Assembly: GCA_020891255.1 (NCBI GenBank)
Contig: BQFW01000012.1
Coordinates: 806,001 to 870,000 of the forward strand
Direction: 5' to 3'
Length of the DNA: 64,000 bases
DNA from: Entomortierella parvispora E1425
Taxonomy: Eukaryota; Fungi; Mortierellomycota
A model generated the notes under the pieces. That model worked only from the letters and a program-made list of their open reading frames with translations. It made no database searches and was not told where the DNA came from. Shown piece after piece: positions 1 to 64,000 of the stretch. The position numbers and the translations under genes are program-made. Position 1 is the stretch's first letter, and each line of letters starts with the position of its first letter.

Positions 1-298
1 CATCTGAATACATGTGGTACAGTACTGTACATGTTCATTGCCAACGCATGCATGCAAAGCCAACTTGTCCTGGTGGGTTCTCTTGTCCCCCCTGTCTTTT
101 TTGTTTTTTCAATTGTTGTTTTTAGTCCGACACAACATCAACACCCCCGAAAGTGCGCCCAAGTCTACGAAGCGCAAAACTCTTATTGTGAAAGACACAA
201 CAGACAGACAACAAATCCTGGATTGTGAAAAAATCAACGCGGACTGTACCGCCACCTGTGATGCTACCTTCTCGGATACGGCGTCTGAACGGTCTTGA
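1..298 (+). CDS. Possible 3' end of an unidentified spliced gene running in from the left edge
   Basis: Candidate intron GTGGGT(73)...TTTAG(125) joins SEYMWYSTVHVHCQRMHAKPTCP to VRHNINTPESAPK...SERS-stop at 298. No recognisable domain. Confidence 0.25.
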
Positions 299-771
299 AA
301 AGGAGACAAGGATCAAAAGGAGGGAAATGGGGGGAGGGAGGTGGGGGGGGGGGGGAAACAAGATAGACTACAGATGGCGTCCACATAGAGAGGATAATGA
401 AGGACAATAATCGTAACAGATCTTCGGCCCCTGCGCTGCCCAGCAGGAACGAAATTTTTTCTTTGGGAGATGACGAGCATCGGGTCATGGGCAGAAGACT
501 TTTTTTTTTCTCTTTGTTCTCTTTCTTTTTTTAATATCTGGTTTTGTTTTCCTAATATGATTTGTGGTTATGAGTCAAGGGTTCAAAAAGAAAAGCATGA
601 AAAATGAAGAAAGAAAAAAAAAGGAATTGAAGAATATGTACACTGATATAGAAACGAAAGAAAAAGAGAAAAAAAAAATGTGATGTGAACCCAAGGCCCT
701 TGAGAGAAGAGAGAGCCACCTTTGTCGCCTCAAAAATGCCAAATAAATATGTCTAACTCTGAAACCACTTC

Positions 772-3700
772 TTACAACTTGCTCTCCGTCTCGGCAGAGC
801 CAGCAGCCGCAGATGAAGGGTTGGCCGCCGTCTGTGAAGTCTCGGGCCAGGTATAGGGCTGCAAATGTCTCTCAAACCCAAACCGTCTGATAAACTCGGG
901 CAATTGCTTGGGACCACGGGAGCCGTAGGGGTAGACCTCCACTGGGATCGATCCATCGTGGCGGTCAATCTTGTGCAGGATGGGGGTAAAGATTCTCCAG
1001 GCCTCATCCAACTCATCCGAGCGAACAAAGTTGGATTGCTCACCCATGATGGCGTCCAGGATCAAGTTCTCGTACGCATCTGGTACTTGCAAGTTTGTGA
1101 AACGAGAGTTGTAGGACAGGTTCAATTCAGACATGACCGTCTCCATGCCAAGGCCAGGCAACTTTTGAGTCATCTTCAGGTAAACGGCCTCCTCGGGCTG
1201 GACGCGGATCACCAACTCGTTTCTAGCGGCCACATCCTTGCCAAACAGGTTGTTGTTGTTGGCAGCCATCTCCTTGAACTGGATACGGATCTCCACCTTT
1301 TGTTGATCCAGTGCCTTTCCACACTTGAGGACGAATGGAACACCTTCCCAGCGAGGGTTGTGGATGTGGAAGGCAGCGGCAGCAAAGGTGGCCGTCTTGG
1401 ATCCCTTGGGAACAGTGTCGTCCTCCAGGTACGAGGGGTGAGCTCCATCCTCTGAACGACCATACTGACCCAAAAGGACCTCAGACTCGATCACAGGAGG
1501 GATGGTGCGAAGGACATCGACCTATCGAACGATAAACAAGTTCGCAATCAACGTTTTAGATCAAAGCAAGATAAACCCCTAAGGCAGAGGCACATGAACA
1601 CAAAGTTTTTTTACCTTTGCGTTGCGAATATCCTCTGCATTCAACGAAGCAGGCGCTTCCATAGCAATGAGCGACAAGATTTGGAAGAGATCTAGGGATC
1701 GATAACAACGTAAATGTTTATAGAAGAAAAGAAGAGGTAAGTCTCGCACTCTCCATTCACCCTCCATTCACTTTAGATTCGCCAAAGAGACAAAAAACAA
1801 TCCATCCAACAACAACTTACGGTTCTGCATAACATCACGCATGATACCAAACTCGTCAAAGTAGCCGCCACGGCCCTCGGTACCAATCTTCTCTTTGAAG
1901 GTGATTTGGACGTTCGAGATATGGTCGCGATCCCAGCACGATCCGAAGATCTGGTTCGTGAATCTCAAGATCATGATGTTCTTGACCATCTCCTTGCCAA
2001 GGTAGTGATCGATGCGGTAGATCTACAGCATGAATAAATGCATAGATAATAAAGAAAATGAATTAATAAAGCGTCTCGATCGAGTCTTCTGTGGAGTCGC
2101 GTATCAGTGGCCACAAAGATCGCCAGAGTTGCCAGCAAGGGACTTGTGGCGCGTCAGAGAGCGCAGCCAAGGACGTCCAAGATCGAGAACGAGGACCACG
2201 CAAGGCTGACGCGATCCTTTTTATCAGCCGAAGGAAGATATGAAAAACCAGCCGCCCCAATCGCGCCAATCACATTGGTCTCCCTAATCAGTCGCAATAA
2301 TTTTCCCCATCAAAAAAAAATCAAAAAAAAAAAAATCGCCATGCGCACTGTGCGCTGCGCCAAAGCTCCTCTCTCCTCCACTCGAACGATGTGTGAACGA
2401 AAGGTCTCTACCAAGAATGATTGTCTCCTTGAAAAACGCTTCTTTTTGGGTTCACATGCGTAGTGGATGGAGGTCGTCCAGAATCATGCCCCCTTTTCTC
2501 AGCTTCCCCGTCCGTACGGCCGACAAAACCTCAATGGCCTGACCCAACAAGCACCCAGGTAATTGACAAAGGACAAAAAAAAAAAAGGGCAAGGAGAGAG
2601 AAAAAAAGAAAGGGCGATCCAGTGAAAACGATATTTTGAGCAAGAGCAGATAGGATGAGCAAGCAAACGAGATCAGATCGCCCCACTCAATTGAGCCATG
2701 AAAGTCCTTCTCTTCCTTCTGGGTTCTTCGCAAAATCAAACCCAGCGAAAAGACGCAGTTCCTCCACAGCACACGTCTCTCGTTCCATTTTGGTTTTTGT
2801 CAGCAGCCATCCAAATCTCTTCAGTCACGTCAGAACCTGTCCCAGAGAGATTCTCAGTAATCACGATTGATCACGTCAGAATCTTTTTCTCTCTCAATCC
2901 CCTGGCTCTCGAATTATTCCCACAACCCATGGTGATACCTGAACCCACTGTAGATACAAGAAAAAGAAAGAGTATCGAGGAAAGATACAGAATAACCGTC
3001 GAGGGAGCATCCTATCCTGATAGCTGGTCCAATAATAAAATAAAATAGAAAATAAAAGCTTACCTCGTCCTCTCTGTAAAGAGCACCCAGGGCCTTGGAC
3101 AGAGTTCTCGAACTCTCGAGATCCATTCCAAAAGGCTTCTCGACAATCAAACGGTTGATACCTTTGGTCGTGTAGCAGTTCTTCTTCAGTCCGTTTGCGA
3201 CTGGGATAAAGACTGAGGGAGGCAAGGCCATGTAGAAAAGACGATCCTGGACCTTGCATTCGTGCTCAACTCTCTTCAACTCCTTCTCCAGATCCTGAAA
3301 GCCACCGTCCTGGTCATAAACACCCGAGACGTAGGTACACTGGTCCAAGAACTGGTCCAGTGCAACCTTGACCTTGGGTGTAGTCGTGTTCTTGATGTGC
3401 TGAGAAATACGCTTCAGGAAATCGGGTCGATCCATCTTTGTGCGGGCATAGCCGACGATCCTGGTCTGGGGTGCGATATGACCATGGAGAAAGAGTCCAA
3501 AGAGGGCAGGGAAGGTCTTCTTCTTGGCCAAATCACCAGAGGCGCCGAGGACTATAGGATGAAGCGTGAATGCAAGGGATAAGCAAGGCACGAGAAAAAG
3601 CAGCAGACTGTTAGTCATCATTCTTTCATGCGAAGCACAGCTCAGCGCAGCGCAGTACAGTGCAGTGCAGCGCAATCCTTTGAGGTAAGATCAAGTATGT

Positions 3701-3808
3701 CTGGGTTTGTATATCTGTCGAGGACAACAGATCAAGAAGAGAAGAGCAGGATTACTTGCCTACGATGGTGAAGACGGGTCTTCCGTTCGAGAGAGTGTTT
3801 GCAGTCAT
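772..3808 (-). CDS. ZWF1: Glucose-6-phosphate 1-dehydrogenase, 5 exons (3808-3760, 3551-3064, 2022-1821, 1691-1615, 1521-772)
   Basis: Spliced product contains [73 protein letters not shown] and [14 protein letters not shown]. All junctions are in frame. Confidence 0.97.
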
Positions 3809-5401
3809 TGTGAAAGAGGTGATGTGTTGTTGGGGAAGGAACAAGGGAGGGAGAAAGCGGTTATTTGGGCGAAGGGGGGAGTGTCTGTGCTGTTGGACAA
3901 AGAGACAATGAACAACGTGCGTGCGTGCGTGGTAAAAATTGAGAAAAAAGGAAAAGTGCGGGGTAGGTCAAGAGGTATTCACGCACAGCGAGGGAGGACC
4001 GATGGGTTGCGTTTGCGCAATGAGGAAAAGGATGGAGTGGGATGAGGATTGAATGAATGAAGAAGAGAAAGAGAGAGAAGTCAAGAAGAAGCAAAGAAAG
4101 AAAAGAAAAAGAGAAAAGAAGCAAGCAACCAAACCCACGCTGACTCGCACTCACAGCTGTGAGTCGCGAGAGGGCGTGACTCTCGAGGCTCGATGGCCCG
4201 CGGTGTTTCTGGACTCTGGCCATGCAAGCAGTGTGCTATTCATTCACGCAGTCACGGATTGTTTTTTTTTTTTTTTTGTGTTCTTTTTTATTTTTCGCAC
4301 CTTTCGCACTTACTTCTCAAAGAGGAAACGCGAACGGACAAAGAAGGTTCACCCTTGCTGGTCTGCTTGCTTTCAACTGTCGCCCGTCGGGCTGTGTGAG
4401 TGAACTATACGTGCATGTGTATTGTATGTTACGTCTGTGTTTCCTTCCCCGCTCCTGCTCGCCTTCGGTTGTACTCGTGCTTGTCAATTGTAGAGTTGTC
4501 TAGCGTATGTAGCGTATTGTCAAATGAAAAAACACCCTTGTAAACCTGCCATGTATTGTAAACACAAATAAATCAGCTCTCCCACGCGCGTTGTGCTCAT
4601 GTACATTGTTACTTGCTTGTTTGACTGAACTTGGCTTGACTCAGAGCAATGAGTCGGTCGGACCACCTTGCTCCTCCTAGATGAATCACCCAGCCGACGC
4701 GAGTCTTCCTTTGCACGCTCCAGTTCGCAACCCCGATCCGCCTCTCTGTGCGTGCCCATCCCTTGCACGCACACATCTCTCTCGCTCTCCGATCTCTGCG
4801 CATGTTGGCATCTACACCCCGTATCGGCCTATCAATCGTCCTCTTGTCTCCGTAGCGCGTAGTGATATTCTCAGAGATCCCCTGCGAAGGGAGCAAAAAC
4901 CTTCTGGTTACACCACAAAGCATACATAGAAGATGGAGATCAGCACGCGACTTCTTTCCCTTGGATCCGTGAATAGTCCCCGGAACACGGGGATCCCGCC
5001 ACGTCCCCTCTTATTGTCCCTTGCTTCTTTTTCTATATGTATAGCTGTGAGGCGATTTTTTTCCTCCTCCCCTGCGAAACCCTGTCCGTGATTCAATTCC
5101 ATGGCCAGCATAAAATGCGGTTTGGGTTGTTCCAAAAAACTTTTGGGTGCTTTCTTTCCTCATTCCTGGTAACATATCATTCTTCTCTTCCCTCGCTTTT
5201 GATTTCTTGCTTGTACGCCTCCCTGCACCTAACTCAACTCCACTCTACCCTTCTATCGCCCCATCCTTCTCTTTCTCTTCCCTTTTGCCAGCGATTTGTT
5301 AATTAAAAAAAAAAAATCAAGAAAAAAAAAAAAAAAAAAGAGTTGTATCGAAACGCAGCTACATACATACACAGGAGAGCAGGGTCAGAGCGCATCCAAT
5401 A

Positions 5402-7016
5402 ATGGCACCCCTCAAATTCCCCAGCCTCGCGCTGTCCGTCCTTCTCATCTCTCTTTTCTTGGTCATTCTTCCACAAAGTGAATCCTTCCCTGCTCCCTAC
5501 AATCAGGCTCAGCTCATCGCATCCGAGTCGAATCCCTCTCTTTACAGGAAAAAGACCGCCATGGACATCTTCCTAACCTCGATTCGCTCCCGTCTGGAGG
5601 AAGAGCCCAGCAACAAAGTCATTGTCGTCACCGGAAACGAATCTGCTGGTACGAAGTGGCCATGTATTGTAAAACGAAGCATTGTCTCCATGGTGAAAAC
5701 TGATACCCCTCTGGGCCCCCCTCTTCTTCCCATCCTTCTCCTCCCCCCTGCTTCTGTTTGTTTCCTTAGACCTCGACTCCATCGTCTCGGCTATCACAAC
5801 CTCCTTTTTTTGGTCGCGTCAACACCAACATTCTACTCGGGAGTTGGAACAGGAACAGGAAACCGGCAAGGAGAAAAAGAAGTCCAGGAAGGGCCCCATC
5901 GTTGTTCCCTACATCAACATCCCCAAAACTGACCTTTCCCTCCGGTCCGATGTCGAGTTTGTTCTCTCCTCCAACCATATCTCGTCTGATAACATCTTTT
6001 TCCGGGACGATCTCCCTCTGCTGGAAGCCTTGCAGGCCAAGGGTCTCCTGTCCTTGGTCTTGGTCGATCATAACAAGATTATGGGCACCATGAGCGCTCT
6101 TGACGGTGGAATGACCCAGGTCATGGGCGTCATTGATCACCACGCCGACGAAAACTTATACAAGGAGACTGCCAACCCAAGGAGGATCGAGGTGGTCGGA
6201 TCTTGCTCCAGTCTTGTAACGGACGTGTTTTTCAAGAAGGCTCTTAAGGCCAGCTCGACCTTGAACGACGAGGAACTGACGGCAGAGGAGTTTTTGGATG
6301 AGGAGGATATGAAAAAGAAAAAGGTCCCTACATGGGTACCTCAGGTCAGCCGTTTGTTGTTGGGCCCTATTTTGATCGATACCATGAACCTGAACCCAGA
6401 GATGCACAAGGTCAAGCCATTGGACGATGTCATGGCCAAGCTGTTGTTCCCTTACACTGGATGGAAGTCTATGGATGTTATCTACCGCAAGATTGATGAC
6501 GCTCGTCACGATACCTCTAGACTCTCTTTCTTTGATCTCTTGCGTAAGGATTACAAGGAATGGACTGTGTCCGAGTACCAAACTCGTACCCCTGTAAAGG
6601 TCGGCATCAGCAGTGTGATCGGTCTCATTGACAAGAACGCAAAGCGGTATTCGAGAGAGACCATGCAAGGCTCCATTGTCGAATGGGCCAAAAACAGGAC
6701 AGTAGACATCTCCATTGTCTTGCTGGCGGATGATCTGGGCGAAGCCCACGGAGGATATCAACGTCAGATGATTGTCGACCCTGTATCAGCCAAGTTCCGT
6801 CAAGGCCCCGGACCTCTTTTCACACAACGACTGGAGGCCATCTCAGATTTGCAGCTGGAGAGGACTTTGTCCATTGACACGGAGGACTCTGACAAGAGAG
6901 GTGTCCGTGTGTACTTTCAACATAACAACACCTGTACCCGTAAACAGATCTGGCCTTGGGTTGAAAAGCTGTTGACAGAGGCACCTCTCCCGGTGTCTGG
7001 CAGCGCAAACCTTTAG
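5402..7016 (+). CDS. PPX1: DHH-family exopolyphosphatase (PPX1/Prune-like) with an N-terminal hydrophobic extension; intron 5649-5769
   Basis: GNESA|DLDS across the splice junction, plus LVDHN, IDHH, VGSCSSLV, ILIDT and LLRKDYKEW motifs. Confidence 0.9.
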
Positions 7017-8181
7017 AGTCTTTCTCTCCTCTAGAGATCGTGTCAATTGCATTTAACTCTTGTAGACTATTTATTTTTGAATAAAGAATGTGCCCAAAAG
7101 CAATTCCACTCTTCACCAGGTTGTATAGAAAATGTGGAGTGACGCGTCTCTAACACTAATAGAATGTATATTGTTGTTGCGGTAAATTCTCTCTCCTTTT
7201 GCTAAAGAGAGGCAAAGTTGTATGGACCTTGCATCACAATGTGTAGTGATGATAGAGGTAGAGTGTTTCTTACCGAGCACTCTATCTCGATATCTCCAAG
7301 TCAGCAACCACCTCCTTGTAGCCACTGGCCACTGATCCCTGCATTTCGCCTCCACCATGCTCCATGATTGGCGAGAGTTAGTACTGCTCAAATCCATGAC
7401 CGATGATGGCTTTTCTCGCCATTATCCAACGCCAAAACGCGCCAAGGTGCGCCGATCCAGAGCAGCCACTGAAAGATCTGCTAGCAATTGGTCGTCTTAT
7501 CCGTCGACCTTGACATCTCGTATCCGCCGACTTTCTTGTCCCTCATCCGCCAACCACTCCGTTTCTTGACCACCGACACTTCCGTAACCGCCGAGTTGTG
7601 AAATTTTGGAGGGTTCAAACTTACCAAAAGGTGCGAAGTAAATTCTCTCTCCAAAACTTGTGAGAAGTAGATACTGTGGATCCTATACCAATGTGTCTAG
7701 CCATATCTACCTTGTAGCTTGGCCAACGGAGTCATTGAAACTTCTGCCGTGGGTGACCGGCTGCTCGAAAGGACAGCGGTCGGTGAGAAAGACACCGATC
7801 TAGATTTTTTTTTTGGTTGACATGAACAAAGTACTTTGGTTAGGTTGAGGACTAAGGAAGGGGTCGTCGGCAGATAAGATGAAGACAAGTCGGCGGATAC
7901 GGCAATGGTTAGGTCGGTGGATTAGTGAGCGGTCGGTGGACGAGAGACAAGAAGGTCGGTGGTTTGGGTCGGTGGTAATGGTCGGCGGATAGGACGCCCA
8001 AAAAGGGAAGTCCCCCATGGTCGGCGGAAAACTAACCCACGACTGAGTCGTTGGTTAGATTCTTCAGTTGGAAACTTATCAACGATATGGTCGTTGGATA
8101 GAGGCATCGCTACCTTCGTTCGTTCAAAGCACGCGACAAAAAAAAAACGGTTAAAAAAAAAAGTAGAAAAGGCAAAAGAAG

Positions 8182-8254
8182 AGGTCTCGCCGAGACTCGA
8201 ACTCGGATTGCAAGATTCAGAGTCTTGATTGCTAACCAATTACAACACGAAACC
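8182..8254 (-). tRNA. tRNA-Gln (anticodon CTG), intronless
   Basis: Reverse complement GGTTTCGTGTTGTAATTGGTTAGCAATCAAGACTCTGAATCTTGCAATCCGAGTTCGAGTCTCGGCGAGACCT folds as a cloverleaf, with anticodon stem CAAGA/TCTTG, T-loop TTCGAGT and T-runs downstream. Confidence 0.95.
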
Positions 8255-8392
8255 TGATTTGTTCTTCTTTGATGTCAATTTTTTTTCAGAATCCTATTTA
8301 AAGTGAGCAAAATGAACACAGCACATACGATAACAACTTCTATCACGTGACAAAACAGATCACGTGTAATATTTTTGAGCAGGTAAGTTCTT

Positions 8393-10751
8393 TTATTGAG
8401 CGCCAGACGTGCCATAATCAGGAGATCCGTTTCCCGGTCGATGTCCGTGTTGCTGTCGTGCCCTCAAGCGAGCTCGCTCCAAGTGACCCGTGAACCCTGC
8501 AGTTGAATGCCTTCGCCTATGTGGGATAATGGTGATGATACCCTCGCCGACAGACTTTGTCGTCACCAGATTCTGGTCATCCTCCAGATCCGAGTCCACT
8601 CCTGTATCCCCGCCATGCCGATCCACCCATAGCAGATCCTGAGAGTACCGGCGTTGGCGACGGTATTCAAACCCAGGCTCTCGCGGGTCGTATCGGTGAT
8701 GTCGTTGGAGTTGACCTGCTTCCTCCTCCTCCTCCAATAATCGTGACGACGACTGCAGATCTCCGGATTCTTGATCATTCAGCTGCAAAGACCCGCCTTG
8801 CCGATAGTCCAAAAGGTTCAGGAGCGCAGAGAGACCCAACGCCACTACTGCCAGCACAATAAACGATCCTTCTACCGTCTGATACGATCCCTTTGTCTTG
8901 GCCAAGATTGACGCCACCATCATGGGAAAGAATGTCAAAGAAATGTTCAGCGCGATCGTGACTAGTCCATACGCCGTACCCAGCTGGTGATCCTTCACCA
9001 AAAACGGAATGCATGGCCAAAGCACAGAGGCAAAAAGAGAGTAGGCAAAGCCCAGGATGATCATACCAACGATGGGCGTGAACATTGTAAAACCAAACAG
9101 GAAATGAGCACAGATAATAAAGACTGCAGAGAGTGGGATATAACGAGCTCGATTTCCAAAGCAATCCACGAGATATCCACAAAGGGGCGATCCAATGGAA
9201 GAAACAATGTCGGGAATGGACTAAGGAAATAAAAAAGTGTCAAAAGTTGTTGCTTTCAATGCCAACTATTTTTTTTTTTTTTTTGGGAGAGGATCTCTGC
9301 TTCAAGGGGAGACGTACCATTACGGAGCCAGCTCGCGTTGCGTCCATGCGCCATTTCCTTTGCAAAACTTGTGGGGTAGGAGTATGAAGGTTAGACTCAA
9401 CGTAGATCATAGGACTACCTCACTAGAAATGGAGGGAGGCATAACCCAAGACGAGTGCTTACAGTCTGAGGCAATGTGATTAAAGGGGACGACCGAGCCA
9501 TAGAGTGAAATACAACAAAGGCAGAGGATCCAAAAGTTGGTTTGGAGAGTGAAAACCTCTGACCATAGCATTTGATCGTCTTCTGCCATCTCTTCCTCCT
9601 TTTCAAGCTCTTCTTCTTCCTCCAATGCCACCGATGACAAGGTCATGGTCGAATCTGAAGACACGCTGATGGCTGTCCTCCCTACGATGTTGTCTTTTCT
9701 TGATCTCAAGAGGGCCTCGTCTCTTGCTTTTCGGTCCTTTGTATCCAGTCGAACTCCTGCTATTGTCCTTGAGGGAGCCTGATCCAAATGGGCCAAAAAG
9801 AACCCACAGATGAGGCAAAGCCCGCAGACTCCAAAACCGACCCAACTTGCTGCAATGACTCCTTTCCCCTTCTCTGTGCCCTGCCTCCCCAACGCCTTTG
9901 CAATCAACGGGGACACATTGTCGTTCAACGCCGTGGCTAGTCTAGCTGATGATAAATTCAGTCCCAGTGCGAATCCCAACCACCTCGACTTGAACCAATC
10001 TGTCGTAATCTTTGCCTGTGCGACCTCGAGACACTCGCCTCCGATGCCAAAGATGAATCGACCCAAGACCATCCATCCAATCGACTTTAACGAGATGCCC
10101 ATGGAGAAGATCCCTTGTCCAAGACAAATGCATAAACTGAAGAGAATCAACATCCTGGAAGCAGAGAGTCGATCAATGAGATATCCTCCCAGAAGCGGTA
10201 GCACAATGTTGGGTAATGAGTAAACAGCGTACAGCAGGTTGAGCTGGTATTGATGTGTCCCGTCATCTGTCCCGAGCCATTCCCGGAGTTGCACATTCAA
10301 AGCCTGGATCGGTTTAGAACAAAAAGGGGTGAGTATGGTGGCCAGAACAGCAGGGCCAGGGTGTGATCGTAGCAAAGATGCATGACATTACCGCGGGTAT
10401 ATCGTAACAATAGTAGTTACCAAAGACGATCATACAGGCCAAGAGTAACACAAGCCAGTGACGCGCAGTGATGGCATGAGCCTGCTCATGTCGATGTGCG
10501 GCCCGAGTTGTGGTCTGCTGGATCAAGAGTGGACGGCGTTGTGCAGAAGGCCGTCTCTTGTAGTTGTGTTGTAGTTGTGCAGAGGCGTAGGTGGCATCGT
10601 TTTCGCTGTTGGTCCGTAGGCGCGTCCTCTGGTCATAAAAGCTGGATGGATCAGGAGTTGCGTTACTAGAGTTTTTTGTGTTGAAGTGAAGGGTGCTGGC
10701 CCGGCTATCACCATGTCGCAGGAGCGGCGTTTGCTCGTGAGGGAGAGCCAT
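8393..10751 (-). CDS. Major facilitator superfamily transporter, MFSD1-like (exons 10751-10392, 10303-9463, 9367-9318, 9220-8393)
   Basis: GNYYCYDIPA|ALN, NLLYAVYSLPNIVLPLLGGYLID and GRFIFGIGGE motifs, many TM segments, and an N-terminal acidic dileucine-like EQTPLL. Confidence 0.9.
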
Positions 10752-11325
10752 GAAGAAGAAAAAGAGAATAAGTGTAGGCAGAGGTGATGAGCAGAAGGGA
10801 ATGAAGAAGGAAATGGAGAAGGGAATGAACGCGATGGCAGCGTTGAGGACGCAGTGGAGAGTGCGGAGAAAAAAGGTTTCAGCTTCGCCTGCATTAAGGG
10901 GAAGAAGCTACACTCGAGCGAGCAGGCAGGAAGGGCGGCCAAGGTGAAGAAGACAGGGACAGAGAGAGGGATGGCCAGTGCGGGTGAGTTGATGGACAGA
11001 CAAACAAACAGATTGCCCAATGTAGATGAGCAGGGAGGCAGGCATACCCATTCACACGCGCACCTTCGTCCGCCACTTCTTCTACTAGGGTGGATCAGAT
11101 CATCTGCTGCAGCCATTGCACCATTCGTCGTTGCACAGCGTGCGAACTGTATTTGAAATCACTCCTCTTCTTTTACCTGTTCTCTTTCTTTCCTTCCTCT
11201 TTCCTCTTTCCTTCTCACGCCTCACTCGCCCTTATCATCCTCTTTCTTTCCCACTTCCTGTGCTGCTCCTTTCATATCTCTCTCTATACACTCTACGACT
11301 ACAAATAGGCAGACAATCCCACGCC

Positions 11326-12653
11326 ATGAAGAGCGCGCTCACCTCCCTCCTGGTCGCCGCTGTGCTAAGCTCCGCAGCTCATGCCAACACGCCCTTTGCA
11401 GCCACCAAGGCTCCCGTCGATGTCAGTACGTAACTGAACTGGTGCTCAAGTTCATTTTTATCATCCTACACTTTTCTTTCTCTGCTAATCTTACTCTTTA
11501 ACATTGGTCCTCAGCTCTCTTTGTCATGTCTCGATGCCCAGATGCGATCCGCTGCGAGTCGACCTTTTCTGAAGTCTGTAAGATTTTTTGTGCTTTTCTT
11601 GGGTTGAAAACAGAGTAGATCTCACATTCCTGATTTTCTTGGAGGGACTCGCATCAAGCGCTCTTGCACTCATTTTTGTACCTTTCGTTTCGTTTGGTCT
11701 ATTTTTTTTTTTTTTTGAAATGCTGGAATCCTGGAATCATAAACACACCCACACGAAAAAAAAAAAGTCAAGAGCAAATCTCTGCCCGAGATCAATCCCA
11801 CGCTCTCCTTCATTGGCGCTCTGGACGAATATACCTCGACCCATTGGTCCACGATGCCTTCCGTCCAGAGTTCGTCCTTGACCTTGACCACGACTACGAC
11901 CGTGACCTCGACTGTGACCTGCAAACACGGACCGTTGGAATGTGCAGGCAACATTCAACAGCTGTGCTTCCGAAACCTATTCTTAAACGATTGGAGAGTG
12001 TGGTATGCCTTTGTCATTGGTTCCAACTCTTGGGAACCGAGACGGATTGGCGAGGAGGCCTATGCTCTTCAAGTTGCGGAGAGGATTTTGAAGAATCTAG
12101 AGCCCTGGTCAGACAACGCTCCTCAGGACCCGGATCCAACCATCAATGGCATCTGGGGGACCAAGGCTGAGGATTGGACGAGCTTTCCCTATGATGCAAC
12201 TCGTTCCGTCGAATACATCTTGCAGGATTCTTTTGCTGACGAGAAGATGACCCCACAGTCATCTCTGACGGACCCTGACCCTGGGTCTCCAACCTTGAGA
12301 GAGTTCCAAACATGCTTCCAGGGGCCCCAAGGATTTGAGTTCCTGGTCCAATCTGTACAAAACACAATCGATCATGGTGTCACGTAAGTTTGCTGCCTTG
12401 TCTTTTCTCTTTCAAGATACAATGTTGGAGGATTCCAAACAAAAAAGAGCTGACCTAACCATTTTTTTTTATCTTGGCTCTCTCCAGCACAAGCTGTACC
12501 GTTTTCATCGACAACAAGAAGCGCTGTGTTGTCGATGGTGGCGTATGGCGCGAATGTCCTGGCGGTCATAGCATCCCAGACTTTGTACGCTCCATTACCG
12601 AAGCCGCCAACTCTTTCAGATTCTATCTCACCAGTCGAATCTTCCGTCTGTGA
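11326..12653 (+). CDS. GILT-family (gamma-interferon-inducible lysosomal thiol reductase-like) secreted protein, 4 exons
   Basis: Signal peptide MKSALTSLLVAAVLSSAAHA. Spliced TLFVMSRCPDAIRCE, signature CKHGPLECAGNIQQLC, and C-terminal SCTVFIDNKKRCVVDGGVWRECPGG; stop at 12653. Confidence 0.8.
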
Positions 12654-12732
12654 AGAAACGATTTTATTCCTCTTGATGAATTAAAAGAATCAAAGGTGTT
12701 TAAAGAAAAACAAACCCAAGAATATCAACCCT

Positions 12733-15700
12733 TTAATGAGAGACTACAGCCTCTGCAGCAGTTTCAGTTTCAGCTGTTGCCGCCTTGTCCGTGTTGGAGC
12801 TCGTCACCGGGATTGCATGTTTACCAGCTAGGATAAACTCATATGTCAACGGCAAATGATCTGACCACATTCGGCGCGAGAACAGCATTTCATCAAAGAC
12901 ATGCTCTGGTTCCGGAGTCGCGTACATGCGATAGATCAGCTTGTCAGTGTTGCCACCCTGGCCGGCAATGGATTCATTGCCACGGGATGCTGACAGAGGC
13001 GAGGCTGAAACAGGTGTGGTGGGATGGAGCGAAGCGGCACCAGTTGTGGTCGCGGTGGCAAACGTTCGAATCGACTCCAACGACGGCTGACGATGCAGCG
13101 ATGATTGGGGGCGGGACAATGGTTCTGTGCGCGAAGAAGATCCATTGTTGGTGGTGGCTTCGGTCGAAGAAGATGGGGAGATTGAGAACGAGGGGTAACC
13201 AGTTGCAATTCGGGGCGACGAGGACGCGGAAGAGATTGCGGTGTGGGTCCTGTACAAACTAGATCTGACAGTGGACTTCAAAGATCGGATCGAGGCACTG
13301 TCCAAAGGATCCTCCTCCAAGTGCTGCTGCAATTGCTGAGAAATGGGCGTGGGGATCACAGACGAAGCGGTATAAGGGTGGTCCCATTCAAACTGGTGGA
13401 GAACACTTTCAAAGGGATGCTCCTTTGTCTCTGCATTCTCCAGTTCCTTTTCCAGCGTCGTAGGTCGGATCCAGAGGACCTTGCCCGCTGGAACCAAAAC
13501 AGGGACAGCTTTGCTACTAACCCTGCTGTTGGTCTCATCGTCTTCATGATAATAGTCGTCCTCGTAAACCTCCTGATGCTTCTGCATTTCTCGGTGCATG
13601 GCTCGGCGAATATCCATGAATTCTTCCAGCAAATGTTCTTCCTTGGTCAATCTCCATCGGATCACCTTCTGCACAATCTCTAAACCGATACTCTTTTGAG
13701 CGGGTGGTGCTTTAGACTTGGCAGATGCCTTGGCTTGCTTCTTCTTTTCCCTTTCTTCACGTCGGCTCTTTCGTCTCTCTTGCCGTCTCTCGCCTCGAGT
13801 CTGTTCTTGAGCAGGCTTACTCTGGTCCAGAACAGAGACGGCTCTCTCCAGCTCAAGACCCTCGCCTTCCTCGGCCAGTAACTGATCAAGGGTGTCCGAT
13901 GCATCGTGCAAGAGATCTTGGGGCTTCATCTCGGGAGAAGATGAAGACGATCCTGAATCGGACTGAGGAGGCGACAAGGGACTTGTCTGGACAGGTGTAG
14001 CTGGGGGTGGTGGAGGTGGTCGCATTGCCAAGAGTGCGTTCATCGCATGTCCAATGTTGCGAACAGTCCCCAATGAGAGACGGCCAACAACATCATCACC
14101 ATATGAAATGCTGGTAACCAACTATTATAGAATCCCAAGAAAAAAGAGATGTTAGTTGTTGTCTAAAGCTGTTGCCCGTGCAGTTGTTCGATACCATGAT
14201 CAAAAGAGTCCTGCTTTACCTTGATAGCGCGCTTGCTCATGCGGGGGCACATCACCTGTGGAGTTCCATAAGCATAGCATCGAACACGGCGACCGGCAGG
14301 CAAGAAGCTGGATTCACTTGCACCCAACACTGGCGAAGAACCTGCAGAGGAGGAGGCACGACGTGGCGAATAGCCTGGAAGGTAGAATTGTTCTGCTTCT
14401 TCGGTTCGGAGACTCTTGACACCACTGACACCGCTCAGACCCAGACCCAGGTTCACACCAGACCCCAAGCCCGAGCTTGCAGAGGATGGTGGGGAGGCTG
14501 AACTGGCTCTCGTAGCACCCTTGTTAGCAGAGAGGCTGTGTCCTGGGGTCTCAGCAGTCAAGCCTGTTGCAGGATCTGCCCAAAGCATTGACAAGATCGA
14601 GGCAATACCTGCACCTAGAGAATGACCAATTAAGAGCAACGAGTAGTCTGGTCTTGACTCTAGCGCATCCTTGACCTTCTCTTGGATACCAATCGTGTCA
14701 GCAGCAGCAATGGTTCTGGCTGCTTTCAAGAAACCGCCATGAACCTTGAAGGGTCTCTTCATTTGAGCACCGTTCGCGGAGGGGATGATGCTGCTCGATC
14801 CAGTGGTGTCGTGGTCGAGCCAGAGGTCTGCAGCGTCGCAGGTCAAGTCAATCATGAGGTCGTGAAGGGATTTTGTGCCTCGAAGGACCAAGACAATCTG
14901 CTTAGACTCGGCATCGTCCAAAAGGTAGTATCTAGGACTGTAGAATCCATCATGAACTGTCGCTGCTGTATCTGAAGAGTACAAAATCGAGCCCAATGGT
15001 GTTCCAGTGTACTGGTGAAAATGATGATCTGTAGCCGCATCGGGTGAGTACTCTTGTCCATGATCAGGGACATGCGCAGGGTATCGCTCTGGGGCACCCA
15101 TGAGCTCCAGGATGGTGGATCCATACATCGCGGAGCAGAATCTGGAGAACCGATACGAGGCTGCCAAGAGGTTGGTCAACTCTGGGTTAGGTGAGGAAGC
15201 TGGGCGGTTCGCCTGAATGTAGCTTTGTACAGGAGGAGGGGCATTTCGGTGACGACCCTCGCACTGTTCCCTCAGTTCGAGGGTTCTCTGTTCTGCCAGG
15301 ATCTCATCCTCGGTCATCAGTCCCTGCCAAGCCTCTGGCCAGGCACCGACTGCACTCCAAGCGGTGTTTGACCCTTCGTTTTCATCTCGAGACTCCAAGC
15401 ATTCTCCGACCAGACGACATTGGGTCCTGACACGGATTGTTTCCCACTGCTCCGATGTTGCAAACTGGATTGCCACGTAAGCCATCAGCAATCGCATCCC
15501 TTCCAAAGCAGGGTACCCTCCAGATCCTTCGCCTTCCTGAGTAAACTCTCGGCTCAAAATCGCCCAGACCTCACGGAAGGTCTCTCCTGTCTGGGAGGTG
15601 CTGTCCGGTCCAAAGAGCGAATCCATCAGATCAAGTCCATCCTGGACCGTGTTCAAGGCCAGGTTCACAGATCCGTCCACCGTCTCCAAGATCGTCTGGA

Positions 15701-16241
15701 CAAGGATGTCACTAAAGTTGATTCCCAGCAGGGCCTTACATTGAGAAGAAAGATTGAACGGTTAGACTTTTTTTTAACTGTTTTTCCCTCCCTTTTCCCG
15801 TCTACCCCACAAAAAAAAATCATCTCAAAAACTTACGGCACGGAAGGGTAGCGAGGCAACAAAGGCTGGGGACAGACCCCTTGATCCAGGTTTGTTCCCT
15901 CCACCCACAAGTCCATTCAAGGCCATGCTCAGGACTTTATCGATTCCAGACACAATTGTCCTTGCAACACCAAGTGAGAGACTGGTCGAGACCATGGCTA
16001 CTTTGAGCGCAGACGAGATGGCCACTTGGGAGAGAGCAATGTAGGCGGACAATGGAATCGGTGGGTTGGCTGACAAGGTCATGGTCGACACTGGATCTGT
16101 GGAAGAGAGCTGAGTATTGTTGTCGATGGCTCTGTTAGATGTAGCCGTGGTTGTCATGGTGGTCGAGGTGGTGGGTGTAGAGGAATCGGGTTCAACGTTT
16201 CGATCGGGTTGGTCCACTGCATTGGTCCGATACGGGGCCAC
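12733..16241 (-). CDS. Class 3 lipase (Lipase_3 / DAG-lipase-like), 3 exons (16241-15837, 15734-14220, 14121-12733)
   Basis: IVLVLRGTKSLHDLMIDL, VHGGFL, nucleophile elbow LIGHSLGAG, VTSISYGDDVVGRLS and C-terminal SDHLPLTY. Confidence 0.85.
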
Positions 16242-17405
16242 AGCGGTGGTATCTAATCAAGGTTCAAGTATGAGAACAGGACATTCTGGTACAAAGATAC
16301 GCTGTCAAGGATGGGGCGATCAAATTACCTTGCAAGCGATGATTTCGAAGGGTGTGATCCACACCAAAGGTGCTTCTGATGGACTGTGCCGATGGCCCTA
16401 GAGATGGTAGGGTCGGGTATAGGTTGGACATGGTATGTGATGTTTTGTGTGTGTGTGTGAAAAATGTGTTTTGCCAGAGAGTAGTGGGTATAGTGGAGAC
16501 AAGAAGAAAGGGTCTGACGAACGAATTGCTTGCTGCAAAAGGAAGACGGCGTCCCTTTTATAGCCTTTGTCATGGCTGGTGCGGTGGCATGTGCAAATGG
16601 ACACGACGCAAACCGTTGGGGACAGACAGGGCATCAAATGGCTCTTTTTTTCTTAGCTTGAACGACCTTTCCGTACTGCAATCTTTCTGCTCGCCTGTAA
16701 GCTGGTGACATTTGCCTGTGTATGCCCTTCACCATTTCCAGTAGGTCTCAAGCAAAATACAAAGGACAGGTTACAGATGGGCACCCAAGAGCGGGCACAG
16801 CAGAGTGAAATGCCAAGAACGCTTCTTGTCGCACTAATTTCTTTGACAAATCCTATTTCGTCACTTTATCTCACCCCTTTCAGTTTTGTCGGAGCTCCTC
16901 AAGGTGTCTCTTTGCTCGCGCAGGGGCCAAGTGCCGTTCCCTTGGACGCTCTCTCGTGCTTCTTGGCGTTTTCTGACAACAGGCAGCGGGGGTGACACCA
17001 CACGCTAACCGAAGCCGTATTTGACCCGAGCAAAAAAAAAAAAAAGGAAGAATGGGAGAAGAGAACTGATGGAGTTTTTTTTAATCTTTGAAAGGAAGAA
17101 GCATCGTGAGAGTTGAAAGCATGAAGAGTAGGCAATGGAAAAATACTGCAAGAAAAGGAAATGAAGTGACAAGCACTACTCTGCAACAAGGCCTTCTTCG
17201 GACCCGCTCAACTCTTTCTCACAAAAAGAATAATAGTAAAAAAAGACCTGTTCTGTCCTCCTCCTCCATCTAGTCCACCTTGTGTTTGTTGTTACTGGTG
17301 TAATGTGGTGTCCATGTGTGTTAGTGTGTTTGTTTGTCTGACTCGCAAAAAGAACTGTTGACTATAAAGATATAAAGATGGAGGTCCAGTGCCTTTCTCT
17401 CAATC

Positions 17406-20312
17406 TTACAACGTCTTCTCTGCATCGCCTTGGCCCAACATACTGATCACCCGTCTGGCCAATCCAACGATCTCACCACTATCATCGTTTACATTGCCGT
17501 TCTCGTCCATGGATTGATGTGGTGAGCTCGAGTCAAAGGTCTGGGTCAAGCGGCGGACCTCGGGTATAATCTCGGGCGAACGTGTAATCAGGTCCATCAA
17601 CTCTGGGTCTCGCCCTTCCAGGAACTGGACAATAGTCCAGATCGCAATGTGCTGAAATGTCGTATCCACACTGCCCAAGAATCTTGACAGGTAGCCATGA
17701 AGCCCTCCAGAAGGTGCATCCCAGACGCTGATAAATGGACCATAGTCCTGGACCTTGGAAGACAAGTTGCCGATAGCTGCTGCACTGTTGCCCTGCACTT
17801 CTACGCTCTGGGAGTCTGTCAAAGGAATTAACACATCCAGTGCTCCCAACTGAAGAAGCCTTGGCTTTAGCTCATCTAATGAACATAGTAGATTCTCAGT
17901 TAGAAGACAAATAAAAGAGCAACGATACATAGATATCTGGCAGATTATCTTACCACTCAGGGCCAAAACTGCGACACAAGCAGTCATCTCTGACTGGACA
18001 CTCAGAGGGACCTTCAGTACCAAGTGGCAGACGCGCTCAACAGCGCCAGCCTCCACAATGGCCTTCTTATTGCGCTCGCTGCTAGCTGCGAGATTACGCA
18101 GAGTCGAGATGGCATGGCACTGAATCTCCTCATTCTCATCATAGGCCAAAAGATCGATCAGAGGATCCAAAAATCCGGCATCGATGATGGGTGACTCGTT
18201 CAAGGGGTGAATCGAGATGTTGCGAATGCAGGCTACCGACGAAAGAATCAGGGGAAGGAAGGTGGACTTCAGCAGGCGGAGTAAAGGCGTCAATCCTCTT
18301 GATCTAACGATCTCCAGCTGATATTTTTCGTCTGATGCCAAGTTGCGAAGGGCCAACGCTGCTTGACACTCGACCTTGAGACTAGTCGAATCCATCAATC
18401 CAATAAGAGAATTGACAAGCTTGGGTTCCGTTTGTGCGAGTTTTTTCCTGTTAGCACTATCGACGGCGATATTACTGAGAGCGGTCGTGCAGTAATACTG
18501 CACATCTGTGTCGGGTGAGCTCAAAAGACTGACAAGTACAGGGATGGCTCCTGCACTGACAAGCTGTTGTCGGTTCTCATCCGAGTGTGTCATGTTGAGG
18601 AGTGCACCAGTCGCGTTTCGCTGCACACGCATGTCTTTTGACTTTGCCAATCTTGTCAAGGGGACAAGAGCTCCAGATTTAGCGATTTTAGTCTTGTTCT
18701 CATCTAGAATAATGCATTCCAATTAGTCAAAATACTAAAGCCCCAGATCAGGAGAAAAGCTAGTTTTAAACCTACCATGAGTGGCAAGATTCGTGATGCA
18801 TCCAACAGCGTTGCATTGGACCTCCACATTCGGGGATAACATTTGACGGATAAGAGGATCCAGTCCGCCAAGTTTAACAATCAACAGTTTGTTCTCGGCT
18901 ATCACAATAACAATGGAAGCACCATACGTCAGTTGGTGACTCTGTGAAGTACCACCCGACCTCAGTTTTTACGCATGATCGCCTTACTGTTGACGGCCAA
19001 GTTTCCAAGCGCGGCGGATGCAGCTCTCTGGACCTCAACATCATGAGATTGGAGAAGAAACAAAACAGGTTCCAGAGTGTCTCTATCCACGTTTCTCACA
19101 TCTAGGCAAGAACAGGAGGTAAAGAACGTGAGAATTTTGTCTAGAGCTCAACTTACGTAACCAGCTCCAATCCGTGTAAGATGAAAACAATCTCCATGAA
19201 ATAAAATTGGGTGGGCACAAAAAAAAAATACCTTTTTCTGTGATCTCAGCAAAGGCAAGGGCCGCAGAGCGTTGCAGGTCGACATTGTCCGAAAAGGCGA
19301 GAGTGGACAGAGCACGAAGAGGGTCTCCTTCGAAAAAGTTGGTTTCTGTACGGTCTATATCGTGGGAAGGCAAAAAAGAGTCAGTTGTTCTGTTCAGCGC
19401 GTCATCAAAATATCCTCACCCCTTCCAGAAGGTGGACACGTCAAGATGAGAACACAAAAAAATCAAGGGACGAAAGCTCGGGCTGCAAAATAGAAACGAC
19501 CCACCAACACTACAACCACAACCGCCACCACCACCCAGTTGGACCATCCCATCCAATGATCCCAAGGGAGTAAACAAAATCTCCCGCATGAAAATGGACG
19601 TCCGCGCCCGTCTCAATAAAATAGCAAGTATATCATATCAGTGCCTCATACTCCAATACTGACTTTGACCAGATAGTGAGAGTGAAAGAGAGATTGCGTG
19701 TGTGCGTGCGTGCGTGCAAGAGAGACATGAAGGAATGAAAGAGGCTGGGAGGAAGAGGCAAACTGGCGGCGAGAAAGCAGCGGTAAACGTACGCACGCGT
19801 TCACATAATTCCCGTGTGACAGTCTGCTCCGCGAGCCCCTTCTTGGGCAGGATCATGGCCCTCTCCTTGAATCTCTTGGCACATTTGCGGATTGACGTTG
19901 CATCGCCAAGCAGTAATCCGTCTTATGCAAAGATCCTGTTGCTGGCCATCCCAGTGAAAATAACCTGCGTTTGGACGCCTTTTTTCCCACCCATTGTTCC
20001 CGAGGTTGTGATCAATCCGTCCCTGAGATGTGGGCAGGTGCGCGCTGACCCGCCATCCAGTCGTACCGCTTGGGACAGACAGACTGCAGTAGAAACTTAC
20101 TCTCCAAAAACTGCAGCAAGTCCGCGACAGCCTCGCGTTCATTCTCTTGCAGCAATGGCTCGTAAAGGCCGTTTCGAGTGCGGTCTGTGGATGTGCAGGA
20201 GCGAATGCATGAGCAGATAGTGGTCAGTCAATTGCTCGCGTGTATAGCATTAGCACTGTGGCAAACATTCATCAAGAAGCTTACCGGCACAGCAACTTGA
20301 GCAGGCACCCAT
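17406..20312 (-). CDS. VAC8: Vacuolar armadillo-repeat protein VAC8, multi-exon
   Basis: N-terminal MGACSSCCA (myristoylation/palmitoylation type), [48 protein letters not shown] and ARM repeats ([23 protein letters not shown]). Confidence 0.95.
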
Positions 20313-21632
20313 GGATGAGGAGTCCTTGTATGGTTAGAGGATGTGAGGATAAAGGAAACTGGAGTATGAAGATTATTAGATTAAGAAAAGAAGAGGGAAA
20401 AAAAAATTGTGCGTGTGTGCGGGATGGGATGGGATGGGAACAGGGAAATGAGAGCGCACTTGTTGAACAGACGGACAGGCAGCTGGGTGTTGAGCAACAG
20501 AACAGAAAAAAGGGAGGGAAGCAGCAACGATGACGGTGGCGGGGGGTGAGGGTGGCGAGAGAGGAGAAGAGAAGGGAGAGAGAAAGAGAAAGAGAGCCCT
20601 GCGGGTGTGTGCTGAGAAGAGGAGCGGGTCAGGATGACTTTTGTCAGGTGGTGCGGAGGTCGGTGGAGTAGAGACAGACTGGAGAGCAAAGCAAGGTGGA
20701 GGAGAAAGTGCCCAAGAAACGACCGAATAGAAAGTCGAACAACCGCAATGCACAACACACACAACAAGGGGCGCGCATTCTTTGTTGCTTTTGTCTTTTT
20801 TCGTTTTCGTCCGTTCTTTCGTTCGTCGGTCCACATTTTGACCAAACCGGCCTTCTCTGTCGTTTCCTTTCCTGCGACGACGACCACGACCACACCAACA
20901 GTCTGCAAGAGCACGTACACGCACATTCAGCTGGTCGAACTCTGCATCGCATGGCAGAGTCTACTGGGCGAGCATAAAGGGACTGCAAGGAGGCAAGGGG
21001 TTCTCGACAGTCTCTTCTTGGCTGTCTGTCTGTCTGTCTGTCTTGTCGGTTGTGGGATAATTTGAGGACACAGGGCGGCTTCAAAAAAAAAAAAAAAAAA
21101 AAAAACTGCACCGCCACTGCGCGAAGGCAACAGATGTGAGAGCCACGAGCCAAAGCCAGAGCTTGCCAATACCAACATCAGCATCAATGCCCACGCCAAT
21201 GCTCCTCTCCACCCTCCTCAGCACATATCAGCGGAAAACAGATTCAGTTGGGTGGACCCACCTTTTGTTGGTAAAGTAGGCGATAGGAGTGAGTTGGAGT
21301 AGAATGGAGTGGTTCAAGGTGAGAAACGGAATCAACAGGGAGAGAACAGAAGGGTGTGTGGGGGGAAGAAGGAAGCGACTGTTGCTAGCGCGAAGGCGAG
21401 AAAGAGAAGCAAACAGAAAGATTGCATGCGAACCTTGCTCGCATCTTCAAAATGGATGCTTCTCTCCCCTCTTCAATTGCACATCCGCACAGATTTCTTT
21501 AATTGACCATCGAAGATTGGGCAAAGCCACGCTGTCCTCCTGCGCCACAGGGTGAGCTGAGTTGGTGGCAAAAAAAAGGGCTGTTCAAAAAAAAATCCAA
21601 AAATATCGCACTTTTATTTACAAAGAGGAGGC

Positions 21633-22853
21633 CTACGAAAAGTGTTCAGGCCGTGGCATGGCCATGACTAGGGTAGATGGGGTTGGTCCAGATTGACTTT
21701 GGTACTGGTTGCCATAGGGAGACTGCTGGTGTGGAGGGCCCATCATCATCGGGTAAGTGCCTCCTACTGGTTGTTGCTGCTGAGGGTATGTCTGATGGCC
21801 ATACGGGTTGTTAGAACTATCATAGGTCTGGTATCCGTCGTAAGCAGATGCGGACATGTTAGACATGGCGGATCCTTGCTGAACATGGCCTGCGCCTGGC
21901 TGTGGTAGATATCCTTGGTTGTTGTAACTACTGGTGTTTCCATGGTGACTACCATAATTATAACCACTGGGCCCAACTCCTCCTGCCGGGGACGGGTAGC
22001 TGGCTTGGGGAATATGTCCTCCACTACCTTGATAAGTGTTGTAAGGTGATACGCCACCACTATGTGGAACTGCAACCGCTGGCGGCGTCGCCACGATAGG
22101 AGCGCCCGTTGTCAAGGAGGGATCTTGATATACATTGTCTGAAAAACGTCCGCCTGTTGTGGCCCCCATAGTAGTAGCTGGACTCAAAAGTGATGTACCA
22201 GGACCAGTTGCGGTTGGATGAGAAATGGGTGGAGAGTCCTCAGCATTCTTGGGCTCTTCTGAACCAGGTAGCTCTCCATTCTCTTCAGCGCGACGGTACT
22301 CCGAGGGCGAAGGGCCGAGCTGGTAGGTGCCTCCAACCTTGACTTGGGACGCCTTCTTATCACGGACAGCCTTCTGGACAGAAAAGGTTATAAGAATTCC
22401 TGCAGTTGCCATGAAGAAGAGGGCCGATATGATACAAAAAGCGGTGGACGCAAACATGGACTGACAGGCTCGCATGAAGTTTTTATCATTCGTATCCTTG
22501 CCAGTGGAGGGGAGAACTTTACAGGAGACGTTGGTCATATTATTGGCTGGCTTGGCAATTCCTCCGACGGCAGCGAGGATCCAGACCAGAAGTGCGAAAC
22601 CGACCCAACAGCCCTCAATCGTCGCATTAATGGTCCGCCCTGATTTTTGGCGAAAAACCAGCACAAGTGTCGTAAGGGTGGATATGAGAGCAAAGACGAG
22701 TGTGGCACAGGCGATGGCAGAGATGGAGCCGTTGTCGGGGGACTTTGGGTAAGCTGAGAGGTAGAGACAGCAGCAGACTACTACAATGAGGCCTGAGAAA
22801 AAAGATCCGAGCTGAACCAGGAACAAGGTCCTGGATGTCGGCGACAGATTCAT
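21633..22853 (-). CDS. Four-TM (MARVEL-like) membrane protein with a long P/G/Q/Y/S low-complexity tail
   Basis: Single 406-aa ORF with four hydrophobic segments in the first ~160 aa, then a disordered tail. Family assignment rests on topology only. Confidence 0.6.
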   Translation of the reverse strand: MNLSPTSRTLFLVQLGSFFSGLIVVVCCCLYLSAYPKSPDNGSISAIACATLVFALISTLTTLVLVFRQKSGRTINATIEGCWVGFALLVWILAAVGGIAKPANNMTNVSCKVLPSTGKDTNDKNFMRACQSMFASTAFCIISALFFMATAGILITFSVQKAVRDKKASQVKVGGTYQLGPSPSEYRRAEENGELPGSEEPKNAEDSPPISHPTATGPGTSLLSPATTMGATTGGRFSDNVYQDPSLTTGAPIVATPPAVAVPHSGGVSPYNTYQGSGGHIPQASYPSPAGGVGPSGYNYGSHHGNTSSYNNQGYLPQPGAGHVQQGSAMSNMSASAYDGYQTYDSSNNPYGHQTYPQQQQPVGGTYPMMMGPPHQQSPYGNQYQSQSGPTPSTLVMAMPRPEHFS

Positions 22854-23500
22854 GACGAAAGAATGCTGAGTGGATGAAGCTGGGAAGGAGGTTGTGATGG
22901 ATTGAGCAATGAGAGGGATTAATGAAATTGAACGGGTACGAAGTTAAGAAGGAAAGAAGTTCAAGAAAGAGGGCCAAAAATATATTTAACTAGCTTTTTT
23001 TTGTTCACCATGACGACAGTCCATGATTTACGCACAAAAATACTTTTTGTTGGAGTAGATCTTGACCCACGGCCAATGCGGGCTTTGGGTCGCACAGGGG
23101 GCCGATAAGGAGGATGAGGGGACGAGGGGGAGAACGAGGGCAATACCGAGCCGTGGATGCTCGCTCACTGAGCCGTAGCGTGGAAGTGCAGACGGAGGTG
23201 GTTTGCTTGCACCCTGTCAGAGTCTGACACTGAAAGGCTGTAGCACTTCATGTTTTCTCTTGGCACAGTTCTTCTATCCACTCCCTGCATCCGCAATTTA
23301 TATAAAAGAGAACAAATAAGCACAGGCCAAGAACCACAAGCAGTCCTTATTCTCCAAACACTGCTCTCAAATAATAAAAGTCGAATTCAGTGAAGGTGGT
23401 TGTCCAGCGGCAATTGCAGTTCAGACTAGAGCAGTCAGCTTTTTATGCTGTTTTTATACAAAATATTCTCATGTCTTTATTCATTTCGGGGCGTTTGGTT

Positions 23501-23947
23501 TTACTTGCCATGCTGAGGAGACTGGATCTCACCCTGCATGATGATTTGCTCTGCGATCGCCGCATGATCCTCAGTGTTGAAGATGGATGCCAAATCGGAC
23601 TTTGCAGGGCGAGCAACCTTGCCCTCAAAGCCCTTTCCTGTCACGGTTTGGTAGATCTCAAAGGCTATCAGAGGGTGCAAAAAAGAAGGACATTAGATTT
23701 CACGGCGCTGGAAGAAAGGGAGGAATAGTACCTAGGCAAGCAAAGACTTACACTGGACAACATCGACAAGTGCGATCGCGGGCTGGTGCATGTCGCTTTC
23801 CTTCACATGGCGCTGGTGGTTGCCGCCGGGACCCTGGTGAGATCTCTGGGCACGATACTTCGCAGCCATGCCGGGCTCGGTCATGATGAAGACGTCGGGC
23901 ATGTGGGAGCCGGGGACGTTGGGGGCCTTGTAGACGACTTTCTCCAT
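23501..23947 (-). CDS. Small SBDS N-terminal-domain protein (RTC3-like), exons 23947-23752 and 23664-23501
   Basis: GTAAGT...ATAG intron joins ...ALVDVVQ-S-FEIYQTVTGKGFEGKVARPAKSDLASIFNTEDHAAIAEQIIMQGEIQ, matching the SBDS-N pattern. The ORF track misses exon 2. Confidence 0.75.
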
Positions 23948-24299
23948 GGTATTTTTCTGGTTTGGTTTGAGGTAACGGGAGTAAGGGGATGAGTGTGTAG
24001 ACTGGGAGTGAATAGAAAGAGGGTGATGATGAAGTGAAGAAAAGAGAGGAAAAGCTTTTCCTCTTTATATATGATAGGGAAGTCCAAGAGGTTCCAAGAG
24101 AACCTGAAAAAAATGACAACACAACTACGATACGATTCGCGTCCAGTCTTGTCTCACCCGCGAAAAAGTTCGGATGGGCAATGTGGTCACGTGCCACGTG
24201 ACTGCGAGACGCGACCGTTGAAGAATGAGGATTGCATTCATCACGCGCGAACATTCATGGTTGTCCGTCAAGTCTTCTCTTGCCAAGCGCCCACTTTTC

Positions 24300-27278
24300 A
24301 TGTCTCGGCGCACCTTCGATGAACTCTCTGCTTACCGATTTGAGAGAGCGCACAAGTTGGAGGCATGGTGTCCAGATTCCGATCTCCTAGCCATGGTGAC
24401 CGAGGCCAATTACCTAGACATCTACCGAGCAGATTGGTCCAAGCACCGCTCCATTAAGCTGGAAGGGAATGCCTCTACTCTCGTTTGGCGACCAGACGGT
24501 AACATATGAAGGCCCTCAAACTACCGACGCATATCAAAAGAAGACCCAGGCTTATTTCTCCCATGAAAATTACAGGCAAAGTCATTGCCGTGGGTCTTTC
24601 CTCGGGAAAGATCTCTCTATACCACTACAGGGACGGATCTTTGGTCCGAAAGATTGAGGCCGCTTCGACGGCACCACCCGAAACCAACCGAGCTGGCAAT
24701 GTCCATAGATCCCTTGTAACAATAGGTCCCATTGATTTCCTCCGATGGGAACCGTTGTTTCTTGGAGAGCCAATGGAACGCTTGTTCCCACAAGAGGTAA
24801 AATCTCATGCTTTTTGAAAAGAGTCGTTGCCTGGGCCATGTGCTCATACAGAAACACTTTATCCCTACATTTAGACATCGCAAAAGTCCATACTTCGAAA
24901 ACTACCGCCGCAGCGACCCATACCGCTCTCCATCACCGCACAAAAACGTGCGCAGGCCACCGCCTTTTTTCGAGCAAAAACGGACAACGAAGGAGATTAC
25001 GGCGTGGAAGTTGCAGAACCTGTAGAAGGAAGTCCAGATGGACTGGATGAATGCGCAACATATGCTATGAATGTCCTGATTGCCTCAGACAATCAAGCGC
25101 ATTTTTTTTTACAATTGTTTTCTGGATTACAGACAAAGGCGCTAGCGCTTTCCGAATTGATGAAAGAATACGGAAATGAGACTTATAAGGTAACGCGTGT
25201 CTAAGGGTGTTTCACTGGGGATGGCAACAGAGACTTCATTCTTATCAAACACTTGATTAATCATCATTAGGAATTCAAAATCCTGGATGCGGCTATTCAG
25301 CTGGACCTCGGAGAAATGACAATAATAGCCTCCGGGACTAAATTGGGCGATTCTGATAGCGAGCTCTTGCAAATTACCCTTGATTCAGACAAACTACATG
25401 CTCATGCCCAGGATATCAAATCTCTTGGTCAAAAGAGGCGGCCCGTACAGTTGCTTCTAAAGTACCTAAAGGATGCCATTGGCGTCCTGGATGCAGATTC
25501 AGAGACAGTATACCGAAATGTTGAAATTGCTCGAGACGAGATCAGTATGCGACTCCGGGAAAAAGAAGGTAGAAGGAGGATTTACATAGGCGTGATTTTA
25601 TTCTCGGAGCTGCCGCAAAACCGGGAAGCTAATCGAAGAGCCACCGGGCCTCATTGTCATAGAGCTGGAAGCCCCAGGGGATGCCCTCGTCATGCTCTTT
25701 GCTCGTCATATACCCAGCGAGGGCCTCAAGGAGTACCTGACTTCAGACTTGCGCCAGGATGGACTACAGAGATGGGCGACCTCCACGGAAGGCGCCTATC
25801 GCAACATGCTGAAAGTTATTGCAGACTGCTACTTGCCATGCTGCGAGCGTCTACACACTCACTTGAATGATCTCTATGGGCATGTCCAAACGTAAGTGTG
25901 CTACGCCTTTGAGTTCACATTGTCGTATGGATAGGAATTGTTCTTTCAGCCAAAGTAACCTGACTCATCATTGAAATAGAGGACGGGATGATCGCGATGC
26001 ATGTGGGGTGGACAAGTCACTTCTTGATGCTTGCGAATTGGATCTCAAGGAGATGTTTCGATTTGCCGAGCTTCTCAAGCAAGCTCTTGGCAAGGAGATT
26101 GAGTATTTTGGGGAGTTCAAGAGTTGGCTTGCCACAAGTAAGATAGCTTTCTAGGTTCCATATACAAAAGTGGTGTTTAGCTGTAGGGTCTAATATTCAT
26201 TCTGTTTGGCCCTTTAGTCATTGATGGACTAGTGCCATCGGATGCAGGTGGACCAAAGCCGAGAACAAAGACAACACTCCGGTCTGCCGCAAATCTGTCA
26301 AAGTATATTCGCTCGTTCTTCTCTACTAGTGGTCTCCGCCGATTCTTTGAAAACAACGACATGGATACGGAAGAGGGCGTCAACTTGGCCGATACGCGCC
26401 CACCCACCACTGCGTTGGTGCAGAGGACATTCTCGGAACGTGTGGCCGACTTGCAAATGAAGTTCTCTCGGATATTTGAAGGACCTGAGGTTTCAGTGGC
26501 CCACAGCATATGCATCAGTAATGTGATGGTTCTGGAGCCGGCCGTGCGTGTCAACTCCCTAGGAAGGGTACGCACCACCTACGTGGATGAACCAAACTTG
26601 AATATTTGCCCCGAGGCTACTGTCATCGACAGTTGGCTCTATACCATTTTTCACTTCGCACCACAGCAAAACAAAGGGATATCAGAGTGTAAGTTCTGCG
26701 TAGATGTCGTTGTACATGGTTAGGACTAAATAACTAACGTATTTTCTCTTCGTCTTTCATGTTCGGGCACCTATCCAGTAAGAGTCATTCGATCACGGCC
26801 GTTCAGTGAGCAACGAGGAGGGGCACAAGCGATATCGACTCTTGGAGATGACGCAGGCGTTTCGTCAAAGGTCGAGTCTTGGTCGCTCTCCCTCAATCTT
26901 CCTAGCTGGGTTCTCTTGGATATGTGCTTTCTGAACGATCAAGAACTGGCTATGTGTACGTTGGAAAGCCAAGATGTCGAGGTGTATCCTCCACGTCCCC
27001 CTGTAGTCATGTTTTTGCGATCGATTAGGTTTACGGAAGGATTCTCCCGTCTCCCTCTTCAAGGACGCCACGAGGTTGGATCAAGAGAGGAGCTGCCCCT
27101 GGTAGTCACTGGTTCAATACAACTTCAAGGCTTTGATTCAGTTGCTGCTGCCATGGGCTTTGACTCTAGCGTGGCAGCAGGTCGATACAGAGTGATAGCT
27201 AACTGGCGCAAAAAAGGGAGCTTGACTAGCGTTCATTTCCCAACAGGTCGCGTCAATATTTTTGATGTGATGCAATGA
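24300..27278 (+). CDS. APC4: Anaphase-promoting complex subunit 4, multi-exon
   Basis: ANAPC4 WD40-like start (AWCPDSDLLAMV...LVWRPDG) and several spliceable ORF segments through to stop 27278. The start codon (MSRRTF) is inferred. Confidence 0.8.
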
Positions 27279-27318
27279 CAACAATAATAAACCCAACGAG
27301 TCATTTTTTAAAAAAAAT

Positions 27319-28774
27319 TTATGGAGTTGCTTCACCGTCTTGTCCTATTGACTGGACACGGGACTCCCAAATGGCGTTTCCAGCCTGGATGGCTTTGTCG
27401 ACTTTTTCTATATCCTCGCAGTCCGTAAACTCTAACGTAGCAGTGTCGTTCAATTTGTACCCTGACTGTTCAACGCGCAGCAGATCAGTCATATGGCCAA
27501 CAGTTCCTAGCTCTGCTGCGATATCGGCAATCAAGGTTCGGATGTAGGTCCCAGAAGAACAATGAACACGAATATGAAAGAAGACTCCATAGACACTTTT
27601 GTCGTCACTATGAGAAGGTGGTGGGATCGGGATGTGATCGGGATCGCTTAAGCCTGGGTCGGAGATAATTTTAGGTCGATATCCACACTTTAGGCCAAAT
27701 GACGGCCCTATAGTGGAGATTAAGGTCGAGGGCAAAGATGACGAGGATGAAGATGACGGTGATGATGCCGGTATGACGATAGGCTGCTTCCATGACTTGA
27801 AACCATAGCGACTATAGAGCTGAGCGGAGTCCTGTGGATCCATGGTCTCTGTGGAAGAGTCGAACGAGAGCAGATCCAATCCGTAAATGTTCACCTTACG
27901 TGAGGGAATCTCGCGTGGCAAGGGAATGCCCTCTCGTGCATATTCGTACAATCGTTTGCCATCCATGCTCAGAGCAGAATACAGTGGCGGCACTTGCGAG
28001 ATCTCGCCTATGAACTTTTGAAGGGCCTTGGCCAGCTTTTCTTGCGTGATGTGTTCCGTAGGGCCTCGAGCCACCAAAGATCCCGTATTGTCTAATGTGG
28101 TCGAGCTTATCCCAAGGCGAGCCTCTGCAATATAAACCTAGGCAATGACAACACGTCAGTTGTCAACGTCCTTTTTTTTGTCATTCGGGAGTACCCACTG
28201 GATGTCATTTTCGTCTTACCTTGGACGATCCGCTCATGTTGTGCAGCTTCTTACAACCAGATCCCATACCCACAACTAAGAGACACCGGCAGATCAAAAT
28301 GTAAAGCAGAGAGGTAAGTACAGCACCCAAGGTGTCATGGGGGCGATCTCGACTCGCGTCCCAACTCTTTCCGTTTCTAAACTTCGTTCTCGACTCACCT
28401 ACAACCCCACGAGCCAACGGGTCCAAAGTTCCTCCGTGGCCGATTTTAACTAGGCCGCGTTTCGCTCTTTTTGAGTTATCCAAGGCCAAGGCGCCTTTTA
28501 CCAGTGGGTGAGTCTTGTTCCTTTGACAGACATATTGAATGAGATCCAGGATGGTGGTTGAAGATATCTCTGCAGGCTTATTGACAGCAAAGAGCCCAGT
28601 CAGCGGAAGGTAGCCTGGAGGGGCTGAAGGTTCAACAGGACCTAGAGGTGAGGCTGCAGGTGTATTGGAGTGGGCAGGGGAGGATGGTTTTGTGGAGTAC
28701 AGACACTGGTAAGGGCGCAAAGAGACTCGAGCTCGCGTGGCCACCTCCCACGGCAACCTGATCCTGATCGCCAT
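27319..28774 (-). CDS. PUS4: TruB-family tRNA pseudouridine(55) synthase, 3 exons, with a possible mitochondrial presequence
   Basis: FAVNKP, KIGHGGTLDPLARGV (catalytic Asp), QVPPLYSALSMDGKRLYEYAREG and CSSGTYIRTL. Confidence 0.9.
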
Positions 28775-28905
28775 GTGCACGAATGAATGAACGAATGAAC
28801 GAATGAACGAAGAGCAAGAGATCAACAAAAAAAGGAATGCAAGCAGCCGCTCCCTATTAGGTCACGTGCGTCTATCGCGTTTTATTTGACGTGAGGATGC
28901 ACCAT

Positions 28906-29913
28906 CTATCCGTTCAGAGGAGGGGGGTTGGGAACGGCAACGTTCTGGTAGCCGGTGGCGTTGGCAACAAAGCTGAAGACGTTGGCCAACTGTCCAACAT
29001 CGTTGCGACCGAGATTGCCAAGGCCCCAGTTGTTGGTCACAGTCGAGATCAACGAGTAGTGGGTATAGTAGGTATCGTCCGTGGTACCCTTCAACGACGA
29101 AACGGCATCGCCCAACAACAGGGTCAGGATATGGTTAGTCTCATCTGAGTAATCATCGGCCTCATCGAAGGTGACCACCACCAAAGTGTTCTTCAAGAAG
29201 TTGGGGTTGGACAACAAAGGGGTCAAGAAGCCGGTCAACCATTGACTAGCATAGGCAACCGTGGTATCATGACCATCATTCTTGATGTTGGGTGTGTAGA
29301 ACGAATAGTTTGGGAGGGAACCGTTGTTGAGGTCGGTCTGGAGCTGAGTGGCAGGGACCACATGCGAGATGCAGCGGGTCATGTTCTTGGAAATGAGATC
29401 AAAGCTCACGAATGGGTCATGCTTGCGGTAGTAAAGAGACTTGGACGAGGTGCCTGTGTAGCAAGCAGAAGGAATGTCCTCCATGTAGCCCTTCCAAGTC
29501 AATTGCTTTGCCTCAATCAAATCGACCACAGTTTTGTAAGTGCTATCAAACTCGGTGCTAGAGTCCGAAGAGACATCAAAGTAGTCACCAGCAATGGCGG
29601 CGATGTAGTTGGGTTGCGACGGATGGGTCAAACCGTGGTAGTTGTCGAGGAGAACTCCTTGAGAAAGGAGGGCCTGGAAGTTGGAGTCAGAGTAGGCCAA
29701 GGAGTAATCCTATCATGGTTGGCCAAAGAATATAGCTCTTATGTCAGTTTCGAAGCAAAGTCCACTTGCCAAAGCAAACAGCTCGAGGGGAGGTCTCCTT
29801 ACGGTGTTCTCGAGAAAGATCACAAAGACGTGGTCGTAGGCAGCACCCTTGGGAGGGGCCGCCAAGGCAGCACTGGCCAGGACAGCGAACGAGGCGAGAG
29901 TCTTGAGCAACAT
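28906..29913 (-). CDS. Secreted acid phosphatase of the phosphoesterase family; exons 29913-29803 and 29709-28906
   Basis: Signal peptide, HVFVIFLENT, THPSQPNYIA, YYRKHDPF, TPNIKNDGHDT, VTFDE and YTHYS motifs. Confidence 0.88.
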
Positions 29914-31745
29914 TTTTTCGTCTTGGGATGTAAGTGCGGATAGGAATTGGTCGACCGGCCTGAAGGGCAACGATTCAAGTTGATGTCTTTATATTTTGGA
30001 GATTCTGCCTTGGAATCAGGGAAAGGTCAGAGAGTAGCAGCTCGTGAAAAAGCGATTTTTGCGGTGGGGTGTTGTTCAACATTCAACATCGGCAACAATG
30101 ATGAAGTTTCCAGCTTGAGAGCAACTCTGCATCTTTCACCTTTTTAGACCAAAGCTAGGGTAAAATGGTATCCATTGTTTTGTTTCTCTCTCTTACCCAG
30201 GACCCTGCCCTTGACGCACATTGGGAGAAAAGAGACCAACCAACGGATCTCCATTAAATCACGGTCCCTTTGCTCTTCATCCAATCAAGAGCGCAACGAC
30301 TTTCGCACACGTCATGCCATTTGACGCCAAGAGCACTGTCTAAATCTTCAGGGGAATGATGACAAACTCAACGGATAGTTGGCGCTTTCCCGTTTTTGTT
30401 GCTCGGAGGCTGTTGGGGCGTCCAGTTTCAGGGTCCTCCAGTGGAAGACGCATCCAACTGCACGAAGTCTCCAGTGCATGTGGGCTCGGATAGCTCACTT
30501 TCTAACTTTTGATTGGAGGTCCTCTCTCAGTCTTTTGACGTTGCGCGTCTCTTTTGCAAATGAGGGCTCTCACTTTGTTCTCAACGGCCATGCAGGGGGA
30601 TTGAGAGCAGGGACAGACGATGGTCCAGGGACGTCGCGTCGTCTGTCCCATGCGGTCACACGAAGCAATTTAAACCTCGGCTGCAGGTTACTTCTTTGGG
30701 ATGCAATTTGCTGTCAGCGCATGCCAACGAGACGCAGACCACATCTTGATTGTTGTGCGTTCTCACGCATACAGGCATTCAGGTTTTATGCACAGTCAAC
30801 CGATGACTAACCGCCCTTGTTTGGCAGTTAACGTGTTGAGGATGGGATATGCTTTGCCAAAACTCTCCCCGGGTCCTTGGACAAAGTAGTTTACGCATGA
30901 GCAATAGTGTGGTTCCGAATACTTCAGGGGAAGTATAGAATAGACTACTCTACTACTCGTCCCGATCATCGGGAACCAACTCCAGATGCAGGACCGAACG
31001 ACATTCGGTTCGGATCAACATGTTGGGGTGAGAGCGTGTGGGTTGACCATAACGCCTACAGAACACACGTTGCTTCAACCTCTTTCTCATTTGCGACTCT
31101 TTCTCTCAAACTGATGTACAGGTAAACGCCAAAGGTTTTGTTTACTGAGAGGTTACCGATCTCATCCCCAGGGCAGAAGTTCTGAGTGCGAACAACGGCA
31201 CCGGGCACGGCGATGGTTTTGACGAGCTCTCCGAAAAAAAGCAAGAGCTCTGGCCCAATCATTCGTATGCGAGCATACAACGCGTCGGGCCATTGGATTT
31301 AATGTATCCCAAACAAGAGTTTATACACTGGTCTTTCCTCAGGGCCCTCGAGGCATCCAACAACAACAACGACAACAATAACAACAAAAAACCCCCCTCT
31401 TAAGTGGATGCTCTCAATGGTATGCCGAGGTCAATGTTGCTCCCTTTTGCAATGGGGAGAAAATGACGCTTGCGACTAGCAATAGAATATCAATCCTCTG
31501 TTTTTGAAATGGGGAGGGATGCTCTCGTATTTTTGCCGTCAGCAACACATCCACCCATCTTCACAATTGCCCGGCAGAACCCAAATATTACTTTCAGCGC
31601 TTCCCAGAGGATGAACCCTTGAGATAATTAGATGGGGCGCATTTCTATATAACGACGTTTGCTCCTATCGGTCCATTTTGACCAATTTTTTTTACTAATC
31701 CTTATCTAATTTCCCCTTCCTCCTTTTTCAAGGACGCAAAAGATT

Positions 31746-33998
31746 ATGAGGAGCGCTTTATTCCTTGTCCTGGCGACATTTCTGTCCGTTATCAGTACCA
31801 CGACACAGGCTGCCCGCATCGCTAATATCCAGAATCGAGATCAAGTGCCCGCAGGTCCCAATATTAATGCCGACATTGGAGCCAGCCAACCTTGGAATGA
31901 TCCCTCCGAATTCATTCTAGGAAAGAACAACTTCACAATTTCATCGACGCCTACAACTCGTTATTATGACTGGATCATATCCCGGCAGAACATTGCACCA
32001 GATGGATTGATGCGTCCCATGCTGTTGGTTAACGGCATGTTCCCGGGCCCATTGGTTGAGGCCAACACTGGGGATCGTATCGTTGTCAAGGTGACCAACC
32101 ATTTGACGGTCGGAACCGCCCTCCACTGGCACGGCATGTTCCAAAACGGTAAGAGAGATGGACGGTGCTGGCGTTACCAGCTCCAGCGAATGATAGTTTC
32201 CTTGACCACATATTTGACAAAAAAAAGAACGTTCTTGTGAATCCCTTAGGCACCAACTGGATGGATGGCACCACAGGAATCACACAATGTCCAATTCCAG
32301 CGGGAGGCTCTTTTACGTACAACTTTACAGTCCCCACACAGTGGGGAACGTATTGGTGGCACGCCCATGCTGGATCGCAGTACGTTGACGGAATTGTCGG
32401 TAAGGAACTTGGTCTCTACTTCTATTATTTGCGGGATGATGTCTTGTGTCAGCAAATATTAACTTAGGTCTCTCCTTCATCTCGCTTCACACATAGGACC
32501 GTTGATCATCCACAGCCCAAACGAACCTCATCTGGAAGAGTATGACGAGGATGTGATCGTCATGATGTCAGACTTTTACCACACCACCACAGCCCCTCTC
32601 CTATCTTACTACCTGAGCGAAGAGAGCGATGGTACCGAGCCAACGCCCGACAATGGCCTCATCAACGGCCGCAACTCTTTCAATTGCTCCAATGACGCTT
32701 TGGCCAACTTCCCCACTAATACCACCAATTGCGTCTCCAACTCGCCCCAGTCCGTCTTCAACTTTGATGCCGGAAAGAGATACCGACTTCGACTGATCAA
32801 CACTGGAGCGTTTGCAGAATTTCAATTCTCGATCGACCAACACAACTTGACAGTAATTGAGGCCGACGGAACAGATCTGCAACCGGCGCAAGTTCAAAGG
32901 ATCCCAATTCACATTGGCCAGCGTTACTCGGCCATTGTCACAGCTAACCAGGCGGTCGATAACTACTGGGTCCGTGCTGTCATGAACACATACTGTGTTG
33001 GTGACAATGCAGCATTGAACTTGACCACAACAGCCATGGTTCATTATAATGGGGCTGCCACAGTGGATCCTCAAGCCCCAGTGTCCGACTCCCAAGACTG
33101 GGGACAACCACAGTATATAGGTCGCTGCCTGGATCTTTCAGCGGACATGCTCAAGCCCTGGGTGGCGCAGGACGCGCCTCCAGCAGATGTGACCTATGTC
33201 TTGAACATGTCGTTCCAGAAGCTGACCAAGAAGCACGTCAGTTTGGGCTATGTCAACTCAACATCATGGGTCCCTCTGAAGAATGCCGCAACTTTGAATC
33301 AAGCCAAGAGAGGTGTCACCAACTTTGCGGCCTCTCAGTTTGTGATCTCGATGAACCAGACCCAAACCATTGAGCTCATCATCAACAGTAGGTGTTCATT
33401 GTTGACCTGTCGTAGTCATGGAAGAGAACAGAGAGCTAAATTATGTTCTATTTTTTAATTTTTTTAATTTGTAGACTATGATGAGGGCTCGCACCCGTTC
33501 CACTTGGTAAGTAGTTTTTCTTGCCCTTCAGGAGGTCATTGTCCTTGGCTGTCATGTACTGATACTCCTCTTCGTTTTTTTGTTGTATCTAGCATGGTCA
33601 CCAATTCTGGGTTGTTGGCGGTGGTCAGGGAAGTTACTTGCCCGGTAAATCGCCGCTCAACACCACGAACCCCGTTCGTCGTGATACGGCCACACTTCAA
33701 ACTTTTGGATACACCATTCTTCGGTTCGTGAACGACAACCCGGGCATGTGGGCCTTCCATTGTCATATCGACTGGCATATGCAGGCTGGTCTCCTCGTCC
33801 AGTTCTTGTCGCATCCGGAAATTGTCAAGGTAAGCAGTGAAGAGCATGAAGACATATAGATCCGTATGAAGCAAAGAGTGATGAGCTAGGCAATACAATA
33901 CGCAGTGAAACTGACATGATATTCAACCGACTCGTTCTTGAACAACCTAGACTTTCAAGATTCCAGAAGATGTCAAGGCCCTGTGCGGCGCCGCTTAA
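31746..33998 (+). CDS. Secreted multicopper oxidase (laccase/ferroxidase-like), about 6 exons
   Basis: Signal peptide and all four copper-binding motifs: LHWHGMFQ, TYWWHAH, HPFHL-HGH (split by an intron) and AFHCHIDWHMQAGL. Confidence 0.93.
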
Positions 33999-34315
33999 AT
34001 GGCATCATATACACCAACGATCATACGTCGCGCTGTGCGCTGATGTGGCATTGTTCTCGCAGAAAGAGCTCTGCAGGGCAGCCAGATCATACAAGAGAAT
34101 AAAATCCTTGGCTCCAGCAACCATCGCTCGCGCTCTGCCAAAAAAAAAAAAAAAAGTGACTGCCTTAAATTTCCAACAACAACTCGCATGCTTATGCTTC
34201 ACATGCAACTCTGCCCACCTCCATCAGTGAACAAACCAGGACATCCAGGACTAACCAGGAGCCAACCCTACAATCGCATCGTCGTTTCAGTATTGAATAT
34301 ATCCCTTCCTGTATA

Positions 34316-34967
34316 ATGCCTCCAAAGTCAGAGCCAGCGCCATTGTCGCAGACATTGCCATTAAACCACAAGAATGCCACCAATGTCCTCCTCGATGCCC
34401 TTGCAGAGCTTGACCGGATCCTCTCGCCATTGTTCGCCACACCCACAACGTTGAATGAGACTCTTGCAAAACTCGACATTGAGAAACGGAGTCAGCTCGA
34501 GGTCATGGTCGCCTATGCCATTAATACCTTGGCTTTTAGTAGGTGGACAGAGCTCTTTTGGTTGAAAATCGCACGGACAAAAGGATCTAACTCATGGATC
34601 AACTAACCTCAATATGTCCGTCTAATCATGGAATGATAGTCAACTTGAAGGCGAATGGTACGGCACCAGCAAGCCACCCTGTCATGAACGAATTGGTGAG
34701 TTCTGGAAATAAGCCCATTTTCTCTTGGGCCGACTCAATCAAGTTGACAAGAATGCTCGTCCACTCACACTGCAAGTGTTCACATAATCTTCTTTCTAGA
34801 AACGCATCAAAGGATACACACAAAAGCTCAAGCAGGCCATGGATGGAGAAAGTGCCAAGAAGGCCAACATGGAGGTCGACAAGGATGCTGCAGCCCGTTT
34901 CATCAAAGGCGCCTTGGCTTCCAATCTGATCGCAGATCGGAAAGAAGCCGAGGCTGCGGCTCAATAA
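34316..34967 (+). CDS. C1D / Rrp47-like exosome cofactor (Sas10/Utp3/C1D family), 3 exons
   Basis: LEVMVAYAINTLAF..LK..G...SHPVMNEL.RIKGY.QKLK and VDKDAAARFIKGAL. Confidence 0.8.
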
Positions 34968-35187
34968 TTATCACCTAATGGATCTTCGCATTTAGTTCCA
35001 CCCTCTTTTCCAGAAAGAAGATGGAAATGTATCATAACAAATAAATCAGCTCACTGCATGAAACACACCCCAAAAGAAAGTTGTTATTTGACGTTTCTTT
35101 TATGTTGAAAGTAATTATCATAAAGAGTCCGAGGGGTAGTGGTGGTCGTTGTCCCATTCTTTTCCCCTATGTATATGATGATGATGT

Positions 35188-36359
35188 CTAATACCACCAA
35201 AATCTCCAGTAGATGACGAGCAAAAAGACGAAAACAATAATGACAGGTGGTCCGTACTTGCGGTACAGGGCCTGCAGATTAACGTCCCTGGCCGTCTTTC
35301 GATAGCGAGCACTGTCTCTGAGCAACAGCTCTGACTTGCCCTGAAGGTTGTCTAACGTCTCACCTCTGATAGTGTAAGGAGAATGAGTAGTCAGCGTCAA
35401 GCTTGAGATGCTGCACGAGTAATTTGATTCATCAGACCATTTTTTTTTACCTGTAAAGAAGATCTTCCATGTTCTTGGTCATAATCTTGGTCACATCCTG
35501 GAGGTCCTCATGAAGCTTTGTCAAGTTGGACTGAGTTCTGGTATCCTGATACAACCGCTTGGTCTTTTGCATGAATGTATCTATTGTTTATAAGATCAAG
35601 TTCTTGAAAGATTAGAGATACAGGAAACTATCCAAACATTGATCAATAGCGCGCTATTGAGGCGATGTAGCTGCACTTTACCAAACTTGACAAAAGCATA
35701 GGGGCGGAGGCCTGTGCGGTCCATTTCATTTCCATAACTGATGAAGAACTCCTTGGCCAGATCGTCCAAGTATGTGAAAGCGAGTTTGCGAGGGTAATTA
35801 CGCTCACATATGCACAGATAGACAACTCCATGATCGATGATATAGCTATGGAGAGTAGCAAGAGATGATGGGGGATGAGTCCCATTACGTGTACAAGCAC
35901 ATTTTAGCTCGCCTTAATATTATTAGTATGTAGATCTTCCTTACTGGAAAACGTAGCTTCCAGACTCGATCGAGCACCTCCTCTCCGAGTTCATATTCAG
36001 CTTGCGAAAGATGAGTTTTGCCTGGGACTTGTATTCCTTGAGCTCCATCTCAACCTATCAACAGGACAAGCACAAGCATGAAGAGTAAAGTGTCAGCCGG
36101 TGTCGGCTCCCCCGGTAATAGAGCGATGACGTGACTCGTTATTGTTCGCGGCCCCGCACCTGTTCATCGTCCATGGAAGCAGCCAGGGGCAGTGCTGGAG
36201 GAGGAATCGGAAACCGGTAAGGTTAGAGGATGTAAATCGAAAGATTGGTTGATTAGCGAGAGGGCATCACTGCATTGGTTTCCCGCTTGCGTCTCCAAAC
36301 GATCAGCGCATTGATGATTTACCGTCCGAGACGCGTGCAATCATAGTGGTCTTGACCAT
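35188..36359 (-). CDS. SEC22: R-SNARE SEC22 (longin + SNARE + C-terminal TM), multi-exon
   Basis: MVKTTMIARVSDG start, YPRKLAFTYLDDL, DVTKIMTKNMEDL, GETLDNL and a C-terminal TM after LYRKYGP. Confidence 0.92.
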
Positions 36360-36762
36360 GATGGAGGTGGTAGATGGTGATGTAGCAGCAGCGGCGATTG
36401 AGTGATGATGTCGAGTCCCAGAGTCCGTCGCTTTGTTCTGTTCCGGTTTGGTTTGTCCCGTCTGTTCAGCCAAAGAAGAAGAAGAAGAAGAAGAGGAATG
36501 GAGACAAGAGCGAAAAAAGAGAGATGCTTGGATGCACCCATTCATCCACGCAGCGGCCTCTTATTGGCCGCGGCTGCTCCCACGCACAATAGCCTGTAGC
36601 CCAATTGAGAGAGACCAGACAGAGGTCCGTTGGACAAAAGCACGGTGTCTGGTCTGCACCCGTTTTTTCTTTTTTCCCTTCTCATCATCATCTTCACCTC
36701 ATCCCCCGTTCCTTTCATTCGCCCCCTTTCTCCTCTTCCTTCCCCCTTCTCTTCTAATAACT

Positions 36763-38708
36763 ATGCGTCTCTCCTCTGCTATTGCCCTCGTCGGCCTTGC
36801 TGCCACCTCCCTCTTTGCCGGTGTCAACGCCGAGGCTGAGGGTGAGAACTCTGATGTTCTCGTCTTGACCGAGAAGAACTTTGCCGCCACCGTCCCTGCC
36901 GAGAAGCTCATCCTCGTCGAGTTCTACGCCCCCTGGTGTGGACACTGCAAGGCTCTTGGTATGTGATGTGCCGATTCTCTTTGGTGTTTGCTTGCCCCTG
37001 GCCCTTACTACCGCTGTTCCTGCAGTCTACACATTTATTTTTGTGCCTGGGATAATAACACAGCAGGGGACAAATCAAATGGGTGAACAGTTACTTATGT
37101 TTTGTTTTCTTATTTTAATGTCTCAGCCCCCGAGTACGAGATCGCCGCCACTGAGCTCAAGGAGCATGGTATTCCAATTGCTAAGGTCGACTGCACAGTC
37201 GAGACTGATCTTTGCCAGGAGCACGGCGTTCAGGGCTACCCTACCTTGAAGGTCTTCAAGTAAGGATCACAGTGCCCAATTATCGTCATCAAAAGAGAAT
37301 GCTTAATGACAGACTTGCTGACCTCGTTTTTTCTTTCAATGAATACTAGGGACGGTGTCTACACCGACTACACTGGTCCTCGCAAGGCCGATGGTATTGT
37401 CAGCTACCTCAAGAAGCAGAGCTTGCCTGCTCTCTCCGAGATCACTGCCGAGTCCTTCCAGGATTTCGCCAAATCTGATAGAGTTGTCGTGATCGGTGTT
37501 CTCCCCAAGGATTCTAGGAGACGTGAGGCGCTCGATAGGGTCGCCAACCTCCTCCGTAATGAATACGTCTTTGGAGTTGTTGAGGAGAGCGAGGATATCA
37601 AGGAGCCTTCCGGCATCGTTCTTTTCAAGCAGTTCGATGAGGGCAAGAACGTTCTCGAGGGCGACTTTGATGAGGACTCTTTGGTCGATTTCGTCCGCGA
37701 GCACGGTACCCCCCTCATGGACGAGATTGGACCTGACAACTATGCCCAGTAAGGATCCTCGTGAAAAAGGTCTGTTTGGAAGACGATGTTGGGACTAACC
37801 GAAGGATCTGTTATTTGTGATCATTAATTAATAGCTACATGGACAGCGGTCTTCCTCTCGGCTATCTCTTTATTTCCTCGCCTGAGCACAAGGAAAAGTA
37901 CCGCGTTGAGGTCGAGGCTTTGGCCAAGGAGTTGAAGGGCAAGATGAACTTTGTTTACATTGATGCTGAGAAGTTTGGAGCTCACGCCGACAACTTGAAC
38001 CTCAAGGAGTCGTGGCCCGCTTTCGGTATCCAAAACGTGCAAACCGGCACCAAGTTCCCCTTGGATCAGGAGACTGACTTGACCGCGGAGAGGATCAGGG
38101 AGTTGGCCGAGAAGGTCTTGGATGGCTCCGCCGAGCCCTCGATCAAGTCTGAGGCTGTTCCCGAGACCAACGACGGTCCCGTTAAGGTTGTTGTCGCCAG
38201 CACCTATAATGATATTGTTGAGGATGACTCCAAGGATGTGTTGATCGAGTTCTATGCACCCTGGTGCGGCCACTGCAAGAACCTGGCCCCTATCTACGAG
38301 GAGGTCGGAGAGCTCTACAAGGGATCTGACATTGTTGTCGCCAAGATGGACGCCACTGCCAACGATCTCCCCGCTCACTTGCCCTTTGATGTCCAGGGTT
38401 TCCCCACAATCAAGTTCCGTAAGGCTGGATCTTCCGAGTACGTCGATTACGAGGGTGAGCGCACCAAGGCCGCATTTGTCGAGTTTTTGGATGCCAACGC
38501 TGTCAACAAGTTCAAGGTCGAGATTGCCGAGGACAAGACTGAGGCCAAGACTGAGGCCAAGACTGAGACCAAGACTGAGACCAAGACCGAGGACAAGACC
38601 GAGGCCAAGACCGAGGCCAAGACCGAGGACAAGACCGAGGACAAGACCGAGGACAAGACCGAGGACAAGACTGTCTCAGCTGATGATATCGAGCACGATG
38701 AGCTGTAA
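36763..38708 (+). CDS. PDI1: Protein disulfide isomerase (a-b-b'-a'), 4 exons, ER retention signal HDEL
   Basis: Signal peptide, two [11 protein letters not shown] active sites, GYPTL/GFPTI and a terminal HDEL. Confidence 0.97.
38535..38672 (+). repeat. Coding 12-bp tandem repeat (AAGACYGAGRMC) encoding KTE[A/T/D] x11 in the PDI tail
   Basis: Read directly from the sequence and its translation. Confidence 0.95.
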
Positions 38709-38922
38709 AAAAACTCCAAGCAGAAGAATCCCCCATTAGACTTGTACAGTAAAATTTCCTAGCTAAAAAAGACGTCAAGTTTTGCAATGCTCAAAGTCAA
38801 AGTCTCATCGTCCTTTGATGGTGGTGAACTACCAAGAGGCGCTACATACTTTGAATCAACAGAGTCTACATCAATGTCGAATGTCCACCAATTCTCTTTA
38901 TTTGGGAAAGCTATAAACTGTC

Positions 38923-40874
38923 TTATGCTTTGTTCATCTGAGGTTGCTGATGAAGATGTTGAGGTGGGGGAACATGATGCTGCTGCTGCTGCTGATGATG
39001 AGGGTGATGAGGGGGGCCAGCGCGGCCATAGCCCTGTCCATTGCCGCCTCCATAATGGTTCTGGAGCCCACCGTTATTGTTGTGGTTGTTGTTATGGTAA
39101 TGGTGGCCATTGTTGCCGTTGTTCTGATGATGGTGGTGATGGTGGCTATTGTTATTGTTGTTGTTGTACGAGTAAGGGTAGGCGCCGTTGTTCTGGGGAC
39201 CTCCCATGGGGTATCCAGCTCCGTTGTTATAATAACCATAGTGGTTGTTGCGTGCGGCATTTTCTGCTGAGCGGTCCTTGCCCCAGGAAAACTAAAAGAT
39301 GTGTCGGTGAGGAAGACAATCAGTTTACATGTCCATGGCGTATTCAATATTCCATTGAGGAACAAAAAGTCAGGTATCTCCTTGTAGAGCCGCACTAATT
39401 ACCTTGGCGAGGCGTCCATTGATCATAGTACCAGCCAAACGAACAATGGCAGTCGCGGCCTTTTCGTGTGTTTCCATTTTGACAAATGCAAAGCCGCGAT
39501 CTGCCTGTAATCTCATATCCACAACGAAGCCAAAGGGTTGGAAGAAGGGCATCAAGTCCTCCTGAGTTGTCTGAGGGGGCAGGTTGCCAATATACACCGT
39601 AGTGTTGAACTGAGGTGCTTGACCTGCAACCATTTTGAAGTTTCCATGGTGCATACCTAAAAGAGTAGAAAGTATGTTAGACTTGTGTTGTCAAAAAGTA
39701 CAAGCGAATATAACTGAAACATACCCTGGTGGTTGAAGGCTGGACCAGGCATGCCACGCTGGCTGGCCCAGTTGCAGCGAATAGGTCTGTTACCGAGAAC
39801 TTGTCCTGTCATGGACATGATTGCACGTTCAGCATCCTGTATACAATGTTTTTTTTGCCAGAGTTTGTTAGTGAGCCAGTCTGAGGTGCAGGGAGTAGTA
39901 TCGTGTCCTGACGCCATGTTATTCTTACAGCACGCTCCTTGAAAGCGGCAAATCCATATCCTCTAGACTTTCCAGAGTTGGCATCCCACATGACACGAGC
40001 ATCACTAAGGAGAAAAAGTATCGCAGCGTTAATTACAAGTTCGTCACGATCGGTCACCAACACGTTCAGTCGAGGTACATACGTCATGGTGCCAAACACG
40101 CCAAATGCCTTGCTCAGCGCCTCGTCGTTGATCTCGGGGCTGATATCGCCAATAAAGATGTGGTAGTGGGCTGTAAAGGACAGCACGAAAACAGGACGGC
40201 AGGGATGGTGAGTTACAAGAACAAAGATTCATGTCAGGAGACGTTGAGTCAAATTCTTACAAGCAGTGTCCTCCTTGCCCGCAACTTGTCCTGTGAAAGC
40301 CCAGTTGACCTTGATTTCCTATAAAGCCGGCAATAGTTTTAGTCTCTATTTTCAGCAGGTATTCCAAATAAAGACAGACGGCATTTCCCATTCAATTTAC
40401 ATGGGCGTAAATACGTCTTCCATTCAAGTTCTGAAGCGCCATTTCGGCTTCTTCGTGACTCGAATACTCAACAAAGCCATAGTTGAGGCCACCTTGGTGA
40501 GCAAACTATTTACAAAGAAAGATAAAATGCGTTTGTTTTATGATTGCAGAGAAGGCAGAGAAGCACAACACAAGGAATGGTGCAATGCTTACGTTCTTAT
40601 CACGAATGATTTTGACACTTTCGACTTGGCCTCCAGTCTGTGAAAAGATTTCCTGGAGTGCAACCTCGTTCACACCCTGATCCAAGTTACCGACATAGAG
40701 CGTTTTTGAGTTCTCGTCTGGCTGGAAAGCAGGTGCAGACGCACCTGAGCTGGAGCCGACAGATGCAGGTGCGTTCGGGTTTGAGGCGGAGGGACTGGCA
40801 GTAGCCATGCCTGAGGCAGGGGCGGAAGCGACCTGTTGGGACGCAGGGTCCTGATTTTGGGCAAATTGGTCCAT
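38923..40874 (-). CDS. PUB1: PUB1/TIA-1-like triple-RRM RNA-binding protein with an N/H/Q-rich C-terminal tail, multi-exon
   Basis: KTLYVGNLD, YHIFIGDISPE, DARVMWDANSGKSRGYGFAAF, GNRPIRCNWA and TTVYIGNLPP. Confidence 0.88.
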
Positions 40875-42009
40875 TGAGAAAGATATTCGACAGAGACGGA
40901 AAGAATGAAAGACAGCGACGGCACTGAAAACCAACAAACGAGAAAGGCACTGAGGGAGATAATAAAAAAGACACTGGAGGACCAGGCACGAGAGTTGTTA
41001 ATGAGAGATCTCAATGGGGTTACACGCGGTTCTGACGCGCTTCTGGGAAGGGGAATTAGCCTTCTCCTTGTTGGAGCTGAAGGGGGGTTCTCTCTCTCTC
41101 TCTTTCTCTGTTCCACCCTAATGCAAGCATATTGACGAATTCCCTCTGGAGACAGTAGGCATTGTCCAGTGCTGGCATCCATGGACGTAGTGTAAGCCAA
41201 GAGGAAGAGGTAGGAGGATGTGGCGTGGTTGTGGAGTGTGTGTTTACCTGAGGAAGTAAAAGAAAAAAAGAAAAAAAGAAAGAGAAAAGAACAGCGAGAC
41301 AGAGAGACAGACAGACGGCGATATCCTTTGTCCTTGTGCCCAGGTGATGAGAGGTTGAGTGATGAGAAGAAAGGAAGAAAAAGAAAAGAACCCATGCCAC
41401 TTTTGAACCCACTCTCCAACCATCGCTCCCATCCACGGCCGAGCACAGCCAGCCAGCCCGCTCAAGCGGGATTGCCTATGTCACCGATACCTTCTTTATC
41501 GCATATGCTAACAAATCTCCGGCTCTCAGTCCCTCTGTTGATCGGACATTCGCCCATCCCTTGTCCATCACATTGAATCCCGCGACCCGCTCCTGTCTCT
41601 TTCATCGCCCTCGGCAATCAGGATCCTCCTTGCATACCCCTTCGCCGAAACACCCTGCCCCTTGTATGTGCTCTATCTGTTCATCCCTCCATCCCTGCCC
41701 ATCTTGCTCGGAGCAGGACTGGATTCAGCCTTCTCGGATTTCGCTACCATCTCTAATCTCCGAACGCGAAGGCGATCTGACATGGATCTACTAAGCTGAT
41801 GGACTGACAACAGGATCACCAACAACATGATGAACTAATGGCGACTCCTTCTCTCATCTTTGTTCTCTTCTTATCCTTGTTTTCTACATCCGTTGACATT
41901 TTGCCATTGTCCGGATTCTATGTTCTGCGCTTGGTGTGCCTGAACCTTTATAAAGTCTTTCGGCTTTTCTCTCTCCACTCTTCCCGATCCACCTCACAGG
42001 AATATAACC

Positions 42010-42678
42010 ATGGCCACCTACCGTGAAGCATCATTGCCCACCGGCAAGTTCATTGACCCTACACCTGCCCCTGCAGAGTCTGCCCACCCCGAGGTTGGCG
42101 CTACTTCCGCTCCTTTGAAGTCGGCCGCTTTCTTCATTGGTGCTTACTGCAAGGATTACAACGAGGACTTTATGCTCTGCAAGAACGAGAACAATGACCC
42201 CGCCCACTGCTTGAAGGAGGGCCGCAAGGTTACCCGTTGCGCCATGGATCTGTACGTTGATCCTGTATCTTTCAATTGCTCTATGAGATGAGAGTTGGAT
42301 TTCTTGGAAAATCTTCCTAAATACCATTCTGTTTGATCTACTGAAATTTAGCATCACCAAGCTCCGTGAGAACTGCGAAAAGGAATGGGAGGCACATTAC
42401 ACTTGCTTGGAGAAGCACAACCAGGAGTACTATGCTTGCCGCAAGCCCGAGAGAACTTTGAACGAGTGTGTCTTTTCTAAATTGGTAAGAAGCAGGACAT
42501 GATCGACTACCAAATCGTGCTCCAGATTTCACAAAGACCTAAATTCATTGAAAAGAGTCATCATTAACGTCAAGGATCCATTTTCAAAATCATAATTCCA
42601 TTTTAGAAATTGGAGAAGGTCATCCCTGAGGCATCAGGTACCCCTATCCATCTCCGTGAGAAGACCATCTACAACTAG
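42010..42678 (+). CDS. NDUFA8: NADH:ubiquinone oxidoreductase subunit NDUFA8, 3 exons
   Basis: EVGATSAPLKSAAFFIGAYCKDYNEDFMLCK..DPAHCLKEGRKVTRC twin CX9C pattern; stop at 42678. Confidence 0.92.
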
Positions 42679-42933
42679 ATCCGCTATTTCACTTGATAGC
42701 AAATCCTTAAAAATATCAGGCGACCCTCTGGAACCGTGTTGAGGACAGCATCTGCAGATTCAGACATACTTCGCGCACGGAAGGTCGACAGAAAAGAAAG
42801 AAAAAAAAGAATACGCTTCAATTCCATTCATTTTATTCAGGAATAAACGGAAAGGCTAGAACATCGACGCGTCTCCAAGCAGAGCTCTGTTTTGAAAAAA
42901 ATAAAAGCACTTACTAGATCACAAAAACCGCGG

Positions 42934-42969
42934 AGTGGAGTGCACAGTGGAGTGCACAGTGGTGTGCAC
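42934..42969 (+). repeat. Three tandem 12-bp copies of AGTGG(A/T)GTGCAC
   Basis: Read directly from the sequence. Confidence 0.85.
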
Positions 42970-43358
42970 AGATCAGACATTCGTATCAAACATTAAGGGT
43001 CCAATTTCATTTCGAAATTGAAAATAGTTACCACAGGCAGTGGGGGAGCCTCGGCAAAGACTGCAGGTGCAATCTTCAAGTCTGTCTGCCTCTTCACCTT
43101 CTGGGGGAAGGATTGCTCCTAGCTACCAGCGAACAGCGCAGATGGTCCCCCATTGATACGGAGAGACCCAATGCGGACGATGGATTGGATCGTTAGTAAT
43201 TTGTGATCGAGTGGCGTCCGGTTCGTGTACGTGGCAATAGGAGGTGTGCAAGTGGAAGGGGAAGGAAGAAGGAAGAAGGAAGCAGTGAAGATAAAGGTGC
43301 GCACGACCCGGATGGTTCTTTCCACTTCTGGCCATTGCCGAGAGGCTGTCCAGATGCC

Positions 43359-43367
43359 ACAATCGCG
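43359..43367 (+). repeat. Left target-site duplication ACAATCGCG
   Basis: Identical to 49621-49629. Confidence 0.95.
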
Positions 43368-43920
43368 TAGTCTCGTCACCATCCCCTCCGCCGGTTCACA
43401 GGAGAGTCACAAGTGCTGACGCACCTGCCTTTTTAGGCAGCTCTCACTGAAAACCTCTAGAGGGGCTGGTCGGCAAGTAAGGTTTCCACTATGACCCTGC
43501 AGAGCTCTGTCAAAAAAATAACGGCAAAGTCGAAAAACAGCTCAGTTTTGCTCATCCTCCCTTCATCATTCACCTCATCTCGCACCATTAATCTATGGTC
43601 GCCTTGCCATTCCACTCCCATTCCCCTCCCATTCCCCTGTTTCCATCGCAATCTTCCACTCTCAGTGCGTTCTCGCTCTCTTGACGACCTTCATACAAAG
43701 CGCCTCCGCCGTTCCCCGTCTCTCAGGTTATTTGTTTTCGCTGAGAAAAGTGCTCCAGGTACGCCTTCATGGACACGAATATATGAACTAGCACGCTCTG
43801 GCCATGGAAACTAACAGCTATTCCCTCTTCTACACCAAAAGCCCAGTCCTCAATTGATCCCCCCGCTCTTCAATTGATCCCTCCGTCCTCATATCCCGTC
43901 CAATTGGTATCACGCTAGTA
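43368..43920 (+). repeat. Left terminal inverted repeat (553 bp)
   Basis: Reverse complement of 49068-49620. The ORF track shows mirrored identical ORFs (43491-43814 / 49174-49497), and coordinate sums are constant at 92988, so there are no indels. Confidence 0.97.
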
Positions 43921-43941
43921 AAGTTCGCGATTTTTTCGCGT

Positions 43942-46454
43942 TTGATGAAAAAAATCATTGTTCTAACGGCCGATATCAGTTCTCCCGTCCTGTTGACAGC
44001 CCCCCCCCCCCACGATAAAAAAATATGGTCACATCTCTTCATCGTCGCATTCCCCCGAAGCCAGTGGGTCAAACAACCAAAGGAGAGGCCTGTCTCTGAG
44101 GACCAAGGCAAAAATCTCGTTGCTATTCTAGAGTATATCAGAGATTGCGGGCTTTCGTTTGGTTCGTTCATTGAAGCCTGTCTCAATTCAGATGACATTG
44201 TGGTGAAAAGAAAAAGTTGATCACTTCCTCGCACATGGATGCCCCGCCCGTTGCTTCGATATCTGGAAGGACAGCATCAAGAAGGACCATTCTAAAACTC
44301 TATTGACTTCTGCCATGGATTTCGTGCTGAAGTTCGCACGGCCAGAAATCGAACGAGCCAGCCATACCATGAATATTGGGCTCCCTGCCACTGCAGTAAC
44401 CGGGGAAGCTCTGGAACAGTTCCGCCTCGAAAATATCCTGCGAGAAATGGAGGGGCATGCCCCCATATCCCTAGCCTTGCTGCGTGGTCTCATAAACGAC
44501 AAGAGGCTTTCACCTTTCGAACCAGAAATCCCCGCCGTCCCTGTAGTCGCCAGTGTCGTCCTCAGGACGTGGAATAGACGGGCAAATTTCCTCCAAGGTA
44601 TCTTCAGTCTCTACTTTTATAGCCAGGGTGCTACAAAGTCGTTGGTCAGTGTTCTCCAAAGAGCTGGACTCAGCAATAGCTTTGACTGGATTATGGAGGG
44701 CTTGGATCATCTGACCACGGCACATTTAGAAAAAATCCAGTCAATTTTGAAGGACAGGAAACAACCGTTCATGATTGTGTACGATAACATCAACATGGCA
44801 TTTCGGCGCTACAATCAGAGAACGACAAACAAAGATTCATTCGAAAATGGTGCCACAGCGACGGCAATTCTCACTTCTGAGATGCCTGCTGTTGAAGGGG
44901 TGCAAGATGCCACGAGGCATATACGTGCCTCCGATTTGTACCCCTCCAAAGAACAGGACAGTCATTTGAAGGAAACATACCGTTATCATCTGATTGAGGC
45001 GCTGCGAAGACGAGGAACCATATCTCTCAAAAACCCTATTCCTGAGCCAGTCAAGAACAAACTCAAAGTGGAGAGAACCAAAGCTTACCCACTTCCATCC
45101 ATGCACATTGACCAGTCAACCGTGGAAGGCAACAGGGATATTCTTGACAAGATCATGAAGGTGCTTCAGCTTTCGCCAGAGACTTTCTTTGATCAGACGC
45201 GTCTTGTTGTTGCAGGAGATCAACTCACCTTGGCCAGAATACGAAGTGTAGCAAGATTACGATGGGATGAGGACTTGGCGTACTACCGTGTGGAATGGGC
45301 AATCCCTGTCCTTCAACTTTTTCATCTTCAGATGGTTCTGGCATCAACAATTTTGAAGACGCACTGGGGCACTCGAACAACACCTGGATCGCTCAGCTCC
45401 TTCGTCGCGGCCTTGGAAAAAAAGCGGATCAGCCCAGACAAGTCTAGTTTCCATGATCTTGATGAATTTCTTCGCCATGTTTTTGATGCCATAGTCTTGC
45501 TCATTTGGGAAATCAAGCTCAAGAGTGAAGAGGAATTGTCCAGCAAGTCCTCCGGACAGATGCCTCACTCATCAATGGATGTCATGGATAAGGTTGACGG
45601 TATCATCGGCCAATATTTGACAGCAACAGGCCTTGGTGGCATGGCAAATCAGCAGTCAGTCAACGCCGCGTTGTTCATTCGGGACATGCTGTTCTACATT
45701 GAGCTGGGATCAGCGATCAAAGCAGGGGATATAGGGCGAATTCTGGAGATGATCCGATGGCTTACCTTGACCTTTCAAGCTGGAGGCAATAGAAACTACG
45801 CAAATGAGCTTCTACGACTTCACTGTGGCCTCTTTTATTCTTGGAAGACAGAGGATAGGAATACCATATTATCCTCGATGCTAGTTAATACTACTGGACA
45901 ACCAAACAGATGGATACCCACCGACCTTTATCAAGAGCACAACAATCTTCTTACAAAAATCAGACACGCGGCAAAAGTCCAGCAATCTGAACTGGGGTAT
46001 TTTAGAGAAAAAAATTGCGCCAAACGTTCGCACGTTCCAGGAGATTGCGAGGACGGTCGAGAAAATGTTCAAAACGCCTCATTGTGGAACCAACCACTCA
46101 GCTCCATCCTCTGTGGCGGACATCGATATAATTAAGCAGCGGTGCATCGAGGCTGGCTTTTTCACGCATGACGATATATCTCCTGATCTTGTGGTTCCTG
46201 CTGTGAGAGATCTTTTGGCAGAGGGACGCAATAATATTGTAGATAAGCGTCGAATTGCTGTTTTCAAGAAATGCTGTGGTCGCTATTGTAATGAAGACGC
46301 TGGTGAGATGGATGTCGAGATGGAGGAGGAGGAGGAAGATGCTGAGATGGACGAGGAACGCCCTACAATTGCTGATGATGAAGCACTAGAGTTTCCTGAA
46401 TTCGACATCTCACAATTCGACCTGGACGAGTTCGTTGAAAATAACTTTTGTTAA
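43942..46454 (+). CDS. Academ/DUF6589-type DDE transposase, broken by two +1 frameshifts (near 44211-44215 and 45973-45976)
   Basis: IVYDNINM, VAGDQLT, LFHLQM, GGNRNYANELL and WIPTDLYQEHNN motifs. Adjacent frames continue seamlessly across the breaks (VKRK-VDHFLAHG; AAK-SSNLNWGILEKKIAPNV). The true start is uncertain. Confidence 0.82.
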
Positions 46455-47035
46455 ATAAAGCAGCACCTCCCTGCAATGTACATCTAACCGCAGAGCCACA
46501 CGGCGCCCCTGCCGACAAGTATCTGTCCATTGGATTGGGACCACTCTGTGGTGTACTTCGGTTCTCATTTTTTTTCGAGGTCGGCGCACATTTTTGGAAC
46601 CGTGGTTCTAGTGATTTTTTTTTTCCGGAAATTTTTCTCGGTCCATTGCTTTGATCGTACGCAGCCTGAGCTGAAATACAGATCCCTCTCCTCTCTTTTG
46701 CTTCCAATCCTCCAAGGGATGTCACTGGTGTTGGTGACATTGTTTTCTCATACTACTCTTTGAGGTCTCTGTTTTCTTGTTTCGACCCTTCTCAGCCTCA
46801 ATAAATTGGTCCAGGGAAAAAATGAAGAAAAAAAATTGAGTGAGAGCAGTGAACCAGTTCGGCGCACTGGCTTTTTTTCTTTTGAGAGACGCAGTGCACC
46901 GGTTCTCTTTTTCGCCCAGTCCCAGTCCCCTTGCCCAACTGCAACGTTTGTGCAGGCTGCCGGTAGTATACCTCCACCTCCTCGACTTTCATGAGCGAGG
47001 TTTTTTTATTTCTATTTGAAGTGCTGTTATAGTTG

Positions 47036-49068
47036 TCACCGCTTCAGAGCAGAGGGGCCGAAATGTTGAATAATTGATATTGTAGGAGGCGTGGAAGTAT
47101 TGTCTTGAACTTGATTGCTTCTCTGTGGTGATGGCGGAAGAAAATATTGGATTACCTTGAGTTCCTTTTGTTTAGACGAAGGGTTGTTCTCTGTTGCTGT
47201 TCCTCCCTTTTTTCGTATCGCCTTCGTTTTTTTTGGAGGTGTTTTCGGGGGTTTAAGCAGCAATTGCGTGAGATTTTTGCTTTCCTTGACTTGTTGCGGT
47301 GGAAGGTTTTGATCAATCTGCCGCTGGCCATAGCCGTCCTGCAGCGAATGAATCTCCATTTCATCTTCACTTATTAGTTGGTCTGACTGTTGCTGGTCGC
47401 GACTGGCTGTGGAAACGACTTGCATTTCCTGCTGATCCGTTGTGGCACTGATCAAAGGAGGAATTTGAAAAGATGGGGCCATTCCAAATTGCCGCCGTCG
47501 CTCCTTTTCTTGGCGATTTTTTTTTCCTTCTCGTCCTTCTCCTCCAAGAATTGCTTGCCCAAACCCATGATGATCTCTAGCACCTGGCTTGGATATGTTT
47601 CATTCAGTGGGTCCCAGTATAGCATGTCGATTGATCTGGCAGCAATTATACTCTTGTACTTCTTGACGGTCTTGTTTAACATGTAGTCGGTCATGACCGT
47701 TTGTTCTGTGTCGTGCATGCGGCCCTTAAAGTGCAAGTCATACATATTATCCCTCCATACTATCAGCGCATTCCGGACTTGTTCCGCCTCATTCTTATCC
47801 CATTTCTCTCGTTTCGATGCCTTGTCTGCTGGCTGAATTGTTGACGACTCGTCCTTGTCATCAGCTTCATCCGGATTGCAGATATTGCAGCACACGTCCG
47901 TAACTGGGACGTGCTCGTTCCCGTAGTAATCGTTAAAATACTTTCGGATACATCCAGGAGAGTTCGCTAGGTCAATAAGGTCTTTAAGATCTTGCTGAAC
48001 GGGATCTTTTTTTTTGGGGGTAACTTTTGGTGCCGATTTTGGGACCAAAAATATACCGTATCCTTGGATTGTGCCGTCCCTTGCAGCTCGTCCAAATCGC
48101 TGAAAAAGACAATTTATATCCCGAGGGTAGCCATACTGGACAACACGAGCGATATCCCTAATGTCACATCCCATACCTGCGGCTTCCGTTGCTAGCAAAA
48201 TAGGATATTTGCCTTCACGGAACTCCTTCATGCGACGATTCTTGAGATCATCGGTTTTGAAACCATGATACACCCGAACTTGTTCTTGGCCGAACCAAGT
48301 GCGTAGAAGGTGTCCAGCTTGCTCTGCTAAATCCCGGTTGTCGAAATAAACGATGGTCTTGGCCTTGTCCTTCAAGAAAAGGAGATCTTTAAATGATGAT
48401 ACGGCCTCCTTAAATGAAGTGACCTTGTACATGATATTGGGTCGATCGTTACCGATGTTGATGATAGTCGGGTTCATCATGTCCAGTGATAGTATTGTAG
48501 TCTTCAAAATTGATCTGGGAAGTGTAGCCGAGGCAGCTATGAAAGGTGCTCGATTGTTTAGCCTGTAGCGCAACTTAGCAAGCTCCCCAAAAGCGTGGCG
48601 AAATGACGATCCCCAGGCGTGGATGCAATGGGCTTCATCAACAACAACAGCGCGTATGCTTTCAGCCCATTTGCTGTTTTCCCAAAGACCCTTTAATCGT
48701 TTGGATTCAAGAAGCATCTCTGGAGATAGAAAAATTGCCCGATATCCACCTTGGAGGACTTTGGAGGCGTTGATATCCTTATCATCCTCCGTGATACTGA
48801 CACATTCGATGTTGAGATTCTTGAGCTTGTCTCTTTGTTCGATGCCAAGAGCCTTAAGAGGTGTTATTACAAGGATGGCAGCGTCACTCCACAGAAATAG
48901 TGGAAGAGTGAAGGCCAGAGTTTTTCCCCAACCTGTGGGGGCAATTAAGACGCAATCTCTCCGATCAATAATGGATCGGAGAACGTCCAATTGCTCGGGC
49001 TTGGGGATGACGCCGAGTTTGTCTTCGCAGACACTTATGACGCGATCAGTATCAGACAAAGGAGGCAT
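47036..49068 (-). CDS. RecQ-like superfamily 2 helicase of the transposon (main ORF 49068-47452, probably extending to 47036 across a frameshift in the T9 run at 47517-47525)
   Basis: APTGWGKT (Walker A), VVDEAHC (DEAH), ASAT, ATEAAGMGCD and QRFGRAARDG motifs, plus a RecQ Zn-binding-like CIRKYFNDYY...CCNIC. Confidence 0.9.
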
Positions 49069-49620
49069 ACTAGCGTGATACCAATTGGACGGGATATGAG
49101 GACGGAGGGATCAATTGAAGAGCGGGGGGATCAATTGAGGACTGGGCTTTTGGTGTAGAAGAGGGAATAGCTGTTAGTTTCCATGGCCAGAGCGTGCTAG
49201 TTCATATATTCGTGTCCATGAAGGCGTACCTGGAGCACTTTTCTCAGCGAAAACAAATAACCTGAGAGACGGGGAACGGCGGAGGCGCTTTGTATGAAGG
49301 TCGTCAAGAGAGCGAGAACGCACTGAGAGTGGAAGATTGCGATGGAAACAGGGGAATGGGAGGGGAATGGGAGTGGAATGGCAAGGCGACCATAGATTAA
49401 TGGTGCGAGATGAGGTGAATGATGAAGGGAGGATGAGCAAAACTGAGCTGTTTTTCGACTTTGCCGTTATTTTTTTGACAGAGCTCTGCAGGGTCATAGT
49501 GGAAACCTTACTTGCCGACCAGCCCCTCTAGAGGTTTTCAGTGAGAGCTGCCTAAAAAGGCAGGTGCGTCAGCACTTGTGACTCTCCTGTGAACCGGCGG
49601 AGGGGATGGTGACGAGACTA
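49068..49620 (-). repeat. Right terminal inverted repeat (553 bp)
   Basis: Reverse complement of 43368-43920. Confidence 0.97.
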
Positions 49621-49629
49621 ACAATCGCG
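49621..49629 (+). repeat. Right target-site duplication ACAATCGCG
   Basis: Identical to 43359-43367. Confidence 0.95.
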
Positions 49630-49827
49630 CGTTGAACAAACAAAAAGGCAGAGTCGGACCCAAAAAAAAAATAAAAAATAAAAAAAAGAAGAGAGAAGGC
49701 CGTTGTGCTTGGGGCAGCGAAATTTGGGGCGGAAGCCATTGAAAAAAAGGAACAGTCACCAACCCACAGGAACAAGGTGAGAGCCGATTTACCTTATGTG
49801 CCCCCCATAAAAACATTGCCACCAAAT

Positions 49828-49856
49828 ATCACGTGCCACCACGTGCCATCACGTGC
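49828..49856. promoter_or_regulatory. Three CACGTG E-boxes at exact 10-bp spacing (49830, 49840, 49850)
   Basis: ATCACGTGCCACCACGTGCCATCACGTGC, about 280 bp upstream of the MULE gene start. Function is inferred. Confidence 0.5.
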
Positions 49857-50130
49857 ATTGACCTGAGTTCTCCCTTAGTGCACAAAATCAGCACGTCATC
49901 ACAATGCACAAAAACAAACGTTCCTGACCGTCCCTCACAACACCTTTGCTTCTTCCCTTACCCTCCCCTCACCCTCCCCTCATACCCCAGACAACAGTAG
50001 CGTTGCCAGGTAGGCTGTAGCTCTATTGAAGGACGGATCAACAAAAAGAATTAGAGAAGAAATGCAACCTGAATTAACACGTTCCATTCACCAGGCAACA
50101 CGAGGCCCTTACGCGATATAGTCCTGCAAC

Positions 50131-53004
50131 ATGGAAGAGGTATGGTATGGCATGGCATGTCTCGCAGTAGGCTAATTGAGATATGTGGATACTAATGATA
50201 TCGACACACTTTTGTCTTCCTGTTAGACCTATGTGGCCCCACAGGATTGCCCTGTCACCCCATCAGTCGTTGAAGACCCTGCATTTGAAGTCTGCTTCTT
50301 CTCAGATAAATCCTCGGACTCCAGCGACAATGAGGATGAGGATATCCAGGAGGCTGCTCAGGATGTCGAATACCCGGCCTCAGTGTCTTCATCGGAAGTT
50401 ACTGAGAACTTGGAGATACCCGTCGAACCCCCGAACGACCAGGAAGCTCCTGTTCCTTTGTGGACCAAGGTTTTCGGGGGCCTCCTTCCGCGGCATCCTA
50501 ATCACAACCGACTAATCGAAAAGCGCATGGACAAATCGATGGTCATTCCCTGGCTGTTTGAACAGGGGCGTCTTGCTTCAACCAAATACCTGAAGAAGGA
50601 GGAGAGGAAGTCGAAGAGTACGAAGTCCTCCCTCGAATGCTCCGTCAGATACTTCTGCCAGCACGCTGGTACCCCTAAGAAGCGCCGGCGACAGGGCAGC
50701 TCGGCTACCAAGGTTAAAGCAGAAGACGACAACTCTAGTACAGACAGCGACTGCAGCCTTAAAGAGGACCCCACCCAAGATGATTTTCCAGAGAATGTAC
50801 TCAAGAAGCGTCCGCGTCAAAAGATCAGTGGCAAGGTTGGCTGTAAGTCATACGTTCTCGTCAAGTATTACAAGAACTCAGAAGAGGCCGTTGTTACATA
50901 CAGACCGTACCATACAGGGCACCAAACGAATTCCATCGAGAATATCAGGCATTGTCGCCTGTCCAAATGGCGAAGGGAACAGGTTGAGAGGATGCTCGAT
51001 GCAGGACACTCTCGTCGGTTCATCTATGAAAAGCTTTCGAAAGCGCCGCCGGAGGACAAGTCGCAATTCGATATTCAGTGTGCTAGAGATAGGGCCATCA
51101 CGAAGGAAGACATCTATAATATAGACATTCGTCGCCAACGGATTACTTCTCAGCTTGACCAAGATGAGAGAATATCTATGCGTCTGTGGGGAACGAAATT
51201 GCGAGAACAGGGGTTCTCCGTGTTTGAATACGATGAGGCACCTGATGGTGCTTGGTCTTCTTCCAGCAGTTTTGGGGGAAAGGATATCTTGGTGGATAAT
51301 GGTCGAATGAAACGAGACGCTCCTCGGAAACCTGCCCGTGGTAAGAATCCCACTCCTACATCAGACAGAGTGGCTTTTGCACTCATTGAGAAAATGGCTG
51401 TCGGCCTAAATCTCGAGCAGGGTCGATTGGCTGCTTTTATTGAATCCGTTGCACCCGATAAACAGCCAATTGAACCGCCAACTGCCAAGACTGGTCCCAA
51501 GGAACGGTTTGGATTTGGATTTATATCCCCTTGGCAGCGGAAGATGCTGCAACAATTCGGCGCTGGCTTTAGCATTGATGCCACCCATGGAACAACCCGT
51601 CATGACAACACGCAACTTTACACAATTGTGGTTGCGCACTCCTCTGGAAAAGGAATACCAGTAGCTTTTTTTCTTACGAGTGATATGTCAGCTTCGGCTC
51701 TTAGCCTTTGGCTGAGTCATGTGCGGTGCCAACTCATGGTTCAAGAAGGGTCAAACAAGCCGTATTGCATTGTGAAAACAATTGTGGTTGACGACAGCTA
51801 CATCGAGAAGAATGCCATCAACTATGCCTTCGATGATGTCAAGATTCAGCTCTGCCTCTGGCACGTTCAGCGCGCATGGGCTCGAGCTCTCCCTGGCAAG
51901 ATCCATCCAGATATGACCGGCAAGAACAAAGACGAGAAGGCACAACTAAAGCGTCAGTATGACAAATCCCGCGAGGTGATCTTCAAGATGTTGCGCCGTA
52001 TGATGTACACTCAAGATCCCGACCAGGCCTCTCTACTCCAGCAAAGCCTTCGCCAGGCTCTAACGCTAGACAGTGCTTACACGGAAGTCCTCGAATACCT
52101 TGACACTACCAGCTTTACTCTGGAGAAGCGAGAACAGTGGATGCGCGCATACCGGAGTGATGTATATTGGGCCGACATCAACACCAACAACTATGTGGAG
52201 AGCTGGCACAGTCAACTGAAATCGAAGTTCCTGCGAGACAACAAGAGTCCCCGGCTTGACACTGTGATCAATGTACTCTCTGGTGCTGTCGTCGAATACT
52301 TCCAGAGTATTATCAACACAGCTACGTTGAACCTCGGACGGCAATCAAAAAATACAAAAGAATATCAGGATCGATTGATTTCTGTGCAGCGTCGTTTCAG
52401 GAACTTGACCGCTCAACAAAGGCTCCAGCTCTTCCGACATGACACCCTTTCGAACCGTCTCTGGATTACCTCGTTTGATAAGTCTGATGGGAGTGAGTAC
52501 GAGATCACTGCAATTCATACGACATATCCACCCACAATTCGGGCCTGTGAGTGCCCTGACTTCAAGCGCCGTCTTCAGCCTTGCAAACATATCATTGCTG
52601 CTACCCTCATGTTTCCAAACATTCAACTACCAGTTGACAACAACTTTCATGGGTCCATGACAACTATTGTGCTTCCAGAGTCAAAGGACACTAAGGACAA
52701 GCTATTGGCTGGCATTGAGCCTGGAGAAGAAACGGCTGCTGTCGTTTTGGGAGGGATAGAATCAATAGTAACAGGGGACGACGAAGATGAAGAACGGAGG
52801 CATCTGCAACGAGAGGCCGCGAAGTGGAGGCTTAAAGCTCTAGAGCAGATCAACATCCTATCTAGCCTCGTGCAAAGCAAAGATGACAAGGAGATGGAGG
52901 ACATCACCTCCATTTTGCAACAGACAACGTTGTGTATTGGTCAGATGGTTAATAGAGCTCCTCTACACTTCAATGCCGTACACAAACGTAGACAAGTCTT
53001 CTAA
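50131..53004 (+). CDS. Mutator (MULE) DDE transposase-like protein with a C-terminal SWIM zinc finger; exon 1 50131-50139, intron 50140-50226
   Basis: FSIDATHG (D), IVVDDSYIE (D), LCLWHVQRAW, TNNYVESWHSQLK (E) and SWIM CECPDF..RLQPCKHI. ATG GAA GAG|gtatgg...ttag|ACC TAT GTG splices in frame. Confidence 0.9.
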
Positions 53005-53980
53005 ATAATAATGTAATAAACACACAGCCCACTCTATCTTCGATGCGACATGATCGATCATAGTTCAACCATATGATTTGGCAGTGTTCTTTCGCAAGTT
53101 CTGATGCAATCTCGGTTGCTGTTCCTATGGCCCAGGGTTTCCTGAGGAAATACTCCTTCTGGGAGCTCTTTTTTTTAAAAAAACAAATAAAATGGCAGCA
53201 ATATCTCTATCTCAGGAACCATGATAGCTCTGAATCCGGAAGCCAAACCTCTTCCAACTTTTAATAACATGTATATCGCGACACCTGCCTATGAATAGTA
53301 CTTCTTTGGAAAACAGCCAAGAGCTTGTCATCATGCTGAGGCATTACTACTGTAAAATTGTAGTCAGAAGTTCATTTTACTTTGAATGACTCATCCAATT
53401 GCCCTCTAGAGGAATCGTTCTTTGGCAGGAAAACGATACTACGTTCTTCGTACAATGTGTGGCCACCTCAGGAAAGTGCTTTCAGCCCAATTGTTGCAAT
53501 TCTGACCATGGAAAGTCGAGACAAATGTCCTCAGATGCATCAAAATTCTATTTTTTTTCCAAGTCGATCACTTTGCTCCTAAGTGAAGTTCTTTTTTTCG
53601 AGGCGTGTTGACCGAATAAAGCGCATTCACAGTATGTACATTGGAAAGGGCATGGATTCTGAAAGTTTTGGATGTATGTGGAAGAAAGTGGTGTTGTAAT
53701 TGAATATACAATGGTAACTAGCCAAAACATAGCGAACACCCTCGTCATTTTCAGTCAAAATAAGCACAACGAAGATGAACACGCTCTCAAACTTGTTCAA
53801 AACTGCTCGCGATCACTTGAGAGGTGTATTTTTATCATATCTATCGATATTGCTAACAATCATGGCATTCTGATACGATTTGAATGACTTCACATAGAAC
53901 GATGTTGTTTTTCGGACATGTCTCCCTATACTTTGTGGGGTGATCGAGACTCCTTCCTATTTGGGCAGACAATATAAATC

Positions 53981-54097
53981 CACGTGACTAAATGACGTAT
54001 GTTGTCACGTGTAGATATCACGTGAGAGTACGTTATATCCTACCATTATCGTTATATCCTTGCAATTCTATAAGTGCAAGGCCATATACTCCACGTG
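53981..54097. promoter_or_regulatory. Cluster of four CACGTG E-boxes (53981, 54006, 54019, 54092) upstream of FAS
   Basis: Read directly from the sequence, 1.2-1.3 kb upstream of the FAS ATG. Function is inferred. Confidence 0.5.
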
Positions 54098-55284
54098 ACG
54101 AAGTCCCTCCCGGGCCTAAACGCCACTTTTGGGGGGTGAAGAAGTATCCTCGTGAGAGCCGACGTGGCCCCTTCGCGAGGAAAGAGGGATGGTGCAATTA
54201 GACAACGCTGTTCTTTTAGGTTGGATTCCACGGCTATGCACCTGGGTGAATACAACTATCTTCATCTGCAGGGAAGGTTGACTACAAGCTCTACTACTTT
54301 ATTTCTCTGTGAGTGCCTCTGAGAAGAGACAAGAAGGGGGGGGGGGGGGTCTGGGTAGACGGACTTTCACCTTCCACATATCCAGGTGCTAATACAGAGT
54401 CAAGACATTGAAGTCGCCCAAAGGACGACGGGAACTGAGGACCTGGATACTGCAGTTGGGAGTGGATCAGACCCCAGAGAGCGACCTCGCTCCGATCCAA
54501 AGTCTCCCTCTCCACAGAGAGGCCAAGAGGGATTGAATAGAAGACGGAAGCGAGTCATATTCAATGGCAGCTCTGCCCTGAGCTGGAGAAGGCGGCCAAC
54601 ATAAAAAAAAAAAAAGAAAAAAAAAGGCACCGGTGGAATGGAGGCAAGCGAGTGGTCGTCTTTGTTGGGGGCGATCCCACCTTTGGCTGGGTTTCGTTTG
54701 GGAAGAGACAAAAAAAAAAAAAAAAATTATTGAAGGTGGGGGTGTTCAGTCAGATTCCAGGCGGTTGCACGGGTCCAGCACGGCGAAAGAAGAAGAGCGA
54801 TTCAATAAATGTTATCTTATCGAGTCCGCTGGATCAGACTTCACTTGGTCGCGCACAAACAGCTTTTTTTGCCTTTGTTGCGGGATGTTGGGCCATGGAT
54901 TATGGCAGTTGTTGGGAAAGTCGCCCCTCTTTCCGGTCTTCTCTTCTTTTATTTCCTTCTTCTTCTTTCCTCTTTCTCCTCATCCCCTTCCTCTCCATCC
55001 CTCCGCCCATCTCCCCCCATCCCCTCATTCAGTGCCTCTCCTCTTTCGCATTAAATCTGCATTTCGCATACTCTCGTGTTTAATATTCTTTCCTGTTGCA
55101 TTCCTTCCTCTGTTCTCTTCGCATTCACTCGCATTCCTTGTTTCTTCACTCCCTTCTTTGACCGAGAGATATATTGAAAAGTTGCATTCAATTTTCGCTC
55201 AAAGGACAATAGCCAGAAACATTCTTCTTACAAAACCCCATCACCAATAACGAAACACTCTTATCGAAAAAAAAGAAGCCGATC

Positions 55285-58200
55285 ATGACGACTACGTTGC
55301 AGTCCAACTTGACCCGCCCACTTGCCCTTAAGCAGGGAACTTCCGAGGTCTCTATCCTCGTCCCTGCCGATGTCTGGGTCGCTGCTGAGCAGCTTCGCGA
55401 AGAGTTTTTGCTCTCGAGCCACGCAGAGGAGGCCGCACCCGTTGCCGAAGAAGGTGCCGTCGCCGATGACCAGGCCCCCGAGATGGCCCTGGTTGCCCGT
55501 TTCCTCAAGTTTGCCACTGACAAGAGCGAGCAGGTAATTGATCTCTTTCCTATTTATGCCATTTAAATGACAGCAGTCGAAGGAGCTGGCGAAGGAGCCG
55601 GCGAGCAGGAGAGAACCGTGGATCAAAGGAAAAAAGCCCTTGGTGTGGATGGTACACCACCCTCAACGGAACATGGATCCAGCTTTGCAAAGGAGCACTG
55701 TAGAAGGAGAATGCGCAAAGACGGGAGAACAACCAAGGATCCAACAGAGCCACGATTCCAAGGCGGCAAACAGGGCTTCTTTTTTTATTTTACTTTTCTC
55801 TCTTTTTTTTGTGGGGGAGAATTGATCTGGAGTTGCTTTGGTGGCAAAAGGGCCTGTTTGATCTGGGTTCCGCTTTGAGACAAACGGAGCCAGAGTCCTG
55901 TCTGACTGCATGGCCATGGTGTATTGAGGAAGAAGAGGAAGAGGGAGGAGTGGATCGGGACTTTGTCCCCTCAGACAGCCACCTTCCTCACTCTCTTCGT
56001 GTCAACACGGACGGAAGGGAACAGGGTCAAACCCCCTTCCACCAGTGGAGAAGGAAGGAAGGAGGGAGGGCGGAGGGAGCGATGGACGATGGGCGGATCA
56101 TCAAAATGAATTTTTTTGGGTGCGACTGAGAATTTAATTTAACGTTCGGAGCGGGTTGGGTAGGAGAGGAGAGGAAAAAGAAAGAGTTCAGATTGCTTTC
56201 CCACGACTGTCGCACACTGGGCCAGGCCCTGGGAGGACGGGGCCGGCTCTGGCGGCGAGCAACAGATCACTGGGGAGGACGCTTCGGGTGAATCGGCATG
56301 TACAGGTGCCACAGGAGGCAGAGAACTAACAGCTATTACTCTGTTCTCAATCTCTGCTGTGGCCATAGAACGATCCCTCGTTGCAGTTCGTCCCTGTGCT
56401 CAAGACCGTCTTCTTGTTCTTTGTCACCAAATACCTCAAAGGAAACGACATCCATGCCGTTACTCGTCAGCTTGCAAAGGATACCCGCGTCGTCATCATC
56501 AACGCCTTTTTCTCTGCTCTCGTCTTCTTGCGCTCCATGGATGCCCTCGACTCGGATGAGTACACTCCCCCAACCTCGGCTTTGATGGCCGCCGCTCATG
56601 AGGGAAATGCAAAGATCTTTGCCATCTTTGGCGGTCAGGGAAACATTGAAGAGTACTTTGATGAGCTCGCCGATATCTACACCACCTATACCACCTTGGT
56701 CCAGGACTACGTCGAGGAAATGGCTGCCGTGTTGCGCGAACATGCCAAATCCGATGATGCCTCTGTTTTCCACTCCAAGGGATTGGATGTCATGGGCTGG
56801 CTCCGGAACCCAGACTCAAAGCCCGATGTTGCGTATCTCGTTTCGGCCCCCGTGTCCCTGCCCTTGATCGGACTTGTGCAGTTGATGCATTACTATGTGA
56901 TGCTCAAGGTAAGAATATCGAAACATGGGCCTTCTCGGCAGCTGAATTGAGCCGAAAAATTGAACGTTTGCACAATATGAGATACTGATATGTTTGGATA
57001 ATTCTTTTCTTGGCGGCAATCGAAGGTTCTTGACCAGACCCCCGAGCAGCTTCGCAGCGTTATTTTGGGATCCACTGGACACTCTCAGGGAATCATCTCC
57101 TCAGTTGTCATCTCATCCTCTGCCACATACGACGACTTCTTTGTCAACTCTCGCAAGGCTCTTGGTCTTCTTTTCTGGATTGGAACCCGCTCTCAGCAGA
57201 TCTACCCACAGACAACCCTTAACCCTGCTATTCTTCAGGACTCGCTTTCCAACAATGAGGGCAACCCCACACCCATGTTGGTGGTCAACTCTCTCCGTGC
57301 CTCTGAGGTCCAGAAGTATGTGGAGGCTACCAACTTGCATTTGCCTGAGGAGCGCAAGATCAAGATTGCTCTTATCAACGGCCCTCGTTCTTCCATCTGC
57401 ACTGGACCTCCCCAGTCGCTTTACGGTTTGAACTTGGCTCTTCGCAAGCTCAAGGCCCCTACTGGTCTCGAACAGGGCCGTGTTCCTTTCTCTCAGAGAA
57501 AGGTCAAGTTCTCGTCTCGCTTCTTGCCCATCACCGCACCTTTCCATTCCTCTTACTTGGACGGTGTTTCGTCTTTGGTTGCTGAGGATATCACTCGTTA
57601 TGACTTGAACTTTGATCATTCCAAGATGGTGATGCCTGTCTTCTCGACTGACTCTGGCAAGAACATTGCTGGATCTCCTACCATCACAATGGACTTAGTT
57701 GACCAGATTTGCTCTCTCCCTGTTTTCTGGGAGAAGGCCACTGCTATGGCTGGTTTAACCCATGTTATTGATTTCGGTCCCGGTGGATCCTCCGGTGTCG
57801 GTTCTTTGACTGCTCGCAACAAGGATGGTAACGGTGTCCAGGTCGTTCTTGCCGGTGCCACCGAGGGCGTCAACCGCGAGCTTTCGTACAAGCCCGATCT
57901 CTTTGATGCCAATCCTGCATCCCTTCGCTATGCTCCTAACTGGGTCAGTGAGTTCCAGCCCAAGTTGGTTCGTGTGAATGGCGAGATCCATATCGACACC
58001 CGCATGTCTCGCCTTTTGGCCAAGCCTCCATTGATGGTCGCTGGTATGACTCCCTCCACTGTTAACGAGGGCTTTGTCAGCGCCGTTATGAACGCAGGAT
58101 ACCACATCGAGTTGGCTGGAGGCGGACACTACAACGAGGCCGCTGTTCGCAGCAAGGTCAAGAAGATCATGCAGTTGACAACTCCTGGAGCCGGAATCAC

Positions 58201-61200
58201 ACTCAATACCCTGTTCATCAATGTGCGCCAATGGGGATTCCAAGCACCTCTTGTCCCAAAGTTGCGTCGTGAGGGTCTTCCCATGGAGGGTTTCTGTTGC
58301 GCTGCCGGAGTGCCTTCCCTCGAGGTCGCGAACGAGTTTATCACGGACATGCTTGATGCTGGTATCCGCCACGTTTCTTTCAAGCCAGGTTCGGTTGAGG
58401 CTATTCGCCAAGTCTTGTCGATCGCTGCTGCCCATCCCGATATGCCCATCATCCTTCAGTGGACCGGTGGTCGCGCTGGTGGCCATCATTCGTTCGAGGA
58501 TTTCCATCAACCTATTTTGGAGACCTATTCTGCTATCCGTCGCCACTCCAACGTCATTCTTGTCGCTGGCTCCGGATTTGGAGGTGCTGAGGACACTCTT
58601 CCTTACCTGACTGGAGACTGGTCGCTCGAGTTGGACTACCCCCCTATGCCTTTCGATGGAATGCTCTTTGGCTCCCGTGTTATGGTTGCCAAGGAGGGTA
58701 TGGCTTCCTTGGGAGTCAAGCAGGCCATTGTGGATGCCCCTGGTGTCCCAGATTCGGAGTGGGAGAAGACCTACAAGGGTCCTACCGGTGGTGTGATGAC
58801 TGTCCGCTCCGAGCTTGGAGAGCCCATTCACAAGATTGCCACCCGCGGAGTCAGGCTCTGGAAGGAGATGGACGACACTATTTTTGCTCTCCCCAAGGAC
58901 AAGCGCGCTGCTGCTTTGTTGGCCAAGAAGGATTATATCATCAAGCGACTTAACGCCGATTTCCAAAAGGTTTGACGTTGTCCTGTGGCTTATTGCCTCT
59001 TGTTTACCGGAGGTCTCATTCTAATTTATTCATACTTTATTTCTCTAGGTTTGGTTCGGCAAGAAGGCCGATGGTAGCGTTGCTGACCTTCAGGATATGA
59101 CCTATGAGGAGGTTGTCAACCGCCTTATTGAGCTTCTCTTCATTAAGCACGAGGAGCGCTGGATTGACCACTCTCACCGCAACTTGCTCGGTGACATCCT
59201 CCGCCGCATTGAGGAGCGTTTTGTTGGTGCTGAGAAGAACTCTATTGTTCAGACTTACTCTCAGCTTGACATTCCCTTCGAGTTCTCTCAGCAGTTCCTT
59301 GATACCTACCCCTTGACCAAGACTCAGCTCTTGACCACTGAGGATGTCGGCTACTTCTTGTTCTTGATGAACCGTCGTGGACAGAAGCCCGTGCCTTTCA
59401 TCCCCGTCCTCGACAAGGACTTTGAGGTCTGGTTCAAGAAGGATTCTCTCTGGCAGGCCGAGGACTTGGCCGCGGTCGTTGACCAGGATGTGCAGCGTAC
59501 CTGTATCCTTCAGGGACCAGCTGCCGTTCGTTACGCCACCAAGGTGGATGAGCCCGTCAAGGATATTCTCGACGGTATCTTCCACAGCCACATCGCATCG
59601 CTCAAGGAGCGCTACTACAATAACAACGTGGCGGACATTCCCGAAGTTGAGTACTTTGGCGGCAAGCCCAGCCGTTACGAGTCCTCTCTCAAGGCTGTCT
59701 TGCCTTTGGTCAAGGTTGATCTCTATGAGAACGACAAGATCAAGTCGGTGGAGACCTCCATGTTGGACTCTAGCCTGCCCAAGACTGAAGACTGGCTCGA
59801 GTTCATTGCTGGACAGGATCCTTCCTGGTTCCGCGCCTTGTTGACCACTCCCGCTGTTATTCAGGGCAAGAAGTTCTTGGATAACCCCCTGGCCCGTGTC
59901 TTCCGCCCCCGTGTCTCGCAATTGGTTCACTTCAAGTACGAGGCTGGTAAGCTCGAGTCGGTTAACGTCTACGATCGTCGTTCTTGGTCTGCTTCGAGCA
60001 AATCCAACGATCTTTCGCCTTCTCTCTCTGCTCGTATCAAGGGCAAGGACATGATCGAGGTTATCCTCATTGAGAAGATTGGTGACCGTCAGATCCCCTT
60101 CCCTCTTCTCTTCCACTACACTCCTGATAAGGGCTATGCCACTATCCACGAGGTCATGGAGGGTCGCAACGAGAGAATCAAGGAGTTCTACTACAAGCTT
60201 TGGTTCCCTTCGGAGGAGGCCGAGTTCAATGCCTGCCTCGACACTGAGGCTTTCACTGAGAAGTTCATCTGCAATGGCGAGCAAGTCAATACCCCCGAGA
60301 TTCAGGAATTTTGCCAGGCTGTTGGCAACCAGGCTGAGCTCTATATCGAGCGTCGCCAGAAGGTTGTCTATGCCCCTATGGACTTTGCCATTGTTGTCGG
60401 ATGGAAGTCGATCATCAAGGCCATTTTCCCCAAGTCCATTGATGGCGATCTCCTGAAGCTTGTGCATCTCTCGAACGGATTCCGCATGCTGGATGGCGCT
60501 GAGCCCTTGAAGCAAGGTGACATTGTTGACACTGTCGCAGAAATCAACGCTGTGGTCAACAACGACTCTGGCAAGTTGGTTCAGGTCAAGGGTGTCGTTT
60601 TGCGCGACGGCAAGCGCGTCATGGAGGTTACCTCCGAGTTCTTGTACCGCGGTACTTTCCATGACTACCAAAACACTTTCCAGAAGACCGTCGAGACCCC
60701 CATGGAGGTCAAGTTGGCCTCTGCCAAGGATGTGGCTGTCTTGAAGAGCAAGGAGTGGATCCAATGGGCCGAGGGTGAGCACACCGTTGCCCCTAACGCT
60801 TCTCTTGTCTTCCGCCTGAACACTGTTGTCCGTTTCAAGAACAAGACCACCTTCTCACACGTCGAGACCACTGGAACTGTTTCCATGCAAATCTCCACCA
60901 AGGAGCATGTTGAGATTGCTACGGTCCAGTACATCAACGACGAAGAGACCCATGGAAACCCCGTCCTTGCGTACCTGAAGCGTGCTGGTTACCCCATTGA
61001 GCAGGCTATCCACTTTGAGAACGGAGGCTACTCTGTGATGCCTGAGGGATCCTTCAGCTCTGAGGTCATCTCTCCTTTCAGCAACGAACCCTATGCCAAG
61101 GTTTCCGGTGACTTCAACCCCATCCACGTCAACCCCTACTTTGCTGATCTTGCCGAGCTCCCTGGCACCATCACTCACGGCATGTGGACTAGTGCCTCTA

Positions 61201-64000
61201 CTCGCAAGTTCGTTGAGATCTTTGCCGCCGATAACCACCCCCAGCGTGTCACCAGGTAAGTCACTACTTCAGAGTATGACAATGGCATCAGGGCCATATA
61301 GTTTTCTAACCCCAATTGATTGAATTCTGCACTCCAACGTAGCTATGAGGTCAGCTTCTTGTCCATGGTCCTTCCCCAGGACCGTCTTTCCACCAAGCTT
61401 TCCCACATTGGAATGATCAACGGCAAGAAGATCATCAAGGTCGAAACATTCAACCAGAACGGCAGCAAGGTAACATATTCGCCGTCTTGGTTGATTTGTC
61501 AAATGAACTCTTGTGGCATCCAATATCTAACCAGTCATTATCTGATTTCTAGGTCGTCGAGGGTACTGCCGAGATCGATCAGCCCACCATTGCTTACGTC
61601 TTCACCGGTCAGGGATCTCAGGAGCAGGGGATGGGAATGGCCCTTTACGACTCATCCCCTGTTGCCAAGGACATCTGGCAGAGAGCCGATCGCCATTTCT
61701 TGGAGAACTATGGTACGATTCAGGTCAAAGAATATCACAGGTGTTAATTTGGACATGGCAAGGTGTCTAAATATGACTATTGCTGTTTTTCATAGGTTTC
61801 TCCATTTTGGATATTGTCCGTAACAACCCTCTCAAGAAGACTATCCACTTTGGTGGTCCCAAGGGAAATGCTATCCGTCAGAACTACATGTCGATGCGTT
61901 ATGATATTGTTGAGCAGGACGGATCCATCAAGTCCTTGCCCCTCTTCCCCGGTATTAACGAGACCACGCACTTCTACACCTTCCAGTCCCCCAACGGTCT
62001 CTTGGCTGCTACTCAGTTCACTCAGCCTGCCTTGACCTTGATGGAGAAGGCCGCTTTCGAGGACATGCGCTCCAAGGGATTGATCCAGGGTAACTGTGCT
62101 TTCGCTGGTCACTCACTCGGAGAGTACTCTGCTCTTGCCTCCATTGGTGATGTTCTTCCTATCGAGTCCCTGGTCGATGTCGTCTTTTACCGTGGTATGA
62201 CCATGCAGGTCGCCGTACCCCGTGATGCCGTCGGACGTTCCAACTATGGAATGGTTGCCATCAACCCCTCGCGTGTTTCTCCCACCTTCAACGACTCTGC
62301 TCTTCGTTATGTCGTTGATGCTATTGCCAGACAGTCGAACGGACTCTTGGAGATTGTCAACGAGAACGTGGAGAACTGGCAGTATGTCGCTGCTGGTGAG
62401 CTCTCGAACTTGGATGCTCTGTCCACTGTTTTGAACTACCTCAAGGTTCAGAAGATCGATCTTCAGAAGCTCATGGAGACCATGCCTCTCGAGGAAGTCA
62501 AGAAGCATCTTTCGCAGATCATTGCAGGCGCTTTGGAGAAGGTTGCTGAGAAGTTGGCAAAGGATGGTATTATCAAGCCTGAGCGTGGTGTCGCTACCAT
62601 TCCCTTGGCCGGTATTGATGTTCCTTTCCACTCCAGCTTCTTGCTCTCCGGTGTCGCTCCTTTCCGTACCTACTTGGCCAAGAAGATCAACCCCACGTTC
62701 ATCAACGTGCCCCTTCTGACTGCCAAGTACATTCCTAACTTGACTGCTCAGCCTTTCAGCATTGAGAAGTCTTACATCGAGGGTGTCTACAACCTTACCT
62801 CCTCCCCTCGCCTCGCCAAGGTTCTCAAGAACTGGGTTGACACCAAGCTTACTGCCAAGCAGCAGCAGCGTCTCGGCTACACTTTGTTGGTTGAGTTGCT
62901 CGCCTACCAGTTCGCCTCTCCTGTGCGCTGGATCGAGACCCAAGACCGTTTGTTCAAGGAGTACAACGTTGTCCGCCTGATCGAAGTCGGACCTTCCCCT
63001 ACCCTTTGCGGTATGGCTCAACGCACCTTGAAGTTCAAGTATGAGGCTTATGACGATGCCTTGACCTTCCAGCGCTCTACTCTTTGCACCTCCAAGGATG
63101 CCAAGGAGATCTACTACGCCATGGATAACGTTGAGTCGTCAGCACCTGCCCCTGCTGCCACCCCCGCCGCTCCTGTTGCCCGCGCCGCCCCTGTTGCTGT
63201 GGCTGCTCCTGCTCCAGTTGCTGCTGCCGCTGGCCCCGCTGCAGCTGTGGCTGACGCTCCCATCAAGGCCGTTGAGATTTTGCACGTCCTTGTTGCACAG
63301 AAGGTCAAGAAGACTTTGGAAGAGGTTCCTCTCTCCAAGGCCATCAAGGATCTTGTCGGAGGCAAGTCTACTCTTCAGAACGAGATTCTCGGTGATCTTC
63401 AGAAGGAGTTCGGAGGCAGTGGATTCCCCGAGAAGGGTGAGGAAGCCCCCTTGGAGGAGCTCGCCAATGCTCTTCAGGGCAACTTCAACGGCGCTCTTGG
63501 TAAGCAGACCACTTCCTTGATCTCAAAGATGATCGGATCCAAGATGCCTGGTGGTTTCTCCCTTTCGACTGCCAAGTCTTACTTGGCCAAGACTCACGGA
63601 CTTGGACCTGTTCGTGCTGATGCTGCGCTCTTGGTCGGATTGACTATGGAGCCCGCTGCTCGTCTTGGTGCTGTTCCGGAGGCCAACGCTTGGTTGGACT
63701 CTGTGGCTCAGGCCTATGCCCGCCGTGCAGGAATCTCTTTGTCCGCTGGAGCTCCTGCCGGCGCCGCTCCCGTCATGATGGCTGCTGCTGCCCCTGCCGG
63801 CGCTGCCGGACCTGCCGCTGTCGCTGATGCCCCTATCAAGGCCATTGACATCCTTCACGTCATTGTTGCTCAGAAGATCAAGAAGACCGTTGATGAGGTT
63901 CCTCTCTCCAAGGCCATCAAAGATCTTGTCGGAGGCAAGTCTACTCTTCAGAACGAGATTCTCGGTGACCTTCAGAAGGAATTTGGAGGCAGTGGATTCC
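55285..64000 (+). CDS. Fungal type I fatty acid synthase as a single fused beta-alpha chain (AT-ER-DH-MPT-ACP-ACP...), truncated by the window end; at least 6 introns (first 55534-56368)
   Basis: [10 protein letters not shown]; ER VAGMTPS and [19 protein letters not shown]; [16 protein letters not shown] and TITHGMW; [12 protein letters not shown]. The frame reads straight into the FAS2-type [18 protein letters not shown] and [17 protein letters not shown]. Confidence 0.97.
63253..64000 (+). repeat. Tandem duplicated ACP domain coding sequence (573-nt period)
   Basis: Two DAPIKA...[22 protein letters not shown] blocks, with the carrier Ser codons at 63367 and 63940. Confidence 0.95.

What the first reader, a model, noticed from the sequence alone, without database searches (positions are those of the whole stretch)
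43359..49629. Complete, apparently very recent helicase-encoding DNA transposon (AcademH architecture)
Seen: a 6253-bp unit bounded by 553-bp TIRs (5'-TAG...CTA-3') with no mismatch in the parts compared by eye, and an exact 9-bp TSD ACAATCGCG. It encodes a DDE-type transposase (+) and a RecQ-like DEAH helicase with a Zn-binding module (-) in convergent orientation. Established: Academ elements have TAG termini, and the AcademH lineage pairs a transposase with an SF2 helicase and makes 9-10-bp TSDs. Their transposition mechanism and the role of the helicase are experimentally uncharacterised as far as I know. Inference: identical TIRs and an intact TSD indicate a young, possibly active copy. 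This makes it a tractable model of a helicase-assisted cut-and-paste system in an early-diverging fungus. It may already match a catalogued family.
Basis: partly seen in the sequence, partly recalled or inferred. Interest (0 to 1): 0.85.

Follow-up and report, generated by a model that had tools for sequence, protein, structure and literature searches.

The report
Young helicase-carrying fungal DNA transposon
This is a very young, apparently intact "cut-and-paste" DNA transposon of the soil fungus Entomortierella parvispora that carries a transposase and its own RecQ-like helicase. It is present in seven near-identical copies and absent from the same site in a related isolate, which makes it a good candidate for studying what the helicase does, though it belongs to a kind already described (AcademH).

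Summary
There is a 6253-bp unit (43368-49620) with perfect 553-bp terminal inverted repeats (TIRs), TAG...CTA ends and an exact 9-bp target-site duplication (TSD), ACAATCGCG. The genome is Entomortierella parvispora (GCA_020891255.1).

- **Copies:** the assembly holds seven full-length copies at different sites. Six differ from each other only by single-base homopolymer indels. Six have perfect, different 9-bp TSDs.
- **Copy number and empty site:** short-read contigs of the same sample give 7.0x depth. A related isolate carries the exact empty site with one ACAATCGCG.
- **Intactness:** as assembled, the window copy is not intact. It has three frameshifts in the transposase and one in the helicase. 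The short-read contigs read all four in frame, so these are assembly errors. The real genes encode 808 aa (Pfam DUF6589, modelled as an RNase H-like DDE fold, D253/D398/E637) and 677 aa (RecQ-like, DEAH, Cys4).
- **Expression:** a second run of the same sample behaves like RNA. It suggests both genes are expressed, and that the helicase mRNA starts in the TIR and has an 83-nt 5'UTR intron.
- **Conservation:** the same architecture, termini and outer TIR occur in Mortierella claussenii (dN/dS about 0.17-0.18).

The features fit AcademH. Direct comparison with Repbase Academ sequences was not possible. Verdict: a new, probably active member of a known kind.

The parts
43359..43367 (.). Left copy of the 9-bp target-site duplication, ACAATCGCG
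   Evidence: Read directly. A related isolate (run X5) has a single copy at the empty site.
43368..43920 (+). Left terminal inverted repeat, 553 bp, starting 5'-TAG
   Evidence: 100% complementary to 49068-49620. Read depth is 14-17x the single-copy flank. Short-read contigs give C7 rather than C6 at 43858.
43368..43570 (.). Outer ~200 nt of the TIR, conserved across species. It is the probable transposase-binding and promoter region and includes a short palindrome, CTGCC-N6-GGCAG, at 43425-43440
   Evidence: About 78% identical to the Mortierella claussenii element (first 27 nt identical), against 34% for the inner TIR and dS about 1 in the genes.
43759..43841 (+). 83-nt GT..AG intron-like segment inside the TIR, with an ACTAAC branch-point motif (left-arm coordinates)
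   Evidence: Skipped in a contig of run X2 that continues into the helicase gene. Not skipped in DNA run X1. Sequence read.
44025..46454 (+). Transposase gene: 808 aa once three one-base assembly errors (44052, 44211, 45973) are removed. DUF6589 family, DDE residues D253, D398, E637
   Evidence: Copy L002:6713-9136 carries the uninterrupted ORF.
46455..47035 (.). Spacer between the convergent genes, holding both 3' UTRs
   Evidence: Run X2 contigs end at 46739 (+ gene) and start at 46971 (- gene). Short pieces within 46685-46929 also match repeated DNA in the other isolate.
47036..49068 (-). RecQ-like SF2 helicase gene: 677 aa once the one-base assembly error at 47516 is corrected. No intron in the coding region. 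The A of its ATG is the innermost TIR base
49068..49620 (-). Right terminal inverted repeat, ending CTA-3'. Carries the helicase 5' leader and the 83-nt intron (49147-49229 on the - strand)
49621..49629 (.). Right copy of the 9-bp target-site duplication, ACAATCGCG
   Evidence: Read directly.

Best explanation
The locus is one of seven essentially identical copies of an autonomous TIR DNA transposon of Entomortierella parvispora, of the type that pairs a DUF6589 DDE transposase with a separately encoded RecQ-like helicase. That type is the AcademH lineage of the Academ superfamily. Shown here: the element inserted at ACAATCGCG and duplicated those 9 bp. It amplified so recently that the copies carry no substitutions. 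Both genes are intact in the reads. Inferred mechanism: (1) each TIR serves as promoter and 5' leader, with an 83-nt intron, for the gene next to it, so both genes are transcribed inward; (2) the transposase binds the conserved outer ~200 nt of the TIRs; (3) its RNase H-like active site (D253, D398, E637) cuts at the TAG/CTA ends and joins the 3' ends to target phosphates 9 bp apart; (4) gap repair then creates the 9-bp TSD. The helicase has intact Walker A, DEAH, SAT and QxxGRxxR motifs and a Cys4 zinc module. It most likely acts as an ATP-driven 3'-5' DNA-unwinding accessory factor during end processing, transpososome assembly or disassembly, or repair of the donor or target. Its exact step is unknown.
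For: - **Boundaries:** TIR and TSD are exact.
- **Copies:** there are seven full-length copies at unrelated sites. Six differ only by homopolymer indels and the seventh by 4 substitutions. Six have perfect, different 9-bp TSDs.
- **Copy number:** read depth is 543.9 over the element against 78 over the flank, which is 7.0x.
- **Empty site:** a contig of isolate X5 runs through the left flank to 43367 and continues with the sequence that follows 49629, so it holds one ACAATCGCG.
- **Intact ORFs:** the same-sample contig removes all four frameshifts, giving 808-aa and 677-aa ORFs. Copy L002 holds the 808-aa ORF unchanged. The M. claussenii orthologues read through the same frames.
- **Helicase:** WRN, RecQ and BLM at E about 1e-34 by sequence and 1e-24 to 1e-26 by fold.
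- **Conservation:** M. claussenii has the same convergent gene pair, the same terminus and a conserved outer TIR. dN/dS is 0.17 for the transposase and 0.18 for the helicase. A DUF6589-helicase neighbour pair also exists in the basidiomycete Peniophora.
- **Literature:** AcademH makes 9-10-bp TSDs and AcademX 3-4-bp TSDs (PMC10045372). Academ domains have been reported in Mortierella (PMC5751038).
- **Expression:** in run X2 the depth is 2 over the flank, 11 over the transposase and 66 over the helicase, and there is a GT..AG skip.
Against:
- Run X2 is labelled only 'DNA?'. Its RNA nature is inferred, and no run was listed in a search for RNA.
- Logan contigs drop rare variants, so some of the seven copies could still carry real defects.
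- One copy (L003) shows only a 7-bp flank match.
- Activity itself (excision, new insertions) has not been observed.
- The role of the helicase is pure inference.
Confidence: 0.82

Rival explanations
1. It is a member of another helicase-bearing DNA transposon group, such as KolobokH, rather than Academ.
For: KolobokH elements of fungi also encode a RecQ helicase, and one red-algal Kolobok encodes it on the complementary strand (PMC9587614). The nearest solved folds are hAT and P, which are in the group that includes Kolobok.
Against: In KolobokH the helicase lies downstream of the transposase domain. Here it is a separate convergent gene. No conserved C/DxxH motif lies between D398 and E637: the conserved histidines H433 and H446 have Q/G or L at position -3. 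TSDs are 9 bp and of varied sequence. From memory, Kolobok duplicates TTAA. The AcademH TSD length of 9-10 bp matches.
Confidence: 0.05
2. The window copy, and perhaps most copies, are dead: the frameshifts seen in the assembly are real, and only one master copy or none is autonomous.
For: In the assembly, six of seven copies carry the extra A at 45973, and the annotated gene models had to invent introns around it.
Against: A single 5.1-kb contig at 7x depth from the same sample reads all of these sites in frame. The contigs of a second run do the same for the four sites they cover. Differences between copies are almost only homopolymer length changes with no substitutions, which is the signature of long-read assembly error. 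The orthologues support the corrected frames.
Confidence: 0.07
3. The frameshifts are programmed (ribosomal or transcriptional slippage on A runs), as in some bacterial IS transposases.
For: Two of the three transposase shifts lie in A runs.
Against: The DNA-read contig itself has the in-frame lengths. The A runs are only 4-5 long. One shift lies in a C run. Copies differ from each other at these sites.
Confidence: 0.01
4. It is a host gene pair or segmental duplication flanked by chance repeats, not a mobile element.
For: None beyond the 'hypothetical protein' annotation.
Against: There are seven copies with identical ends at unrelated sites, each with its own 9-bp duplication. A precise empty site exists in another isolate. 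The element is absent from other runs with the same species label.
Confidence: 0.01

Closest known systems
AcademH lineage of the Academ superfamily (Kojima 2020, Mob DNA 11:15; cited in PMC10045372 and PMC10799480)
   Same: A DDE transposase plus a separately encoded SF2/RecQ-like helicase, TIRs and 9-bp TSDs. It occurs in fungi including Mucoromycota, at low copy number.
   Different: This is a specific family of E. parvispora with long (553-bp) TIRs that carry the 5' leader and an intron. Whether this family is already in Repbase is unknown. Sequence-level membership was not tested.
AcademX (Academ elements with an XPG nuclease)
   Same: Presumed to have the same transposase family.
   Different: AcademX makes 3-4-bp TSDs and carries a nuclease rather than a helicase (PMC10045372). 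Here the TSD is 9 bp and no XPG domain is found.
KolobokH
   Same: A fungal TIR transposon that carries a RecQ-type helicase (PMC9587614).
   Different: [quoted passage not shown] Neither is found here, and the TSDs differ.
hAT (Hermes) and P element transposases
   Different: There is no detectable sequence similarity. Those families make 8-bp TSDs and have no helicase partner. The DUF6589 proteins lack the C/DxxH motif.
The other E. parvispora helicase/transposase element, noted earlier in this scan (s1-176290)
   Same: Same genome, same gene pair, and TIRs used as transcription units.
   Different: That element is reported to encode shared N-terminal exons in 1-kb TIRs. Here the ORF in the TIR ends at a TAG just inside the TIR and is not in frame with either gene. 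Only the 5' UTR and intron are shared.

Membership tests
Academ superfamily / AcademH lineage | Transposase homologous to Repbase Academ transposases | not testable with these tools
   Repbase and Dfam are not available, and Kojima 2020 and Yuan & Wessler 2011 are not held. Indirect support: the protein is DUF6589. That family has about 7,500 cluster representatives. By accession (from memory), it has structural relatives in fungi, probably including rusts, and in animals. This matches the reported range of Academ.
Academ superfamily / AcademH lineage | A helicase (SF2, RecQ-like) encoded in addition to the transposase | tested here: met
   A 677-aa RecQ-like ORF on the opposite strand. It is conserved with the transposase in M. 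claussenii and is a neighbour of DUF6589 in Peniophora.
Academ superfamily / AcademH lineage | Target-site duplications of 9 or 10 bp (PMC10045372) | tested here: met
   Six of seven copies have perfect 9-bp TSDs. The seventh shows CACAATCTT on one side and CAATCTT on the other, which is compatible with loss of one CA unit.
   The TAG...CTA termini are present here and in M. claussenii. I could not confirm from the literature that this is a defining feature.
RNase H-like DDE transposases | RNase H-like fold with three conserved acidic residues in the canonical positions | tested here: met
   The AF2 model has pLDDT 86.5. D253 lies on the first strand, D398 follows strand 393-397, and E637 lies on a helix. 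All three are conserved. The top structural matches are all DDE transposases.
Kolobok / KolobokH | [quoted passage not shown] | tested here: not met
   No conserved C/DxxH appears in the alignments A1 and A2. The conserved H433 and H446 are not preceded by C or D at position -3.
Kolobok / KolobokH | [quoted passage not shown] | tested here: not met
   The helicase is a separate gene on the opposite strand.
RecQ helicase family | SF2 motifs I, II (DEAH), III and VI, plus a Cys4 zinc-binding subdomain | tested here: met
   The motifs GWGKT, DEAH, SAT and QRFGRAARDG and the cysteines C373, C393, C394 and C397 are conserved. The match to E. coli RecQ 1oyw covers residues 23-385 at E 5e-34. Fold matches to BLM, RecQ and WRN are at E 1e-24 or better. 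Pfam found no HRDC or RQC domain.

The most novel reading that the evidence does not exclude
The long identical TIRs are not only transposase-binding ends. They may be a duplicated expression module (promoter, leader and spliced 5' UTR intron) that drives transposase and helicase inward from the two ends. On this reading, transposition competence and expression of both genes are physically coupled. The helicase would then be an obligatory factor that opens or resolves these long, snap-back-prone ends during transposition. This would be a helicase-dependent variant of DDE transposition that has never been shown biochemically.
Probability: 0.25. Interest if true: 0.65.

Novelty: new member of a known kind. 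Interest (0 to 1): 0.5.

Why it matters
As far as I know, no Academ or AcademH element has been shown to move, and the role of the transposon-encoded RecQ-like helicase is unknown. This family offers what an experiment needs:

- seven identical copies;
- intact 808-aa and 677-aa genes;
- exact ends and TSDs;
- a natural empty site in a related isolate;
- signs of expression;
- a culturable host.

It also gives a practical warning. In GCA_020891255.1, homopolymer errors have broken these genes. The annotation pipeline then invented introns, one of which removes the catalytic glutamate region. The deposited protein models of this family are therefore wrong.

Tried and rejected
- **Programmed frameshifting:** rejected as an explanation for the split transposase. 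The DNA-read contig is in frame.
- **Shared coding exons in the TIRs** (as in scan note s1-176290): tested and rejected. After splicing and correction, the TIR ORF stops at a TAG at the inner TIR edge and is out of frame with the helicase ATG. It is separated from the transposase ATG by stops. The M. claussenii TIR does not preserve that frame.
- **Papers not held:** Kojima 2020 and Yuan & Wessler 2011. Full-text searches for DUF6589 and PF20231 gave nothing linking it to Academ, and neither did the supplement of PMC10799480. A search for 'Academ' plus 'XPG' was swamped by the word 'academic'.
- **Profile search for Puccinia or animal homologues with names:** it returned only Mortierellaceae and agarics.
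- **Lobosporangium locus L010:** it has an 80% inverted repeat with TAG/CTA ends but no matching TSD, so it was not used.
- **Sequence search of the PDB with the transposase profile:** no hits.
- **Rfam:** only a sub-threshold snoRNA match inside the transposase ORF, taken as chance.
- **Bacterial promoter and terminator scan:** not informative for a fungus.
- **RNA runs:** none was listed.
- **Target-site consensus:** seven sites are too few. Only a loose A/T-rich centre is seen.
Full report
**1. What is in the sequence**

The window holds an inverted repeat with arms 43368-43920 and 49068-49620, 553 nt long and 100% complementary. The arms begin 5'-TAGTCTCG and end CGAGACTA-3'. They are flanked on both sides by ACAATCGCG (43359-43367 and 49621-49629). 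Between the arms lie two convergent coding regions. One is a DUF6589 protein on the + strand. The other is a DEAD/Helicase_C protein with a weak RecQ zinc-binding match on the - strand.

**2. Organism and copies**

The closest proteins are hypothetical proteins of Entomortierella parvispora (Mortierellomycota). At least seven paralogous gene models exist.

I fetched the loci around them from GCA_020891255.1 and found seven full-length copies. One of them, L004, is the window itself.

- Six copies show no substitution against each other over 6.25 kb and differ only by one-base changes in homopolymer runs.
- The seventh copy (L007) has four substitutions.
- Each copy sits in different flanking DNA.
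- Six copies have a perfect 9-bp TSD, each of a different sequence.
- In L003 the flanks read CACAATCTT and CAATCTT. This fits a 9-bp TSD that lost one CA unit.

**3. Read evidence**

*Run X1.* Contigs of accurate reads from the same sample cover the single-copy flank at depth 78, the element body at 543.9 (7.0x) and the TIRs at about 1100-1320 (14-17x). The assembly's count of seven copies is therefore right, and there is perhaps one extra TIR fragment. One 5.1-kb contig (43984-48999) at 7x depth matches the window apart from eight single-base homopolymer changes.

*Run X5.* This run has the same species label, and its flank is roughly 93-96% identical to the window. Its contig follows the left flank to 43367 and then continues with the sequence that in the window follows 49629. 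This is the empty site with a single ACAATCGCG. X5 and X7 lack the element body, and nine runs with the same species label hold none of its sampled words. The insertion and its TSD are therefore real, and the family is specific to this lineage.

**4. Are the genes intact?**

As assembled, they are not. Compared with full-length relatives (P0050, and P0003 of Mortierella claussenii), the window's transposase is broken by extra bases at 44052 (C5), 44211 (A5) and 45973 (A4). The helicase ORF stops early because of a T8 run at 47516.

The annotators' gene models bypass these breaks with artificial introns. One of them removes the region around the catalytic glutamate.

The X1 contig reads one base fewer at 44052, 44211 and 45973 and one more at 47516. 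The X2 contigs agree at every one of these sites. Applying the eight changes gives uninterrupted ORFs of 808 aa and 677 aa. Copy L002 already carries the 808-aa ORF unchanged. The M. claussenii orthologues read through the same frames.

The pattern of only homopolymer indels, differing from copy to copy, with no substitutions, is what long-read assembly error produces. I conclude the frameshifts are artefacts, and I reject programmed frameshifting.

**5. The transposase**

- The full protein matches DUF6589 at E 5.8e-100.
- In a 10-sequence alignment reaching basidiomycetes, D253 (VYDN), D398 (AGDQL) and E637 (YQEH) are invariant. In 65 sequences E637 is invariant and both aspartates are at 90% or more.
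- An exhaustive profile search finds 7,471 cluster representatives at E up to 1e-3.
- No solved structure matches by sequence.
- An AlphaFold2 model from the 65-sequence alignment is confident (pLDDT 86.5, pTM 0.84). It places D253 on the first strand, D398 directly after strand 393-397 and E637 on helix 632-649. A large helical insertion lies between the last core strand and that helix.

**6. The helicase**

Motifs I (GWGKT), II (DEAH), III (SAT) and VI (QRFGRAARDG) and four conserved cysteines are present. The best matches are WRN, E. coli RecQ and BLM, at E about 5e-35 to 1e-32 by sequence and 1e-24 to 1e-26 by fold. The C-terminal 150 residues added by the correction are low-complexity and lysine-rich.

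**7. Conservation of the unit**

An M. claussenii contig carries the same arrangement:

- an 803-aa transposase on +;
- a 664-aa helicase ORF on -;
- a TIR of at least 615 bp ending ...ACGAGACTA;
- the start of a second copy downstream.

The transposases are 72% identical. The helicases are 63% identical over their full length, and 69% over the core aligned. dN/dS is 0.17 and 0.18, with dS about 1.0-1.4. Both genes are therefore kept by selection within the element lineage.

The outer ~200 nt of the TIR are about 78% identical, and the first 27 nt are identical. The inner TIR is essentially unalignable. This marks the outer part as the functional cis region. A DUF6589 gene next to a helicase gene is also found in the basidiomycete Peniophora, there in divergent orientation.

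**8. Expression (inferred)**

Run X2 comes from the same sample but does not behave like DNA. Its depth is about 2 over the flank, 11 over the transposase and 66 over the helicase plus TIR. One contig runs from 46971 through the helicase gene into the TIR and skips 83 nt. The skipped segment has GT..AG ends in the sense of the helicase and contains an ACTAAC branch-point motif. X1 shows no such skip.

I read X2 as cDNA. On that reading both genes are transcribed, the helicase more strongly. The helicase mRNA starts in the right TIR and has a spliced 5' UTR intron (49147-49229, - strand), with no intron in the coding region.

Because the TIRs are identical, the left TIR probably serves the transposase in the same way. 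Continuity into the transposase was not seen, because the contig breaks at a C9-10 run.

I tested that idea here. The ORF in the TIR ends at the inner TIR edge and is not in frame with either gene.

**9. Mechanism**

Shown:
- insertion with a 9-bp duplication;
- recent amplification to seven copies;
- intact genes under purifying selection;
- a constrained outer TIR.

Inferred:
- The transposase binds the outer TIR.
- It cleaves at the TAG/CTA ends with its DDE site.
- It integrates with a 9-bp stagger.
- The RecQ-like helicase supplies 3'-5' unwinding at some step. Candidates are opening of the long ends or of the target, transpososome remodelling, or donor and target gap repair. I cannot choose between these.

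**10. Comparison with known systems**

The literature that is held states that AcademH elements encode a helicase and make 9-10-bp TSDs, whereas AcademX makes 3-4-bp TSDs (PMC10045372). It also states that AcademH occurs at low copy number in Basidiomycota, Ascomycota and Mucoromycota (PMC10799480). Academ-type RNase H domains have been detected in Mortierella genomes (PMC5751038). All tested features fit.

The only other helicase-bearing TIR group, KolobokH, differs in gene arrangement and in the C/DxxH signature (PMC9587614). Neither is met here.

I could not compare the protein with Repbase Academ sequences, so membership is very likely but not proven.

**11. Verdict**

The thing is a new, very young and probably active family member of a known kind. 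Its value is practical, as a clean model for a mechanistically unstudied superfamily, rather than conceptual.

Noticed in passing
window 44052, 44211, 45973, 47516 (also 43858, 43948, 43999, 44017, 46904, 47000): The assembly GCA_020891255.1 carries single-base homopolymer errors in this repeat family. The deposited gene models (EMPS_07650, EMPS_11578, EMPS_04059, EMPS_08327, EMPS_01867 and others) compensate with artificial introns or truncated starts, one of which removes the region around the catalytic glutamate. Similar errors may affect other genes of this assembly.
   Followed up: yes
window 50233-53004 (+): The next gene downstream of the element is a 923-aa MULE/SWIM-type transposase-like protein (MULE E 4e-9, ZSWIM1-3 RNaseH-like, SWIM). 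It is either another transposon or a domesticated copy. I did not look for its ends.
   Followed up: partly
window 43446-43765 (TIR): The same-sample DNA contigs contain a single-copy form of the TIR that lacks 318 bp (joint 43446>43765, depth 84). The outermost 67 bp of the TIR have about 1-1.5 more copies than expected. This suggests one extra, internally deleted end or a non-autonomous derivative elsewhere in the genome.
   Followed up: no
window 46685-46929: Short pieces (55-75 nt) of the spacer between the two genes match moderately repeated DNA in the related isolate that lacks the element (depth about 3x of its flank). The same region has extra depth in the home strain. It could be a captured fragment or a common low-complexity motif.
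   Followed up: no
L008 about 8018-8026 and L008 5491-5499: The M. claussenii contig shows a second TAGTCTCGT terminus about 2.5 kb after the end of the first element, so copies lie close together there.
   Followed up: no
E. parvispora protein P0182 (EMPS_02080), same contig as L002 and L006: A second, divergent DUF6589 family (34% identity) exists in the same genome. Earlier scan notes (s1-193887, s1-176290) describe further helicase/DUF6589 elements, so this genome hosts several lineages of the group.
   Followed up: no
L009 11171-14138: In Peniophora, the DUF6589-helicase pair lies about 5 kb from a KDZ-type transposase gene (PF18758), in a transposon-rich neighbourhood.
   Followed up: no
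window 45744-45812 (+): A sub-threshold Rfam match to SNORD57 (27.7 bits against a gathering score of 47, E 0.016) lies inside the transposase ORF. I take it as chance.
   Followed up: no
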